64,000 nucleotides of DNA from Vitrella brassicaformis CCMP3155 (taxonomy: Eukaryota; Protista; Chromerida), in assembly GCA_001179505.1 (NCBI GenBank), contig CDMY01000225.1, positions 96,379 through 160,378 on the forward strand, in the 5' to 3' direction. This document shows, piece by piece, positions 1-64,000 of the stretch. The notes beneath the pieces were generated by a model, which was not told the origin of the DNA, ran no database searches, and worked only from the letters and a program-made list of their open reading frames with translations. Position 1 is the stretch's first letter, and each line of letters begins with the position of its first letter. A program made the position numbers and the translations under genes.

Positions 1-1626
1 GCGCTACTCTGCCGAGGCGGAAGTGAGCTCAGGGATCGTCATAGCGCTGCTCTTTGCCCTGCGTCTCGTCCAAACTGCCAGCCTGCAGCCAGCCGTGGGA
101 CCACTCATACTGTCAGTGAGAGGGAGAACCACACAGAGAGAGATGTCTGATGCCGTGTCTCATGTCTCCATCTGTCAGTGCCATTGTGAGGATGTTATCG
201 GACATCAGCATGTTTCTGTGTCTGTACGTCTACATCTTGCTGGTCTTCGCGGTCGTCTTCACCCTCCTCTCGTCCGACGAAGACCACCAGTACTTCGGCT
301 CCTTAGCCAAAGCCACACTCACACTGTACTCGATGACACCAACACAGAGAGAGCCGCCAGCCGTGATATATTAGAAGGTGCGGTAACGTTCTGATATGAT
401 TCTTTGTCCATTAGTTTCTACGCGGGTCTTGGCGACTTCAGCGACCCATTGAACAACGCCATAGAGAGCCACGACACACTGGGGGCCGTCCTGCTGTTCA
501 CATACGTCATCCTCTCGTCCATCATACTCGTAAGTCGGCAGCACTCAGGCACTCAGCAACACACGATGTACCATGATTGACTCCCCTTGTTGTCCTTGTC
601 TCTCTCTGTCATCATAAAGAGCTCAACCTCCTCATCGCCATCATGGTGAGATACACCTGAGAGTGTATAATGCAGGGCCCAATGATGTGTACGTCAGGCG
701 TCGACGTTTGCGGCCATCGAGGAAAAGCAAACCGCACAATACCAGTCAGTAGACAGCAAGGGAGACAGACAGACAGACAGACAGACAGACAGCGGCACAT
801 AAGGGCCCTCTCTCCCCTTTCTCTGCAGGCTGCTGCGCGTCCCCGTGTTGAATGAGTACCTGACAATGCCACACCATGAGCGCCTCCCGCCACCCTTCAA
901 CCTCATCGGTCAGGCACGAGACATGAGACTTAAAGTGCATCCATCACATGTGACCATGATCTGTGTGTGTGCAGCTGTGGTCGTGTCGGAGCCCCTGCGA
1001 TACCTCGCCTCCCTCATAAGCGGACAGCAGTCGGCACTCTGCCGCATTGCCTTCTGTTTGATGAAGGTCCTCTACTTTACCATCGATGCGCTCCTGTGCG
1101 CCGTCGCCTTCACACCCGCATTCATCTACAAAGCACTGGAGGCGTTCCCACGAGCCATACGGCAGGGCTACTTGGCGGCACTTTCTGTTGCACTTGTCAT
1201 TCTCCTAATGCCCGTTCTTCTTCTGTACCAATACGCCCGGAGAGTAAGGCTACAAGTCACATGATATGAGACAAACAGTGGCCTTGTCTCATCTCTCCGG
1301 AATGGTCGGGTAGGGGTTGTCGTTCTTTTCTTTTGAGGCCACTGAAAGTGACAATTCGGAGATGGCTGATAAGAGGCGTAAAGCGCGGATATTCCTCAGA
1401 GACAGCATCGACAAGTGGATCGAGGCGGCGGATCAACACGACTCGAGCGTGCCGGACGTCATGGCAGGTCAGACACGCAGGCAGGCACTCACAGAAAGAC
1501 TGAGCAATCTTGAATGTAATTCATGCAGCATTGGAATCCATGGACAGACGACACGCCGCCCGGCATTCACAGATCGAGAAGCGGCTGACGGAACTGGAGG
1601 CATACATCAAGGCGAAGCTCAAATAG
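1..1626 (+). CDS. Ankyrin/TRP-like cation channel, copy 1 (3' part only: S4 to C-terminus)
   Basis: Spliced exons give ...LLFALRLVQTASLQPAVGPLIL (S4), S5 ISMFLCLYVYILLVFAVVFTLL, pore FYAGLGDF, S6 LGAVLLFTYVILSSIILLNLLIAIM, an LPPPFNL motif and a coiled-coil end LTELEAYIKAKLK* (TAG 1624-1626). Clear paralog of three other copies in the window. Confidence 0.85.
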
Positions 1627-1946
1627 GCGGCGTGGCGCAGCGACCGATTGCACGGCCTTTGAATGACAAACATACAATTGCCGACGTGCCTCAATAATCT
1701 GTGTGACGCCCATGCTTCGGAATGATGAAACGACACTGTGACACTGCATGACGTGTGCACAAGTGTCGAAGAATTGATCAATCGTTCTGTAGTTGGCGCC
1801 GTCGTACGCGTGTGCGGGTCGTGCAGCACCAGGAGGCAATTTTTGCCAGCAGCGTGAGGGCCGTCTCCATCTGGGGTTGCAGGGTATGAAACCCTGTGGA
1901 ATTTCTGACAAGCTCGCACGGCAAAGCCTTTTTTCCCCGGATCACG

Positions 1947-4895
1947 ATGACAGAGAAGCAGTTGGTATGCAGAAAGCACATAAATGATGGACGGTCACTC
2001 CGTGCTTGTTTGTGTTTGTTTCATCAGGTTGACGCCATCGAGGAGGTGACTGACGTGAGCCTGGAGATAGGCGGCCGCGAGGCCACCAACCTGCAGAGGG
2101 ACGTCTGTGACTTAATCAAGGACGTACCCAATGGACCAAAGGTACACACACACACAGTGAGGAACGATGGTGTGTGACTCATTCATCTCGTTCCACCTCC
2201 CTCGTGGCCTCTCCCCCCTCCCCCCCCGAAACGATGTGTGCAGATTGCCGTGCAGCACCTCAGAAAGAAAGTGACGGTGAGGGAAAGAGAAGCGAGCAAT
2301 GAGTCTCAAGCACAGACACAGCTGTTCCTGATGTGTCCGTTTGTGTCGCTTCGATTGGTGTGTTGCCTGTCCGCGTTCGTCTGTCTATCTGCAGGCCCAG
2401 AATGCGAAGATCCAGCTGTTGGGTCTGCAGACGCTTGAGCAGGCCATGAGGGAGTGCACACTGCCCTTCCACCAAAAGGTGGCGGAGAAGGACTTCCTCG
2501 GCGCACTTGGTATGAATGCACCGACCGACACACCGAAAAGAACCACAAAGGAAAGTGCTTGCGTGTCATCATCGCTCAGTTCGCGTCCTCCAGCGGCCCA
2601 ATCTCGACAGCAGAGTCCGAGACAAGGTCGGCACGAGAGATTGCGGCCACCCACAGACGCCTGGTGTCTTTTCCACTGCTCTGCTGTATTGATATGTCCC
2701 TGCAGATACTCCGTATGGTGTCATCGTGGGCCAACGAGTTTGCGAGCGAGGCCGACCTGCTGCCGGGCTTCCAGCACGTCTTCAAGCACCTGCAGGACAA
2801 AGGTGCATTTGCGAAGAGAAAGCAGCGCGTCCGACCCACCAAGGCACCTCTCGTGGCTGTGTGTTAGGTTTCCACATGCCTGGCGGCCCACGGATGCCCG
2901 CCGAGACCGACGCAACGGCATACAAACGAGGGGTGAGACGAGGACCACGACACCGTCTCCACCTCGCGCACCCAGATGCTTTTGTCGATGTGCGTCACTC
3001 AATCTAGGTTGACCGTGACCTGAAGGGTCAGCTGGCGACCTTCAGAGAAGCCACCATCCTCTTCAATGTAAGCACATGGCTGGTAGGGAGGCGATCGAGA
3101 GGAGAAAGGCGTATGGTGTGGTTGCTTGTGTATGTGATGACGTCACCTATGTCGCAGGAGATGCTTAGCAGCTGCAAGCAGAACGACAACCTGGCCAGAA
3201 ACGATGTAGGCCATAATGACATACACACACAGGCCGCCAGAGGTGACATAGCCATTTGGCTGCACCTCTTGCTGCGTGTGTGTGTGTTTCAGGCCCTGCA
3301 GACCCTGCTCATAACTCTCAAGCAAGCCGCCCATACGCTGCAGACGTACGCACAGACACACACACGATGGCTTGTCGGATGTCATTGCCCTTTCCCTTCT
3401 CGATTATATGTGCAGTGAGATCGAGCGCGAGTCGTCCGGCGATGCCCTCAACGAGTGCATCGAAGTCAACGATATCGTACAGGCGGTCAGTGTCAGCAAC
3501 CAACAAAAGGAACCAAGGAGGCCATCAGGTGCCTGTGGGTCTGTCTGGTTGCTGCAGGCGCTTCGTCAGTACCAAGACCAGCTGCGTGGCGCCCCGCCCC
3601 TCCGCCCACCAGCTGCAGGTGGTCGCTCGGCCCCTCCTGCGTCGGGCACCAGTGCCGTCAAGAGCGGCAGAGTCGTCGACCACCGCAGGTCGGTGGGCAT
3701 CCCCCCAACACCCACCAACACTCACCAAAACAGCGGAGCGGACAATACCATGACGACCGGTCGTCTGTGTGTGTCTAGGGACGAGTCTGATGAGGACGAG
3801 GAGGAGGAGGATGAAGACGAGGATGAGGAAGAGGAGGAGAGCGAGTCAGAGGACGACGAACGGCAGCGGCCGCAGCAGGGCAGGGCCAGGCAGACGCAAC
3901 AACAACAACATCAGCAGCAGCAGCGGCAGGCACCTGCTGCTGGACAGCACCCACAGGGGCGAATGATGGTGAGGACACAATGCAGACGAGGAGAGAGGTG
4001 CGAATGCCTCCACGTGTGTGTCTTTCGCTGCCGTGTGGTTCTTGCAGCCTGGGGCTGCTCCTCAGCGCCCAGCGGCGATGCACCACCAGCAGCAGCAGCA
4101 GTATCCCTCGCACCCCCAGGCGATGCGGCCCACCCACACCCAGGGCACCACCCCGCCCATGCAGGCGACATACGCCACAGCAGCAGCAGCGTCATCCACA
4201 TACCCCTCTCAAACACAGCCACAGCCCGGGCGCCCCACACAGTCTCTGCAGCAGCACCAGCAGCAGCCGTCATACCCCAACTACCCACAGCAGGCCACCA
4301 GCGCCTACCACCAGCAGCAGCAGCAGATGCGCCCGCAGCAGCAGCAGATGGGTGGTGGTAGTGGCGCTGTGAATCCGTTTGGTGGGTCTGTATCGGCTTC
4401 TCAGCCACAGGGCTATGGTGGTCAGCAGGGGGTGGGTGGGGGGTATGGCGTGGCGGGCAGGGCCGGCAATGTGATGGCCACTGCTGGGGGGCAGCAGCAA
4501 GCCGCTGGTTTGCAACAGGGCATACCGGTAGGTATATGAGTGATTTAGAGTGAGAGAGAGAAAGACTTGGAACCGACACGCACGGCATCCTACTGAGTCG
4601 CTCTGTGTGTGTGTGTGTGTGTGTATGTGTGCAGGGATACAGTGTGATGGGTGGCGGTCAAGGCGGCTATGGCTCAGTGCAGCAGGGCATTCAGGGTCTG
4701 CCCATGCAGGGAATCCAGGGCTTCCCGGCCGCCAGTGCTGGCGCCGGCCGCCAGCAGGGCGCCTACCCCAACCAGTACGGCTACCAGCAACAACAACAGC
4801 AGCAGCAGCAGCAGCAGTACACCCAGATGCAGCAGATGCAGCAGAGGAGGCGGCAGCCGGGGGAGAGGGACGATCTGTCGGACCTGCTTGCCTGA
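1947..4895 (+). CDS. TOM1/TOL-like VHS plus GAT domain trafficking protein with Gln/Gly-rich tail
   Basis: Exons give MTEKQLVDAIEEVTD...QRDVCDLIKDVPNGPK, KIQLLGLQTLEQAMRECTLPFHQKVAEKDFL and ILRMVSSWANEF (VHS pattern). These are followed by FREATILFNEMLSSC...DALNECIEVNDIVQ (GAT-like), an acidic run and poly-Q, ending DDLSDLLA*. Confidence 0.8.
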
Positions 4896-5617
4896 TTTTT
4901 GGTGGCCACTGCGCTTGTGGGCTCCTGTGCGTTGTGCGTTTTTCTCCACTGCATGTGGTTGCGTAGTGTAGCATACCTACGTGGGGCAGATTTTCATGAT
5001 AACGAGAACGACGGGGACGCCCCGTACACAGTGAGGTTGGTTGCAGAGAGAGAGAGATGTGCGCGCGTGTGTGTGCAAGGGACAGAGAGAAATGGATCGG
5101 TATGAATTGGTTGGTGTTAATTTCTGCTGTCCATTCCATGCATCCATCCATCCATTGTCGGCAGCACAAATCCTAGACTACACGACAAGACCACACACAA
5201 GAGCAGCCACACATCCATCCATCCTTCCATCCTTCCATCCAGACATGCAGGTCAAGTCACATCCACGAGAATCTCTCTCTTAAGACTGTCATGCCTCAAC
5301 GTCATCACTCTGACATCACGAAACCCACCCCCTCTCCGCCCCCCTCTCTGCCCTCTCCGCGCTATCTCTCTCTCTCTCCCTCTCTCTCTCCACGCGAATT
5401 CGCGTACTGTATGAAGCCCTTCCCTCCCTCCCTCCCTCCCTCCCTCCCTCCCCAATTAGCCACCCAGGTCGACACATGAATCACAGAGAATCACGCCTGG
5501 CTGGCGGGCGGGCTGGCTGCCTCTAATCCTACACTCAGCCAGCCAGCCAGCCAGCCTCAATTGCCACGTCTCCTTCGCTAAGCCGCTCGTTCGCATCTTC
5601 GTCAGTCAGTCAGTCAG

Positions 5618-8071
5618 TCATTCGAACTTGAAGAAGGATTCGTTAGTGAGTGCGAGGATGGGGTCGGTCAATGGGTCGTCGAACGGATCCACATACTCGC
5701 TCCGGTGCTCCTGCGTCCTCGCTGTCGCATACTCGCTCGCCGTCGACATCTCCTCTGCCCCATAAGGGGGTGGGGGGCCGTAGGGCGGCTGCTGCTGCTG
5801 CTGCTGCTGCTGACGGTGCTGCTCTTGTTGCGGTTGCTGCACGTAAGGCAGGTCCCTCCATTGGTTCAGGTAGGGGTCCTCTCCTGAGCGAATGGGCACG
5901 TCTGCCCCTTCTCTCTGCAGCAGCGGGGAAGAGGATGAAGGGGCCGGGGCTGGGGCTGCGGTGGGATGGATGGACGAAGGCGGGGTCATGACGTTGATGA
6001 CGTGTCGCGCGTGCGATGTGCGCTTTTCATAGGACACCCCATCGCAAAAGCCCTCCAAGTGGCCGCTAGTAGTGCCCTCGACCCGCCCCCGTGAAGAGGC
6101 AGACAAGTCCTGAAGATGCTGACCCTTCGGCTGATCAAACGCCGCCTGCCGATGGTGAGGGCGATACTCGTCAGGTGACATCACCCCACCACCACCACCA
6201 CCCTGGTCATGCTGCTGCGGCCTCTTCCCCGGCCGCGTGTAGTGAGGGCGTGGCCCTGGGAACAAAGCGTTGGATGGGGCCATACCAGCGGCGCCAGCAG
6301 CAGCAGAAGGGTCATGATGGGGGGGCCGGGAGATGTGGGGCGGTCGGAAGGAACCGTGGGAGTGCTGGCCGTGTGGCTGCAGGGGTGGAGAGGACGGCAG
6401 AGCGGTCACTGCTGACCGCTCGCTGGCGAGGTGGACGAACACGATTTGGCCGTCGACGATGCGCTGCGGTTCGAGCAGCACCTGCTGGGCGCTGTCGGTG
6501 TCGCGGTATGTCACAAAACCTGTACACATACCATGGAGGGATGGACGGATGGTCACACGCCTTTGTGTGAGCTGATCAACTGGATCGTACCGAATCCCTT
6601 GCTCCGTCCGTATCGGTCATGGAGGACCGTCACATCATCGACCTCGCCTTCCTGCTCGAACACACGCCGCACGGCGTCGCACGACGTGCGCTGGTTGAGA
6701 TTCCTGCGGATGGATGGATGGGATGGGCAGGAAAGGAACGAAATGAGCGCTACACGACTCTCGCTCGAGAGCTGTGCTCGAGCAAAGCAAAGCTTGCCTG
6801 ATGAAGAGCTTCCTGCTCGCCAGGTCGTTGGTCCCCCCTCCCGGACAGGCACTAACGTCAACCGGGCCTGAAGTGGAAGCAAAAAGCATATGGATGAGGC
6901 AAACGAGCCAGTTTCCGTCAGTCAGTCCATCAAAAGCCCACCTGGGCTTGTGAAGTCGGCAAACGGGTTGAGGGATGTGCGATTTGTGGGGTCGGACGCC
7001 AGCCCAACCTGAGAGAGAGAGGAAGGACAAGAAACAGGCAGGCCACAATGCGAGGCGCCGCCGAGGTGGTTTGGGTGTTGTTGTGGTTGGGGTGAGCATA
7101 CGATGATGCGTCTCCCGTCGAGAGAAAGGTTCGACTGGATGGCCGCAACGGCGGCCTCCCGGGTGAGGAAGGTCACAAAGCCATAGCTAAGAGGAGAGCA
7201 GAGACAGGCACACAGCCAGAATGCATCTCTGCGGGCGTCTTTATCTTTCTCGCCGTGTGCCTGCTGTGCTGTGTGTACCCTCTGCTGCGTCCGTAGCCGT
7301 CACGCACGACAACTGCACCCATTCACAGATCCCATGTTGAGGTGTGGATGCTCAGTTCTGTACAGTGCAGCCATCCCACCCCGTCCCACCCACCTGCTTC
7401 TTCAGTCTCCCCGAACGACGAGAAGAAGTGCCGCAGCTGGCTGTCGTCAGTCGCGTAGGCCAAGTTCTGCACACACGCACACACACACACACACGCACAC
7501 ACACTCTGCAGAAGACAGGAGGGAGAGAGGCGAGGAAAGCGACGCACCTTGACATAAAGCCGACGATGAGCACGGCTCTGCAGAGCACACACACACACCG
7601 AACAGACCCGCCCGTGGTTGCGGCCGCCCTCTTTCTGTGCCGTTCCTGTCGTTTGTTTGTTTGTTTGTTTGTTTTTACCTGCGATGCGACCTCAATGATC
7701 CTTGACCTGGCCTCTGGCACCGACTGAGCCAGCCGGACAAGCAGCTCGATCAACTGCGATTTGTTGAGCGGCGCCAGCAGCCGCCTCAACTCCGCCCTGC
7801 CCTCTGTGGCGCCGTGGAAGCCGCCGTCATAGTTGGCCATGCCTCTCGCCTCGCCGCCTCCTTCCCACTCGAACGGCTGGATCCTGGGCGGCCACTGCGA
7901 TGAAGGTTCGCTGCCGAAAGAGGCAGCATCTGCCATGCCATAGTGGTCCAAGTGCTTGGCAGCCGCTGGGTCGGGCTGATAACTGAAGGGCGGTGGCGGA
8001 GACGACGGGATTGTCTGCTGGTGATACTGAGGACACTCCTCGATCCAACTTGTCGCCGAAGCTGATAACAT
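5618..8071 (-). CDS. Two-RRM RNA-binding protein, UBA2/hnRNP A/B-like
   Basis: N-terminal LLAPLNKSQLIELL...RIIEVASQSRAHRRLYVKNLAYATDDSQLRHFFSSFGE, then YGFVTFLTREAA (RRM1), and RKLFIRNLNQRTSCDAVRRVFEQEGEV...GFVTYRDTDSAQQVL (RRM2). Pro/Gln-rich tail. Confidence 0.85.
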
Positions 8072-8189
8072 AGTGCTGGGGAGGGACTTGAGAAGCTAAG
8101 GCGGCACATCCGCGCTCTTCTGCACCGATCGTTTGCTGCCAAGCTCGCAGTGAGAAAAGCACCGAAGGAGAAAAAGAGAGCGAGTGACC

Positions 8190-8950
8190 ATGTGGAACAC
8201 ACAGTCCACCATGCGCGCCTTGTGGAGGAGATTTTTGTCGAAGGGGGAGGCTGAGACGCTCCTGTGTCTGAGGAAAGGCGCCGGCAAGGCGTCCATCAGG
8301 GCGGCCCTCCGTTTTGTGTCGGCAGCGGGGGCGCATCCCGACAAGGGCGGCAGCGACCAGCAGGCACAGCAGCTGCAGAAGGCCCGGGACCTCCTCCTGA
8401 ACCACAAGGACACCCCCGACACACCGCGGCAGCCTGAGGACATCCCGTGCCTCGTCAAGCCGCTCACGTGTCTGCGGGAGCGCCAGGAGATCTGCCGCCT
8501 CTGCCAAAGCCGCATAGAGGCATGCATGCGCTGAGAGAACTTCTCATGTCGTGTGCACAACAGTCGAGAGCGCCGCTCACTCCTCTCCTGTTTATGTGGT
8601 GCCTTGCTTTATTGCAGAAGGAGAAGCGCCGCATGAAGAAGGACGAGGAGGAGATCCAATTCAACCTCGCCAGCACCATGGTCCCTCAGGAAGGCGCCCT
8701 GCCCACCATCCGCACGACGCCACCGACACGCAGCGGCGCTCTGCCAACCTCCCACCCCGAGCCGGCCTCCCACACCAAGGCCACCACCAGCCGCACCGAC
8801 GCCGGCACCACACAGGAGGACGGCGTCATCGAGGGAGAGGAGGCCGCCATCGGCGGGACGGGCTGCTGCAGCGGCAGCTGGGGTTGCTGGAAGTTCTTCG
8901 AGATCCTCCGCGACCCCTTCGGCTGCTGCTGCCCCACCACAGCCCACTGA
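8190..8950 (+). CDS. Small J-domain protein (Pam18/Tim14-type HPDKGGS) with Cys-rich C-terminal tail
   Basis: EAETLLCLRKGAGKASIRAALRFVSAAGAHPDKGGSDQQAQQLQKARDLLL. A second exon (8618-8950) joins in frame through a putative GC-AG intron at 8520-8617. Confidence 0.6.
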
Positions 8951-9167
8951 TGGGCTGTTGCTGGCGGGGGCGTGTTGTTAGGCGCGACCCCCCAGCAGCA
9001 GCCCATCAGGAATGACTAGACGGTACGGACACCACACACAAACAGACAGAGAGAGACAGACAAGTGCACTCCTACCTGCCATACACACCAACCTGTGGGT
9101 GCTTGCTCTTGTGGCCTGTGTCTGTTTGATCTGTCACTCAATCAGTGTTGTCGTGTGTATCGGGTTC

Positions 9168-11404
9168 TGAGCAAGGTCAACCGGGGCGAGGGTGGCGGGG
9201 CCTCGCCTGCGTCCTCCCTGCAGTCGAGCTTCAACGAGCCCTTCGCCAAGGTGCTTAACGAGGTGTGCCTGTCGTTGCGGACAGGAGACCCTCAGAGGGG
9301 CGGCACTCACCATCTCGAGCGGCTACCTGCGGTCGGCATCGGCTGCGAGCAGGCCCCCCTTCCCCCGCCCCTCCCAAGTCCCCCGAGATGCCCTCTCCCA
9401 CCCAGCCACCCAACGCGCAAGGAGACGCCTCGCCCACCGACAACGGCAGACGCTCTCCAAGAAGCCCTCGTTGTCGACTCTCCACAGAGTGATCGGCTAA
9501 TGAGGAGTGTCGACCTCGTCTGCATGGGTCGAGGGGTGTCTTCGGCGCTGGAGCGGGGCGAGACGGTCGGCCACTGGGCTCGGTCGGCGTCGATTGACGA
9601 GGAGCGGGCGGGTCATGCTGATGGGGCGTGGTACGGCCAGAGTGGGGCGTGGTACGGCCAGACTGTGTCCATCGAGCAGGCCCCTGTCTCAGACCTACTT
9701 GGACACTTCCTCGGTAAGCCAGCCACACACAGACCAACCAGCCGACCCAAAGAGGTGATGTGTCTGTCCGTATTTGATACTGTCGTCCCTTCAGGCTTGT
9801 TGTGCCAGGGTCCTGACGTCAAGGTGGCGAGAACGCCTTCGGCATCGAGCCCCTGAGCTCACTCTTTCACCTGAGTCTACGCGCCCTCCTGCTGGCCGGC
9901 CTCTGTGCGCAGATCCCCCGCATCGGCCCGCGTGGCGCCACCTACCAGACCAACAGCGGCGGCAAGGGCGGGCAGGGCAGGGCACCCGCTCATTCCCCAA
10001 AAAACGATCTGGAGCCGCAGGGAAGCAGCTCCCCCACTCGAGGTCGGGTGGAGTGAGGCCAGGCTGCCGCTGTCTTGCCCTACTCGGATTTCAGCATTGC
10101 TCGCAAGTAGACGATGGTGCTGTTCGGGCTGCAGCCCATCTCTGAGACCGTGCGGACCAGACCACCATGAAGGAAATGATAGATACGGTGAGAGAATAGG
10201 AGAGGGGGGGGGGGGGGTGTGAACCNNNNNNNNNNNNNNNNNNNNNNNNNNNNNNNNNNNNNNNNNNNNNNNNNNNNNNNNNNNNNNNNNNNNNNNNNNN
10301 NNNNNNNNNNNNNNNNNNNNNNNNNNNNNNNNNNNNNNNNNNNNNNNNNNNNNNNNNNNNNNNNNNNNNNNNNNNNNNNNNNNNNNNNNNNNNNNNNNNN
10401 NNNNNNNNNNNNNNNNNNNNNNNNNNNNNNNNNNNNNNNNNNNNNNNNNNNNNNNNNNNNNNNNNNNNNNNNNNNNNNNNNNNNNNNNNNNNNNNNNNNN
10501 NNNNNNNNNNNNNNNNNNNNNNNNNGGGGGGGGGGGGGGGGGGGGGTGTGAACCCACGGTGCTTCCATGCATTGCTTCCTGCCTGTTGTGTGCAGACGGT
10601 GTCATTCATGTTGGTTCAGTGGGGTGACCCACTTGCAGCGCAACCAATCCCTCGTTTGTGTACAGCCTGGTGCAGTCGACCTCCTCCTCCAGTCTTCACA
10701 GCGGCGCCCGACGACGCCCTGTGGGTAGAGGCCACACACCAAGACCAGGCCCCTCGACACGGCGAGGTACGTCGTGCCCTTCCTCCACCACCCTGCGGCT
10801 GGTCACGACCGTCATCATCAAGGTGGCTGACACGATGCGCACAGAGGGGCCCAGCGGCGGTGGTCCGGCCGCATAAGCAGCAGCGAGTTTAACGCGACAG
10901 AGAAGTTTGTCGCCGACCTTCTGGGGGCGCTGCGCGGGTGCGTGCGGCAGTCGTCCAATATGTACTGCCCTCATGGTTCTCAAGTCTCTACTGCGCATCC
11001 ACTGGGACCCCACCTCACCTCACAGGCAAGCATGCGTGGGTGTCAGGGGTCAGATTGACGTCATTCATTGGTCCTGTGTCATATCGTGTGTGTCTGCAGG
11101 GTTGCCTCGATGGTGCCTGACACACCTACAAGTCGCCGGGCAGCGCTCACTCCCCTTCTCACGCACGAGCGAAGCCGACTCGAAGCGAAGCCGACTCGAC
11201 AGGCTCGGTACGGGCGAAGTCGATAATTCGACAGACCCGTCGACTCGACGCGACAGACCCGTGCTTGCACACGCACACCCAGCGAGGCCACGCGCGCGGC
11301 GAAGGACCCCCAGCCCAGCAAGGCGACCAGTGCAGACACCGCAGTGGGAGTGGGGTGGCGTCGGTCGGCTGTCGGGTTTGTCGGTCTCTGTCTTTCCCCA
11401 GTGA
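9168..11404 (+). CDS. Hypothetical multi-exon protein spanning the first assembly gap
   Basis: Several exon-like segments bounded by AG/GT sites (for example VLSKVNRGEGGG...FAKVLNE and AWCSRPPPPVFTAAPDDALWVEA). No recognisable domain; boundaries uncertain. Confidence 0.3.
10226..10525. other. Assembly gap (300 N) at a poly-G tract
   Basis: Run of N, with G(n)TGTGAACC on both flanks. Confidence 0.99.
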
Positions 11405-12060
11405 TGATGTACGGCGCTAGAGGGAAGTGTGGGAGTGCAAAACTCGTGCGGGAGGAGGAAGGTACGAGACCTACACATACATATGGCGGAGGTCATATCA
11501 TCTCATGTCACATGTGGGCGTAGAGGTGCTGGTGGGTTCGTGTCCGGCCGCGGGAGTGCCGTCTCCGCGCTGCAGATGCCCCCACACCATCTCGCAGCAG
11601 CCCACACACCTGAGCGACGCGACACATCTGGCCAGATGTGCCCCGTGATCCCGGAAACCGACCAGGTGGGTGCACAGGGAGGACAGGGGAGGGAGAGGCC
11701 AGTGGGGGGAGCAAGGAGCGTCAATCAGTCACCACAACGTGTGTGTTGCTTTCTCTCTGCTTCTCCCCCTCTCTCTCTCTCTGTGTGTGTGTGCAGCCGT
11801 CAGCTGTGCATAGCCACAGCTGACGCCAACGCCACGGCGGTTAACAGCACTGCTCCAGCCAAGGCTTCACTTCTTCTCGCACCAAGCCATTTAGGAGGAA
11901 GAGATCCTGACGCTGTGTCACAAGGCCCACTACCGCTCACTCGCAGGCTTCTCGTGTTGTCCATTCGTTCTTTTTTCCCCATGAACCGATTTCCTTTGCC
12001 GCCGTTTCGTCTGTTGGCTGGCCGGCCTCTCCAGGGGCGCGTGTGTGGCGGTCACTGCTT

Positions 12061-12450
12061 GGGGCGGGACCTGATATCCCGACCCCCTTGTGTGTGTCGT
12101 CACTGCGTGAACCTGGGGATGTGCCGGCCAGCCGAGCCAACACCACCACTCGTTTAGTTTCTCTCACTCTTTTCGGTCGCTGGGTCGCTCGCCATGGAAT
12201 GCGTGTGTGTGTGTGGGTGTGGTGGGTTGGTTTATGGGGCTGTCTGTGTTGTTTTGTGTGTTGGTCTGGCTGTGGCGTTCTGTGGTGTGTCTGTCGTGTC
12301 CCGTCTTCCCTTGTGCTCGTTGCGTTGCGTCGCCCAGCAGCCGGTCGTCTGGCCTTTCTGTGAGCAGTGCGGCGGTCGCAGAGTGGGGGCGGGACCTGAT
12401 ATCCCGACCGGCCGACCACAACTGCATGACACGGGATGCGCCGGTCGGTG
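12061..12450. repeat. Two copies of a non-coding element containing an exact 24-bp core
   Basis: GGGGCGGGACCTGATATCCCGACC at 12061-12084 and 12386-12409, each followed by a similar CTGC(G/A)TGA...GGGATG(T/C)GCCGG segment. Confidence 0.8.
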
Positions 12451-13506
12451 GGCAGTGTCGTCGCCCATTTGTCACAGTCACGTCTGTTTTTCTTTGCCGG
12501 CCAGTCGGGTACATACTACGTGCCGACATCGACCCATCATTGCCTGACATATTTTTGGTAATAATGCACTCACTCCGTGCTGACTCTCTCCGATGTCCGT
12601 GTACGATGCAGCGCTCTGCAGACCCACACAGACACAGACACACATACCTGATGAGTCCACGGCAGGCAAGACAGCTGGAGAGGCGGCCTCTCTCCCTCCC
12701 TCGCTGCAGTCTGCTTCTTACCCCTCCCGGATTTCGTGCTGCTGTAGTGTTTGATTAGGTTGCTGTGCTGGTTGGTATCTGATTGCTGTGTGTGTAACTG
12801 AACTGGTAGCCCAGCTAAGTGCCCTCGATGAGTGCATTTCCACGTTCGTCAGTCAGCCAGCCAGCCAACCGCACAGACACGCATCAGACCTTCTCTGGCT
12901 AGCCAGATAGCTAGTCTTGGCTCCATCGAGAAGGTCGGGATACGTCCACACCACCACCTCGTCTCATTTGCCTCCTTCGTTTTCCTCATCGTTTCTTCGT
13001 CGCTGGGAACTCACCAGCTGGGGCTCATTTGTGGGAGGGAGGGATCTCATGGAGGGAATTCTGTCGTTTCTTTTCGTCTGGAAGATGACTGTTGGTCCTC
13101 GGTCATTCTCATTGTCGGTTGCGTGTTCAGCGAGGAATGGTCATGAGCTCGACTTGTGTGACCCACTCTTTGCTTCAACCATCAAATTAAAGTCAACAGT
13201 TCGTTGGATTATCCGTCGCTCACTGCAACGGGTTTGCTGTTCGCTTCGACAAACCATCATATGCTCACGGCGTTCGTCTCAGTAAGCATCATGCACTCAC
13301 CCTCACAAACCAGAGCACGAAAAGTGTAGAGGGCCGAGTCGCATTGGTATAGGAGGTGCTATGAGATGGATGTTTCATAGCATTGATTCATGTCTCAAGG
13401 TTCGCCAAATGGTGCCTCCCGCTTATCTGTGACCAGTACTGTATGAGTCTGGAAGGTAAATGGCGTCACACAGACTGAGGCACGTCGGCAATTGGTGTTT
13501 TCATGT

Positions 13507-16500
13507 TCATTTGAGCTTCGCCTTGATCTCTTTGATGTGCTCCTCCATCCTTGCCTCCATCTCCGTCAATCGCTTCTCGATCTGTGAATGCCGGGCGTCG
13601 TGTTGTCTCTCCATCGATTCCAATGCTGCATCAATACAAACAAGAGAAAAGGGAGAAGTCAATATAGATTGCTTTGTCGCCTTCGGCATGAAACGCCTTA
13701 TGCCTGCCTATAGGCCCTGTCTCACCTGCCATGACGTCAGGGAAGTTAGAATTGTGATGATCCGCGGCCTCAATCCACTTGTCGATGCGGTCCTTGAATT
13801 TGATCCCTGCTTCGCGCATGTCATCAGCCATCTCCGGACTGTCAGTGTCAGTTTCCGTGGCGTCAGAAGAAAACAGCCCCTGCCGAGCGAACATTCCATA
13901 GAAACGAGACGAGGTCATTGATTCTCTCATTTGACGTGTCTTTTGACCCTCACTCGCTGGGCGTATTGGCACAGAAGAAGAACGGGCATTAGGAGGATGG
14001 CAAGGGGTACGCACAGTACCAGCCCAAAGTCTCTCTCCCGTATCACTTGTGGAAGACGCTCAGTCAGCAGTCTGTAGATGGTCACGGGTGTGAAGGCCAC
14101 GACAAGCAGGAGTCCGTCGACGGTGAGGGCCTTCATCGACCAGAAGGCAATGCGGCAGAGTGCCGACTGCTCCCGCCGTTGTTCGCTGATGAGGTTGGCG
14201 AGATATCGCAGGGGCTCCGACACGACCACAGCTGCACACACACAGGCAGATGCCCTCATGTCTCTTGTGGCACACAACTGACCGATGAGGTTGAATGGCG
14301 GCGGCAGCCTCTCGTGCCGCGGCATTGTGAGATACTTATTCAACACGCGAATCCGCAGCAGCCTGAGTAGATGAGCGGAGAGAGGGCCATTATGTGCCGC
14401 TGTCTGTCTGTCTGTCTCCCTTGTCTCTGATACTGATATTGTGCAGCCTGTGTCTCCTCGATGGCCGCATACGTCGACGCCTGATGCACACAGGAGCGTT
14501 GATCAGCCACATGGCCCACTCGACGTCTCTTGTGTGTCTCGTGTTTGTCTCACCATGATGGCGATGAGCAGGTTGAGCTATCGATGGATGCCGGCAGACA
14601 CAGAGACAGACAGACAAAGGGAGTCTTGTGTGCGTCTTGCTGAGTGTCTGAGTGGTGCCGCCGTACGAGTATGATGGAGGAGAGGATGACGTATGTGAAC
14701 AGCAGGACGGCCCCCAGCGTGTCGTGGCTCTCGATGGCGTTGGAAAGAGCCTCGTTGAAGTCGCCCTGTCCGGCAAAGAAACTGCACAACACAACAAGAC
14801 GAAGAGGGGCCGGTGTCCCCTTCCTCTGTGTGTCTTCTCAGGAGGTCCCATGCGCACAGAGTGAGTGTGGCTTTGGGGAAGGAGCCGAAGTACTGGTGGT
14901 CTTCGTCGGACGAGAGGACGGTGAAGACGCCCGCGAAGACCAGCAGGATGTAGACGTACAGACACAGAAAGATGCTGATGTCCGAAAACATCCTCACTAC
15001 CGCACTGACACACACACAGCATGAGACATCTCTCTCTGTGTGTCCGTGTGGTTCTCTCTCTCACTGACAGTATGAGTGGTCCGACGGTTGGCTGCAGGCT
15101 GGCCGTTTGGAGGAGGCGCAGCGCAAAGAGCAGCGCTATGACGATCCCTGAGCTCACTTCCGCCTCCGACGAGTAGCCTAGGAAGTGAATGGCAATAAAG
15201 GCGGCGATCGCCAGGCTTGAAGACATGTCGATAATATTCCTGCAGTGATGTATGCCATAAAGATGAGGCCGCCAGCACGGCTGCCTCTGCATTTCAGACT
15301 CCTACCATGAGTCGGCCCAGTACGCTGCCTTCAGCCGGATGCCCTGCACACACACAGAGGGGATGTCAGCGTTTCTCAGTCATATCTCCGCGATACTGTA
15401 TGTCTCACTTGGAAGGCCTCCTGAATCACGAAGCCACTGCCGGTCAGCACCGCCCCCCACAGCCACACCGACTGGCCCATCACGGCACTCTCAATCATGC
15501 TGTCTCCTCTGATAGACTCGATGTGCAGCAGCACAAACGCCACCCTGCAACACACAGAGAGGGGAGGTGCCATGCGCTCTCTCTGCCTCCATTGGAGTCC
15601 ATAGCTGCAGCCTCACATCAGCAGCATTGACAGCACGCGGGTAATACACCACGGGGTGCAAACTGAAGCGCCCCTGCTTCATATGGTGGTGGCTGCCAAT
15701 GCTTTGTGACGAGAGAGATGCAGTTGGCTGTCACAATCATTGGCAGCAGGACGACGCCATGAGCGGCCGACAGCCAAAAAGGGGGGAAGTTCTGCTGTGG
15801 GTTACCTTGAGTCACGACGGTCAGGGGCTCCGCAGATTCCAGCAGCGCAAACCACTCTCTCTCTTTGCCCTTAAGTGAGTTTCGGAACAAGGCTTCGTCT
15901 GTATCGCTGCAGAAGTTAGCCGTGAGCGCCTGAAGCGATTGGATAATCACACGCAAAAGTAGAGGACGCCGTGTGTGTGTGGAACATTTACTTCGGTCCA
16001 GCCTGCTGCCCTCTCAAAGTCACTGCACAGAAAACAAAAGGGGGAAAAAGGCGCAGACTCGCATTGTGCTCCGATTCTCTGTCCATCTCACTCTGTGAGG
16101 GAGTCATTCCGCCGAGTCTTGATCAATCGGCGGAAGGTAGAGCACCACCTGAGACTGTCGACGCCCGGCGAATCACATCGTCGCACGTACTGTCCTAAGC
16201 CGTATTTCGCGTAGGGAACCGCTTTGGGAAGGAGCTCTGGATCCTTCAGCACGTGGCTGAGTTCCTCCTCATCTTCCCCGAGCAGCTCCATGGTCAACTC
16301 TCCAGCTGCGGCAAGCATCGCACCGACGACTTCCTTTCGGTAAAGGGCACGGTCGAGAGGCGTCTTTCCGTCCTGTAACAGTCATGAAGATGGACGACAC
16401 GCAACTTGATATGTGCAGCACATCTTACTTCGTCTTTGATATTCAACAGCTGTGGGTCCACCCTCACCATCGCCTCCACCACATCAACTTCGCCATAGTC

Positions 16501-17640
16501 TGCAGGAGAGCACAAAGAGACACGTTGAAGACTCATGCACTCGTGTGGCTGTCATTTGCAGGAGTCACTGACTTGCTGCATCATGAAGAGGCGTCCGGCC
16601 AAGCTACAGACACAGCATGAAGAAGACACATGCTGTTCAATGCACCGGTTGACATTCCCTCGTCCTTACGGGGTCCCGAGCTTCCAGCAGCTCCTTGCCG
16701 CCCCACTCGATAAACTTCTCCACAACACCAACTGACCCTGCGAGTGCTGCAAAATGGAGAGGCGTCTCACCACGATACAGACACAGCATGGAGGCAGCAG
16801 TGAAGACAGCTGTCGGTAATGAACAGAATGAGTGTAATTGTCGAGAACGATACCTTGTTTTTCAGGTTGAGCAGGTGGCGTCGGTTGTGCAGCAGCACCT
16901 CAAACACCGCCAGATCTGAACACCACCCTGAGAAGCACAAACAGGGGCCACACAGATGCATCATGTGTGTGTGCAGTGGTGCGACGAGGCGTACGTGCGG
17001 CGTGATGGATGGCAGAGCCCCCATATTCCCACTTTCCAGTTGTCAGCGCTTTCTCGGCTTGCTCAGGCGACAGACCGGCGAGGGCCCTCCGCAGGCCCTC
17101 CGCGTCTGAATGATCGATGGCCCACGAGATGCTGTCTTTCAGTGCGTCCGTCGGTTCCCAATCGTCGGCGGCCGGGGCACCCACCAAGGGAACCTGCAGA
17201 TGACACACAGACGTCCGAGAGGCCTCAGAGTCGACTGACACCAACACACCTGCTCGAAGCGTCTCGGTGCCTTGGTGATGTCATCGGTGACGTCAGGCAG
17301 CTGGGGCTCCATCAGCCCTTGGCCATCGTCCAGCAGCAGAGGAATGTGCTCACTCGAGGCCGACGCCATCTGCAGTGGACAGACAGACGCACACAGACAC
17401 CACTCGTCAGAGGCCGCCGCTGGCCATTGTGCAACAAGGGCATTGCAGGGTGACCTTGGGATGGTCTGTCTGTGTGTGGTGCACGGCCTGCTGTGCGGCA
17501 GCATCGCCCTCGTCGACTCTCGGCAGCTGGATGTAGCACGCCTCATCAACACCACTGGGGCGGCTGTGGCCGTCTCTCACACCGTCGCCCTCCCGGCCCT
17601 GCAGACGGGGGCTGCGCTGCGTGTGCAGCAAACCCCACAT
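13507..17640 (-). pseudogene. Ankyrin/TRP-like cation channel, copy 2 (frameshifted just before S1)
   Basis: Full exon set from MWGLLHTQRS through the ankyrin repeats, the six TM segments and pore FFAGQGDF to IKEIKAKLK*. A 4-nt deletion relative to copy 3 at about 15645 shifts ...APRGV into LPACCQCC*. Confidence 0.75.
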
Positions 17641-18550
17641 CTTCGCCGCACGGGCTGTTTGAGCGCGAGACGCCCGCTAGACGCCCGCCCCCATCCGGGC
17701 CGCCCCCTGCTGCATGTGCGAGCTTCAGCCTCTTCCTGCCTTTTTTTTTCTTTGTGTGAGATTGGACAGTACACCACCAGGTGCTCACGCGAAAGTGCCG
17801 AACGTGTCACTCATCGTACATATCGAGATCCTTCCCTCCCTCCTCATATCACAATCACGTGCAACCAATCCCCCACCTGATAGACCCATCTTTGTCACTC
17901 ATCCAGTCAGTCAGTCAATCAGTCAGTCGACTCCCGGGTGGAGACGCGGGAAGAGCCCGCCGGTCGCCCCCAGGGCGAGCTCAGCCTCCAGCTTTTCGCC
18001 GCACCCGTGGGGTAGTGTGTGACTGACACATACCAACTTGGAGAGACATTCGTTAAGGGCCCATGTTGTGTTGTTTGTGTGGATTGTCCACTTGGCCGCC
18101 CTCTGTGCAGACATTCAATCATCTCCATACGACAATCAGCCGTCGCTTAGGGGAAGGATTGAAACTCATTTCCAAGGGTGGACTGGCTTCATTCCGTGGT
18201 GGACGCGCTGCTCGGCCGGCCACAGGCGTGTACTCAGCCATCCATATACAGAAAAATGCCTCTCGTGTCACCATCCGTCCAGCAGACATGCATTGCATGT
18301 GTACATCTGCGCGGCACTGTGCGAACAGGCCGCCCTCTCTCCTCCATTCCCAGACCGTCGACACACATCCATCCATCCATCTCCCCTGGCTCACACACAC
18401 ACACACACACACACACACAACGAAATGCCTCTCTCTCTCTCTCGGCATTGCTCAGCAGCAGCAAGAAATACTCTCTCAGACAGATGAGCACACCAGACAG
18501 CACCCAGACACACACACATCCATCCCTGCCTGTCAGTGTGGTCATCGTCA

Positions 18551-21500
18551 TCAGATGATGTTGAGCTCCCGAAATCTCTCGAGGAAGTATAGCCCCTTTG
18601 CGTCGTCCTTGTATCTCGCCTTGACGGCGTCATAGCCGTTCTGCGCCACATCCTTCAGCAAGCTACGCAGGGTGGGGTCCTGAACAGAATGAACAAAAAG
18701 GGACATACACACACGCACACACACACACACACACACAGCCACGGATGTTTGTGCGTATGGGTGGCAGGTCTTTGCGGCCGGCCGCTTACCTGTAGAGATT
18801 TCGCTAGGAACTTTTGTCCCGCCGAGTCGCCCACTGTCCTGTCGACGAATTTCTTCAAATCGGCGTCGGTCTCCTTGGCAATAAGCTCCTCGGGGCTGGG
18901 GGTGGGCGAGGGCTTCTCGCCCTCCTCTCGCACATTGATCTGCTCCCTTTGTTGCTGCTGGTCGCCCCCCTCCTCTGTGAAGATGTTGATCTGCCGGCCG
19001 CCCGGCTGCTGCATGCCGCCCATTGGGCCGCCCCGCACGATGCCGCCACTGAGGGAGCCGAACGGCCACGAATCGCCGAAAAACTCCTGATGTGATAGAA
19101 ACAAAGGGAGAGATGGGTGTGTGTTGGTGGCTGGCGTGTCATTGGCTGTGTGGTTGGGAACCTCGAATATTCTGTCGAATGGTGAGTCGAAGAGGGAGAC
19201 GAGACCGGAGCTGTCAGAGTCTGACATGCACACACACACACACACACACACATGTCATGAGCCGCGTGTGGGTGTCCATGTGTCCTTTTGTGGCTTGCTT
19301 ACATCCCATTGGGGACTCTTGAACGACGTCGGGCTGACCACACACACACAATACAGCAGACACACACGATCATCCATCCATCCATCCATCCGTGAATTCT
19401 CAGTGGACGGCTTTTACCCGTCTCCTTTGTGGTTGTCCCTTTGGTTTGCCGAAGACCCTTGCGTAGGCCAGCCGGTTGATGAGCTCCCGCTCGACGGTGC
19501 AGTCCTGATAATCCACCTGGCGGACACCACAGCACACAGACAGACAGCAGCAGAGTGTGGGGTCGTTCCATCCCTCCCTCCCTCCATCCCTCCCTCTGTC
19601 TCTGTGTACCCCTCTTTCGTCGAGCTCTCGCTTGTACTCCTCAAGCTTCAGTGGCTGAGGGATGGATGCGTGGATGACACAACACACCGGACGGCAGTGA
19701 AGGTGTACATGTGTCGTGTGTGTGTGTGTGTGTGTGGTGACCTTGTCTGCTTCCGGCACTTTGTCGAACTCAAGCTGACGAGAGCACACGAAGGGAGGCG
19801 GGATGAATGCGTCAGAGTGTGTGGCCGGATTTGCCTGACTGATGGCCCGCCTCGCCTCGCCTCGCCCACCTTGATTCTCCTGGCCTCGTCTGAGTAGTTG
19901 GTGATGCTCATCGTCCCCTCGTTCTTCGACCTGTGTGCACACACACACACAAATGGATGGATGGATGGATTGCCTGTGTCCTCGTTCGTTCTTACTTTTT
20001 CCTCTCCCCGGTTGGTTTGCCCTGTAATGACACCTCATACCTAGCGTACTCACGTATCAACTCTACACACACACATACACACACACACACACAAAGACAG
20101 AGGGAGAGTGAGGCGGCCATGTGAGCCGGTTCAGTGTGCGCTGCCCACGCACCAGATGCCTTAGTGAACTGTTTGTCCATTCCGCTCTCCGCCAGTTTGG
20201 TGGCCATGCTCTCAATCATGGCGCGCTTCCCCCGCTCGTCAAGAGACCGGAACTGGCCAGACCACAGACAGACAGACAGCACACAAGACACATGAACACA
20301 TGTGCATGAGTGCAGCCCGTCAGTGCAGGTGTGTCTGTGTCTGTGCGTACCTCGTTTGTCAGCCGCTCCACGGCTGCGTTCATGCGTTCCGCTGTGGGGT
20401 CCTGCAATAAATACACAGATGAAGATATGCATCAGCCAACGAGGGCTCCCCTGATCTCATGTGAGTGCAATGCTTACTGGGGGCGCCTTCTCCTCCTGCT
20501 CCTTCTTGACCACCGCAGCCCCACGCACACGCGTCTGACCAAAGCAGCTCACACACACCACACACGTGCACATGGATAGGCCATGTTGTCGTGTCATCGC
20601 TACCTCAGCGACTCTCCGTATGAGTTCGTCGGTGCTCCTGCAGTCCTTGTAGGAGACCCCCGCTGTCTTGAGCTCATCCTGCAGCTCCGAGAACTTGACG
20701 GCCCGCTGAGCGAGCTTCTGCTGCATAGACTGGAACTCCACCTGGATGCGCTCCCTGATTGACGAATTGGCCAACACATTGCATATATACGACGTTTTTG
20801 TGGCCGGTGGGTTGTGCGACTGCTCACTTGGTTTCGGCGTCTTGTTGTGCGGCTGCCGTGTCAGCCGCCTTGGTGTCCATGTCAGCTGTGGAGGTGGAGA
20901 TCGATGACACTGAGATCGGCACATCTGGAAAGAAAACCGACATTGCAGTGACAGTGACAGTGACGGCGGCGGTTTCTCCTCCTGCCTTGTGTGTCACCTT
21001 TCTTTTTCTCGGCGATTGGTGCTCTCAGCAGCGACAGTGTCTGGTCCTCAAAGTTCAGCAGCAGCCGACCAGCCTGCACACACAGGCGCAATGACGTGTG
21101 TTGTGGCATCTCGGCTCGTTAGTCCATTCTTACGCCCAGCACATCCAGGCCGAGCAGCATCGCAGGTTTGTCCGCCAAGCCAGCACGAGCAAACCAGGGG
21201 AAATCAGCCACATTCAGCTTCACATCCTGCAACACAGCAGACAAACAAAGGACAGAGAAGAAAGCAATCCGTGTCACCATCCTCCTCGCCATTCCTCCCC
21301 CCTCCCCTAGATCACCCACCCTCTTGAAGGCCTTGAGCGCCCCGTCGGTGCCCTTGACGCCACACAGCGGAAAGGCCGCCCTGTCGACCTCAATCGGTGC
21401 CCCGTCAATGCCGGTGGCCTTCATAACGCCCCGCTGCACGCCCTCGGCCTCCCTGTCGATGCCCACACTCCTCGCCGCAGGCCAGTTGACGATCGAGTAG

Positions 21501-22516
21501 GTTGAGCCGAGGTCCAACACGGCCGTGACGGGCGCTTCCTGCTCTGACAGGGCACCGTCGATGGCGAGGAGGGGCCCGGGGAGGGAGCTGACGGGCGTGG
21601 CGATGAGGGAGAGGTCCTTGCGATCGGCCGCTGCCTCTTGCAGGGCAGCCTGTCAGTGAATGAATGAGTGAAGGGGGCAAGGCAGATGTGGCCTCTGGTG
21701 TCGTGTCGTGGTGTGGCGTGGGTCAGTGGTTACCTTTGCGGCAGCGGCCTGTCCCTTGGGGTAGAGCTTGATCTTCCCCTCCAGAAAGTCCACATCAATG
21801 GCTCCGAACTGCGATAGGAAATCCAAACCCAATAAACCTGCACACAATCACACCATACCGACACACACGCTTGCACAGCTGCGCAACTGTTTGCCCTCCT
21901 CCCCTCCCTCTCCTGATGCCGCACCTGCCACGCCAGCAGGCAGCACTCCCGCTTGTGTGAGTACGGCCGCATCGAGGCTGACCTCCATGCCTCCCTCGGC
22001 GCCTCCCCCCACACGCACCCCCTCCACCCGCGCCACGCCCGTCTTGACGGGCAGCCCGGCAGCCGTGTAGGTCTCCCTGTCCTGCTCCTTCAGCGCCGCT
22101 CCCAGGGAGCTCACTGTGTCGCTCGTCAAGATTGACTGAGTGGAGCCCGTGTCGACCAGAAACCGCAGGTACTCCCCGTTGAGAAAGAGCTCGGTCGCCA
22201 GGTACTCCTTGGGCACTGACTCGGTGCCCCGCATCCGCCGGAATGGCAGCTGGAAGGCCTCGGTCTGTGTGGCCACCGCTGAACAGACGAGCCGTGTTGA
22301 CGACCGGCTTCGAAGGGGTGTTGGCAGGGCGGCTCTTCTGCATCGGAGGGAGAGTGCGGGGAAGGGCGAGTGGAGGAAGGCGGGGGACAGATGTCCGTGG
22401 TGGACATGGACATCGGTGCGATGAATGGCGATTGATGGGAGGACGGCAAAGGGAATCAGGAGGGCAGCAGCCAGCTGTGCATGGCAGCGGTGCCTCCTCT
22501 CACGTGGATCTGGCAT
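18551..22516 (-). CDS. Putative plastid-targeted tandem retropepsin-like aspartic protease with helical repeats and STI1-like C-terminus
   Basis: FLVDTGSTQSIL...GLLGLDFLSQF and VLDLGSTYSIV...MLLGLDVLG. All GT-AG junctions are phase-consistent through to QDPTLRSLLKDVAQNGYDAVKARYKDD...ELNII*. The N-terminus has a hydrophobic stretch, an SPAF motif and an R/S-rich leader. Confidence 0.8.
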
Positions 22517-22837
22517 GGCGGACAGCAGTCTTGTCAGCAGACAGAACCAATGAAAGAGATCAGGATTCGGGAAGGTCGAATCAAGAGATCTGGCAGATGA
22601 TGCTGCTCGCTGCTGTACTCAAGACACTTCAGAGGGGAGAACAGCGGACCAGCGGCGCGTGCGAGCTCGGATGAGGTGAACGATCCGCAGTCCTGTCGCT
22701 GAATGAATGCGGGGAAGCACAGTAAGCGTACGAATCAACCATCTGACGCCTTATACGTCATTCTACCCTGCGCCTTTGATTGATTGCAGGTGATTTGCTG
22801 CGACAGGTGACTCATTTCCTCTCCATTGTGCGTGGTG

Positions 22838-23569
22838 ATGCAAGGTGTCCCTCTCGTCGCTCAGGAGGACGACAGCCAACACGAAACGCAGCCCTATGAG
22901 ATCCGACACCCCCCTGCGCCCTTCGCCGACGCCGCACGAGATGCCGCCCGGCCAGAAGCGGCAGACAGCGGCACCAATAGTGACACCGTTCCGGACCGGC
23001 GGTCACGAGATGGCACGTCTGAGCGGCGGAAACGACAGAGATGTAGTGGAGAGGGGGAGAATGATGCTCATGAGGAGGCCGCCTGCATCGACCTGACTGG
23101 CGATGGAGGAGAGGGCGGGCGGCTTGCTTGCGGTGAGGAGAGTGGGGCTGCCTCTGCAGTACCAGCAGCAGCAGCAGCAGCAGCGCAAGAGGCGGAGCAT
23201 GAGGGCGACGGCGAGGGCGATGGCGACAGTCAGAAGTCATCCGACACGCTGGACTCTCTGCAACTGCTGGAGCTCCTGAGGAAGGTCAAGCGGAGAAGAC
23301 GCGACAGAGTCGTTCCATCTGGTGCACAACACGCCACCTCAGCTCAGCCTGCCGCCGCCGCTGCTGCCGCACATGCCAGTGTGGCTATAGGAGCTGGGAC
23401 TGCAGCAGCCGAGGGTGGCCACGGCAGCTTGATGCCGAGCGGCAACGAGGATGGGCTCTTGTCGCTTCTGAGCGGCGGTGTGGACGCAGCCCCTCCCCGG
23501 CTGGAGACGCTGCACAAGGAGGGCTGTGACGGAGAGGGCGGGCAGGGAGGGGATGGTGCAGGGGGCTAG
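22838..23569 (+). CDS. Hypothetical low-complexity acidic/Ala-rich protein
   Basis: Single open frame of about 243 codons. It may instead be an upstream exon of the Skp1-fusion gene. Confidence 0.4.
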   Translation: MQGVPLVAQEDDSQHETQPYEIRHPPAPFADAARDAARPEAADSGTNSDTVPDRRSRDGTSERRKRQRCSGEGENDAHEEAACIDLTGDGGEGGRLACGEESGAASAVPAAAAAAAQEAEHEGDGEGDGDSQKSSDTLDSLQLLELLRKVKRRRRDRVVPSGAQHATSAQPAAAAAAAHASVAIGAGTAAAEGGHGSLMPSGNEDGLLSLLSGGVDAAPPRLETLHKEGCDGEGGQGGDGAGG

Positions 23570-24003
23570 AATGTCAGTGCTGGATGAGGATGCGTAGATC
23601 TGCGTGGGACATCTGTAGAGATGAGTGCGTGTCGGGACCATGGGAACGGCGAGAAGCAGAGAGGGACGGGTGTGATGAACTGCGAGATACCTGTTTTCAA
23701 CTCGTGTGCCGTGTCCATCCCCTTCTAGCAATGGGATAGAGACGCTCCCCGTTCTCCTGTCCGCCGGATCGCCCAGAGGGTTCGGCGAAAGGCCACGGCT
23801 CCGCGGCGTCAGCAAGGCCTGCTGCACACTCCCCAGCTCCTGGCATGACGCTGCGGCTGCAGGCCGCGGGAGGGGAGGTAGCGGTGGACAGAAGGGCGGC
23901 ATGTATGTCGGGACTTGTACAGAGCTTGGCGGAAGGTGGGCAGACGCACTAGGACAGATGTCAAGAGGCAATGAAAATGGCCATGCTGCATGTCATGCAT
24001 CAG

Positions 24004-26757
24004 GTTCCGACGAGCCGAACGACAGCATTCCCCTTCTCAATGTGCGTGAGCTGCCTTTGCGTAAGGTGATGGACTACTGCGAGCATCATGTGGACCGGGA
24101 GGCATCGCCGATCTCCATTCCCATCATCAAAGACACCATTGAAGAGGTAAGACGGACAGAGAGATGTGTACGCCGGTCAGTTGATTGGATGAATTGCGGT
24201 TGCGGCAGGTTGTGGATGAGTGGGACGTCCGATATCTGGAGGAAATGACCTGCCAAACGCTGTGCGACGTCATCACGGTGAGAGAGCCGGACCGCCACAC
24301 GCGTGAATTCATAACACCATGCGCATGGTCCGTTTTCGTTTTGCTCAGACGGCCAGCTACTTGGATGTGGCCCCTTTGGTTGAGCTGCTGCAGGCCAAAA
24401 TCGCATTCGAGCTGATGGTGAGAGTAACTCATCGGACGATGCATTGGCCGGGGGCTGTCTGAGGTTTGTTGTCCGTTGGTGTGCAGAAGAAGACCCCTTC
24501 GCACATAGCCCTGATGATGCGCAAGGCGCTGGTGCGTGACATACATGCACTGCACTGCACGTACGATGCAAATGCCGGACATGTTCGTATCCGTATATCG
24601 ATGATGCTGCAGGCGCCGAAGTTATGCCCGGCGCCTCAGCAGCCCATGCAGACCTTTGCCTCGAAACTACCGGTGAGCAACGAAAGATACTGGAGAGATG
24701 CAGCGGGTGTGGTGTGTATGATCTGCTGGTCTCTTCCCTCCCTCCCTCCCTCCCTCCCTCCCTACCTCGCTCGTGCAGTGCGATTTGCTCCTTACCACTC
24801 TGGCGTACCTGCCTCTCCGGCTCCTCGCCGACCTGCCCGGCGACGTGTGGGGCCGGCTGGCCACCTACTACACCCACCTCGTGATAGACTGCGCCGACCC
24901 GCGCTCGCGTGACTTCTTCGACCGCCTCCCCTTCCAGCGCGCACTCGAGTGGGGCATGACGCTGGCGCATCTGGAGCGCATCACTGTGCGCCAAATGACG
25001 GGTGCGTGGGGTGAGGAGGTGTGGGTGGGGGTTGTGGAGGGCCAAGCGTCCGGCCACACGTCAGAGCGGCCGGCGAAATCCGTCGAGAGCATCGCCTTTG
25101 AGACTGTCCCAGTGTCGTCCACGGCTCCCTGCCGTTCGCTGCTCATCCCGCCCCTGCCGCCCCTCCCCTCGCACGCACATCCATCCCTCCCCGACCTCAA
25201 GACGCTCACCGGCGTCGGCATCTCTCACACCAAGACGATCGACAGGCGGGGCTGGAAGATGAAGGCACTAGAGCGGGTGGAGGGCAACATGGTGACCAGG
25301 GACAACACCAGCTTTGGGACCGTCTTGGGGGGCGGGCAGGGCTTGCCGCGTGACGTGATGCTGACATTCATTGCGACGTCGGAGAGCCTCGCGCACCTCG
25401 ATGTGGCCATGAGGATGCAGAACCTTGCCGATGTGGTGTCTGCGATGTCTCCAGCGGCTGTGGCGGGCCTCAAGACACTCGGGCCACTCCTTCTGGCGCC
25501 CCTTCGCCGGGCAACGCCCAATGACAATGACGACTGGGCACTTCTCGACCAAGTGAAGGTAAGGATTGACTGCTTTGCACCGACCGACAAGTTGATTGCA
25601 TGTGTCTGTGAAATGCATTCGTTCAGGATATGCTCAGACAGCACGGCAGCTCACTGACGTCCATCAAGGCCACGCTGAGTGCGATCGGCATCCAGAGAGG
25701 ACCTCGGTACCTCTTCCCGACGTTGTCGGCGCTCCACCGGCTCAACGCGGCGGCCGGCAGCACACCGCAGACCCTCACGCTCGACTTTCCTGACCTCGAG
25801 GCGTGTTACGTGGACAGACGAGAAGGACCTCTTTCATTCTCACTGCCATTCATCGACCCCCTGCTGCCCCCAAACACCTCGGGCGTCTTCGCCGACTCGA
25901 TGAGCCGACTCGCCAGTGTCATCCCAAGCGTGCACTGGCGCATACCCAGCAACCCGCAGACACTTGCCGCACTCGACACCCCTACCGAGGACGAGAAGCG
26001 CCTCGCCTCCACTTTCACCTTCAGCAAAGCCACTGTGGTATCGGTGCGCTGTGATGCCCTCCCTGACAACGGCCCTGCCCCCATTCCCGCTATTCTGCCC
26101 CACCTGCCACTCGACGCACACCCAAATGCCACCCGCCTGGAGATCCACAGCGGCAACAGACGCGGCGTTGTCGAGCTGCTGGCTGCCAAGATGCCTGCGT
26201 TGGGAGAGGTGAGTGTCCGTCACTGGAGGCAGGGAATCCAGTTTGGCTGTTGGCTGGGCCAGCTGAGGTCATGGGGGTGCTCAAGGCGATCGGCCCAGAC
26301 AAGAAACTGACGAAGGTGGAGGTGTGTGTGGACGGCCTGGGGGAGGGCGGGCTGCAGTGGGGTGAGGAGAAGGAGCAGCTGCCTGAGATAGAACAGTTGG
26401 AGTGTTTTGTCGGTACGTACACATGTGGGGGCAACACGGGTACTGATGCATGGAAGAACGATGGACGGCTCGTTGATCTCTCTGCGTGTGTATTCAGTGC
26501 CTGACATCACTGGCGAGTCGTTGAGGGCGAGTGCTGAGGCCGCCGCCACGACTGTTGGATCCCTGATGAAGCTGAGAGCCATCCACAAGGCCACCGTCGG
26601 CTTTCTCGGCGTCCCCAGTCGGCGGAAGAAGGCCACAGCAGAAGCCTTTGAGCGACAGATCAGCACGGGGTCGTCGGACGGCTTCAGCGTGACGATGCAG
26701 ATGGCACCGGCGGGGAAGGAGCCCTCGGTGTCACTGACTGCTTCTCGACCGCCTTAA
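24004..26757 (+). CDS. Skp1-like domain fused to an F-box-like motif and a long C-terminal domain (5' end unresolved)
   Basis: IPLLNVRELPLRKVMDYCEHH...WDVRYLEEMTCQTLCDVITTASYLDVAPLVELL...KKTPSHI (Skp1 pattern) splices in phase 0 to FASKLPCDLLLTTLAYLPLRLL (F-box-like). The junction near 26210-26260 is not resolved. Confidence 0.75.
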
Positions 26758-27285
26758 TTGACGTGTCGCAGGTGAGCGAACAAACACAGATCTGAAATAT
26801 GAATGGTTGGTCATTTACATGTCGGTTTTAGGCCATGGGTGCGAGTCCGAGGCCATGGCGGTAGCGTACGATAGAGGGAGGGAGGGAGGAGGGAGGGAGA
26901 GAGGGTTGCTCTTCTGCATGTTGATAGTGGGACAATGAATGCGGAAGTTAACAACCGAACCATGGCCAAGTTGGAATGGGTCACTGGATCGGTATACGTT
27001 GCCTGGCGGCTGGGTGTCGTATGGAGGTCATTGAATGTCTGCACAGAGGGCGGCCAAGTGGACAATCCACACAAACGACACGACAGGCCTTAACTAATGT
27101 CTCTCTAGTTGGTATGTGTCAGTCACATGTCCACTACCCGACGAGGTGCGCGAAAAGGTGGTGCTTCGGCCGGCGAAGCTCGCCGGCGGCTCTTCGGCAT
27201 CTCCACCTCCGGGCATGAAACCCTGGAATCGTTGAGCATGCAGCAGGGGGGGCAAGAGGGGGCCAGGCCAGCCTGCGTGGCAAAG

Positions 27286-30200
27286 ATGTGGGGTTTGCTG
27301 CACACGCAGCGCAGCCCCCGTCTGCAGGGCCAGGGGGGCGACAGTGTGAGAGACGGCCACAGCCGCCCCAGTGGTGTTGAAGAGGCGTGCTACATCCAGC
27401 TGCCGAGAGTCGACGAAGGCGACGATGCCGCACAGCAGGCCAAGCAGCAGGCCATCCACCACACACAGACGTCGACAGACCATCCCAAGGTCACCCTGCA
27501 ATGCCCTTGTGGCACAGTGACCAGCGGCTGCCTCTGATGAGTGGTGTCTGTGTGCGTCTGTCTGTCCACTGCAGATGGCGTCGGCGTCGAGTGAGCATAT
27601 TCCTCTGCTGCTGGACGATGGCCAAGGGCTGATGGAGCCCCAGCTGCCGGACGTCACCGATGACATCACCAAGGCACCGAGACGCTTCGAGCAGGTGGGC
27701 TGGTGTGAGTCGACTCTGAGGCCTCTCGGACGTCTGTGTGTCATCTGCAGGTCCCCTTGGTGGGTGCCCCGGCCGCCGACGATTGGGAACCGACGGACGC
27801 ACTGAAAGACAGCATCAAGAAGGCCATCGAGGAATCAGATGTGGAGGGCCTGCGGAAGGTCCTCGACGGTCTGTCGCCTGAGCAAACCGAGAAAGCCCTG
27901 ACGACTGGAAAGTGGAACCACGACTTCCTGACATCTGCCATTCACTATGCCGCATGTATGCATCGTCGCATCACAACACACACATGATGATGCAGCTGCC
28001 TGGCCCCTGTGTGTGCTCCTCAGGGGAGCGTAAGGATGTGGCGGTGTTTGAGGTGCTGCTGGACAACAGACGCCACCTGCTCAACCTGAAAGATAAGAAG
28101 GTATCGTGCTCGACAATTACACTCATTCTGCCCATTGGCTGACCGATCTTCTCACTCCTACCCTCATGATGTGTCTGTAGTATGGCGGGACGCCCCTTCA
28201 TTTGGCAGCAGGAGAAGGGTTAGTTGGTGTTGTAGAGAAGTTTGTCGAGTGGGGCGGAAAGGAGCTGCTGGAAGCTCGGACCAAGGTAAGGACGAGGGGA
28301 CGTCGACTGGTGCATTGAACAGCATGTGTCTTCTTCATTTTGTGTCTATAGTTTGGCAACACGCCTCTTCATTGTGCAGCAAGAAAGGGGTCAGTTTGGG
28401 TTGTGGAGAAGTTTGTCGAGTGGGGCGGAAAGGAGCTGCTGGAAGCTCGTGACAATGTAAGGATGAGGGAATGTCGACTGGTGCATTGGACAGCATGTGT
28501 CTCTTTCATGCTGTGGATGTAGAGTGGCGAGACGCCTCTTTATTGGGCAGCAAGTCAGTCCCTCCTGCAAATGACAGCCACACAAGTGCATGAGTCTTCA
28601 ACGTGTCTCTTGGGAATGGCAGTGTCGATGTGGTGGAGTGGATGTTGAGGGTGAACCCACAGCTCCTGAAGATCCAAGACAAAGTAAGTTGCACTGCACC
28701 TATCGAGCCCCGTGCCTGAACTGTCCCTGGTTATGTGACTCTGATAGAACGGAAGGACGCCTGTCGATGCTACCCTCAAGAGAAAAAAGGAGCCGAAAGT
28801 CCTCGCTGCGATGGTTGTGTTGGTTGAGGACCTGGCTGTGAAGCTGGTCGAGCGGGGCGCGAAAATGGAAGATGTGACCGCTCAGGATCTCAAGGAGATG
28901 GTGCCCCTCACGAAGGGATACCTGAAGGACCGCTCTGAGTCGCTGGGCCTCGGCAGCCTTCGCTTGTGTGCCATCTTCCGCAAGCTGATGCAGACACGAC
29001 AGAAGGACTCCCTCACAGAGTGCGATTGAACAGAAGGGAAGCGATACAATGCTGACATCTGTATGTCTGTGTGAGTACCTGCAGTGACATCGGGACCGTT
29101 GCGGACTGGCAGGAAGTAATCAGGAAGGAACACACACACCTGCATTCTGCATTGACCCATCGGTTCAGGCGCTCACGGCGACTTTCTGCAGCGATACAGA
29201 CGAAGCCTTGTTCCGAAACTCACTTGCAGGCAGAGAGAGAGTGGTTTGCGCTGCTCGAGTCTGCGGAGCCCCTGACAGTAGTGACTCAAGGTAGCCAACA
29301 CAGAGACTTCCCCCCTGTCTATGTCAAGGCGCTCGTTTCTCCTCCCCCTTCCTGCTGCGAATGATTGTGATAGCCAACTGCATCTCTCTTGTCGAGAAGC
29401 ACTGGCAACCACCGTACGAAGGAGGGCCGACGATACCCCTATCGCCCCGCGATGTCTTCATTACCCGCGTGCTGTCAATGCTGTTGATGTAAGACGGCAG
29501 CTATGGACCACAATGGAGGCAGAGAGAGCGCATGGCATCTCTTCTCTGTGTGCTTTGCAGGGTGGCCTTTGTGCTGCTGCACATCGAGTCCATCAAGGGG
29601 GACAGCATGATTGAGAGTGCCGTGATGGGCCAGTCAGTGTAGCTGTGGGGGGCAGTGCTGACCGGCAGCGGCTTCGTGATTCAGGAGGCCTTCCAAGTGA
29701 GACAGACGAGAGGAGACACGCCTGACTGAAAACTATGACATATGTCATCGTCTGTGTGTGTGCAGGGCATCCGGCTGAAGGCAGCCTACTGGGCCGACTC
29801 ATGGTACGAGTCCGAAATGCAGAGACAACCATACTGGCGACTGCAGAGACACCGAGTGGCGGCTTTATGTGTGCTGTTGTTGGCATACATCACTGCAGGA
29901 ATGTCATCGACATGTCTTCAAGCCTGGCGATCGCGGCCTTCATTGCCGTCCACTTCTTGGGCTACTCTGCCGAGGCGGAAGTGAGCTCATTGATCGTCAT
30001 AGCGCTGCTCTTTGCGCTGCGCCTCCTGCAAACCGCCAGTCTGCACCCAGCCGTGGGACCACTCATACTGTCAGTGAGAGAGAGAACCACACGGCCGCAC
30101 ACAGAGAGAGGCGTCTGATGCTGTGTGTGTGTCAGTGCGGTAGTGAGGATGTTTTCGGACATCAGCATGTTTCTGTGTCTGTACGTCTACATCCTGCTGG

Positions 30201-31700
30201 TCTTCGCGGGCGTCTTCACCGTCCTCTCGTCCGACGAAGACCACCAGTACTTCGGCTCCTTCCCCAAAGCCACACTCACTCTGTGCGCATGGGACCTCAG
30301 AGAAGACACAGAGGAAAGGGACACCGGCCTCTCTCCGTCTTGTTGTGTTGTGCAGTTTCTTTGCCGGACAGGGCGACTTCAACGAGGCGCTGACCAACGC
30401 CATAGAGAGCCACGACACGCTGGGGGCCGTCCTGCTGTTCACATACGTCATCCTCTCCTCCATCATACTCGTACGGCGGCACCACTCGTTCACTCAGCAA
30501 CACACACACAATCGATGGCACCCTCTGTGTCTGCCGCTGCGCATCAATAGCTCAACCTGCTTATCGCGATTATGGTGAGACAGACAGAAAATACACTCAT
30601 ACGGGACATTAAGCGGCTCCTGCGTGCGTATTTGTCTTGTGCGTCAGGCGTCAACGTATGCGGCCATCGAGCAGACACAGACCGCACAATATCAGTGAGG
30701 CGACAACCGACATGACAACCGACAAGACAGACAGACAGACAGACAGACAGCGGCTGACAAGGACTCTGCCTGCAGGTTACTGCGGATTCGCGTGCTGAAT
30801 GAGTACCTGAATATGCCGCTCCACGAAAGACTGCCGCCGCCATTCAACCTCATCGGTCGGTGCTATAAGAGACATAAACTGCATCCATAACATGTGAGGG
30901 GCATCTGTGCGTTTTTAGCTGTGGTCGTGTCGGAGCCCCTGCGATATCTCGCCTCCCTCATCAGCGAACAACGGAGAGAACAGTCGGCACTCTGCTGCAT
31001 TGCCTTTTGGTCGATGAAGGCCGTCTACGTCACCGTCGACGGACTCCTGCTTGTCGTCGCCTTCACACCCGTGACCATCTACAAAGTGCTGGGGCTACTC
31101 CTACAAAGGATACGGGATGGGAACTATATGGACGTACTGTGCGCGCCCCTTATCATCCTCCTGTGGCCCGTTTTTCTTCTGTGCCAATACGCCCAGCGAG
31201 TGAGGGTCAAAAGACAAGTCACATGAGACAATCAATGACCTCGTCTCGTTTCTCTGGAATGTTTGGGTAGGACTCCTTGTTTTCATTTGACGCCACCGAA
31301 ACTGACAGTGACAGTCGGAGATGGCTGATAAGAGGCGTGAAGCACGGGAATCAATCAAGGACAGCATCGACAAATGGATCGAGGCGGCAGACCATCACGA
31401 CTCGGGCGTACCTGACGTGATAACAGGTGAGACAGGGACGCAGATATGGCGTTTTACAAGGAAGGCGTCTGTGTCTGTCCGGCGTGCAGCCCTCACGCAC
31501 TTCAAAGCGTACGTCAAAGATGAGATTCACTCAGGTGATGAGGATCATCTGTCTTAAGGAAAGACGGAGGCATATTCGCCTCACTCCATCTCGACTTCTC
31601 TCTCTCCCTGTCGGACTGTCCCCCAGTTGTGCAGCAGATGGACAAGCGACAGACGGAGATGGAGGCGCACATCAAGGAGATGAAGGCGAAGCTGAAATGA
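27286..31700 (+). pseudogene. Ankyrin/TRP-like cation channel, copy 3 (extra ankyrin exon; two lesions)
   Basis: Same exon set as the other copies, with a tandemly duplicated ankyrin exon (28181-28455). The splice acceptor is deleted at about 28610 and there is a 2-nt shortfall in the AG repeat at 29232-29241. Pore FFAGQGDF; stop TGA at 31698-31700. Confidence 0.75.
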
Positions 31701-32477
31701 ACATGAGACACTGGATGAAACACCAATTGTGATGGATGGCCTATGGAAACATCAATTGCCCACGTGCCTCAATCTGTGTGACGCCATTGACCTTCCAAAC
31801 TCATACAGTGACTGGTCTCTGCCCGGAACAGATGATGGGAGGCATCATTTGGCTAACCTTGAGACGTGACGAACATAGAGATTGGCGACATCTCATAGCA
31901 CCGCCATTCTTGTCGATGGACTGCGTGAGACACCAATGCGACGCGGCAATCTACGTATGCCCCCTGGTGCATGATGCTCAGTGACACTGAGACGAACGCC
32001 GTGAGCATATGATCGTTTGTCGAAGCGAACAGCAAACCCGTCGTAGTGAGCAACGGATAATCCAACTAAGTGTTGGCTTTAATTTGATGGTTGAAGCAAA
32101 AAGTGGGTCACACAAGGCAGCAGCGTCTGTCCCTCACCGAATCACGAGCATTACAATTCATGCACACACACATGTCAGATTTTGGCGCACCACGCTGAAC
32201 CAGGAGAATATCGTTCCCCTCCTGGCACAGAACACAGACAGCCGTGTGCGTGTCTCTCTCTCTATGTATATATCGGCCAACGAGACACTCACTTTGGGCG
32301 ATGCCGCCAGTCGTGCTCCCAGACTTGGAATCCATGTCGGGGCCGATGCAGGGCGCAGGGTGCGTCGGACGGGTGTCTTGGGCACGCGAGCCGGTGGCGA
32401 TCATACGAGACACAGCAGCACGATGAGACATATGGAGGCAGCAAAAGGTCTTCGCGATATAAAATACAGGCAGCGAT

Positions 32478-35400
32478 GCTAACGCGACGGGAGAGGAGAG
32501 ACAGTACATTCGCTCAATGTGTGTCGGCCCCCCTCCCTCTCTTTCCTTACTTCATGTGCCGTCGGTGTCAGGTCTTCCCACATGCCAGCGAGCGCCTCCA
32601 CACCTCCTACCCGGGTGCCCAGTCGGGACACGGCCCTGACGGCAGGACAAGTCCGTCGTTGTGGCTCTGCGACGATCCTTCAGACGCGACACTCGAACAG
32701 AGGGTATGGCCGCCACGGTCGCCTAGCCCTAGGAAATGACCGATGGTGTATTGTGTTGTGTTGTTGGGGGTTGGTTTACTGCTCGTGATGAGGTCCTGTA
32801 GTTTGATAGCGATCGATCCGCCGCCGTCGGGGGTCGCCGTGGTCGCCAGGTTCCTCACGCGCAGCCACACCTCGTCGAGGACCCCCCTCTGACGACTCAC
32901 ACGCCTCACACGCTTCGCACGCCGACAAAGGACAACAGGCAGCCCGAAGTGTGTGTGTCGGTGTGTATCTCTTTTGGGTCTGGGGAATTTCCTACCAGGT
33001 ACGGGTGTGTTAGCGCTTCGAGTATCTTGCGCTGCGCACGGGGGACGATATCGGCAGCTGTTGGAACGCACGCAGGCACACGAAGCATTAAAGATGTTGC
33101 CTGTAGGCTCTTCTCCATCTATCTGGGCCCTGGCGATCTCACTGAGGTTGGTGGAGCAGAGGATACCCTCGAGCATCGTACGGCGCTGATCCAACATTGC
33201 CGCAGGCGTGAACGAGGGGAAGAACGCACAGGCTAACAAGTAGAGACAGACACAAACACCATCACGTAGTGCGCCCGTTGGCAGGACTTTGCAGTGGCTA
33301 TTTTGCCTACCATTGATGATGGCGGAGATGGATATGGCTCTGAAATTCAGAGCCGACGCACCCACCGCCAGCTGCAGAAGCGCATGTGTGTCATCCATTC
33401 AGCAATCCATATGTGTGTGGATGGCTTGTGCGAGCACCAGAATACCTGTCGCTGCGAGGTCGAATCCAGCACCGCCACAACGATGAAGTTCAACCCACCC
33501 TCTTCGCCCATCAGGGCAGAGGACACCGACGCAACGAATTCTGGCAGGCAGGACACCATCACAAGGGAAGAGAAATGAGAGAAAAGCGACTCGTAGTCGG
33601 CAGTGTTCCTTACCCTCCAGTTGATCAATCGTGCTGCGGGACGATAGCCACACCGGCTCGGTGCTCTGCGAGACGCAAAAGGACAGTCAAGCTCTGAAAG
33701 GGTGGATGGCGGTCGTTTCTCTCTCCTTTGTCATCCGACCTCTTCCAGGCGCTGGAGGGTGGATTTGAGGATTTCCGTGGCCAGCGTGGTCTCGTAGAGC
33801 GACGCGGCATGCGCACGGCCCAGCAGGGTGTACAAGCGCATGATCTGCACCGCAGGACACTCCAAGCGTTGCTGCAATTGATGCCGCATCGCTCGGAGCA
33901 CACACGAGCAGGTCCTGCGATTGATGCCAACAGCCTTTGGTGGACTCGGAGGCTCCTTTGATGCCCTGCTCTCGGTATGTCGGCGCCGCCGACGAGTCAG
34001 TCACCATAATCCAGCGCTGCTCCTTCGGCTTCGCAGCCTCAGCGCTGCTGATGTACCCGAGGTGCTTACGCAGGTACATCAGAAAGGGGGGGGGAGGGCG
34101 AGGCTTCCCCTCTCCCTGACCCTTACAGGCTCCACCAGCTGTAGACCTCGGCCAGCTGCCGGCTCTTGCTCAGCCGCTCTGCTGTTCCATGTTGCGGCTG
34201 GCTTAAGGTGGGCGAAATGGAGCCGAAGACGCGACTGTTCAGCTCGGCGCGTGATCAAGCTTGCGGCCGCACAGAGGATTGAACAGAGGTCATGTTGCAC
34301 TTACAAGATTTTTTCTCGCCGCTGTCTCAGTTCTCGCCGTTTGTAAATCCTCCGTGTCCACGCGCGCTTAAAAGGTGCTGGTAGAGGTTTTGTTTGGCGT
34401 TGCTGTGCGCTGGTAGAGGTTGTGTTTGGCGACATCCAGGAGGTGTTGGAGCGTCTGAGGACAACGGTGCACATCCAGGTGCGCAAGACCACCCTCATGC
34501 TGATGGCGGCTCAGAGAGCGGACACATTCCTGCCTGACCCGCTGCTGGACCTCATGAGCCTCCTGCTCGCCCCCTACCCCGATGATCGGCCTTCGAGCCG
34601 GCAGGTCAGGGAAGCCCACAGTCCGCCGCACATGTGTTTCTGTCGGTTGATGTGTGTGCGTCCGTGTGCGTGCTTGTGTGCGTGTGTGTAGGCCCTCAAG
34701 CACCCATTCATGCTCGTGGACGCCAAGATCTCCAACATGCTCAAATCCCTCATGGCCTTCCTTCCACCGTCCGCACAGCCATCACAGACGGCCTCCCTCG
34801 CCGCATCGGCACCGGCAGACCGGCCGTGCCCCCCCAATGACCCGCCGTCACCTGCATCGATCCCTCGCCTGCAACAGGAGCAGCCGAGCGGACAGCCACC
34901 AGAGGCGACCCTCGACGACCTGGAGGCCGTACTGAGGGGGGAGGCCAGTACTGGTCCGAGCAGGCCGAGGCGGAAAGGGCCCGCGTACGGCTGCAGGAGC
35001 AGCTGCGAGACGCACTGCGCCGGATCGATCAGCTCGAGAGGAGCAATCAGCAGAAAGACGAGCAGATCAGGCAGCAGAAGGAAGAAATAGCAGACGTAAG
35101 AGCACCAGACGTGATCCATGCCACCTGATGTGCCTTTCTGCGCGTGTGTATGCCTCCCTACCTGCCTGCCCAGGCCTACAACAACTCTCAGGAGATCCTG
35201 GCGCACTACAAGAAGGCCGCCTCTATCTTACCCTGAACACCACCACCAGAAGGCCGCCCAAGAGGTGTATGGATGCAAGAGAGGAGGGCACTCGCGTGTG
35301 TCGGTTTGTGACCCTTTTTGTGTCCGTCTGCATGCATCAGGAACGAGGCCAACTGCGAGCTGAATGCTCTTCGCGCGCAGACCCAAGATGCCAAGATGCC

Positions 35401-35532
35401 ATTGCAGGTGCTCTGCCGCTGCAAGACAAGCTCGCTGAGAAGGACAAGCAGCTCGCTGAGAAGGACAAGCAGATCCAGGCCCTCTACAACGAGCTGTATG
35501 CAGAGAGGGAGGGAGGGTGTAAAGTGCAGTGA
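32478..35532 (+). CDS. Divergent protein kinase-like protein with coiled-coil C-terminus (exon structure uncertain)
   Basis: LLDLMSLLLAPYPDDRPSSRQ/ALKHPF matches kinase subdomain XI. EALKML, LPLMMAEMDM and RCSFGFA are weak matches to earlier subdomains. Tail includes LAEKDKQLAEKDKQI. Confidence 0.4.
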
Positions 35533-37008
35533 TGTGGCACCAGGCCGATGCCATCAAGGGGAGCCCTTCGCTGTCGGCCCAGCCAGGGAGCGACTTGGGG
35601 GCTGGTGGGTGATCCAGCGTGCTGGGCAGTGTGTGTGCAGCAGCTACTGATTATGTAGGTTAGAGGGTGGCTGGCGAGTGGGCTTGCTTGCCGGTGGTCT
35701 GTGTCACTTGTCTGCCTGCACCGATGGACAATTTTCCAAACAGTCATTCAATCGTAGACCCCACCTCATCCATCGCTCTTCTTAAATTTCACCAGGACAT
35801 ATGTCGCAGAATGAGTGGCTTCTTCAAGAACACCTCGCATGTCTCTTTAATTCGCACCGACCCATCCCTTCAACATGAGCTATCTCTTTCCCATCGGAAG
35901 GCCCAATTCAGACAGACATGGCCCACACAGCACAGCGACGGCTATCTATATATACGCTGTCTGTACGTACGCTAACACATCATGTATGATCATAGGACAT
36001 GTAGGGTACGTCTATGTGCTCATGTCTCTAAGCAAAGCGTCCAAAGCCACAAAGCCGAGAAGACTGATAAACGTACCAAAGCTTTACAGGGGCCGAGCAA
36101 TATACAAAGCGGCGCTCGTGGATGGGCTGGCTTCTGTTCACGCCGGCGCCACCCGCTGTTTGTCTGCAGAGGTGTACACAGCCGAGTCGAACATGCGAGA
36201 GACACGTACATTGAGGAAAGGGAAGTGGTCGTGTGTCGCATAGTTTCCGTACCGATGAATGACTGATAGTAGAGAGCTCCGCAGCAGCCGTACTTATCTT
36301 GGTACTTATTATCCGAGGAATTTGCACTCAACCGCGCCTCCAAGTCATCACAATTGCCTGACACCAATGTGTACACGCAGAGAGAGAAGGAGGTGACATC
36401 TATCATGCATGTGGAGCAAGGATTCACCTGGCTCCAGTTCGATTTGAGCTTTGCGCTCCGGAACACGCCCCACGCCAAGGTCACCCTACATGCAGGCAGG
36501 CACAACCGCATGAAAACAGCCCACACCAAAAGGGTATTCGGACTGGTCGACTTACGTCGAGAGGGGGACGTTGGGGCAGCTCCCCAGGCTTTTTGGGCGG
36601 CCCTGTGGGACTCTCGTCCTCCGACTCCGGTGGTGTGAGGTCTCCGCTGCCGCTGCACTCGCCAGGTCTCTTGCGTGTTCCGCCCGGCGCGGGCATCAGA
36701 CTCACAAACTTGTTCCAGCAGAAGCCTTGTGTCGTCTGAATGCAGCAACGACGTGACGTACAATACTGAAGGGGGCGGACACAAGAGAAGCGTTTCTTTC
36801 TCTGCTTACGCGTGAGCAGAGCATCTTGATATAGTCATCTGCAAATCCGCGGGGGGTGCGCTGTCCATTTGCCCGCTTGACTTCAGACCCCATGGAGTTG
36901 AGGATAAGACCTATGTTGGTGAAGAAGCAGCGGTCGGTGCACAGGTTCGCCAAAGGCACCAAAACCGGGTCCAGCGCAGCTGTAAAAGAGGCAGACATTC
37001 AACTTGAT

Positions 37009-37068
37009 CTATTCGCGCTTCTCTGCCGCTATTCGCGCTTCTCTGCCGCTATTCGCGCTTCTCTGCCG
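37009..37068. repeat. Perfect tandem repeat, 20 bp x 3
   Basis: CTATTCGCGCTTCTCTGCCG occurs three times head to tail. Confidence 0.97.
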
Positions 37069-37461
37069 CGTGTCTCGCTCACCGTGGTCTTCGACAACCG
37101 CCTCCAGTATCTCCAGGTGATCCTTATACTTGGTCAGGCAATACGTCTCTTCGTCGGCAGCCTGGGCAAATGCCAATGAAAGTCTCCATTCCCATCCCTG
37201 ACCGACCCGCTCACCTACCTTGGCGCACAACGTGTTAAGCGTGCGGATAATCTGCGGATGAGTCAACGGTGTACTCGATATGTTCATCTGTGCCATCATG
37301 AGGTGTTTCTCTGTACCTTGCTTGAACGTGCACAGCCAGGGCCCTTGCCATTAGCGTCTGTGATCCCCTCGTTGAGCGCGTCGACGGCCTGGGCGAAGCA
37401 ACCAGTGCAGATGGCCTCGAGCTTGTCCGAGTCTACAGCTAGCTCGGCCACGTTCGTGAAG

Positions 37462-38537
37462 TCAGTCACGACAGCAGCGCAGAGTGGATCGTTTCCACCT
37501 ACAGACGACGCGCTTGTGCTTGCAGCTGTGGGTCATGTCTGTCGTTCGAAGCATCTCACCTGCTCCTAGGTTGGTCTGGACGCTGTCGAGTACCGGGCAG
37601 CACCCGGCGTTGCTCATTCCGTCTCTGGAGCACACCGGAGGCTTCAGAGTCAAGCCACCGAACTGTCGAGGATGGAAAGTAGCCCCATCATGTGTGTCGT
37701 CTCTCCGTGCAGCCTGTGTCTCACGACTGTGTAGCAGTGCGTACCACTCCTGTTGAGCGGAGATCGAAATCGAATGCAGCTGCGAGCCCCTTAATCCTCT
37801 GGCGGTCAATGGCGAGGCGGCACGCTCTCGATGGCTGCGTGCGTCAACAGAGACAACAGCCACAAGAGGACGAGAACGACAACGGCAGAAATCCCTCTAG
37901 CGTACTTTCTCCCTATCAGGCTTACCGGCTCGCTGGCGAGGACCCTGCAGACACACAAACAAGGCATTACACCCGAGTGTCCTGCCATCTAGAAAGCCTC
38001 TCTTACATGGTGAGCGAAAGGATGAAGAAGAGAATCATCACACCAGGCACCAAGGCGGATCCCACGCCTGCCTCACGGCCCCTAAGGGAGAACATACAGC
38101 ACACCCACCCATCTGCCATGCAGATGCATTCATTCTTCCGCGTGTCCGTACGTCTGCATGACGAAGGCCAGAGACGAAATTGCGAGCGCCAGGGACGTGA
38201 TCAATGATGTGCTGATGGCCGATGCACCCGACTCCTCGTCGGATTCGTCAGGCTCCTCTGTTGAGCTCGAGCTGTGGTCTGGATCGGAATCAACGGAGAA
38301 GTATTCGGGATTTATGTCGGGCTCCTCGAAGACTTGCTCTACGATAGCCGCAGGTGGTATCTCCTCGTCTGTGGTTACCCCGATGACGCCCTCGACCACA
38401 TTGTCTATGTCGTCTGTTTCGTCGAGAGCCGTAGCAAAGCTGTTGTCTAGTTCCCCAGACGATTCAGCCATGGTGAGCGCGACGTCCAGGCCGTCATCGG
38501 TCGCACCGACTGTCTGGATGACACTCGTTATGTCCAC
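37462..38537 (-). CDS. Exons of a membrane protein with an acidic region and hydrophobic segments
   Basis: Acidic stretch (DETDDIDNVVEG...EEPDESDEE) followed by GVGSALVPGVMILFFILSLTM and GISAVVVLVLLWLLSLL. Possibly the C-terminal part of the secreted protein starting at 41669. Confidence 0.35.
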
Positions 38538-39923
38538 AGATGCCTGGAGGTAGGAGACATGGAGACACCACCGTGTGTGTGGCTGTGTCTCATGGCCAGG
38601 TCGTACGACTCACGTCCTCATTATTGAGTCTGCGCAGAAAAAAGGTTTTGGCGCGGATCAGGCGTCTCACTTGGACATTCTCGTCGCATGTCGGACTTTC
38701 CATGCAGCTCTCGAGATTGTGCGACCCCACGCAAAACGAAAAGTCGCCTGCGCGGCAAACCAAGGACATTAACAATACAAGCATAGTGTGCAAAAACTGA
38801 TGACTTACAGCCATCACAGCTTATCGATGTCGCCATGTTCTGCCGCAGGTTTTTGGCGAGGGCCTATAATATGAGAAAGGACAATGGAAAAGAGCAGACA
38901 GGGGTTGCGAATGGGACCTGGCTGATGGCACAGTTGCGTTGATTAGTGAGTTTGTCCCTCGACATGCCGCTGATGGTGGTCTTCACTTCATACTTGCGAA
39001 TCTCAGTCAGCTCGTCACAGCCGACGAACAGCTGCATTTGAGAGAGACAAGAAATACCAATTCAAACACGGGAGACTATCTAGGATTCTCCTCAGCTTCT
39101 CTTGCCTGAGAGCAGCCGCCCTTTGCAGGAGGGGGACTCTGCATCCGTCGCACAAAGGAGGCACCGTACCATTTGAAAAGATCTCCCTCCCTTCTACGAT
39201 TGGCTTACAGGTTTGGTCCATTCTCCTTTGCTTGGTGGCGGTTTAAGTGTGGGGCGGGGGGGAGGAGGTGTCGGCAGTTGGATGGAAGGCGGCGCAGGAG
39301 GTCGGCCAGGCTGGTAGAAGTCTCTAAGTGCCTGAGCGCTCTCTGCGGTTGTCTTCTTGACAACAGAAGACAAATCTGGTATGTCAGGACAGCTTTCTTG
39401 TAAAGCTGCGGCAAACTCAGGATCCTTCTGAGTCAGTTCGTTGACATCCCAGCTGAACCAGTCATGGACAGTATTGCACTGCTCCAAGTTGAGTCGAAAC
39501 GTTTCTGATTGCATAGAATCGACAACAAGTCACGGGCCAGGGGTGGCGTGTTTTGCTCTTACTTTCATTCCCGTCTTCATACAGGAAGTCGACTAGCCCG
39601 GCTGTCGATTCTTGGCATTCACCAGACCTTCTCCCCCATCTCCCCATTTCGTGGTTGCAAACGAGCTTGCAGAAGCTATCCGCAAAGCAGCCTCTAGTGT
39701 CGACAGTCTATCGAAGCGACACATGTCCTCAATAATCAAGACAATGATACCCTTGCTTGTCTTCACTAACCGTATTGCCAGACGTTCTATCGTATGTCCG
39801 ATATCTGGAGCACCATTCATAAATAAGTGATCGATTACTGATCAAGGAATATCGCAGGCATCGATCCGAGTGCAGATAACGGAGCTCCTGATATCACCAG
39901 TGGACAAAGACCAGTCACAGCAA

Positions 39924-41669
39924 TCAGTCTTCTATGTCGGGTAATATACTTACCGGATGCTTGTAGGGACTTTTCGCATTCATGTCGCAGTGGCCAAAGG
40001 GAAGAGACGACCCGGGGTTCAGTCCATACCAGAAGTAATTAAAATGGCAGTCGTCCGTATTACATGTCTGGTCCCAACATCGGTGGTCAATGGGCGGTCG
40101 GTAGTAGTCAGGGGGGTAGCCTGGCTCTGGGTCGACAACCGGGGGTGGTGTCCTGTATTCCTCCGATCCGTTTGCTGCTGCCGTCTGTTTGATGTACATG
40201 GTCGCATTGTGGGTCGCATTGTACACGCATGTCTCGTTGGCTTTCTTAGTGAGAGCAATACACTTGGCAGCTGGCCCTGTGTGGTGTGAACAGTGTAAAT
40301 GAAGGGAGTCGCTCAATGTGCACATAAGAAGCCACTCAGTCTTATGCAGCCCACCGCATTCACTTGCATCCTCTTTAAATGCTTTCGCAATTGTGTCTGC
40401 CGTTGGGAAACAGGGTAAGTAGTACATGTCTCCTGTCTTGTCAGTACAGTGCTCTGATGAGAAAGATAGTCTTCTTATTGGTCTCACAGCGGGAGAGAGT
40501 GTGTTGCGCCTTTGTGTCATGCAAATCTCACTCTTGCTTCTGCATGTTTTCTTGTCATGGGTCTTTAAGCAATCATACCTGCGCACATCAGCGAGGAGAT
40601 CAAAGGGCTGTCATTACGATTATCCCCTGTCACCTACTCCCTGCCCACATACCACTTTCTGGCTTCAGGGCATTTCGTCGGATCTCCATTGCTGGCCACG
40701 TAAAGAGCCAGAGTGCTAGCCTTGATATCACAAGGCCACTCTCGCCATCTGTATGGGTCTTGGACCCACTGACAGTCATCGACGGCCTCGCATACACTTC
40801 GTGTTGCGGCGCTATGGCAAGCCGGCAAGATGCCGCAATCTAGAATGTGGCCCAGTTTGTGTAGCTGTGAACAGTGCAATACACATGCGGTATGGTGGTC
40901 TGTAAGATGACTTGTCATTGCCTTCATGTAAGTTTGTGCGCCTTACGAGGGCAAATTTCTCGTAGTATCTGAGCGAAATCGAAGAACAATGGTTACCAAT
41001 GCTAAGTGCCCACTCGTTGTAGCTGTGCACTCACATGTCGAATGATTGAGGGACGCAGAAGTCGAAAGGGTAGTTAAATCCCTTGCAGCGTGGACCTAAG
41101 AAGCCGAACCCATGCACACGTGCTTCCGTCCGTCCCCTATTTCACGACATACCGTCGATTGAATAAGAATAACACTTTCCCGAGTCTCTCTTGAGGCACT
41201 GAGAATCAGACCACATGAGAAGTGACAGGAGACTCATGTGCCCCACCTCTGTGGCATTAGCCGCGATTGGGCCTTGTGCTTCGAGCTCTGCCAGCTTGGC
41301 CTTGCACGCAAAGGGGGGGGCCGGGGGAAGGGATGGCTCCTCGGCCGGAGGTTCAGGCGAGATATCGAGTGGCGGTTCGACAATCTCGTCGACTTGTAGC
41401 TGTCGTGTGCAGTTGGCGCCCGTACAAGGAGGGCGTGGCTCATCGTCGGTGCAATTGGTCGAGTCGCTCTCGTTGCATTTGCCGGGAGGGGGCCTGTCAG
41501 GGTAGTCAGGCGGCACGTATGGAGGCCGCGAAGGGGGTGGAACGTAAGCCACAGTCTCGCAGAGAGGGAAGGAGTCACAGAAGGTGTCGTCGCCTTCCCA
41601 CGCTTTCCAGGCCAAAACGAGGCGCAAGGGACCAGAGATGAGGGCCACGACCACCAGGTACAACTTCAT
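39924..41669 (-). CDS. Secreted Cys/Pro-rich protein (N-terminal part; probably continues leftwards)
   Basis: Signal-peptide-like MKLYLVVVALISGPLRLVLA, Pro-rich linkers, many Cys-W motifs (CHSAATRSVCEAVDDCQWV) and many N-X-S/T sites. Confidence 0.6.
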
Positions 41670-42289
41670 TTCGGAAAACAGGAAAGGGTGACCGTCGCGA
41701 CGGGGGGCAGTGGGGGCATGCTGTTAAATAGGGAAGAGAACCTTGCTTGTGCTCTGGGGAAAGTCGCCTATTCGTTGAGCGGACACTGGCAGACAGACAT
41801 TGCGGACAGGCCTTCTGGCTGCTTCTGGCCGGCTTGGTGAATGGCCTTTCCGTGTGTGAGCCTCTCTGCTGCTGTTCTCTCCTCTCTGTGTGTGAACCGT
41901 TGCAACGCACGTGGTGCGCACTCCGGCCCGGGTTGCAGAAGGGCAGCAGCAAACACGCAGGGACACGAATATGACACGGGAGGGGCTGTATGTGTGTGTG
42001 TGTGGCACTGGTAGGCACTGAGTGTGGCAGATGGATGCATTCACTCACGCGGACACAGACAGGATGCATCACGCACAGCTATGCAGCAGTATGCAGCAGT
42101 CCTCTATCGGGTGCGTGTCATTCGCACGCAAAGACACACCCCAATGGATGGATAGATTGATGGATGGGGGCATGAGCAAGACCTCCCCCCTGACCGGAGG
42201 GAGGTCTCATGCTCTTGACCGTAGCATTGAGTCCGCACATGAGCATTGCATTGATTGATGTCTTTCAGCCACCGTTTTGTCTGTTCATC

Positions 42290-45200
42290 TCATCGTATGT
42301 TCCTCTTTATCTGTGTCTCCATCTCCCCCAGCCGCCTGTCCACCTGTGTCAGCCGCTCGTCCATCTGCATCTGTCGCTCGTCCATCTGCCTCAGTCGTTT
42401 GTCCATTCCCTGTAAGACTGAGTGGATAAGAGAGCAACAAGCACGTGGCATGCAAGATTCCAAGGCTGGTCTTCTCCATCTGTTGCATGTATCCGCCTTG
42501 TCTCACCTGTCATGATGTCAGGAGAAGTCGCGTTGTGGGAATCTGCCGCCGCTATCCACGCGTCGATGCTGTCCTTCGAAAACGTCTTCGAAACTCGTGC
42601 GACTGTGGCTGTGGCAACTCCTGGATGCTGAGAGACTCCGAATGCCTTCTCCACGGCAATACAACAGAATGTGGACAGTGCTTTCTTTGTTTCTGTTCTT
42701 ACTTGGAGTACAAAGCCCAGGAAGAAGAATAGTATGGTGAATGGGGTCACAATGGTGAGAACAATGGCGTTCCACAGACTTTGGAAGAAGTCTCCCGTTC
42801 GAGTGTAGCGGTGCAGACTTCTGCTAAAGAAACAGGGACAGTCCTTGTTCTGGAGATAGTCTCTCTTCTGAAGCGAGAGTAAAACGCGTTCCACAGCGCA
42901 ATAAAGGAAAGCCGGTGTGAAGGCGACGGTAAAGAGGAACGCGTCGATGAGGGAATACAGAGCCACCATGGACCAAAAGGTGACGCGGCAGAGCCTTGAC
43001 TGACATCCCCTGATGAAAGACGCGAAATGGCGCAAGGGGGCTGACCCACAGAAAGCTGCAACATACAATGTAAAGCCACGTGTACAGCTCTGCGGTTCAA
43101 CGAGCGCATGGCGATTCTCGTAGCCGTGTCGCACTGACCGATGAGGTTGAATGGCGGCGGCAGGCGCTCGTGCTTTGGCATATTCAGGTACTCATTCAAC
43201 ACGCGAACCCGCAGCAGCCTGCGCTCATTGACAAAGGGAGAGAGAGACACGTCGCTCTGCCTCTGACGCCTCTTTGTCATCCATCTGTCTGTCCCTCTTT
43301 GTTTGTACTGGTATTGAGAGGTTTGTTTCTCCTCGATGGCCGCATACGTCGACGCCTGACGCAGACAGAAGGGACATGAATTGAGCGCCTGCATGATACC
43401 CTCGTGTCTCTCTCACCATAATCGCGATAAGGAGGTTGAGCTATTGAAGCCGGCAGACAGAGAGACAGACAAAGGGAGTCCTTGAATGTTGCTGAGTGCC
43501 TGAGTGGTTTTGACGTACGAGAATGATGGAGGAGAGGATGACGTATGTGAACAGCAGGACGGCCCCCAGCGTGTCGTGGCTCTCTATGGCGTTGGTCAGC
43601 GCCTCACTGAACTCACCAAGACCCGCGTAAAAACTGCACAACACCACAAGACGGAGAGAGGCAGGTGTCCCGTTCCTCTGTGTCTTCTCATGAGCTCCCA
43701 TGCGCACAGAGTGAGTGTGGCTTTGGGGAAGGAGCCGAAGTACTGGTGGTCTTCGTCGGACGAGAGGACGGTGAAGACGCCCGCGAAGACCAGCAGGATG
43801 TAGATGTACAGCAGTAGAAAATTCCGGATGTCCGACAGCATCTTCACCACCGCACTGACCCACGGACAAGCACATGACACACAGATGGAAGCAGGAGGGT
43901 ATCAGGACAGGAGCGTCCGCTTACAGAATGAGTGGTCCGGCGACGGAAAAAGTAATGCTGACGACTTGCAGGAGACGGAGCGCAAAGAGCAGCGCTATAA
44001 CGATCCCTGAGCTCACTTCCGCCTCGGCAGAGTAGCCCAGGAAGTGGACGGCAATGAAGGCAGCGATTGACACCGCCGCAGCACAGTCGAGGTTGTTCCT
44101 GCAGCCATGTATGCACGCCCCCACACGCCGACAGCACACATAAAGCCGCCAGCACGGCTGGCTCTTCACCCACCATGAGTCGGCCCAGTACGCTGCCTTC
44201 AGGCGGATGCCCTGCACACACACAGACGATAACATATGTCATAGTTTTCAGTCAGGCGTGTCTCCTCTCGTCTGTCTCACTTGGAAGGCCTCCTGTAAAA
44301 TGAAGCCGATGCCGGTCAGCACTGCACCCCACAGCCACACCCCCGCCATCATCATGCCGCTGTCTCCCTTGATCGACTCGATGTGCAGCAGCACAAAGGC
44401 CACCCTGAGAACACGCACAGAAGAGGTGCCATGCGCTCTCTCTGCCTTCATCGTTGTGCCTGGCTGCAGCCTTACATCAGCAGCATTGACAGCACGCGGC
44501 TGAAGAATGCACTCCGAGGTGAAAACTCTACCGCGCAAAACTTCGCCGCGTTGGGTAGACATCTGGCGGTAATGTCGTTGAAGTAATAGGACTGCTGCCA
44601 GCGATGTGTTATGAGAGAGACGCAGTTGGCTACCGCAATCAGCACAAAGGAGTGAGTCGAATGACAGAGAGAGGACTTAATTGTGCGGCTTACCTTGGGT
44701 GACGACTTCTAGTGGCTCAGCGGCTTCAAGCAGCTCAAGGAACTTCTCCTCACCGCCTTTGAGTGACTCTTTGAACTCTTTTTCTCGCGTATCGGTGCAG
44801 AAGCGCGCTGTAATAGCCTGAAAGGACGCGAATATACACAGCGAATAAATGGAATCTTCTCCATTACCTCGAGCCACCCGGCTACCTCTGCAAGGTCACT
44901 GCACAATCCGACAGACGGATCCATGCTGGTCGCTTTCTCTCTTCAATCCTACTCTGTGAGCGAGTCCTGTGGTCGTGAAGCCATCAATTTGCGGAAGATA
45001 GTGCACCAGCGAAGAGTGTCGAGGCCGGGCGACTGGGATCGCCTCAGGCACTCTACGAAGCCGTGTTTCGCGCAAGCAACAGCGTCGGGAAGGAGCTCTG
45101 GCTGCCGCAACACGCTCTCGAGCTTCTGGTCATTTGTCCCCAGGAGCTCCATAGCGACCGCCCCAGCCACGGCAAACATCGCACCAACGAATTTTGGGTC

Positions 45201-46530
45201 GTTTGCCCTCACATAGCTTTCCTCGAGGGCAAAATCGAGAGGCGTCCTTCCGTACTGTCAGAGTCACATAACCAGGGACAATACCGAGAAATGCCTCGGC
45301 GCAGTGCAGCCTACCTTGTTTTTGATCCTCAAGAGCTGTGGGTTCACCCTTAGCATCCACTCCACCACATCGACATGGCGATTCCCTGCAGGAGAACACA
45401 AAGAGACACGTTGAAGACTCATGCCCTTGTGGTTGTCATTTGCAGAAGTGAATGACCTGCTGCCCGATGAAGAGGCGTCCAGCCATCCTACAGACACAAA
45501 ATGGAGAAGACATCTGTCAGCTGTTCAATGCACCAGTCGACATTCCTTTATCCTTACGTTGTCCCGAGCTTCCAGCAGTTCCTTTCCGCCCCACTCGACA
45601 AACTTCTCCACAACACCAACTGACCCTTTTCGTGCTGCCCAATGAAGAGGCGTGTCGCCATCCTACAGTCACAGCATGAAGACAGCAGTGAAGACATCGG
45701 TCGGCCAATGGGCAGAATGAGTGTAATTGTCGAGCACGATACCCCATCTTTCAGGTTGAGCAGGTGGCGTCGGTTGTCCAGCAGCACCTCAAACACCGCC
45801 ACAGACGAACTTCGCCCTGAGGAGCACACACAGGGGCCACTCAGCTGCATCATCATGTTTGTGTCGTGATGTAAAGAGGCGTACATGCGGCATAGTGGAT
45901 GGCAGAGTCATGATGGTAGCCGTATCCAGTCGTCAGCACTTTCTCGGTTTGCTCAGGCGACAGACCGTCGAGGGCCTTCCGCAGGCCCTCCACATCTGAC
46001 GCATCGATGGCTTTCTTGATGCTGTCTTTCAGTGCATCTGTCGCTTCCCACTCGTCGGCGGCCGGAGCGCCCACCAGGGGGACCTGCAGACGACACACAG
46101 ACGTCCGAGAGGCCTGAGAGTCGACTGACACCAACACACCTGCTCGAAGCGTCTCGGTGCCTTGGTGATGTCATCGGTGACGTCAGGCAGCTGGGGCTCC
46201 ATCATCCCTTGGCCATCGTCCAGCAGCAGAGGAATGTGCTCACTCGAGGCCGACGCCATCTGCAGTGGACAGACAGACGCACACAGACACCACTCGTCGG
46301 AGGCAGCCGCTGGTCACTGTGCCACAAGGGCATTGCAGGGTGACCTTGGGATGGTCTGTCTGTGTGTGGTGGATGGCCTGCTGTGCGGCAGCGTCGCCCT
46401 CGTCGACTCGCGGCAGCTGGATGTAGCACGCCTCATCAACACCGCTGGGGCGTCTGTGGCCGTCTCTCACACTGTCGCCCTCTTGGCCCTGCACACGGGG
46501 GCTGCGCTGCGTGTGCAGCAAACCCCACAT
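42290..46530 (-). CDS. Ankyrin/TRP-like cation channel, copy 4 (apparently intact)
   Basis: The splice junctions checked from MWGLLH through the ankyrin repeats (DGDTPLHWAARKG, DGWTPLHRAA, YGRTPLDFA), S1-S6, pore FYAGLGEF and LPPPFNL are in phase. The gene ends in a coiled-coil exon with stop at 42290-42292. Confidence 0.85.
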
Positions 46531-46670
46531 CTTCCCGGACGGGGCTATCCCGGCGGAGACGCCCAGCCCACAATTTGCGCCCCCTGCTGCATGTGCGAGC
46601 TGGGAAGAATCATTCCGCTCAGATATAACACTGTTTCCATCGCCTCCCGCTGTGCCCTTCGACTCATCCC

Positions 46671-48341
46671 ATGACCACCGCCACACCGCCATCAGCGGCG
46701 GATCTGACCAACAAGTCAGCCCTTGGCTGCCTCAAGCAAGCGCTTCTCCACCGCAAGTTCGGCCTCTTGTGTCTGAGGGCGTCCAAGCATGCCCTGTCGG
46801 CCAAGCATCTACAGACATCCCTCGACGCTCTCCCCACCGCCGACACGGCCTTCCATCTGGGCCTGGCCTACTATGGCTTGCGGCCCGACCGCCTTGCCGA
46901 CGCTGAGCGGGCCTTTGAGACCGCCACCCGCCTGGACAGCGGGATGAGTGGCGCTTATGTGAATCTGATGGTGCTGAAGATGCTGCAGGGCGACGACGAT
47001 GGGGCGACGGCAATGGCTACACGGGCACTGGAGATCAAGAGTGACTGCCCAGAGGCCGTCATGAACCTTTCTAACATCCTCAGGTACGGGGATGCACCAT
47101 CAATAGATGTGTGTGTGTGTCCCTGACCAGGTGTGTGTCTGTGTGTCTGGTCAGGTCTCGAGGCGCTCGCGAGGAGGCCATCAGCTTGGTGTGGCGACAC
47201 ATACAAGATTTCCACCCGCACCACGAGGCCCAGCGGGATTCTTCGGCTGCTACCATTGATGTGTCCGAGATGCCGAGTGACGACGGCTCCTTAGCCGACA
47301 CGCCTGTTGCTGTGGTGTGCGTCAAGTGGGGCAAGAGGTACCCTCCCTGCTATGTGAATCGACTCTTCTGGTGAGCAACAGGATGAAGCCGACTCATGGA
47401 AGGGTACATGCTTTTCTCATTTGCTGTGGTTGTCAGGGGTGTGCGTCGTTCCCTAAGCGGCAGCTCCTTTTCGTGGGAATTTCGGTGCTACTGTGACGAC
47501 GGTGATGGGCTGGCCGACGGCATCAAGACACACCACCTGCCGCCTCACCTGACAGGATGGTAGCCGCACACAGACAGGGGCTCCTGACCACAAATAGATT
47601 GGCGTCTGCGTGTGTGTTCAGGTGGGGCAAAAGCTATCTGTTCCATCCAGATGCTCAGCTCGAGGGCCGCCGGTGTGTGTACATCGACCTCGACACCGTC
47701 GTCACGGGACCCCTGGAGCCCCTGATGGCCGCATACAGGGGGGCGTTCGGCCTCTTGGGCACAGATGACATCCACTGCGAACTCGCCAAGGGCGGATACA
47801 ACTCAAGTGGGCCAAGAACACCTGCCCTTCATGTCGCGTCCATCCATCCATCCATCCATCCACCGTGTGTTGTGTTGTTCATGCAGGTGTGATAATCTGG
47901 ACCGGCCAAGCATCCCTGCGCCCCATCTCCACCGCCCTCACCCCCGCTGTGCGCCGCTATGTGCACCGATTCGACCACTGGCTGGAGATGATGGTCGCGC
48001 ACGCGCACCTCCTCAACCAGCTCCCTCTGCCGCATCGCATCGTCGATTTCTGCCAGACGTTCCGCACTGGCGCGCCGCGACCCCGGTGTGTCTTCATGAC
48101 CGGGGAGAGCACAGCAGATGGCGGCCCATGTGAAGACAATAGTGGGGCGGGAGAGGGGGTTGCGGATGGAGAGAGCGAGGGCGGTGCTGTGTGTCTGCCA
48201 GCTGATGTGTGTTTGGTGACATTCCCCAGGAGCCCCAAGCCCCATGAGGTGGCGGAGATCCGAGAGAGCAGACACGACTGGGTCAGGCAGCATTGGTGCG
48301 GTGACGATGTGGCAAGTGGTGGCATTTTGCCAGAGGTGTAG
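46671..48341 (+). CDS. TPR-repeat plus DxD glycosyltransferase-like protein
   Basis: TPR-like helices (FHLGLAYY...AERAFETATRLD, AYVNL...ALEIKSDCPEAVMNL) followed by VCVKWGKRYPPCYVNRL, GWWGKSYLF, YIDLDTVVTG, YNSSVIIW and VTFPRSPKPHE. Confidence 0.8.
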
Positions 48342-48833
48342 AAAGTCGAGCGGTCTTTTGGCTTGGCGCTTAGGCCGTGCTGATGCGTAGGTTGCTGCTT
48401 CTGTGAGTAGGACTCTGAGTGGACGGCACAGGTCGCCACGCAATTGACTCTCTGATGGATTGACTGACCAATCAATGTCGCTAACACTGTCTCAATCCGG
48501 CAGGCGCGAGGCGTCCACTGCACTGCAAGCACCACACGCACACAAGTACATTTACTCGGTCGCCTATCTGCCGCTGCCTAGGACCGGTGACCCAGGCGAA
48601 AGACGCACAGACAGCCACTCGGCCATGGAGTGAGTGCAGGTCAGCGCCACGGACACAGCGGATGGGGACGAATGGATGGCAGATCAGGGAGGGAGGGGAC
48701 TCAGCACCTGTGATGTGACAGAAGTGTGTGCGCTTCATTGATATGGAGTAAGTCATCCATCCATTCATCCAGCCAGTCGATCACCGAACGTTTCGTGGCG
48801 GGAGAAAAGTGCCCCCCGTCCCAACAACACCAT

Positions 48834-49133
48834 NNNNNNNNNNNNNNNNNNNNNNNNNNNNNNNNNNNNNNNNNNNNNNNNNNNNNNNNNNNNNNNNNNN
48901 NNNNNNNNNNNNNNNNNNNNNNNNNNNNNNNNNNNNNNNNNNNNNNNNNNNNNNNNNNNNNNNNNNNNNNNNNNNNNNNNNNNNNNNNNNNNNNNNNNNN
49001 NNNNNNNNNNNNNNNNNNNNNNNNNNNNNNNNNNNNNNNNNNNNNNNNNNNNNNNNNNNNNNNNNNNNNNNNNNNNNNNNNNNNNNNNNNNNNNNNNNNN
49101 NNNNNNNNNNNNNNNNNNNNNNNNNNNNNNNNN
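48834..49133. other. Assembly gap (300 N)
   Basis: Run of N. Confidence 0.99.
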
Positions 49134-49669
49134 CACCACAGAGCAACCATTTCCTTTTGTCGATCGATCGTTGGTCCGAGCCCGCCGCCTTGCCTGTCGG
49201 TGCAGACCACGTGGCTGGCCCCTAGAAAAACACTTCGCCCGCTGTAATGATACGGATGTGCCTAGCTAGCCTCACACAGACAGACAGCCAGGCAGCCAGA
49301 GGGAGCAGTACCACACCATCGATCCATCGATTGACAGCCAGGCAACGAGGGTCATCTATCTGGTGTAAGAAACTCACAGTACGGATCCACTGCATTCCAT
49401 TCCATTGCACGACTCCCCTCCCAGCCCACACAAATCCCTCCCTCCCTCACCGACCCCAGCCAGCCCACTGCAGCTACCGAATACGGTTGTCATCACCCAT
49501 CCCCTCCCTCCCCACGCAACGCAACCAACACCCGGCAAGCAGCCACAACACACACATAAACTCCCCTCCCTGGAAACAAACAAACACACACAGCGTCACG
49601 AGAGCAGGCACCGATGTGTGTACGGTGTGTGGCGGCAAGCTCACCGAAAAGTGTCATTGTCTCCCTTCC

Positions 49670-50000
49670 TCAGCTCTCTTCGGGCTTCGTGGGCGTCTTG
49701 GCTTCGGGTTGTTTGGGGAAATCGCCGGTTATCTCACGGTAGATGTTGCGCGGCCACGCCAGCACGTTGCCCCACGCGCACCACGACACCACCTGAGGGA
49801 ACGACAAACAAACAACACACACAGTACAGTGAAGGGTTTCTTGCCGCCGTGTGCCTGTGGCAGACAGTGAGAGGTACCATGATGCCTCCAACGGAGGCGA
49901 GGAGTGTAGGGAGGTCGCGGACGAACATCTTGGACCAGTTGGCGGCAGAGGTGCCGAACAGAAACTGCGCCACGCGCCCACCTTTGGTGTTGTTTGACAT
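49670..50000 (-). CDS. Small (about 80 aa) two-exon single-TM protein
   Basis: MSNNTKGGRVAQFLFGTSAANWSKMFVRDLPTLLASVGGIM spliced (gtacct...ctcag) to VVSWCAWGNVLAWPRNIYREITGDFPKQPEAKTPTKPEES*. Confidence 0.55.
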
Positions 50001-50621
50001 GGTGACCGCTGGTCTGGTTGGAGGGAGCTTCAAGCAACGCCGAGGGAACACAAGAGAGATTGACGACGACGACCAAAGGGAGCAACGCTGGACTTCCTGA
50101 GAGCTTAGCTTCCCGGCAGCAGCGGTTTCAGGGAGTACCCTAGGCGGCCTACGCTTCAGCTTTTTTTGGGATTATTGGTTGCAGCGACGGGGCCATGATG
50201 CATCGCGCCAGCTTCCATACCGTCTGCACTGCACGAAATGCACTCCGTCAACCTTTCACTCACAAAAAGAGGCGACTTCAGAAACTTATTTCATGATGAT
50301 CATGGCCTACAGACAGCGTCTGACTCCACAACGTCACATCGCCGCATCTACACCCAGGGCCCGCACACACGCATGCACGGTGCCGGACCGGGGCGGCTGA
50401 GGGCCTACAGGCTGAGGGCCTACAGGCGCCCTCACCACGACACCAAAAACTGCGCAGTGGCACGCACACAGGCAGAAAACCACACTTGGCACGGCGTAGT
50501 AGCCCTACGAAGCCAACATAACATCACAGACACGCTACGGAAACCGCTCTCGGCTGTGACTACTGAGACGAGAGAGCTGTCCTGTCCTCCCCTTCCCTCA
50601 TTGTTTCATTGGTCCATTCCT

Positions 50622-50702
50622 TCATTTGGGGTCATAGACGAGCGGTGCATTCGGCCAGTCGGCGCCAAAGGCGAGACTCTGCAGAACCACACACACAGAC
50701 AC

Positions 50703-50735
<33 letters not shown>

Positions 50736-50968
50736 GAAGGACAGTCACACCTTCCCCCTCAGATGCAGCAGTGCTGGTGCATCGGCTGCCCACCTGCATT
50801 CGGGTGACGTATTCCTTGAGGTTGGGGTATTCCTTGGTCATGAGTGTATGGAAGATGCTGTCCTCTCGGAACAGCATGCACTGCTGCAGCGCGGCGAACA
50901 CGTGGGCGTCGACCGTCGTCACGCTGTCGCCCATCATGTACTTCTTCTTGCCTGACACACACAGCCAT

Positions 50969-50999
<31 letters not shown>

Positions 51000-52217
51000 G
51001 ACACACCACCATCGGTTGCCGCGAACACCACCAAGTGTTGCGTCTGGTGTGTTTGGCTGACCGAGTATGTTAGCGAATGCCTTGAGGTCGTCCCGGATGA
51101 TTTCTTCCTTCTCCTGCTTGTCGAACCGGCCGTAGCCCAGGCCGTAAAGTAGTTTCTTGACCCGGGGGAGGACGAACAGCAGGAAGGGCACCATCAGCAG
51201 CGCCTTCTTCCACCCAGTGATGCCGACCACCTCCGCGAACCGGTCCAGGTCCGAGAAAAAGCGATAGTCGACGATCGGCCTGCAGCGCAGATCAGTGGCA
51301 CATACCACATACCACACCGCACAGGCACCTGTGCGTTCGTGTGTGTGTGTGTGGCGAGGGTGGTTTACCAGATGAAGTGTTCGTTGGTCATCCTCATGAG
51401 TGCGTGTGCGGTGGCGAGCTGCTCGGGAGTCAGCTTGTCGTCCAACTTGACGTTGAAGTCCTTCGTCAGGCGCTGGATGCAGAGCACTACAAAGGGGGCG
51501 ACACACACGTGTCCCACTCAATGTCGCCACTGGCCTGTCTGTCTGTCTGTCTGTCTGGATGGATTGCATACCCGAGTCGGCCACTTCTTCGCCCTTCCAC
51601 ATCATCCAGGGCTTCTTGGCCTGGATACATGTGACAGGCGACCGACATCGACATTGACATCTGTGTCGGTATGTACCACCTCGCTCCCTCCTCTCCCTCC
51701 CATCCCTCTCGCGCTTACGTGCTTCTTGCTCATCGGGCCCTCCGTCTCGAGGCGATACGGGATCTGAGCCCCCCGGCCACGCCACACACGTCAAATCACA
51801 CACCGTCCATCGGTGTTTTCTGTCTGCCTGCGTTCCTCTCTCCCCCGATCTCACTCACTTTGGCGAGTCGCATGAAGACCTCGAGGCGCAGGGCGGGAGG
51901 CGAGACGGAGGGCGTGATATCCTTGCAGCGCCAGAAGCCATGCAGCACCACTCGATCGGCTGATTCCTTCTTCTCCTTCTTCTCCCGCTGCTTGGCCTTG
52001 TACGCCTTGACCAACTTCACTGCACACACACACACCAGTGACACCACACCACAAGGCACATACAGGGCAGATGAACACAGAAATGGCATTCGATTCTCAT
52101 CCCCTTCTGTCCGATGGTGAGGCGCTGACCTGCCAGGTGAAGAGAGGCAGCGGCGCCTACGAGGATGCCGGTCTTCTGGAGCAGGCTCCATTGCTGATCT
52201 GTCAGCTGGATACCCAT
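50622..52217 (-). CDS. FAX (failed axon connections)/metaxin-like glutathione S-transferase-fold protein with N-terminal anchor
   Basis: SVSPPALRLEVFMRLAKIPY...GKKPWMMWKGEEVADS; RDDLKAFANILGKKKYMMGDSVTTVDAHVFAAL; YPNLKEYVTRM. N-terminal hydrophobic segment ILVGAAASLHLAV. Confidence 0.85.
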
Positions 52218-52687
52218 CGTACCGTGGGCACCAATGGATGGATCCGGCGGGACGCCCTGATTCGCCGCAGTCGAATGCTGCAGACAGACAGACGAGAGGG
52301 AAAGGCGGTCTTACTGCATTGCTCTGGCTTACATGCTGAGAGAGTGCCGCTTCTTCTTCGACACAAATTTTCTCCGTGAAACGGATGCGTGTCATCGCGA
52401 GCTCGAGCTCGCAGAAACGCCGCTTCCTCATTCTTCGGCCAAATTCGGGGGTTTCTTCTGTTCCCTCATCGTTGGTGCGGCGATCTCTCTATAGGTCCAG
52501 GCGATCAGCTCGATTCCCTAGCGGTTTGGTCGAGGATTTTCATCGCGGGAGGTCGAGGACGTTACCGAGGCTATTGGCTGCACATTTGAGCGACGAGGGG
52601 CGTCAGTGGTGGCCAAAGGATCAATGACATGACGAGTGGCGAGGGTCAGGACGGCCAGTAGGTGCAGTGCATCGCGAGGAGAGCAGA

Positions 52688-55600
52688 ATGTCTCGCCAGG
52701 GGTCCGTCCCGCCCGTGACGCGCCGCTCGGCAGCCGCTGCAAAGAGTGCTGAGGTACCTGAGGCAGCACAGACACAACTTTACGCGTCGCTCCGCAAACA
52801 CACGGCGCTTGCTCTCTCTCTCCTGGCCTGCAGGCAGCTGGCGATGATCATTTTAAGGATGGGGAAGGTACGCAGTGCACTCTGACGCCATGCGCACCTG
52901 ACATAATGTGTATGGGCCATGTGTGTGTTGCCTTCCTGTGTTGGTCAGGTTTGGCTCGGAAGCCCCGCCAGCTGAGGCAGCGTCGTGAGAGGCCATCCCG
53001 GCCCCCCTCGTCTGACGATGCCGTTGCAGCCGCCGACAGCTCCAATGCGCAGCACAGGAGTGATGGCGTCACGACCCGGTCACAGCGAGCGGCCGCCAGC
53101 AATCGGCAGGCAGACGGCGAGTCCGGGAGGCGGCGGAGCACCCGAGTTCGGCAGCGAGCGGCGGCAGCAGCCGATGGCGACATGCACGACGATAGCGAGG
53201 GCGGCCGCGACGAGTGCGCTGAGGAGATGGTGGTGGATGATGGGGAGAAGGAGGCTGGTGCCAGTGACAACCACACTGACAATCCCAAAGATGGCGACAG
53301 CAGTGAGATGGGTCGTGGCGTCAGCCACGTCGGCCAGCGCAAGCCATCCGGCGGCGATTCAACACCCTCGGCAAGGGACGACAAACAACACGCCAGCAGC
53401 AAGCGCAGACAGGAGGCCAAGGCCACATCGGCCATGTTGCCGCCGCAGGGCGAGCCTGCGGTGGCCAAGTCGAGCAGGATGCTGGAGGTGCACAAGGAGA
53501 TCACCACCAGCATGCTGCGCGAGTCAATTCAAGAGCCGGGCGGCCAGGCCGCCGGGGCGTCGAGTGGTGCGGAGGCGAATTCGAAAAAGAGCGAAAGGGG
53601 CGGGGAGAGGGCCGCAGCTGCAGCTGCGGCGCAGAGTGGCGAGAAGGGGCAGCAGATGGGCCTGATGGTGAGCAAACAGCACAGGAAGCGTGTGGCAATC
53701 AATGCGCACAGCTCTTGAGTGAGATGTGTCTCGTGCCTTTTTGTGTGTGCATGCAGGAGAGGGCGGATTTAAGTCGGCAGCTGGTTGAGCTGCGCAACAG
53801 GTCGGCCACCATGCAGCACGAGACCGACTTCCTAATTCAGGTGCGCAGAAAGAAAGCCGAGCGACAGCAAAGGCGAAACGGTGTCAACCAGAGATCTGAC
53901 TGACACTCATTGCGTGCATCCCGATCTTCTCTCGTCGCATGTTCAGAGCAAGGACCGAATGCGCAAACTGCTCGCGCAGGAGGAGGACATCGGTGCGCCT
54001 ACACAACCTCGACACACACACACACACACACACACGTCTTACTGAAGGCACCCAATACCTTTCCGTGCCCTTGTATCTCTTGCCTCAAATCAGTTGCGGC
54101 GAGTCAGGGCTCCGATAAGGAGAGGGAGGGCGAGATGAAGACGCACCTCTCCCAGATGTATCGCGCCAGACCCCTCTACCACCCACCAGGCGCGCTAGCA
54201 GCAGCGGCAGCAGCATCAGCAGGAGGCAGGCACGACTCCCCCGTCGCCGCAGCAGCGCGCAAGAAGAAGCTCCCCTCTCCCGGCCCCTCTGACAGCGACA
54301 TCCGCGCGCAGCAGCAGGCGGCCACGGCCAAGCGTCGGAAGCAGCAGCAGCAGGTGGCCCCCATGCCGCCCCTCCCCACCCTCCCCAACCGCTTCCTCTT
54401 CTCGCGGGACATCCGCATGCCGCAACACAACAGATCCGCAGAGGAGGACAAAAGCAGGGGCCCTGGCGGCAAGCGCGAGTCGGTCGCCAACATGATGGGC
54501 GGGATTCGCTTCATTGCCGGGGGCATGCCCATCGCACCACCCACAGCAGCCAGAGACCGTCATCCACTGCGGATCGTCCGGCCGCAGGGAGGCGTCAGAC
54601 CGGGCCCCTTCGCCACAGCCACAGGCGCCTCTATCCGCTGCGTGCACATCGACCTCGAGAAGGACCAGGAGATGGAGATGGACGACGAAGACGACACCGA
54701 GTCTGTCGACCCTCCCCCCCTCGACAAGCGCCTCCCACTGTGGGATGAAGCCGAGATGCGGCAGCGCCGGGTGGCCATGTCGATGCTGGTGGGCGACTGG
54801 GCGTGCAGTCACCCGCCGCCCGGCAGGACCGAGTCAGACCCACAGTCGTCAGATGACGACAGCGAGGCGGATAGAGAGGCGGGGGGGCTGCCCGCCGGCT
54901 TCAAGCCACCGTTCCCTCTGCTCGATGGTTCTGTCGTGCGGGAGGGAGGGGGTCATGGCGATGAGAGGGAAGGGGAGAGAGAGAGGGAGGGGGAGGGAGG
55001 GGCAGATGAGGGCGCTGCTTCTGGTGGTGGTGGTGGGGATGCTGGTGGTGACGATAGCGAGATGCATCAGTGGCTGGAAGGAGGTGGGGCAGGCCGACAC
55101 GACACTCACAGGCAGACAGGCAGATAGACAGAGATCGGTCCTCTTCCTGGCCGAACGAACCCCTGTTCGTCACACATTGTGTGTCTGGTGTGATTGGTTC
55201 AGTTGCGAAGCCGCTGGAGTACCCGCCAGCAGAGACCATTCGCACGCCAGCCAAGGTGAGGCCACCCTGTGCACAGGCCAAGTCCAACACACACTCACAC
55301 ACACTGCATTATGCCGGTTGTGCGCAGTTGGTTCCGTCTCTTCTCACCTGTTGGGACTGGTGCTGCACGGCAAGGTGGGCCACACGGCACCCGACACACG
55401 CGCAGACAGACACATAGAGGTGGCCAAAAGTGGAGGGAAGGCAGTCGGTAGCGAAAGGGTCAGTACATGAGTGGCCTCGACATGTGGCGCTTGGTGGTTT
55501 GCCCGAGAGGTTAAGGGGTTGGACTTGAAATCCAATGGGCCTCGCCCGCGCAGGTTCGAGCCCTGCAGCCGCCGCGTATGACTCTAGGGTTTCTGGGGTT

Positions 55601-55697
55601 ACAGGGTTCCACCTGGCCTGGGGGGGCCGTTTTGTGACCTCCGTGTCCTTCATGCGATCGTGGATTGTTCTCATTTCTGTCTGTCTTTGTTCTCTGC

Positions 55698-55728
<31 letters not shown>

Positions 55729-58700
55729 TGCAGTGACTTGTTGGAGCTGCCTGTGTTGAGCCTTGAAGAGTTCGAGGCGGCCATCTTTGAGGAGGACTCG
55801 CCCTACGTGCACGCCCTCTCCATGCTCCTTCTCAGGATGATCGCTATCGACTGGTCGGCTCTCTCTCCCTCTCTCTCATTCACACAAGGAGGGAGAGACC
55901 TTCATGCCAGTCGTGTGTGTTGTGATTTGTTGCGTGCGCAGGACGGGAGAGGGCGCGAGTTACTTCAACGTGAAGCCCCTCAACTACCTCTGCTGGGTCT
56001 CACATGCGCGAGAGGTATGCAACCAAACACATACAGACACACACATACACACACATACACATAGCACATCTGCTGCTGTCTGTCTGGGTCAGCACGTGTC
56101 GGAGCACCTCAAGCACCGGCGGAACCTGCTCACAGAGGTAAGCGGCGCGACGCACACACACACGGCCACACAGACGTGTGTGTCTGTGTTTTGGTGCGCA
56201 GGACGAGCAGGGCGGGCTCCAACGGCTGGTTGATGAGCTCGCGTCGGGCGACTACACACAAATATCACCCGAAGGTATACACGCACACACAGGTGCGATA
56301 GAAGGCCACATATGTGTGTGTATGTGCCAGTGCGTATCGAGTTGCTGGCGCTGCTCGTCGACCATGCCACAGAGACGGCCGTCTTCAGGTACACACCATG
56401 GCTGACATACTGGTAGTGCTGGGTGTGGCTCACTCCACCACCCACCCTGTCACCCTGTGTGTGTGCAGGACATACACGGAGATGTGCCAGATTCGCCTCG
56501 ACCATCTCAAAGCGGTAAGGCACACAAAACACCACCCCACCGCCAGCACAAGGTGAGTGCTCTGGCTGCGTGAGTGCAGGAGGCGGCCCGTCACCGTGAT
56601 CGGCTCATCGCCAACCAGAAGGACATCAGACACATACGTGTACGCCTCCACACCTACACACTCACACACTCATACTCGCCTGCACAAGATAAGATGCACA
56701 CCTCTACCACTCTTCCCATATGCAGGCCTTCATCCTTTGCCGTCTGCCCAAGGATCAGCACGAGAGGGTCCGGCAGCTCCACGCGGCAGCACAGGACAGA
56801 TACAAAGCCGCACTCAAGGCCCACCGACGCCGCACTGACCCATTCACGCCGGCCAGCCCGACTGAGGGAGACACACGAGACCACAAGATGGCCGGCGGCG
56901 ATGAGCATCCTCAGCAGATGATGAACGGGGCCTGCGGCGCTGAGGCAGATGCAGATGGGGAGGGGGACGGCATCATTGCAGAGGACGCCTGTGCGACGTC
57001 TGCGGCTACCCAGAACCACCACCACCACCACGAGCAGCAACATGACGGTCGGCAAAGCAAGAACGGCGCGCCGGTGGGGGCGGTCAAGGACGAGGCGAGA
57101 GGGGGTCCGGGAGGTGCCGGCGAGGCTGGCGCTGAGGTGGGTGGTGGGATGGCCTCGGATCAGCCGCCAAGGCCCGAGGACTTCGAGCCGACACTCGATG
57201 AGCTCGTGGGCGACATGCAGCTTGACCCACTGATGGGTGAGCACACAGACGGAAATATGTGTGTGTGGATGATGACGTTGTATCATGGTTGTTGGTTCTC
57301 CCTGTGTATGTGCGTGCGTGTGTGGCAGTGGACAAGAAGCGCGCCCACGAGAGGCTGCTGGAGGAGAGAAGCAAGCTCCTGACCATGCTCAAGACATGGG
57401 TACCCAAAGCACATTGCACTCACGAAGACGCAGAAGCATGATCATCATTCCCCTCTCTCTTGCCGTCTCTCTCGTGTGTGTGTATGTCTTCGTCACCTTT
57501 GCCTGCAGGACTCTCAGCTGCCCCGGCTGCATGGCTCCATGGGCCAGCGCACCGACCCTCTCGGCCGCGACCGCGACGGCAACATGTACTGGCACCTCAG
57601 GAGCGACTCCAACTGGCTCTTCGTCGAGCAGGCCACCGCCATCCCCACCACACACAAGAACACCCCCGCCATCTGCCACTCGGGATTCCCCCTCCCCGCC
57701 GGCCACGTGCTGCCTGCAAGGCTGCTGTGTCAGCGGTATCTCGCAGAGGCCGACAAGACACACACACAACAGGATGATGACCCACAGCCATCCTCACAGC
57801 AGCCTGAGCCCTCCCCACTGGAGCTCAATGGCGTCGAACCAGACGCACCTGTCCCCGCCCCCGCCTCACCTGCGCCACCAATCGAGCCATCCGCCGCTGC
57901 TGGCAGCCCCCCGTCGCCCGCACACCCCTCTGCCCATTCTGGCCGCCATGGCCGCAACCCGCGGTCGCACTCGCCCGGACTGAAGCGATCGGCAGGGTCG
58001 TCAAGGCGGCATCAGCACCACGCCAAGATCGAGAGAAAGAGAAGCCAGCAGTCGTTGGGCGGCCGGCCCGGCCACACTGCGGCGCCGCCCCGGAGCGATT
58101 CGGCCGCTTTGAGGGAGCGGACGACCAAGTGGCTGCTCTACAAGGACGGCAAGAGCATCGCGGGGGTCGTTGGGACGCTGTCTGACAGCATCCCTGAGGA
58201 GAGGCGGCTCAAGCGGCGCCTCCGTCGGGGCATGACACAGCCGTCCATCTGCCGGATGTCGCCACACAAGACGCCGGCGTGGTGTGTCCGCAACTTCCCT
58301 TCACGAGCCAGACAGGTCAGCCAGCCGGGTGACGCCACTGCCTCAACAGGGTGGTGCAATCAATGCTCACTCTCTCCTTGATCCCTTGTGTTGCCTTCTG
58401 CAGCAATATCTGCGGCTGAATCGTATCCTAACCAACGTGACGCCCACTTCCTCTCAGGCCGCAGGCAGCGGTGACGCCGAGGTGCTGGAGTGTCCTGTGT
58501 GTGGCGACATCTGGTTTTCGCACCAGTACCACTGCCCCCGGTCTCACGTGACGGTCGATCGAGAGGCGGCCGAGGCGCACGAGGCTGAGTGGGGGGCCAA
58601 GGGTGGCGGCGGTGGTGGTGTGCCTGAGGTCTCTCTGGTGTTATGGCGGCTCAAGCAGGAGCTGCTGCTCATCGAGAAGGTCGCCACCAAACACCCCATC

Positions 58701-60194
58701 AGAGGACCCTTGTGGCCAGAAATGAGAGACAGATGGTCAGTGGCAAGGAGACAGGCAGACAGGCAGACAGCATCCGATCAGCATCTCTCCATGCCTCATT
58801 CATTCAGGCTCAGGAAGGTCAAGCACGCCCAGTCGCTCCGCAACGTGACGGTGGCCGCAGCCGACGACGACGACACCATGGATGACGGCCAGGGACAGGC
58901 ACACGGCGAGGCTGACGATCACGACCACAGCCATACCGTCGACCCCTCCCCAGTGCTGCAAGATGACAGCGACGCCAGAGACAAAGACAACATCGATGCA
59001 GAGGAGGACCACCACGGCAGCATGGACGTCGATGAGGTCCACGAGGACGACAAAGCCGACGAGGACGAGGCTGTGGTGGTCGACATCGTCAAGACCACCG
59101 AAGGCCGCAGCCGGCGCAGAGCAGCCCCGCCCCCCGGCGCCTTCAGGGAGATGAATGCCCCCTCGGCCGCATCGATGCTCGTGGTCAGTGGCAATTCAAT
59201 GTCCACGCGACGGTCTCGCCACCAGGACCACAGCGCTGATGATGTGTGGGAGGACGCCGGGCCCCCCCTGGAGCTCAAGCCCACCACTAGCGGCAGCGGC
59301 AGCGGCAAGACGGCCAATCGGCCCCGTGGGCGGGCCAAGGGGACGTTCAGTCTCGACGTGGATGCCGGCGTGTCAGTTGGGCTGGTGGAGTGCGCGTGGG
59401 TGCTGATGCATCACCTGGACCTCACGCCGGCCAGTGTGGCTGCCTGGTACTCGAAGCCGACCTACTCTGAGTGGGCCTCCATCAAGACCACCGGCAAGTT
59501 TGCCTACCAGCTGTACGTCCTCGACCGCGCCCTGCTGTATGTGGGCGTTCCAGGCAAGCCGTCCATGCCGTCCTACGCGCCGGACAACAATTTCACGCCC
59601 TCATTCTTCGGCGAGTTCGAGCCCTCGACCATCCCACGATGGTGCACCGACGCCCGCAGTCTGTTGTCGTTGCTGCCGACGCTATCGAATCCCTGGATCG
59701 GCAGGGAGGGCTATGAGAAGCTGGGTGTGGGCAAGTCGGCCGGCAATGCGCTCAAGATATGGGGGACGGAGAGGGGTATTCGGGAGAGCGGCCTGGGGGA
59801 TCGGACCAGCACCCCAGCACCGGCTAAACCGATACACAAGCGACCTCATGTGGTGCCCCCGATGCCGCTGATCAACCGGTCTACCTCCCAGCCGCTGATC
59901 AACCCGCTCCCGAGCCCGAGCCGCCCTGCTATTGACATCGGGATGCCCTTGTCTATGCGTGGGGCGCGCGGGCCCGCGCAACGGCGGAGAGAAGAGCCGT
60001 CAGCCTCGTCGGCATCTTCTGCGGCGAGGGCGAGGGAGAGAGGCGGTATCCACCGGCACCACAGCATGCCCCTGATGCCGCCCATGGTGCACCTGCCGCC
60101 CCCGCCCCACTGGCGGCCCCCTCCGGCACACTACCCCTACCACACACCACACCCCGGCACGGCCTTCTACCCACAGCCTTACAGGCTCACCTGA
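52688..60194 (+). CDS. DDT plus WHIM/WSD chromatin-remodelling partner, RINGLET (RLT)-like
   Basis: DDT: LLTCWDWCCTASDLLELPVLSLEEFEAAIFEEDSPYVHALSMLLLR. WHIM1-like: DYTQISPE...LLVDHATETAVFR. WSD: RTDPLGRDRDGNMYW. Also KWLLYKD...LSDSIPEERRLK and CPVCGDIWFSHQYHCPRSHVT. Confidence 0.8.
55493..55574 (+). tRNA. trnS(UGA): tRNA-Ser, anticodon UGA
   Basis: 82 nt. Acceptor stem GGTGGTT/AGCCGCC, anticodon arm TTGGA-CTTGAAA-TCCAA, long variable arm GGGC-CTC-GCCC, T arm GCAGG-TTCGAGC-CCTGC, discriminator G. Confidence 0.95.
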
Positions 60195-60837
60195 CCTGAC
60201 TTCTAATGGGTGTTGTTTGCTGCTGGTCGTCTGTCTGCTGCGAGTTGATTGAGATGTGGCCTTCGTATACGGGAAGAGTACATGGGCGGCATGGCTGGGT
60301 GGCTAGATGTGTCTCCACTGTCTGTGGAGTCCGAAAGAGACGATTTATGTGTGTGGCTGCATAGCGGGAGTAGTATAGCGTGCCGTGATTGGGCAACGGC
60401 TAAGCGAGGTTCTTTGTGGTCGGGTACGGGTACCTTATCTCTCTCGCTCTCCAGAGCTGCTATCGTAGGACGGACAAATAACAACTCACTGATCGATGTC
60501 ATGCACACACCCATGGATGAATGGATGTCGTCGATGGAGTCACAGAGACATGATACACACACACACACACACACACGCTGCCGGCTCGCTGATGAATTCC
60601 AGTTCCATCACACCCAAGCAATCACTAGGGATCGAAAACACGCCAGCGGCCACTCGCCCGCATATGGCATTACCCTAGAAGAGCCAGCCTTGCAAAAGCG
60701 CTGTCTCCGGCCCAGACGCACACCCGCCTGCCTTTGCGCGTGGTGATAGAGCCGCACACCGACAGACAGACACAGACCGTTGGCTGCCTCGCCGCCCTCC
60801 ATACCTCCCTCCGTCCCCGCCCCTCTCCGCCCACCAG

Positions 60838-62167
60838 TCATCGCTGTTCGGCGCCGGCCTGCTTGACCTGTTTCCTCCGCCGCTCGCGCATCTTCTGGCC
60901 GTCCCATTTGCCCTTCCTGATGTCCTTGATGGCACGGTGCATGTCTCTCTCCATGTCTGTGAGGACGGCCGCCCTTCTCGCGTCGTCGTGGCTGGACAGG
61001 TGTCGCAGGAACATGCCGTCCCACCCGTGGAAGGCGCTGTAGTGGACGACGCGGATGAAGGGTCGGTAGAGGGGCATGACGCACTGCCAGAGGACGTTCT
61101 GCGATGGGGGGTGCTGCCGCGCCATGTCCTTGCAGGTGCTGAGGGCGAACTTGAGCCACTTCTTGACGATCTCGCGGGTGGTGGCCGTGTTGCGCATGAT
61201 CATCACCCCGGCGTTGGGCCGCTCGCGGCGCAGCATGCAGGACCATGAGTGCGGGCAGTCGTTGGGCATCATCAGCATGTACCTGGGCGGCTCGTTCTGG
61301 CCCTCTGCATCATCATCATGCGACAGGAAGGACAACATAGTGAATGAGACGTGGGTGGGTTGTGTCATTGTGTCATTGTGTCATTGTGTGTTGTTTGTTT
61401 CAGTCGCGTGCCTGCCGTGCCTGGTGCGGCGGGTTCTCCGTATTCGACTAGGTCTTCTATGCGTATGGAGGGGTCGAGGATGCCCGTGTCCGTATCCACA
61501 TAGAAGAAAAACTCCACACCGGGATGGGTGCGCTGGAGCTCTGAGAACGATACATACACCAACATACATACACACAAACAAGACACACAATCCATTCTTC
61601 CCTCTGAGGCAGCCACCTTCGTCTTCGTACCTAGGAAGGCGAATAGCTTGGCGAAGTTGAGGTTCATGCCTCGTGTGGTGACCTGTTCGATGGGCTGGCT
61701 GTTCTGCGTGTCGGTGAAGAGCACATAGTCATAGCCATGGAGGGCCGCGTACTCCCGCCACATCTTCTCGGAGTGCGATGAATACTCAGCCGCCCCGTGC
61801 GTGTAGAACTGATAGATGAGCACGCGAGAGGCCGGCCGCAGCGACTTGGGCACCGTTATCGGCGCGTAGATCATCAGCGAATAGCCTATCATGCCTACGG
61901 GGACCGACAGAAAGGCCGCCAGCCGGATGAAGTTGAGCCTTCGCTTCCATGTCGACTGGCGGAGGATGACGACGAACCAGCAGACGGCCCATCCGAGCAG
62001 AATTACCTCAATCACCGCCCTGCAAAGGGAGAGAAGGGTCACAAGATGCCCAAGATGCCATCCCTGTGTGTGGGTGTGATGAATGCGTCGGCCCACCTGC
62101 TGGGAGATAGCTCGAAGAGTAGGGACGGCTCGCGGAACAGCAGCCGGAACAGAGAGGAAAATGCCAT
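60838..62167 (-). CDS. GT34-like (GMA12/MNN10) glycosyltransferase with two N-terminal TM segments
   Basis: EYAALHGYDY, NFAKLFAF, FFFYVDTDTGILDPSIRIEDLV and PNAGVMIMRN...KKW. Hydrophobic VIEVILLGWAVCWFVVIL and LAAFLSVPVGMIGYSLMIYA. Confidence 0.75.
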
Positions 62168-62551
62168 TCGCGGCGCCTCCTCATGGGCACGTCCATCCGA
62201 TGAACACCTCACACACGCTCATTCCCGATGGAAACACGGACGCATTTGAGGCTTCCCGTCGACTTTCCGCTCTGCAGAATGCACCGCGACGGCAGAAATG
62301 TGCTAATCGCCTGCACTTGCAGCGAGCTCAGAGAGGTGTGAGACCTGTAAACGAACCCGCCGGCGATCGAAATCAATGATTTCGCCGCTTCTGCACTGCT
62401 TCTGCCTCTCCCCCGAGGCCCGAGACGTATTCGTATTGTCCTCCGATTGTCATTCGATTGTTTCTGAATGTTGCATGACTAAAAACCATCATTTGTCGGA
62501 CCCGTCTTCTCTCGTCCACACAACAGTCGCTCAGTCACAAGTCAACCACAT

Positions 62552-63577
62552 CTATCCCTCTGTATATCGATTCTGCTCGGTTGGTGCCCTCGCCTCCCTC
62601 CACGCATTCACAATACTGACAGCAGCCATGGCGGCCGTCTCCACCCTCAACACCAGCCGCCCCAGCGACACACACCGGACAGCCCAACCCCACTCGCTCA
62701 GCATCCTCACCTCCTCAGCAGCCCACCCTCCCACAGGACCTACCACCACAGCACAGCTACGCATGGCAGCCGCATCGCCCTCCAGCCCCTCGAGTGCATG
62801 TAGCAGCGGCACTGTCTTCTCGCCGTCGGCTTGCCTCTCGATGCAGGCAAAGATCGGGCCGGACGGGTGCATCTCAGTCCACTCTTTGAGCACCTCCTCT
62901 AACGAAGCGGGAGAATTGAGAAGAGGTCCATCGTCCAGCCGCTCGCATTGCTCTGCCGCTTCAACCATTGTCGCCTTCATGCCTTTGAGAGCATAGGCCG
63001 CTTCGTGCTCACCGTGCTGGGTCAAGATGGGGTGGAGATGCGTCACGCCGAGCTCTGTCGCCTTCTCCAGGAGAGTCTTCTGCCGGGCTTTGTTCCTGAT
63101 GGGAGCAAACATAAGGCTGAGCACCGATTTATCCACAGCCGGTGACCGCAGCCGCCCCATAACAGTCAGACAGACCTCTCCACGACGCGGCCCTTCACTG
63201 ACGCGGGAGAGGTACTCGCCGTCTTTGGCGTTGAATATCCTGACAGCATCGCCGCTCTTCCTGCGCAGGACGACCGTCACATAATGCCCATGCGCCCTGT
63301 CGAGAGCCACACTAGCACCTTCCATGAGCGGCTCGTCGTCGTGGTACAGACGCGGGGCCCTCCTCAGGACATTGTCGCTCTCGTAGCATCCGCATCCACC
63401 ATCTTCGGCCGCATAGCACGCCGGTTGCCGGGCGCCTGTGCGTTGAAGAAGGTGAGCCCCACAGCGCCGCGTTCTGGTCCATGACGGCAAGGTGAATGCA
63501 GCGACGGTGTGGGTCGGCCGCAAGGTCGAGCAAGCCGATGGCGATGAGAGAACGAGGAAGAGAAGGCCAGGCCGCAT
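62552..63577 (-). CDS. rsmE: 16S rRNA m3U1498 methyltransferase RsmE with bipartite leader, intronless
   Basis: RLY...GHYVTVVLRRKSGDAVRIFNAKDGEY, LLEKATELGV, EAAEQCER, VGPVGGW and SLGRLVLRVETAA. The first ATG gives MRPGLLFLVLSSPSACS...VAAF. Confidence 0.9.
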   Translation of the reverse strand: MRPGLLFLVLSSPSACSTLRPTHTVAAFTLPSWTRTRRCGAHLLQRTGARQPACYAAEDGGCGCYESDNVLRRAPRLYHDDEPLMEGASVALDRAHGHYVTVVLRRKSGDAVRIFNAKDGEYLSRVSEGPRRGEVCLTVMGRLRSPAVDKSVLSLMFAPIRNKARQKTLLEKATELGVTHLHPILTQHGEHEAAYALKGMKATMVEAAEQCERLDDGPLLNSPASLEEVLKEWTEMHPSGPIFACIERQADGEKTVPLLHALEGLEGDAAAMRSCAVVVGPVGGWAAEEVRMLSEWGWAVRCVSLGRLVLRVETAAMAAVSIVNAWREARAPTEQNRYTEG

Positions 63578-64000
63578 CGCATCCTCCTCCGCCGTTGATC
63601 TCAGATCACGACCTGATGACAAACAAACCAGAGGAAGCTGATGAAAGAAAGCGAAATGTCACATCTGGCATTCATCCGATAACCATTCCTCACCAAGTTA
63701 CGGCCACCCCATTCGCTTCTCTGATCGTTGAGCTCGCAAGCTGTAAGAATAGGGGGGAGAGAGTCGGGGAGAACGGTGAAGAGAGGATCTGCCGGGCGGT
63801 CAGTCCCGGATAAAGGATTAAGTCAATGCAACGTAAGGTCTGTGGATTTTGTGGAGAGTCCACGTAGGACATGTAGTATGCGTCAGTCCATCCTGTCTGA
63901 CGTCCTGTCCGCCATGGCCTGTCTCATGGAACGGACAGACTCAACAGCCGTCCTGTCTCACAGATCAGTGGATCGTCGGTCCATGAACCCTAGACCCTAA

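What the first reader, a model, noticed from the sequence alone, without database searches (positions are those of the whole stretch)
18551..22516. Unusual architecture: plastid-type leader, single-chain double retropepsin, three helical repeats and STI1-like tail
Seen: every junction from 22516 to 18551 is phase-consistent, so segments that look like separate ORFs form one gene. It has two retropepsin units (DTG...LLGLDFL and DLG...LLGLDVL). It has three repeats: LKTAGVSYKDCRSTDELIRRVA, LAESGMDKQFTKASELIREYA and LDERGVDYQDCTVERELINRLA. It ends in DPTLRSLLKDVAQNGYDAVKARYKDD. Known: retropepsins need two Asp-bearing halves, Ddi1 couples a retropepsin with an STI1-like helical domain, and STI1 domains bind hydrophobic clients (Tic40, Hop). 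Inference: a self-contained organellar quality-control or processing protease, which I do not recognise as described.
Basis: partly seen in the sequence, partly recalled or inferred. Interest (0 to 1): 0.75.

Follow-up and report, generated by a model that had tools for sequence, protein, structure and literature searches.

The report
Single-chain double retropepsin in Vitrella
The alga Vitrella brassicaformis has one 19-exon gene for an aspartic protease that carries both halves of a retrovirus-type protease dimer in one chain, followed by a helical tail found nowhere else; the protein is already in databases, but it and its small algal family have never been studied.

Summary
On the minus strand, 22516-18551 gives a 19-exon, all GT-AG, phase-consistent model of 823 aa. 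Residues 95-823 are identical to the public Vitrella brassicaformis protein CEL94712.1 / A0A0G4EG65, "Peptidase A2 domain-containing protein". The joined gene is therefore already annotated, and only the 94-aa leader is new.

- **Family:** about 15 environmental clusters, apparently eukaryotic (one contig provably so), share signal-peptide-like leader + SAP-like module + DTG unit + D[L/M]G unit.
- **C-terminal half:** three 78-aa repeats, a disordered linker and a five-helix tail. It has no relatives or paralogs.
- **Not shown:** plastid targeting, catalysis and the fusion transcript.

The scan also noted this same stretch in another window (s1-201809), not on other DNA. Verdict: a new variant of a known kind, of moderate interest.

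The parts
18551..22516 (-). Whole gene: 19 exons and 18 GT-AG introns, 823 codons plus stop. Exons (high-low): 22516-21925, 21837-21734, 21649-21320, 21226-21134, 21073-20998, 20924-20828, 20754-20604, 20534-20478, 20401-20351, 20252-20153, 20062-19996, 19930-19870, 19774-19742, 19654-19610, 19516-19418, 19333-19303, 19220-19162, 19086-18790, 18679-18551.
   Evidence: splice sites, phase, single stop. (residues 95-823 identical to public protein P0001). (CEL94712.1 / A0A0G4EG65).
22235..22516 (-). 94-codon N-terminal leader that is absent from the public model. It has a basic n-region (residues 1-14), a hydrophobic core (residues 15-31, nt 22474-22424), and a 62-residue Ser/Thr/Arg/Pro-rich, acid-poor stretch that resembles a transit peptide.
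   Evidence: first in-frame ATG after a stop; hydropathy 2.16; 9 K/R against 2 D/E. (Pro91, upstream of the annotated Met95, falls in an invariant family column). Targeting itself is inferred.
22232..22234 (-). Met95, the start codon of the public 729-aa model.
21734..22207 (-). Retropepsin unit 1 (exon 1 end plus exon 2; intron 21924-21838). Catalytic DTGS at 22153-22142; LLGLDFL at 21835-21815.
20998..21649 (-). Retropepsin unit 2 (exons 3-5). Degenerate catalytic loop DLGS at 21514-21503; LLGLDVL at 21157-21137. Orthologs end at about the point where exon 5 ends.
20828..20924 (-). Exon 6: a low-complexity Ser/Thr/Ala linker between the protease core and the repeats.
   Evidence: pLDDT below 50 at P0001 residues 305-316.
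19418..20754 (-). Three 78-aa helical repeats (exons 7-15). The helix-loop-helix cores lie in exon 7 (R1), exons 10-11 (R2) and exons 14-15 (R3).
   Evidence: exact 78-aa period; z 13.7 / 6.8 / 3.9. (helices, pLDDT 70-89 in the cores). (in-register but non-significant match to the family's SAP-like module).
18895..19333 (-). Disordered Gly/Gln/Pro/acidic linker (exons 16-17 and the first two thirds of exon 18).
   Evidence: pLDDT 26-40 at P0001 residues 551-648.
18554..18894 (-). C-terminal five-helix tail (end of exon 18 plus exon 19; intron 18789-18680), DP/STI1-like.

Best explanation
This is a single-copy nuclear gene of Vitrella brassicaformis. It encodes a clan AA (retropepsin-type) aspartic endopeptidase in which the two halves of the usual homodimer are fused in one chain. 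Unit 1 carries a canonical DTGS catalytic loop. Unit 2 carries DLGS, which keeps the catalytic Asp but replaces the Thr/Ser. The two units fold against each other like a retroviral protease dimer, which would give one cleft with two Asp residues (shown by modelling, not by assay). The protein is a divergent member of a small, unstudied family of apparently eukaryotic environmental sequences built as signal-peptide-like leader, SAP-like module, DTG unit, D[L/M]G unit. The duplication predates the family. In Vitrella the N-terminal SAP-like module is missing. Instead the chain continues past the point where the orthologs stop, into a lineage-specific extension of about 430 aa: three 78-aa helical repeats, a disordered linker and a five-helix DP/STI1-like tail. 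Inferred steps: translation starts at the upstream ATG (22516); the bipartite-looking leader takes the protein through the ER to the complex plastid or its periplastid space; and the C-terminal modules recruit unfolded or chaperone-bound clients to the protease.
Confidence: 0.68

Rival explanations
1. The protein starts at the annotated Met95 and is cytosolic. The upstream open frame would then be 5' UTR that only happens to look like a bipartite targeting signal.
For: The public model starts at Met95. Leader GC3 is 0.66 against 0.76 for the rest, and an off-frame reading reaches 0.70. BLAST similarity to orthologs only starts near residue 100.
Against: There is no stop between the ATG at 22516 and Met95, and no earlier in-frame ATG. 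Every full-length family member has a hydrophobic N-terminus and about 100 residues before unit 1. Pro91 sits in an invariant family column. A start at Met95 leaves only about 12 residues before the first strand.
Confidence: 0.25
2. The gene model fuses two genes. One would be a protease gene ending near exon 5, as in all orthologs. The other would be a separate downstream gene for the helical-repeat and tail protein.
For: Orthologs, including the closest eukaryotic one, stop a few residues after unit 2, exactly where exon 5 ends. The C-terminal half has no relative linking it to proteases. Retention of intron 5 would give a stop 38 codons later, at 20884-20882. Exon 6 contains an in-frame ATG.
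Against: Exons 5 and 6 are only 73 nt apart, with clean GT-AG sites in phase, and all 18 junctions keep one frame. The Augustus model used RNA-seq intron hints (PMC4501334) and agrees exactly. There is no room for a terminator and a promoter.
Confidence: 0.12
3. It is a pseudo-protease. The degenerate DLG loop would make the pseudo-dimer catalytically dead, and the protein would act as a binding or inhibitor-like scaffold, as conglutin gamma and the xylanase inhibitors do among pepsin folds.
For: Unit 2 lacks the Thr/Ser of D-T/S-G. Inactive pepsin-fold proteins are among the fold matches. Vitrella's units sit on long branches of 1.27 and 2.13.
Against: Both Asp residues and both following Gly residues are kept in all nine members examined, despite 22-30% overall identity. 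Both hhGLD motifs are kept. In a covalently linked dimer the Thr/Ser 'fireman's grip' matters less for stability (my own knowledge).
Confidence: 0.15
4. It is a domesticated protease from an LTR retrotransposon.
For: Pfam gag-asp_proteas and RVP give hits. The genome holds many retroelement-type Asp_protease_2 hits in long open frames.
Against: The gene has 18 introns, is single copy, and has no RT or integrase nearby. The nearest sequence relatives are bacterial-type clan AA proteins: TIGR02281 at 3.8e-10 and APRc at 4e-7, against FIV protease at 0.019.
Confidence: 0.03

Closest known systems
Bacterial exported single-chain double retropepsins (PDB 9iy9, Bacteroides fragilis 'exported protein / putative endopeptidase'; about 800-aa Melainabacteria and Terriglobia proteins)
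   Different: The bacterial proteins keep DTGA in both units, or DTGA plus DSGA. Sequence identity is only 22-25%. Their relation to the eukaryotic family is unresolved in the unit tree. They have no 78-aa repeats and no DP-like tail.
Uncharacterised environmental eukaryotic family (P0004, P0013-P0022, P0005; some labelled by IMG as 'clan AA aspartic protease, TIGR02281 family' or 'predicted aspartyl protease')
   Same: Co-linear homology over both units, D[L/M]G[S/A] in unit 2, hydrophobic N-terminus, and one intron position shared with the L003 ortholog.
   Different: These proteins have 280-450 aa. They carry one SAP-like module before the protease and stop right after unit 2. Vitrella lacks the N-terminal module and adds about 430 aa at the C-terminus.
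Rickettsia APRc (ApRick) and TIGR02281 clan AA proteases
   Different: APRc is a membrane-anchored single unit that must homodimerise. The TIGR02281 score of 40 bits is below the 57.95 cut-off.
Pepsin family A1
Ddi1 (family A28)
   Different: PF09668 scores 15.8 bits against a cut-off of 26. No UBL or UBA was found. Ddi1 is a homodimer of single units.
Hop/Sti1 DP2, Hip and Tic40 C-terminal (STI1-type) domains

Membership tests
Clan AA retropepsin-like, Pfam Asp_protease_2 (PF13650) | HMM match above the gathering score | tested here: met
   Unit 1 scores 53.9 bits against 24.3. Unit 2 alone scores 21.5 bits, below the cut-off.
Clan AA retropepsin-like, Pfam Asp_protease_2 (PF13650) | Retropepsin fold in each unit | tested here: met
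Clan AA retropepsin-like, Pfam Asp_protease_2 (PF13650) | Catalytic D-T/S-G-A/S loop and a C-terminal hhG[RL]D motif | tested here: inconclusive
   Unit 1 has DTGS and LLGLD. Unit 2 has DLGS (Asp and Gly kept, Thr/Ser lost) and LLGLD.
Clan AA retropepsin-like, Pfam Asp_protease_2 (PF13650) | Aspartic endopeptidase activity | not testable with these tools
   Needs an enzyme assay.
Single-chain (pseudo-dimeric) double retropepsin, 9iy9 type | Two units in one chain packed like the retroviral homodimer | tested here: met
TIGR02281 clan AA aspartic protease | Score above the curated cut-off | tested here: not met
   40 bits against 57.95.
Ddi1 / family A28 | PF09668 above the cut-off, with UBL and UBA domains | tested here: not met
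   15.8 bits against 26, and no UBL or UBA hit at E <= 10.
Pepsin family A1 (PF00026) | HMM match | tested here: not met
   No hit for P0001 at E <= 10. The resemblance is in fold only.
SAP domain (PF02037) / ARMET_C (PF10208) | HMM match in the three repeats | tested here: not met
   No hit at E <= 1 per exon or at E <= 10 on P0001. PF10208 finds nothing in the six-frame search of the genome, though its control also found nothing. Repeats against the family's SAP-like module: in register, P 0.0016, probability 16%. Atlas SAP+ARMET_C cluster 0.77, a lead only. In other family members the N-terminal module hits SAP below threshold in 5 of 16 (best E 0.0026).
STI1-HOP_DP (PF17830) | HMM match in the tail | tested here: not met
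   No hit. PF17830 finds other Vitrella loci but not this gene at E <= 10.
STI1-HOP_DP (PF17830) | DP-type five-helix fold | tested here: inconclusive
Bipartite plastid-targeting signal of complex red plastids | ER signal peptide followed by a basic, hydroxylated, acid-poor transit peptide | tested here: inconclusive
   Hydrophobic core scores 2.16, followed by 62 residues with 9 K/R, 2 D/E and 12 S/T. No SignalP or ASAFind was available, the cleavage site is unknown, and the leader is outside the public CDS.
Bipartite plastid-targeting signal of complex red plastids | Organelle localisation | not testable with these tools
   Needs tagging or proteomics. No entry was found in the supplements of PMC6668581.
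LTR-retrotransposon protease | Embedded in gag-pol with RT/integrase, multicopy | tested here: not met
   Single copy, 18 introns, no adjacent pol domains.

The most novel reading that the evidence does not exclude
Algae with complex plastids carry their own organellar 'proto-pepsin'. This would be an asymmetric single-chain retropepsin (DTG plus D[L/M]G) imported through the ER. In Vitrella it has been welded to a co-chaperone-like module (three SAP/MANF-C-like repeats plus a DP/STI1-type client-binding domain). The result would be a chaperone-coupled aspartic protease for plastid or periplastid protein quality control or preprotein processing. No organellar protease of this kind has been described.
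Probability: 0.2. Interest if true: 0.75.

Novelty: new variant of a known kind. Interest (0 to 1): 0.5.

Why it matters
Pepsin-type proteases are thought to have arisen when a retropepsin-like half was duplicated and fused. Natural single-chain double retropepsins are living examples of that step. This one shows the next step too, because the two active-site loops have become asymmetric, and that asymmetry is conserved across a eukaryotic family. If the leader works, it would add an aspartic protease to the protease inventory of complex plastids in the closest photosynthetic relatives of apicomplexan parasites. The known plastid proteases (Clp, FtsH, Deg, SPP, PreP, from my own knowledge) are serine or metallo enzymes. 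The unique C-terminal half may be a case of a protease fused to chaperone-type adaptor modules. All of this can be tested with standard expression, mutagenesis and localisation work.

Tried and rejected
- **Full-length relatives:** a word-index search with P0001, and with residues 500-729 alone, found only the protein itself.
- **HMMER with exon 1:** the search of 1.84 billion representatives gave 7 hits and no Chromera ortholog.
- **Paralogs of the C-terminal modules:** none in the Vitrella genome, and no similarity to Vitrella's own STI1-DP loci.
- **Pfam SAP, ARMET_C and STI1:** no hit on the exons or on P0001. A phmmer search of the tail against PDB gave only noise.
- **Family SAP-like module against the Vitrella repeats:** an HMM gave nothing. 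hhalign gave an in-register but non-significant match.
- **Taxon of the family members:** not resolved. The dynein fragment on L003 is only 40% identical to Vitrella, so that organism is not a near relative.
- **Literature:** searches for a plastid retropepsin or this architecture found nothing relevant. A Phaeodactylum study lists a chloroplast-predicted STI1 protein and an Armet protein among stress-induced chaperones (PMC8252717), which is a lead only.
- **Localisation tables:** the supplements of PMC6668581 hold no entry for this protein.
- **Joined model:** I assembled the 823-aa model only inside local scripts, to check phase and to compare it with P0001. I did not search or fold it. Searches used exons by reference or the public protein P0001, so the leader was examined only as part of exon 1.
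Full report
**Where the window comes from.** The window lies in a 72.7-Mb assembly of 1064 contigs. The protein it encodes is recorded as CEL94712.1 / UniRef A0A0G4EG65, "Peptidase A2 domain-containing protein", Vitrella brassicaformis CCMP3155. The assembly size and scaffold number match the published Vitrella genome (PMC4501334). Vitrella is a chromerid, a photosynthetic relative of apicomplexans with a four-membrane plastid of red-algal origin.

**Checking the observation.** I read the minus strand in three frames and placed splice sites by coordinate. This gave 19 exons joined by 18 GT-AG introns of 60-110 nt. The frame is 2472 nt long with one terminal stop, which makes 823 codons. All quoted motifs are there:
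- DTGS (22153-22142) and LLGLDFL (21835-21815) in unit 1
- DLGS (21514-21503) and LLGLDVL (21157-21137) in unit 2
- the three repeats
- the DPTLRS... tail in the last exon

A HMMER search of 1.84 billion representatives with exon 1, given by reference, returned a 729-aa protein that is 100% identical from residue 95. That protein equals residues 95-823 of my model letter for letter. The public model came from Augustus with RNA-seq intron hints, so it confirms all 18 junctions independently. What the public model lacks is the first 94 codons.

As the operators asked, I did not search or fold the joined 823-aa model. I built it only inside local scripts, to check phase and identity. Searches used single exons by reference or the public protein id P0001.

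**The protease core.** Pfam Asp_protease_2 matches unit 1 strongly (3e-14, 53.9 bits). It matches unit 2 only weakly: 21.5 bits at exon level, below the 24.3 cut-off. Structure settles the question for unit 2.
- An AlphaFold2 model of P0001, made with a 16-sequence family alignment, has pLDDT of about 90 across residues 10-300.
- Foldseek agrees: 9iy9 at 2.4e-11, and tethered HIV protease dimers at TM 0.70.

The model therefore packs the two units as the two halves of an active retroviral dimer. I could not read the coordinates, so I did not measure the Asp-Asp geometry.

**The family.** A profile of the first hits found about 15 clusters of 280-450 aa. All come from metagenomes, metatranscriptomes or Logan assemblies, and none is named beyond "predicted aspartyl protease". 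They align with the Vitrella protein co-linearly over both units. Their architecture is a hydrophobic N-terminus, a module that resembles SAP, unit 1 with DTGA/S, and unit 2 with D-M-G or D-L-G; the protein then ends.

The evidence that the N-terminal module is SAP-like is weak. Pfam SAP scores below threshold in 5 of 16 members, with a best E of 0.0026. The family profile touches the SAP-like C-domain of CDNF at E 0.4.

All nine members I examined keep the Asp and the Gly of unit 2 and none keeps Thr/Ser. A maximum-likelihood tree of the separated units puts all eukaryotic unit 1s in one clade (95/87) and all unit 2s in another (99/97). Vitrella is inside both, on long branches. The duplication and the asymmetry are therefore ancestral to the family.

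One member, P0005, lies on an 11.9-kb eukaryotic metagenome contig (L003) together with dynein and MCM5 fragments. There the gene is interrupted after "VLPSGVDG", the same place as Vitrella intron 1. Its unit 2 reads DLG as in Vitrella, and it stops a few residues after unit 2.

**Bacterial counterparts.** A scan of one genome per bacterial and archaeal species found no ortholog. It did find single-chain double retropepsins at 22-25% identity: exported proteins of about 800 aa in Melainabacteria/Obscuribacterales with DTGA in both units, and Terriglobia proteins with DTGA plus DSGA. One of these matches 9iy9 by sequence (E 6e-4, "FIFDTGAG"). "Two retropepsin units in one chain" is thus an existing, if barely described, kind. 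The tree does not resolve from which bacteria, if any, the eukaryotic family derives.

**The leader.** The ATG at 22516 is the first in-frame ATG after a stop. The 94 residues before the annotated Met95 fall into three parts:
- a basic n-region
- a 17-residue hydrophobic core (Kyte-Doolittle 2.16)
- 62 residues with 9 K/R, 2 D/E and 12 S/T

This is the pattern of a bipartite signal for complex plastids. Chromerid plastid proteins use such signals, and the Phe after the cleavage site is less conserved in Vitrella (PMC6668581).

Two further hints favour the upstream start. All full-length family members carry a hydrophobic N-terminus that, by eye, is followed by F, W, Y or L and a basic stretch. 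Pro91, upstream of Met95, falls in an invariant column of the family alignment. Against it, the public model omits the leader, GC3 does not discriminate, and BLAST similarity begins only near residue 100. Targeting remains an inference.

**The C-terminal half.** Orthologs end where Vitrella exon 5 ends. Vitrella continues for about 430 residues.
- *Repeats.* The three repeats have an exact 78-aa period and score far above shuffles (z 13.7, 6.8, 3.9). Each is modelled as a long helix, then a helix-loop-helix around L..L...G[VM].Y.DC....ELI.
- *SAP resemblance.* The motif looks like SAP or MANF C-terminal domains, but no Pfam model hits it. A profile-profile comparison with the family's own N-terminal SAP-like module is in register but not significant (P 0.0016, probability 16%).
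- *Linker and tail.* Residues 551-648 are disordered and rich in Gly, Gln and Pro. The last 77 residues or so form five helices at pLDDT 64-93.
- *Diatom lead.* For the repeat region, the Atlas points to diatom clusters carrying SAP+ARMET_C (feature score 0.77). It also points to a 420-aa cluster with STI1-HOP_DP+SAP+ARMET_C (TM 0.27).
- *Uniqueness.* The C-terminal half has no relative among proteins of 400-1275 aa, no paralog in the genome, and no similarity to Vitrella's own STI1-DP genes.

**How it most likely works.**
- *Shown:* one annotated gene; two retropepsin folds in one chain, modelled as a pseudo-dimer; membership of a conserved family with an asymmetric pair of active-site loops; a unique repeat-and-tail extension.
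- *Inferred:* it is an active endopeptidase with one cleft and two Asp residues. It enters the ER and goes on to the plastid or periplastid space. The C-terminal modules bind unfolded or chaperone-held clients.

I put 0.68 on the core statement and about 0.2 on the full chaperone-coupled organellar protease reading. Four rival readings remain: a cytosolic protein starting at Met95 (0.25), a mis-fused model (0.12), a pseudo-protease (0.15), and a retroelement origin (0.03).

**Comparison with what is known.** It works like a tethered retroviral protease, or a minimal pepsin.
- It is not a member of family A1: no PF00026 match.
- It is not a Ddi1: PF09668 is below the cut-off, and there is no UBL or UBA.
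- It is not a TIGR02281 protein: 40 bits against 57.95.

**Novelty.** The protein is public but unnamed, and the fold arrangement exists in bacteria with a solved structure. The eukaryotic family, its conserved DTG/D[L/M]G asymmetry, its apparent secretory or plastid routing and Vitrella's C-terminal extension are, as far as the libraries searched show, undescribed. That makes it a new variant of a known kind. The scan had already noted this same stretch from another window (s1-201809).

Noticed in passing
window 22232-22516 (-): The public gene model (CEL94712.1) starts at Met95 and drops a 94-codon upstream open frame that looks like a bipartite targeting signal. This may be a systematic 5' truncation in the Vitrella annotation, which would hide organelle-targeted proteins.
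   Followed up: partly
window 20882-20997 (-), intron 5: Orthologs end where exon 5 ends. If intron 5 (73 nt) were retained, the frame would run 38 more codons to a TGA at 20884-20882. That would give a protease-only isoform resembling the orthologs.
   Followed up: no
window 21227-21319 (-), intron 3: Intron 3 is 93 nt long and has no in-frame stop, so exons 3-4 read through as one ORF (21652-21122). Retention would insert 31 residues inside retropepsin unit 2. Introns 1, 2, 3, 4, 10, 13, 14, 15 and 17 all have lengths that are multiples of three.
   Followed up: no
window 18392-18419, 18703-18737, 19229-19252, 19710-19736, 20065-20093 and others: Several introns and the 3' flank carry (CA)n/(TG)n dinucleotide or CATC/ATGG/TCCC tetranucleotide microsatellites.
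   Followed up: no
L003:5640-7640 (+) (NCBI metagenome GCA_022599615.1, contig JAHZIS010091285.1): A eukaryotic contig with dynein heavy chain and MCM5 fragments carries the closest ortholog: SAP-like module, DSGA unit, DLG unit. One intron sits at the same position as Vitrella intron 1. Prokaryote-style gene calling split it into pieces (P0005 is only its first exon).
   Followed up: partly
L011, L014, L020, L024, L027, L030, L035, L036, L058 (Melainabacteria/Obscuribacterales MAGs): A conserved family of exported proteins of about 800 aa with two DTGA retropepsin units 139 residues apart. It is related by sequence to the unpublished-looking PDB entry 9iy9.
   Followed up: partly
window 22826-23569 (+): The neighbouring ORF on the opposite strand starts about 300 nt from the ATG at 22516. 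The two genes are head to head and would share a short bidirectional promoter region.
   Followed up: no
G000:C287:18947-19060 (+) and C287:50192-50305 (-): Two STI1-HOP_DP hits with identical scores lie on opposite strands, 31 kb apart on one contig. This suggests an inverted duplication of a Hop/Hip-type gene.
   Followed up: no
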